The notes below the pieces were generated by a model, which saw only the letters and a program-made list of their open reading frames with translations, had not been told where the DNA came from and ran no database searches. Both the position numbers and the translations under genes were made by a program. Below, in pieces: positions 1 through 4,373 of a DNA stretch of 4,373 nucleotides; the stretch's first letter is position 1; the number at the start of each line of letters is the position of its first letter. Source of the DNA: a virus (taxonomy: Duplodnaviria > Heunggongvirae > Uroviricota > Caudoviricetes); the IMG/VR virus record IMGVR_UViG_2537562012_000005, one strand, 5' to 3'.

Positions 1-288
1 GAGTTCCGGCGGGCAGACTGGCGGCGGATGTTATCAGAAATGTCAGCGTCAGAACTGGGCGAATGGGGGGATTTCTTCCGGAAGCAGAGTTTCGGGGATA
101 TCTGGCTGGATGCACAGATTTCCACACTGAAGTCGCTGATGGTTCAGATGGTGTCCGGTGAACGTATTCCGGCGGATGATTTCAGTCTGGTTACGGATGA
201 CAGGGTGATCCCTGAACGCACGGATGAAGAGCTGATGCATCTGGGGGAAGGTATATCGGGAGGAATGAGATTTGGACCAGATTGCTGA
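1..288 (+). CDS. 3' end of the gene immediately upstream of the tape measure gene; by position the T-like extension of the tail assembly chaperone (lambda gpG/gpGT equivalent). 5'-partial: frame 1 is open from base 1, and the ATG at 28 is internal.
   Basis: Frame 1 is open from position 1 to the TGA at 286-288. It sits directly upstream of, and overlaps by 17 nt, the H-like tape measure gene, as the G/T chaperone genes do in lambda. I cannot confirm sequence-level similarity to gpT from memory, so the product call is by synteny only. The G-T slippery site would lie upstream of the window. Confidence 0.5.
   Translation, partial: EFRRADWRRMLSEMSASELGEWGDFFRKQSFGDIWLDAQISTLKSLMVQMVSGERIPADDFSLVTDDRVIPERTDEELMHLGEGISGGMRFGPDC
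258..263 (+). promoter_or_regulatory. Shine-Dalgarno sequence (GGGAGG) for the tape measure gene
   Basis: GGGAGG at 258-263 lies 8 nt upstream of the TTG at 272, which is the first possible initiation codon after the in-frame TGA at 266-268. Confidence 0.6.
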
Positions 289-3200
289 CCTTGTCATTGA
301 TTTAAGCATTGATACCGCCGATTTTAAAGAGCAGCTTCCGCGTGTAAAAAATCTGCTGAATGGTACAGCAAGGGAGGCGGAGCGGGCCGAAGCCCGTATG
401 AAACGGTTTGAGGAAAGTCAGAAACAGGCTGCCAGCGCGACGGTGATACAGACTCAGGCCGTGGTGAAGCATGCGCAGGGGCATGTTTCGCTGGCGGAAG
501 ATGTGGAAAGGGCGCGCCTGCGGATGGAGGCCCTGAGTCGTCAGATGCGGGAGGAGCAGGTTCAGGCGGCTGCGCTGGCTGCGGCGCAGGATAAGATGGC
601 AGCCGCATTTTATCGTCAGATCGACAGCGTAAAACAGGCCAGTGCGGGGCTGCAGGAGTTACAGCGTATTCAGCAGCAGATCCGACAGGCCAGAAACAGT
701 GGCGGGATTGGTCAGCAGGATTATCTGGCGCTGATTTCTGAGGTTACGGCGAAAACCCGTGTTCTTACACAGGCTGAGGAAGAGGCTACCCGACAGAAAG
801 TGGCGTTTATCCGTCAGCTTAAAGAGCAGGCAACCCGCCAGAATCTTTCTTCTTCTGAGTTGCTTCGTGCTAAGGCTGCCCAGCTGGGGGTAAGCAGTGC
901 TGCAGAAGTGTATATCCGCAAAATGGAGCAGGCAGGAAAAGCAACGCATTCGCTGGGTCTGAAAAGTGCAGCGGCCCGTCAGGAGATAGGCGTTCTGATA
1001 GGGGAACTGGCCCGCGGCAATTTAGGTGCGCTGAGGGGATCCGGAATAACGCTGGCTAACCGTGCCGGATGGATAGACACATTGATGTCACCGAAAGGCA
1101 TGATGCTTGGCGGGGTTATTGGCGGTATTGCCGCGGCTGTCTATGGTCTGGGTAAAGCCTGGTATGACGGTCAGAAGGAGGGGGAAGAATTTAACCGCCA
1201 GCTGTCGCTGACAGGGCATTATGCCGGAGTCACTGCCGGGCAGCTGTGGACGCTCAGTCGTGCTATTTCCGGGAATGGTATCACGCAACATGCTGCAGCC
1301 GGTGCGCTGGCTCAGGTGGTGGGGAGTGGTGCATTTCGTGGAAACGATATCGGTATGGTGGCGAGAGCTGCCGCACAGATGGAGCGATCGGTTGGCCAGT
1401 CGGTCAGCGATACCATAAATCAGTTTAAGCGGCTGAAGGATGATCCTGTAAATGCCGCGAAGGCTCTGGACAATGAGCTGCATTTTCTTACTGCCACTCA
1501 GCTTGAGCAGATACGCGTCCTTGGGGAACAGGGGCGGTCCAGTGATGCGGCACGGATAGCCATGTCTGCACTGGCAGAGGAAACCGGTCGGCGTACTGCG
1601 GATATTGATAATAACCTCAATGCGCTGGGCAGTACGCTGAAGTATCTGTCTGATTTATGGAGTCGTTTCTGGGATGCGGCCATGAATATTGGTCGTGAAG
1701 ACTCGCTGGATGAACAGATTTCCGCTTTACAGGAGAAAGTGTCGCGGGCGAAAAGACTCCCCTGGACGGCATCATCTTCTCAGGTTGAGTACGATCAGCA
1801 GCGTCTTAACGAGCTTCAGGAGAAAAAACGCCAGAAGGATTTGCAGGATGCAAAAGAGCAGGCAGAGCGGAATTATCAGGAGCAACAGAAACGCCGTAAT
1901 GCTGAAAATGCTGCACTGAACCGGATGAATGAAACGGAAGCAGCACGACATCAGCGTGAAATTGCGCGTATTAATGCCATGCAGTACGCCGATCAGGCTG
2001 TCAGGGATGCGGCGATACAACGTGAAAATGAACGTTACGAGAAAGCCCTGGCATCCGGTAAGAAAAAAACACGCGAAACCCGTAATGATGAGGCCACCCG
2101 GTTATTGCTGCAGTACAGTCAGCAACAGGCACAGGTGGAAGGACAGATTGCTGCTGCAAGACAGTCAGCAGGCATTGCCACTGACAGGATGACAGAAGCG
2201 CATAAACAGCTTCTGGCTCTGCAGCAGCGCATCAGCGATCTGGACGGGAAAAAACTGACGGCAGATGAAAAGAGTGTGCTGGCCCGTAAAGATGAACTGA
2301 TTCAGGCACTGACGCTGCTGGATGTAAAACAGCAGGAGCTTCAGAAACAGACGGCACTCAACGATCTGAAGAAAAAAACAATTCAGCTGACCAGTCAACT
2401 GGCTGAAGAAGAGCGCGCTCAGCGCCAGCAACATGACCTGGATATCGCCACGGTGGGTATGGGTGATCAGCAGCGGCAGCGATATCAGGTACAACTGAGT
2501 CTTCGCCAGAAATACCAGCAACAGCTGGAGCAGTTGAGGCGGGATAGTGAGCAGAAAGGAACATATAACACGGATGACTACAGAAAGGCCGAGCAGGCGC
2601 TGACGGAGAGCCTGAACCGACAACTGAATGAGAATCGCCGTTATTGGCAACAGCTTGAAATTGCTCAGGGTGACTGGAAAAACGGAGTCCTGCGTGCACT
2701 CCAGAATGTCACTGAGAAAGCGGATAACACAGCCGGGACAGTGGAACAGTTGTTCACGTCTGCGTTCAGTAGCATGAGTGACTGGCTGGCGACATTCTGT
2801 ACTACAGGCAAACTCAATTTCAAATCCTTCACCTCTTCTGTGCTGTCAGATATGTCCAGAATCATGGCTCAGATAGCTTTAATGAAAGCGGTAAAAGGTA
2901 TTGCTTCCGCGCTGCCTTTTGATTTTGTAGCCAATGCTGATGGCGGTGTTTATCAGTCGGCTGATTTGAGTCGCTACAGTGGCACGGTGGTTAACCGTCC
3001 GACGTTTTTTGCTTTTGCAAAAGGCGCGGGTGTGATGGGGGAAGCTGGACCTGAAGCCATTCTGCCACTGCGTCGTGGTGCTGATGGTAAGCTGGGGGTT
3101 GTGGCGGATATTGGTGGTTCAGGTATGGCGATGTTTGCCCCGCAGTACAACATCGAGATCAATAACGATGGCACGAACGGGCAGATAGGTCCGGCTGCCC

Positions 3201-3295
3201 TGAAGGTGGTTTATGACCTTGGGAAAAAAGCGGCAGCGGACTTTATGCAACAGCAGGCCCGTGATGGTGGTCGGTTAAGTGGAGCATATCGGTAA
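272..3295 (+). CDS. H: Tail tape measure protein (lambda gpH family), 1007 aa, TTG start
   Basis: 3 kb ORF with a Gln/Glu/Lys/Arg/Ala-rich coiled-coil character throughout. The N-terminus (DQIADLVIDLSIDTADFKEQLPRV) parallels lambda gpH (VGDLVVDLSLDAARFDEQMARV). An internal hydrophobic Gly-rich segment (MMLGGVIGGIAAAVYGLGKAWY) parallels the lambda gpH segment ending AYAWY. The C-terminus (INNDGTNGQIGPAALKVVYD...RDGG) is near-identical to the lambda gpH C-terminus as I recall it. It is followed by M, L and K homologs in lambda order. Confidence 0.95.
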   Translation: MDQIADLVIDLSIDTADFKEQLPRVKNLLNGTAREAERAEARMKRFEESQKQAASATVIQTQAVVKHAQGHVSLAEDVERARLRMEALSRQMREEQVQAAALAAAQDKMAAAFYRQIDSVKQASAGLQELQRIQQQIRQARNSGGIGQQDYLALISEVTAKTRVLTQAEEEATRQKVAFIRQLKEQATRQNLSSSELLRAKAAQLGVSSAAEVYIRKMEQAGKATHSLGLKSAAARQEIGVLIGELARGNLGALRGSGITLANRAGWIDTLMSPKGMMLGGVIGGIAAAVYGLGKAWYDGQKEGEEFNRQLSLTGHYAGVTAGQLWTLSRAISGNGITQHAAAGALAQVVGSGAFRGNDIGMVARAAAQMERSVGQSVSDTINQFKRLKDDPVNAAKALDNELHFLTATQLEQIRVLGEQGRSSDAARIAMSALAEETGRRTADIDNNLNALGSTLKYLSDLWSRFWDAAMNIGREDSLDEQISALQEKVSRAKRLPWTASSSQVEYDQQRLNELQEKKRQKDLQDAKEQAERNYQEQQKRRNAENAALNRMNETEAARHQREIARINAMQYADQAVRDAAIQRENERYEKALASGKKKTRETRNDEATRLLLQYSQQQAQVEGQIAAARQSAGIATDRMTEAHKQLLALQQRISDLDGKKLTADEKSVLARKDELIQALTLLDVKQQELQKQTALNDLKKKTIQLTSQLAEEERAQRQQHDLDIATVGMGDQQRQRYQVQLSLRQKYQQQLEQLRRDSEQKGTYNTDDYRKAEQALTESLNRQLNENRRYWQQLEIAQGDWKNGVLRALQNVTEKADNTAGTVEQLFTSAFSSMSDWLATFCTTGKLNFKSFTSSVLSDMSRIMAQIALMKAVKGIASALPFDFVANADGGVYQSADLSRYSGTVVNRPTFFAFAKGAGVMGEAGPEAILPLRRGADGKLGVVADIGGSGMAMFAPQYNIEINNDGTNGQIGPAALKVVYDLGKKAAADFMQQQARDGGRLSGAYR

Positions 3296-3624
3296 TGGAG
3301 ACGTTTCACTGGAAAGTGCGCCCGGATATGAATGTGGTATCAGAGCCGAAAGTGGTGACAGTGAAGCTGGGCGATGGTTATGAACAGCGTCGTGCGGCGG
3401 GACTGAATAACCAGTTGTCGACTTACAGCGTGACGATACGTGTTCGTAAATGTGAACACCCATCTTTGAAAGCCTTTCTGGAACGGCACGGTGGCGTCCG
3501 CGCATTTCAGTGGACGCCACCTTATGACTGGAAGCCGATCAGGGTGGTTTGTCGTAAATGGTCGGCAAGCGTGGGGGCGCTGTGGGTAACCATAACGGCA
3601 GATTTTGAACAGGTCGTGGCATAG
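3295..3624 (+). CDS. M: Minor tail protein M (lambda gpM family), 109 aa
   Basis: Same length as lambda gpM, with shared motifs from recalled sequence (WKV.P.M, GDGY.QR, TYSVT, HGG, WTPPY.W, FEQVV). The start ATG overlaps the H stop (TAATG at 3293-3297), indicating translational coupling. Confidence 0.92.
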   Translation: METFHWKVRPDMNVVSEPKVVTVKLGDGYEQRRAAGLNNQLSTYSVTIRVRKCEHPSLKAFLERHGGVRAFQWTPPYDWKPIRVVCRKWSASVGALWVTITADFEQVVA

Positions 3625-3628
3625 GAGG
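3624..3628 (+). promoter_or_regulatory. Shine-Dalgarno sequence (GGAGG) for the L gene
   Basis: GGAGG at 3624-3628 lies 5 nt upstream of the ATG at 3634 and overlaps the last base of the M stop codon TAG (3622-3624). Confidence 0.6.
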
Positions 3629-3633
3629 CCCTG

Positions 3634-4332
3634 ATGCAGGATATTCCACAGGAAACACATCATGAGACGACACGCCTTACTCAGTCAGCCCAGGTGGTGC
3701 TCTGGGAAATCGATCTGACAGAGGTCGGTGGTGAACGTTATTTTTTCTGTAATGAGCAGAACGAAAAAGGTGAGCCGGTCACCTGGCAGGGGCGGCAGTA
3801 TCAGGCATACCCCATTCAGGGGACGGGATTTGAACTGAACGGTAAGGGCAGTGCTGCCCGTCCGACACTGACGGTCTCTAACCTGCACGGCATGGTCACC
3901 GGGATGGCGGAAGACCTGCAGAGTCTGGTCGGCGGAACGGTGGTCAGGCGTAAGGTTTACGCCCGTTTTCTGGATGCGGTGAACTTCGTCAACGGAAACA
4001 GCGACGCCGATCCGGAGCAGGAGGTGATCAGCCGCTGGCGCATCGAGCAGTGTAGCGAACTGAGTGCGGTCAGTGCCTCCTTTGTGCTCTCCACACCGAC
4101 GGAAACGGATGGTGCTGTTTTTCCGGGGCGCATCATGCTGGCCAACACCTGCACCTGGACCTATCGCGGTGATGAGTGCGGTTATCACGGTCCGGCTGTC
4201 GCTGATGAATATGACCAGCCGACGTCCGATATCACGAAGGATAAATGCAGCAAATGCCTGAGTGGCTGTAAGTTTCGCAATAACGTCGGCAACTTTGGCG
4301 GCTTCCTTTCCATTAACAAACTTTCGCAGTAA
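3634..4332 (+). CDS. L: Tail tip assembly protein L (lambda gpL family), 232 aa, with C-terminal Cys cluster
   Basis: Same length as lambda gpL and near-identical over long stretches to my recollection of it (VVLWEIDLTEVGGERYFFCNEQNEKGEPVTWQGRQYQ, RIMLANTCTWTYRGDECGY, KDKCSKCLSGCKFRNNVGNFGGFLSINKLSQ). Five Cys residues sit in the C-terminal domain. Confidence 0.95.
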   Translation: MQDIPQETHHETTRLTQSAQVVLWEIDLTEVGGERYFFCNEQNEKGEPVTWQGRQYQAYPIQGTGFELNGKGSAARPTLTVSNLHGMVTGMAEDLQSLVGGTVVRRKVYARFLDAVNFVNGNSDADPEQEVISRWRIEQCSELSAVSASFVLSTPTETDGAVFPGRIMLANTCTWTYRGDECGYHGPAVADEYDQPTSDITKDKCSKCLSGCKFRNNVGNFGGFLSINKLSQ

Positions 4333-4336
4333 TCCC

Positions 4337-4373
4337 ATGACACAGACAGAATCAGCGATTCTGGCGCACGCCC
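4337..4373 (+). CDS. K: Tail assembly protein K (lambda gpK family), N-terminal 12 codons only, 3'-partial at window edge
   Basis: The ATG at 4337 lies 4 nt after the L stop and encodes MTQTESAILAHA, which matches the lambda gpK N-terminus as I recall it. It sits in the expected position after L. Confidence 0.75.
   Translation, partial: MTQTESAILAHA

Follow-up and report, generated by a model that had tools for sequence, protein, structure and literature searches.

The tail of phage lambda is roughly 150 nm long, and its gene H (2562 nt) encodes the 853-residue tape measure protein (TMP) gpH. Katsura and Hendrix, citing Youderian, reportedly stated in 1984 that the tails of phi80 are longer than those of lambda. 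In a 2025 structure paper the lambda tube was described as 132.7 nm long with 31 discs, gpH residues 116–140 were discussed as a possible transmembrane helix and the C-terminal region of gpH (residues 818–849) was found to bind gpI in the tail tip (PMC12617516). Ruler constants of 0.145–0.15 nm per residue have been reported (PMC5099701, PMC1796659). We compared gpH and related proteins with the TMP encoded in a stretch of phage DNA of 4373 bp, referred to here as the window, which contains the following features.

1..288, + strand: tail assembly chaperone T-domain frame, gpT-like, 3' part (Pfam Phage_tail_T, E = 7.9e-14)
258..264, + strand: Shine–Dalgarno-like GGGAGGA ahead of the TMP start codon (read in the sequence)
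272..3295, + strand: gene for the tail length tape measure protein (1007 aa; starts with TTG; its TAA stop shares TAATG with the ATG of the next gene)
272..397, + strand: N-terminal cap, aa 1–42 (DLVIDLSID.A.F..Q..RVK...; BLASTP 43% identity to lambda gpH aa 3–42, E = 4e-7)
398..562, + strand: variable helical leader, aa 43–97 (from alignments; poorly conserved and indel-prone)
563..919, + strand: N-terminal extension module of 119 aa, aa 98–216 (conserved alignment columns; module HMM)
600..700, + strand: joint within the TMP gene, from recombination or a chimera (sliding identity)
920..1516, + strand: TMP_2 domain, aa 217–415 (Pfam PF06791, E = 2.7e-49; lambda gpH equivalent aa 54–256)
1082..1162, + strand: hydrophobic, putative membrane-spanning segment, aa 271–297, GMMLGGVIGGIAAAVYGLG (Kyte–Doolittle)
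2084..2317, + strand: TMP_4 domain, aa 605–682 (Pfam PF24622, E = 1.5e-16)
2669..2893, + strand: Tape_meas_lam_C domain, aa 800–874 (Pfam PF09718, E = 4.8e-24)
3295..3624, + strand: gpM-like distal tail protein gene (Pfam Phage_min_tail, E = 1e-39)
3634..4332, + strand: gpL-like tail tip protein gene (Pfam Phage_tail_L, E = 1.8e-99)

The TMP gene already carries a lambda-family tape measure annotation (EMV39901.1/WP_001700079.1). The ORF at 272..3295 is a genuine lambda-family TMP of the cdtI/mEp460/phi80 architectural type, as identified by its profile matches together with the gene order T–TMP–M–L. TMP_2 scored 168.1 bits (gathering cut-off 30.2) with full model coverage, Tape_meas_lam_C 84.7 bits (cut-off 23), TIGR01541 279.5 bits (cut-off 104.75) and TMP_4 60.7 bits, and the PHROGs family phrog_24 matched across the full length of the protein. 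Phage_tail_T lies upstream of the gene, and Phage_min_tail followed by Phage_tail_L downstream. The window begins inside the gpT-like frame, which overlaps the TMP start by 17 nt and whose counterpart in Escherichia coli EC11 is annotated 'phage tail assembly protein T'.

TTG is a rarer start codon than ATG, and the true start could in principle lie downstream, leaving the N-terminal extension untranslated; we regard this as barely credible. The TTG at 272 occupies the same alignment column as the ATG of cdtI, CUVET20-1667, phi80 and lambda H, behind a GGAGG located 8–9 nt 5' of the start that is invariant in the alignment of cdtI, CUVET, EC11, phi80 and lambda. TMP residues 2–41 are conserved with gpH residues 3–42, and the homologous EC11 gene has identical boundaries in the RefSeq/PGAP annotation, start included. 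A wrong TMP start was rejected on the basis of the start-codon alignment, the conserved GGAGG, the N-terminal conservation and the PGAP call.

The window TMP and gpH have in common their gene position (T–H–M–L in lambda), the N-terminal cap, TMP_2, Tape_meas_lam_C and the hydrophobic segment, and they are colinear over the full length at 25–29% identity. The cap has invariant columns in the alignment of the window TMP with its relatives. Near the TMP C-terminus the motif INNDGTNGQIGPAALK is invariant; in lambda this motif makes contact with gpI. The proteins differ in that the 119-aa module is missing from gpH, the leader is shorter there and TMP_2 starts at aa 54 in gpH and at aa 217 in the window TMP; in the glycine-rich stretch close to the gpH-to-gpH* cleavage site, which is ~28 aa longer in lambda and less glycine-rich in the window; and in TMP_4, for which the window TMP scores and gpH does not.

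An earlier sequence-only reading of this DNA had put the TMP about 150 aa beyond gpH in length, with the additional residues following the conserved N-terminus and preceding the hydrophobic segment, and this placement was borne out. Extra length was located from the Pfam coordinates of the domains and from a global alignment in which gap extension was cheap; when lambda and the long proteins were aligned with MAFFT, lambda residues 54–120 were scattered over the insert, and that alignment was not relied on for placement. In the global alignment the offset of the window TMP relative to lambda starts at 0 and has reached +156 to +159 by window aa 278 (lambda aa 122). Beyond that point it varies from +141 to +186 and ends at +154. 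The 19-residue Kyte–Doolittle mean of the window segment, which lies inside TMP_2 and is aligned from lambda aa 122 on, peaks at 1.58, and the corresponding peak in gpH spans aa 105–138. On the evidence of the offset, the Pfam coordinates and the hydrophobic peaks, the net extra length relative to lambda lies entirely N-terminal to the hydrophobic segment, and the coordinates proposed for it, 272–1069 (aa 1–266), bracket the region correctly. The ~160 extra residues between the cap and TMP_2 are the variable leader and the conserved 119-aa module, mostly the module.

The stretch had also been described as Ala/Glu/Gln/Arg-rich and of coiled-coil type. Its composition over aa 54–216 (A 18%, Q 14%, R 9%, L 9%, E 8%) agrees with the former. 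For the latter, AF2 was run on aa 1–430 with a 23-sequence alignment, and the model, being of low confidence (mean pLDDT 48; 50–78 in the extension), was used for secondary structure only. A homologue search with aa 1–266 gave just partial proteins, none above 466 aa, which served for the AF2 alignment and were left out of the length statistics. Helices were predicted, with moderate to low confidence, at aa 15–142, 148–190, 194–205 and 208–227, the first of which contains the leader. The dominant hydrophobic period in the N-terminal stretch is 3.5 residues (z = 3.5 versus shuffles) and resembles that of the lambda central rod. Residues 15–216 are accordingly predicted to form a continuous-helix, heptad-like segment of the ruler type.

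Close relatives of the window are cdtI (gp13), mEp460 (gp13), Ayreon, HannyBb and Tritos, with 93–95% nucleotide identity across the whole window. Their TMPs have an identical domain layout, with one module copy adjoining TMP_2, and are 98.7% identical in protein sequence from aa 140. The first ~120 aa of the window TMP, in contrast, come from the EC11-type lineage and show 60% identity to cdtI; they are shorter by 11 aa, and this difference from the cdtI type falls in the leader. The TMPs of phi80, Fels-1, Gifsy-1 and Gifsy-2 share the same architecture of cap, leader and one module before TMP_2. In phi80 the module (aa 111–229) is followed by TMP_2 (aa 230–427); the phi80 protein is 38 aa longer than the window TMP and 37.5% identical to it overall.

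The family was surveyed through the 150 best matches to the window TMP's own TMP_2 domain, a sample biased towards relatives of the window, and statistics were taken from 73 full-length family representatives. In these the segment before TMP_2 ranges from 18 to 355 aa (median 198; window 216, lambda 56), total length ranges from 803 to 1195 aa (median 1018) and the two are strongly correlated (r = 0.94), whereas the distance from TMP_2 to Tape_meas_lam_C spans only 502–639 aa. Among cultured phages the same architecture is found in cdtI (1018 aa), mEp460 and Ayreon (both 1021 aa) and phi80 (1045 aa), and it occurs in ~1800 of 5426 complete E. coli genomes (about a third). The 1007-aa EC11-type TMP is present in 18 complete genomes, and the 1018–1021-aa type in ~1800 genomes and in cultured phages. 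The window TMP is not unusual because the extra stretch is present in most of its relatives: its length is a common one, and in the sampled family it is lambda that is unusually short. The unusualness that the sequence-only reading had implied for a long TMP is therefore not supported, since across the family the N-terminal stretch spans 18–355 aa, a range in which the window falls at the median and lambda towards the lower end. Length in these proteins varies mainly in this stretch, in part because the module is gained, lost or duplicated in tandem.

An HMM of the module gave no match in lambda and short relatives, one match in proteins with an N-terminal offset of 170–250 aa and two tandem matches in proteins with an offset of 280–355 aa; a KAAQLGVS-type motif followed the same 0/1/2 pattern. 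Tandem copies in the longer relatives are spaced 84–98 aa apart. The window TMP itself gave a single match and is therefore not a tandem-repeat-expanded TMP, which would have two copies or more. A tblastn search with aa 43–216 matched phi80, Fels-1, Gifsy-1/2, mEp043 and mEp213. In Pfam and NCBIfam no model covering the module was found, and in PHROGs it was matched by phrog_24, a family of full-length TMPs, and by families of fragments labelled 'unknown function'. The insert showed no significant self-similarity in local alignments, either with the rest of the TMP or between its own halves (z = −0.8 and −0.7, respectively), and internal duplication was rejected as the source of the extra length in the window TMP, these alignments being no better than shuffles. 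The insert aligned with the lambda central rod at z = 3.8, but at the low identity typical of coiled-coil composition. The C-terminal end of the module reads ...F.R.LKEQ....LS..ELLR.KAAQLGVSSAA.VYIR, and the module contains invariant and near-invariant residues among sequences that are only 41–55% identical overall. Such conservation is beyond the need of a pure spacer, and the module may have a function besides length. The TMP repeats of TP901-1 and siphophages are alike in that length changes through repeated helical units, with tail length scaling at ~0.145–0.15 nm per residue (PMC5099701, PMC13585406, PMC1796659); the lambda-family unit differs in being long (84–98 aa spacing), N-terminal, placed before the hydrophobic segment and single in the window TMP.

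The exact TMP allele of the window is either a recombinant or an assembly chimera and is recorded on one draft contig. On the 5' side of the joint the DNA is ~100% identical to the EC11-type prophage and on the 3' side ~100% identical to the cdtI/CUVET type; at the protein level aa 1–120 are 100% EC11-type and aa 140–1007 are 98.7% cdtI-type. Among 5426 complete E. coli genomes, identity across the joint is 88.6% at most. The earlier reading had allowed that the long ORF might be an assembly or fusion artefact, for example through a lost stop codon or joined genes. The window is one entire draft-assembly contig of 4373 bp, the exact protein is recorded on that contig only and the gene is chimeric between two prophage types, all of which would suit such an origin. 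Both parental types, however, share the architecture at near-equal length (1007 and 1018–1021 aa), and colinearity with gpH extends over the whole protein, beginning at residue 1; a chimeric joint would alter the allele and not the extra length. We consider an artefactual ORF highly improbable, and a fusion or lost stop was excluded by the occurrence of 1007–1045-aa versions in cultured phages and in ~1800 complete genomes.

As in lambda, the TMP C-terminus would be anchored in the tail tip complex beside the M- and L-like proteins, and the remainder would run along the tube lumen as an extended helical rod, the N-terminal end of which would stop tube polymerization. The extra N-terminal residues would then act as ruler length and give a longer tail. 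By the rule of ~0.15 nm per residue, the additional 154 aa would correspond to a tail longer by ~23 nm, or 5–6 tube discs more than a lambda-sized tail; the earlier reading had predicted about 20 nm. Scaled from the 31 discs and 853 aa of lambda, the ruler model predicts ~36–37 discs (~156 nm of tube) for a TMP of 1007 aa and ~37–38 discs for 1018–1045 aa. In both parental prophage types the major tail protein is 55–56% identical to gpV, equal to it in length and aligned without gaps, which makes a disc rise similar to that of lambda plausible. For phages with this TMP type (phi80, mEp460, Gifsy and HannyBb) no usable published tail length was found, and the only EM figure found is that for Ayreon, the tails of which were given as '+/-120 nm', a rough value from a genome announcement with method and sample size unstated (PMC5764929). 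With a TMP of 1021 aa and a reported tail shorter than the roughly 150 nm of lambda, Ayreon lends no support to the prediction of a longer tail.

The Ayreon value would instead suit a tail no longer than lambda's, in which the extension is not ruler length and the module has a functional role of its own. It might dock the G/GT chaperones, sit in the neck or terminator region, or belong to a trans-envelope conduit formed after ejection. The invariant and near-invariant module residues point the same way, as do the ~127 residues of the TP901-1 TMP that add nothing to tail length (PMC5099701). The Ayreon figure is an uncalibrated estimate, though, and the extension is predicted to be a long uninterrupted helix with heptad-like periodicity, as in the accepted ruler region. 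Its length moreover forms a continuum of 18–355 aa and explains almost all of the length variation in the family, as expected of a length-setting part. On balance we judge a non-ruler role of the extension unlikely. The best explanation as a whole, to which we assign a rough probability of 0.72, is a lambda-family TMP of common length in which the N-terminal leader and module would serve as ruler length.

A more specific and tentative proposal, which we think somewhat less probable than its negation, is that the module (aa 98–216, ~90–120 aa) is a duplicable 'ruler cassette' of lambda-like phages. Tail length would then change in steps of ~14–18 nm, set by copy number (none in lambda, one in the window, phi80 and cdtI, two in the longest relatives), and F..LKEQ...ELL.YKAAQLGVS may be a docking site present once per copy, with the G/GT chaperones as one candidate partner.

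The significance of the window TMP in itself is small, as the protein is already annotated and its architecture is common to phi80, cdtI, mEp460 and a third of complete E. coli genomes. Lambda, the textbook reference, has one of the shorter TMPs of its own family as sampled in this survey, and 'longer than lambda' is thus not a sign of unusualness. The focusing of length variation in one N-terminal helical stretch, partly made up of a duplicable module, provides a testable handle on the evolution of tail length in lambdoid phages.

The window corresponds in full to contig AQDA01000011.1 (draft assembly GCA_000354295.1) and carries four tail genes, all on the same strand and arranged as in lambda:

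1-288, + strand: 3' part of the T-domain chaperone frame (Pfam Phage_tail_T)
272-3295, + strand: tape measure protein (TMP) ORF, 1007 aa (ORF and Pfam)
3295-3624, + strand: gpM-like gene (Pfam)
3634-4332, + strand: gpL-like gene (Pfam)

The T frame overlaps the TMP gene by 17 nt (272-288), and the TMP stop and gpM-like start share one base (TAATG, 3293-3297); genes of tail operons are typically coupled this tightly. GC skew on the coding strand was positive (0.07-0.31) in 27 of 28 sliding windows and approximately 0 only in the last (4051-4350). The TMP is deposited as EMV39901.1/WP_001700079.1 ('phage tail tape measure protein, lambda family') from E. coli BCE002_MS12. Its start codon is TTG (272-274), as in prophages of the EC11 type; in the alignment this column coincides with the ATG starts of the cdtI, CUVET20-1667, phi80 and lambda genes, with an invariant GGAGG upstream. 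In E. coli EC11, PGAP annotates the gene with the same start and the same length of 3024 nt. The ORF boundaries, the aligned start and the PGAP call bear out the length of 1007 aa, against 853 aa for the lambda H product (gpH).

Two Pfam domains anchor the comparison with gpH:

TMP_2: window TMP aa 217-415; lambda gpH aa 54-256
Tape_meas_lam_C: window TMP aa 800-874; lambda gpH aa 627-701

BLASTP paired window TMP residues 2-41 and 278-1007 with gpH residues 3-42 and 122-853, respectively. Hydrophobicity peaks at aa 271-297 in the window TMP and at aa 105-138 in gpH, where the hydrophobic segment has been placed at aa 116-140 (PMC12617516); the sequence-only reading had put these segments about 270 aa from the N-terminus and near residue 120, respectively. 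In the global alignment the window-minus-lambda offset rises from 0 to +156 to +159 at the start of the hydrophobic segment, ranges from +141 to +186 along the central rod and is +154 at the C-terminus, the glycine-rich C-terminal region of lambda being about 28 aa longer. All of the net excess is thus N-terminal to the hydrophobic segment, in a stretch rich in Ala, Gln, Arg, Leu and Glu. Given the agreement of the start, domain, BLASTP, hydrophobicity and alignment checks, the description in that reading was correct. Compared with lambda, the region of gpH-to-gpH* cleavage (PMC12617516) is about 28 aa shorter and far less glycine-rich; at aa 875-945 (window about 2890-3110) a GVMGEAGPEAILPL motif replaces the lambda sequence in the equivalent of the glycine-rich region. 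The same Pfam scan returned TMP_4 (PF24622) at window 2084-2317 (aa 605-682; 60.7 bits), which was unreported for gpH.

That a lost stop had fused two frames, as the sequence-only reading had allowed, is excluded: the same layout occurs at 1007, 1018, 1021 and 1045 aa in many independent complete genomes and cultured phages, and the end-to-end colinearity of the window TMP with gpH also counters a fusion. The cultured phages HannyBb, cdtI, mEp460, Tritos and Ayreon are 93-95% identical to the window in nucleotide sequence (recorded TMP lengths 1018 aa for cdtI and 1021 aa for mEp460 and Ayreon), and at least 80% of the TMP gene is present in about 1800 of 5426 complete E. coli genomes. With aa 43-216 as a tblastn query, the stretch was also found in phi80 (TMP of 1045 aa), Fels-1, Gifsy-1, Gifsy-2, mEp043, mEp213 and LLS.

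The particular allele in the window is, on nucleotide identity, a mosaic. It shows about 100% identity to two prophage types in turn: from nt 1 to about 650 to the EC11 type, which is present in 18 complete genomes, mostly bovine, and from 650 to 4373 to the cdtI/CUVET type. None of the complete E. coli genomes crosses the joint (window 600-700) at more than 88.6% identity, and the exact TMP is on record only from its one 4373-bp draft contig. The allele may be either a natural recombinant, as is common among lambdoid prophages, or a chimera that a short-read assembler built from two co-resident prophages. Both parental types carry the extension, so that the extra length is unaffected by either origin.

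N-terminal TMP fragments from E. coli, Salmonella, Shigella and Yersinia were aligned (alignment A2). The extra stretch splits into an indel-prone, poorly conserved leader (aa 43-97) and a well conserved module (aa 98-216). The leader has an 11-aa indel at window 428-470 (about aa 53-66): the cdtI type (1018 aa) carries AARQTTQAASS-like residues there, the EC11-type and window TMPs (1007 aa) are without them, and the fragment P0005 also has the short form. Invariant or near-invariant module residues are F113, R115, Q116, D150, Y151, L152, F179, L183, K184, L198, A202, A203, G206, Y214 and I215, and the module end (...F.R.LKEQ....LS..ELLR.KAAQLGVSSAA.VYIR) directly adjoins TMP_2. AlphaFold2 run on A2 gave a near-continuous helix (aa 15-142, 148-190, 194-205 and 208-227) with moderate to low confidence (pLDDT 50-78 in the extra stretch, 48 overall). 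Residues 15-216 have a top hydrophobic period of 3.5 residues, with a heptad contrast above that of shuffles (z = 3.5), comparable to the accepted ruler rod of gpH (z = 3.3). A search for internal duplication within the window TMP gave nothing significant. The module lies outside every Pfam and NCBIfam model; in PHROGs it matches phrog_24, a family of full-length TMPs, and families of fragments that bear the label 'unknown function'. PDB chain 9l9p_B is a 957-aa TMP of solved structure in which the module's second half (…FMDALNGQ…) is followed by the lambda-like motif; this chain shows that lambda retains only what comes after the module.

The TMP_2 region served as query in a full HMMER search of 1.84 billion representatives. 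The 3907 matches were ranked by similarity to the window TMP's own TMP_2 domain, and the survey took in the 73 proteins among the best 150 that are full-length and also carry the lam_C domain. In these 73, the segment before TMP_2 spans 18-355 aa (median 198) and total length 803-1195 aa (median 1018), the two being correlated (r = 0.94), and the spacing between TMP_2 and lam_C stays within 502-639 aa. The window TMP (216 aa before TMP_2, 1007 in total) is at the median and lambda (56 and 853) near the short end. Lambda has zero copies of the module, and phi80, cdtI, mEp460, Ayreon and EC11 each have a single copy directly adjoining TMP_2. With a module HMM, lambda and most proteins whose offset is under about 165 aa gave no match; eight proteins (offsets 79-163 aa) matched over half a module, about 34 of 50 (170-259 aa) gave one match and 8 of 14 (279-393 aa) gave two, adjacent in seven. 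A KAAQLGVS-type motif mirrors this 0/1/2 pattern; five of the six proteins with two copies have them 84-98 aa apart, and the motif is almost absent elsewhere in the proteins (three matches in 109). The survey and these counts indicate that the length-variable part of lambda-family TMPs is the N-terminal stretch, which changes in part as the module is gained, lost or duplicated. Three family representatives (P0198, P0210 and P0223) have 1753-1881 aa, yet ordinary offsets of 157-227 aa; their extra 700-800 aa must therefore lie after TMP_2, which is another way for a TMP to become long, or else a fused domain.

Within the lambda tip complex, gpI holds gpH by its C-terminus (aa 818-849); the tail tube, 132.7 nm long and built of 31 discs, has its lumen filled by the remaining part of gpH (PMC12617516). 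Deletion series have established how much tail length each residue sets: 0.15 nm per aa according to Katsura (cited in PMC1796659) and 0.145 nm per aa for TP901-1 (PMC5099701). The C-terminal motif of gpH is invariant in the window TMP, and in both parental types the major tail protein resembles gpV (55-56% identity, equal length, no gaps). Were the N-terminal extension to lie extended in the lumen, the 154 extra residues would be predicted to add about 23 nm, or 5-6 discs. The sole electron-microscopy value found for this architecture, '+/-120 nm' for the tails of Ayreon (TMP of 1021 aa) in a genome announcement (PMC5764929), gives no support for a longer tail and is too rough to refute one. 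Conservation of the module also leaves room for a function beyond spacing.

The extra N-terminal length is confirmed, and the interpretation in the sequence-only reading is partly supported. The architecture of the window TMP is ordinary, widespread and already annotated; 'longer than lambda' therefore reflects the shortness of lambda, and only the account of the N-terminal module and of its varying copy number is mildly new.
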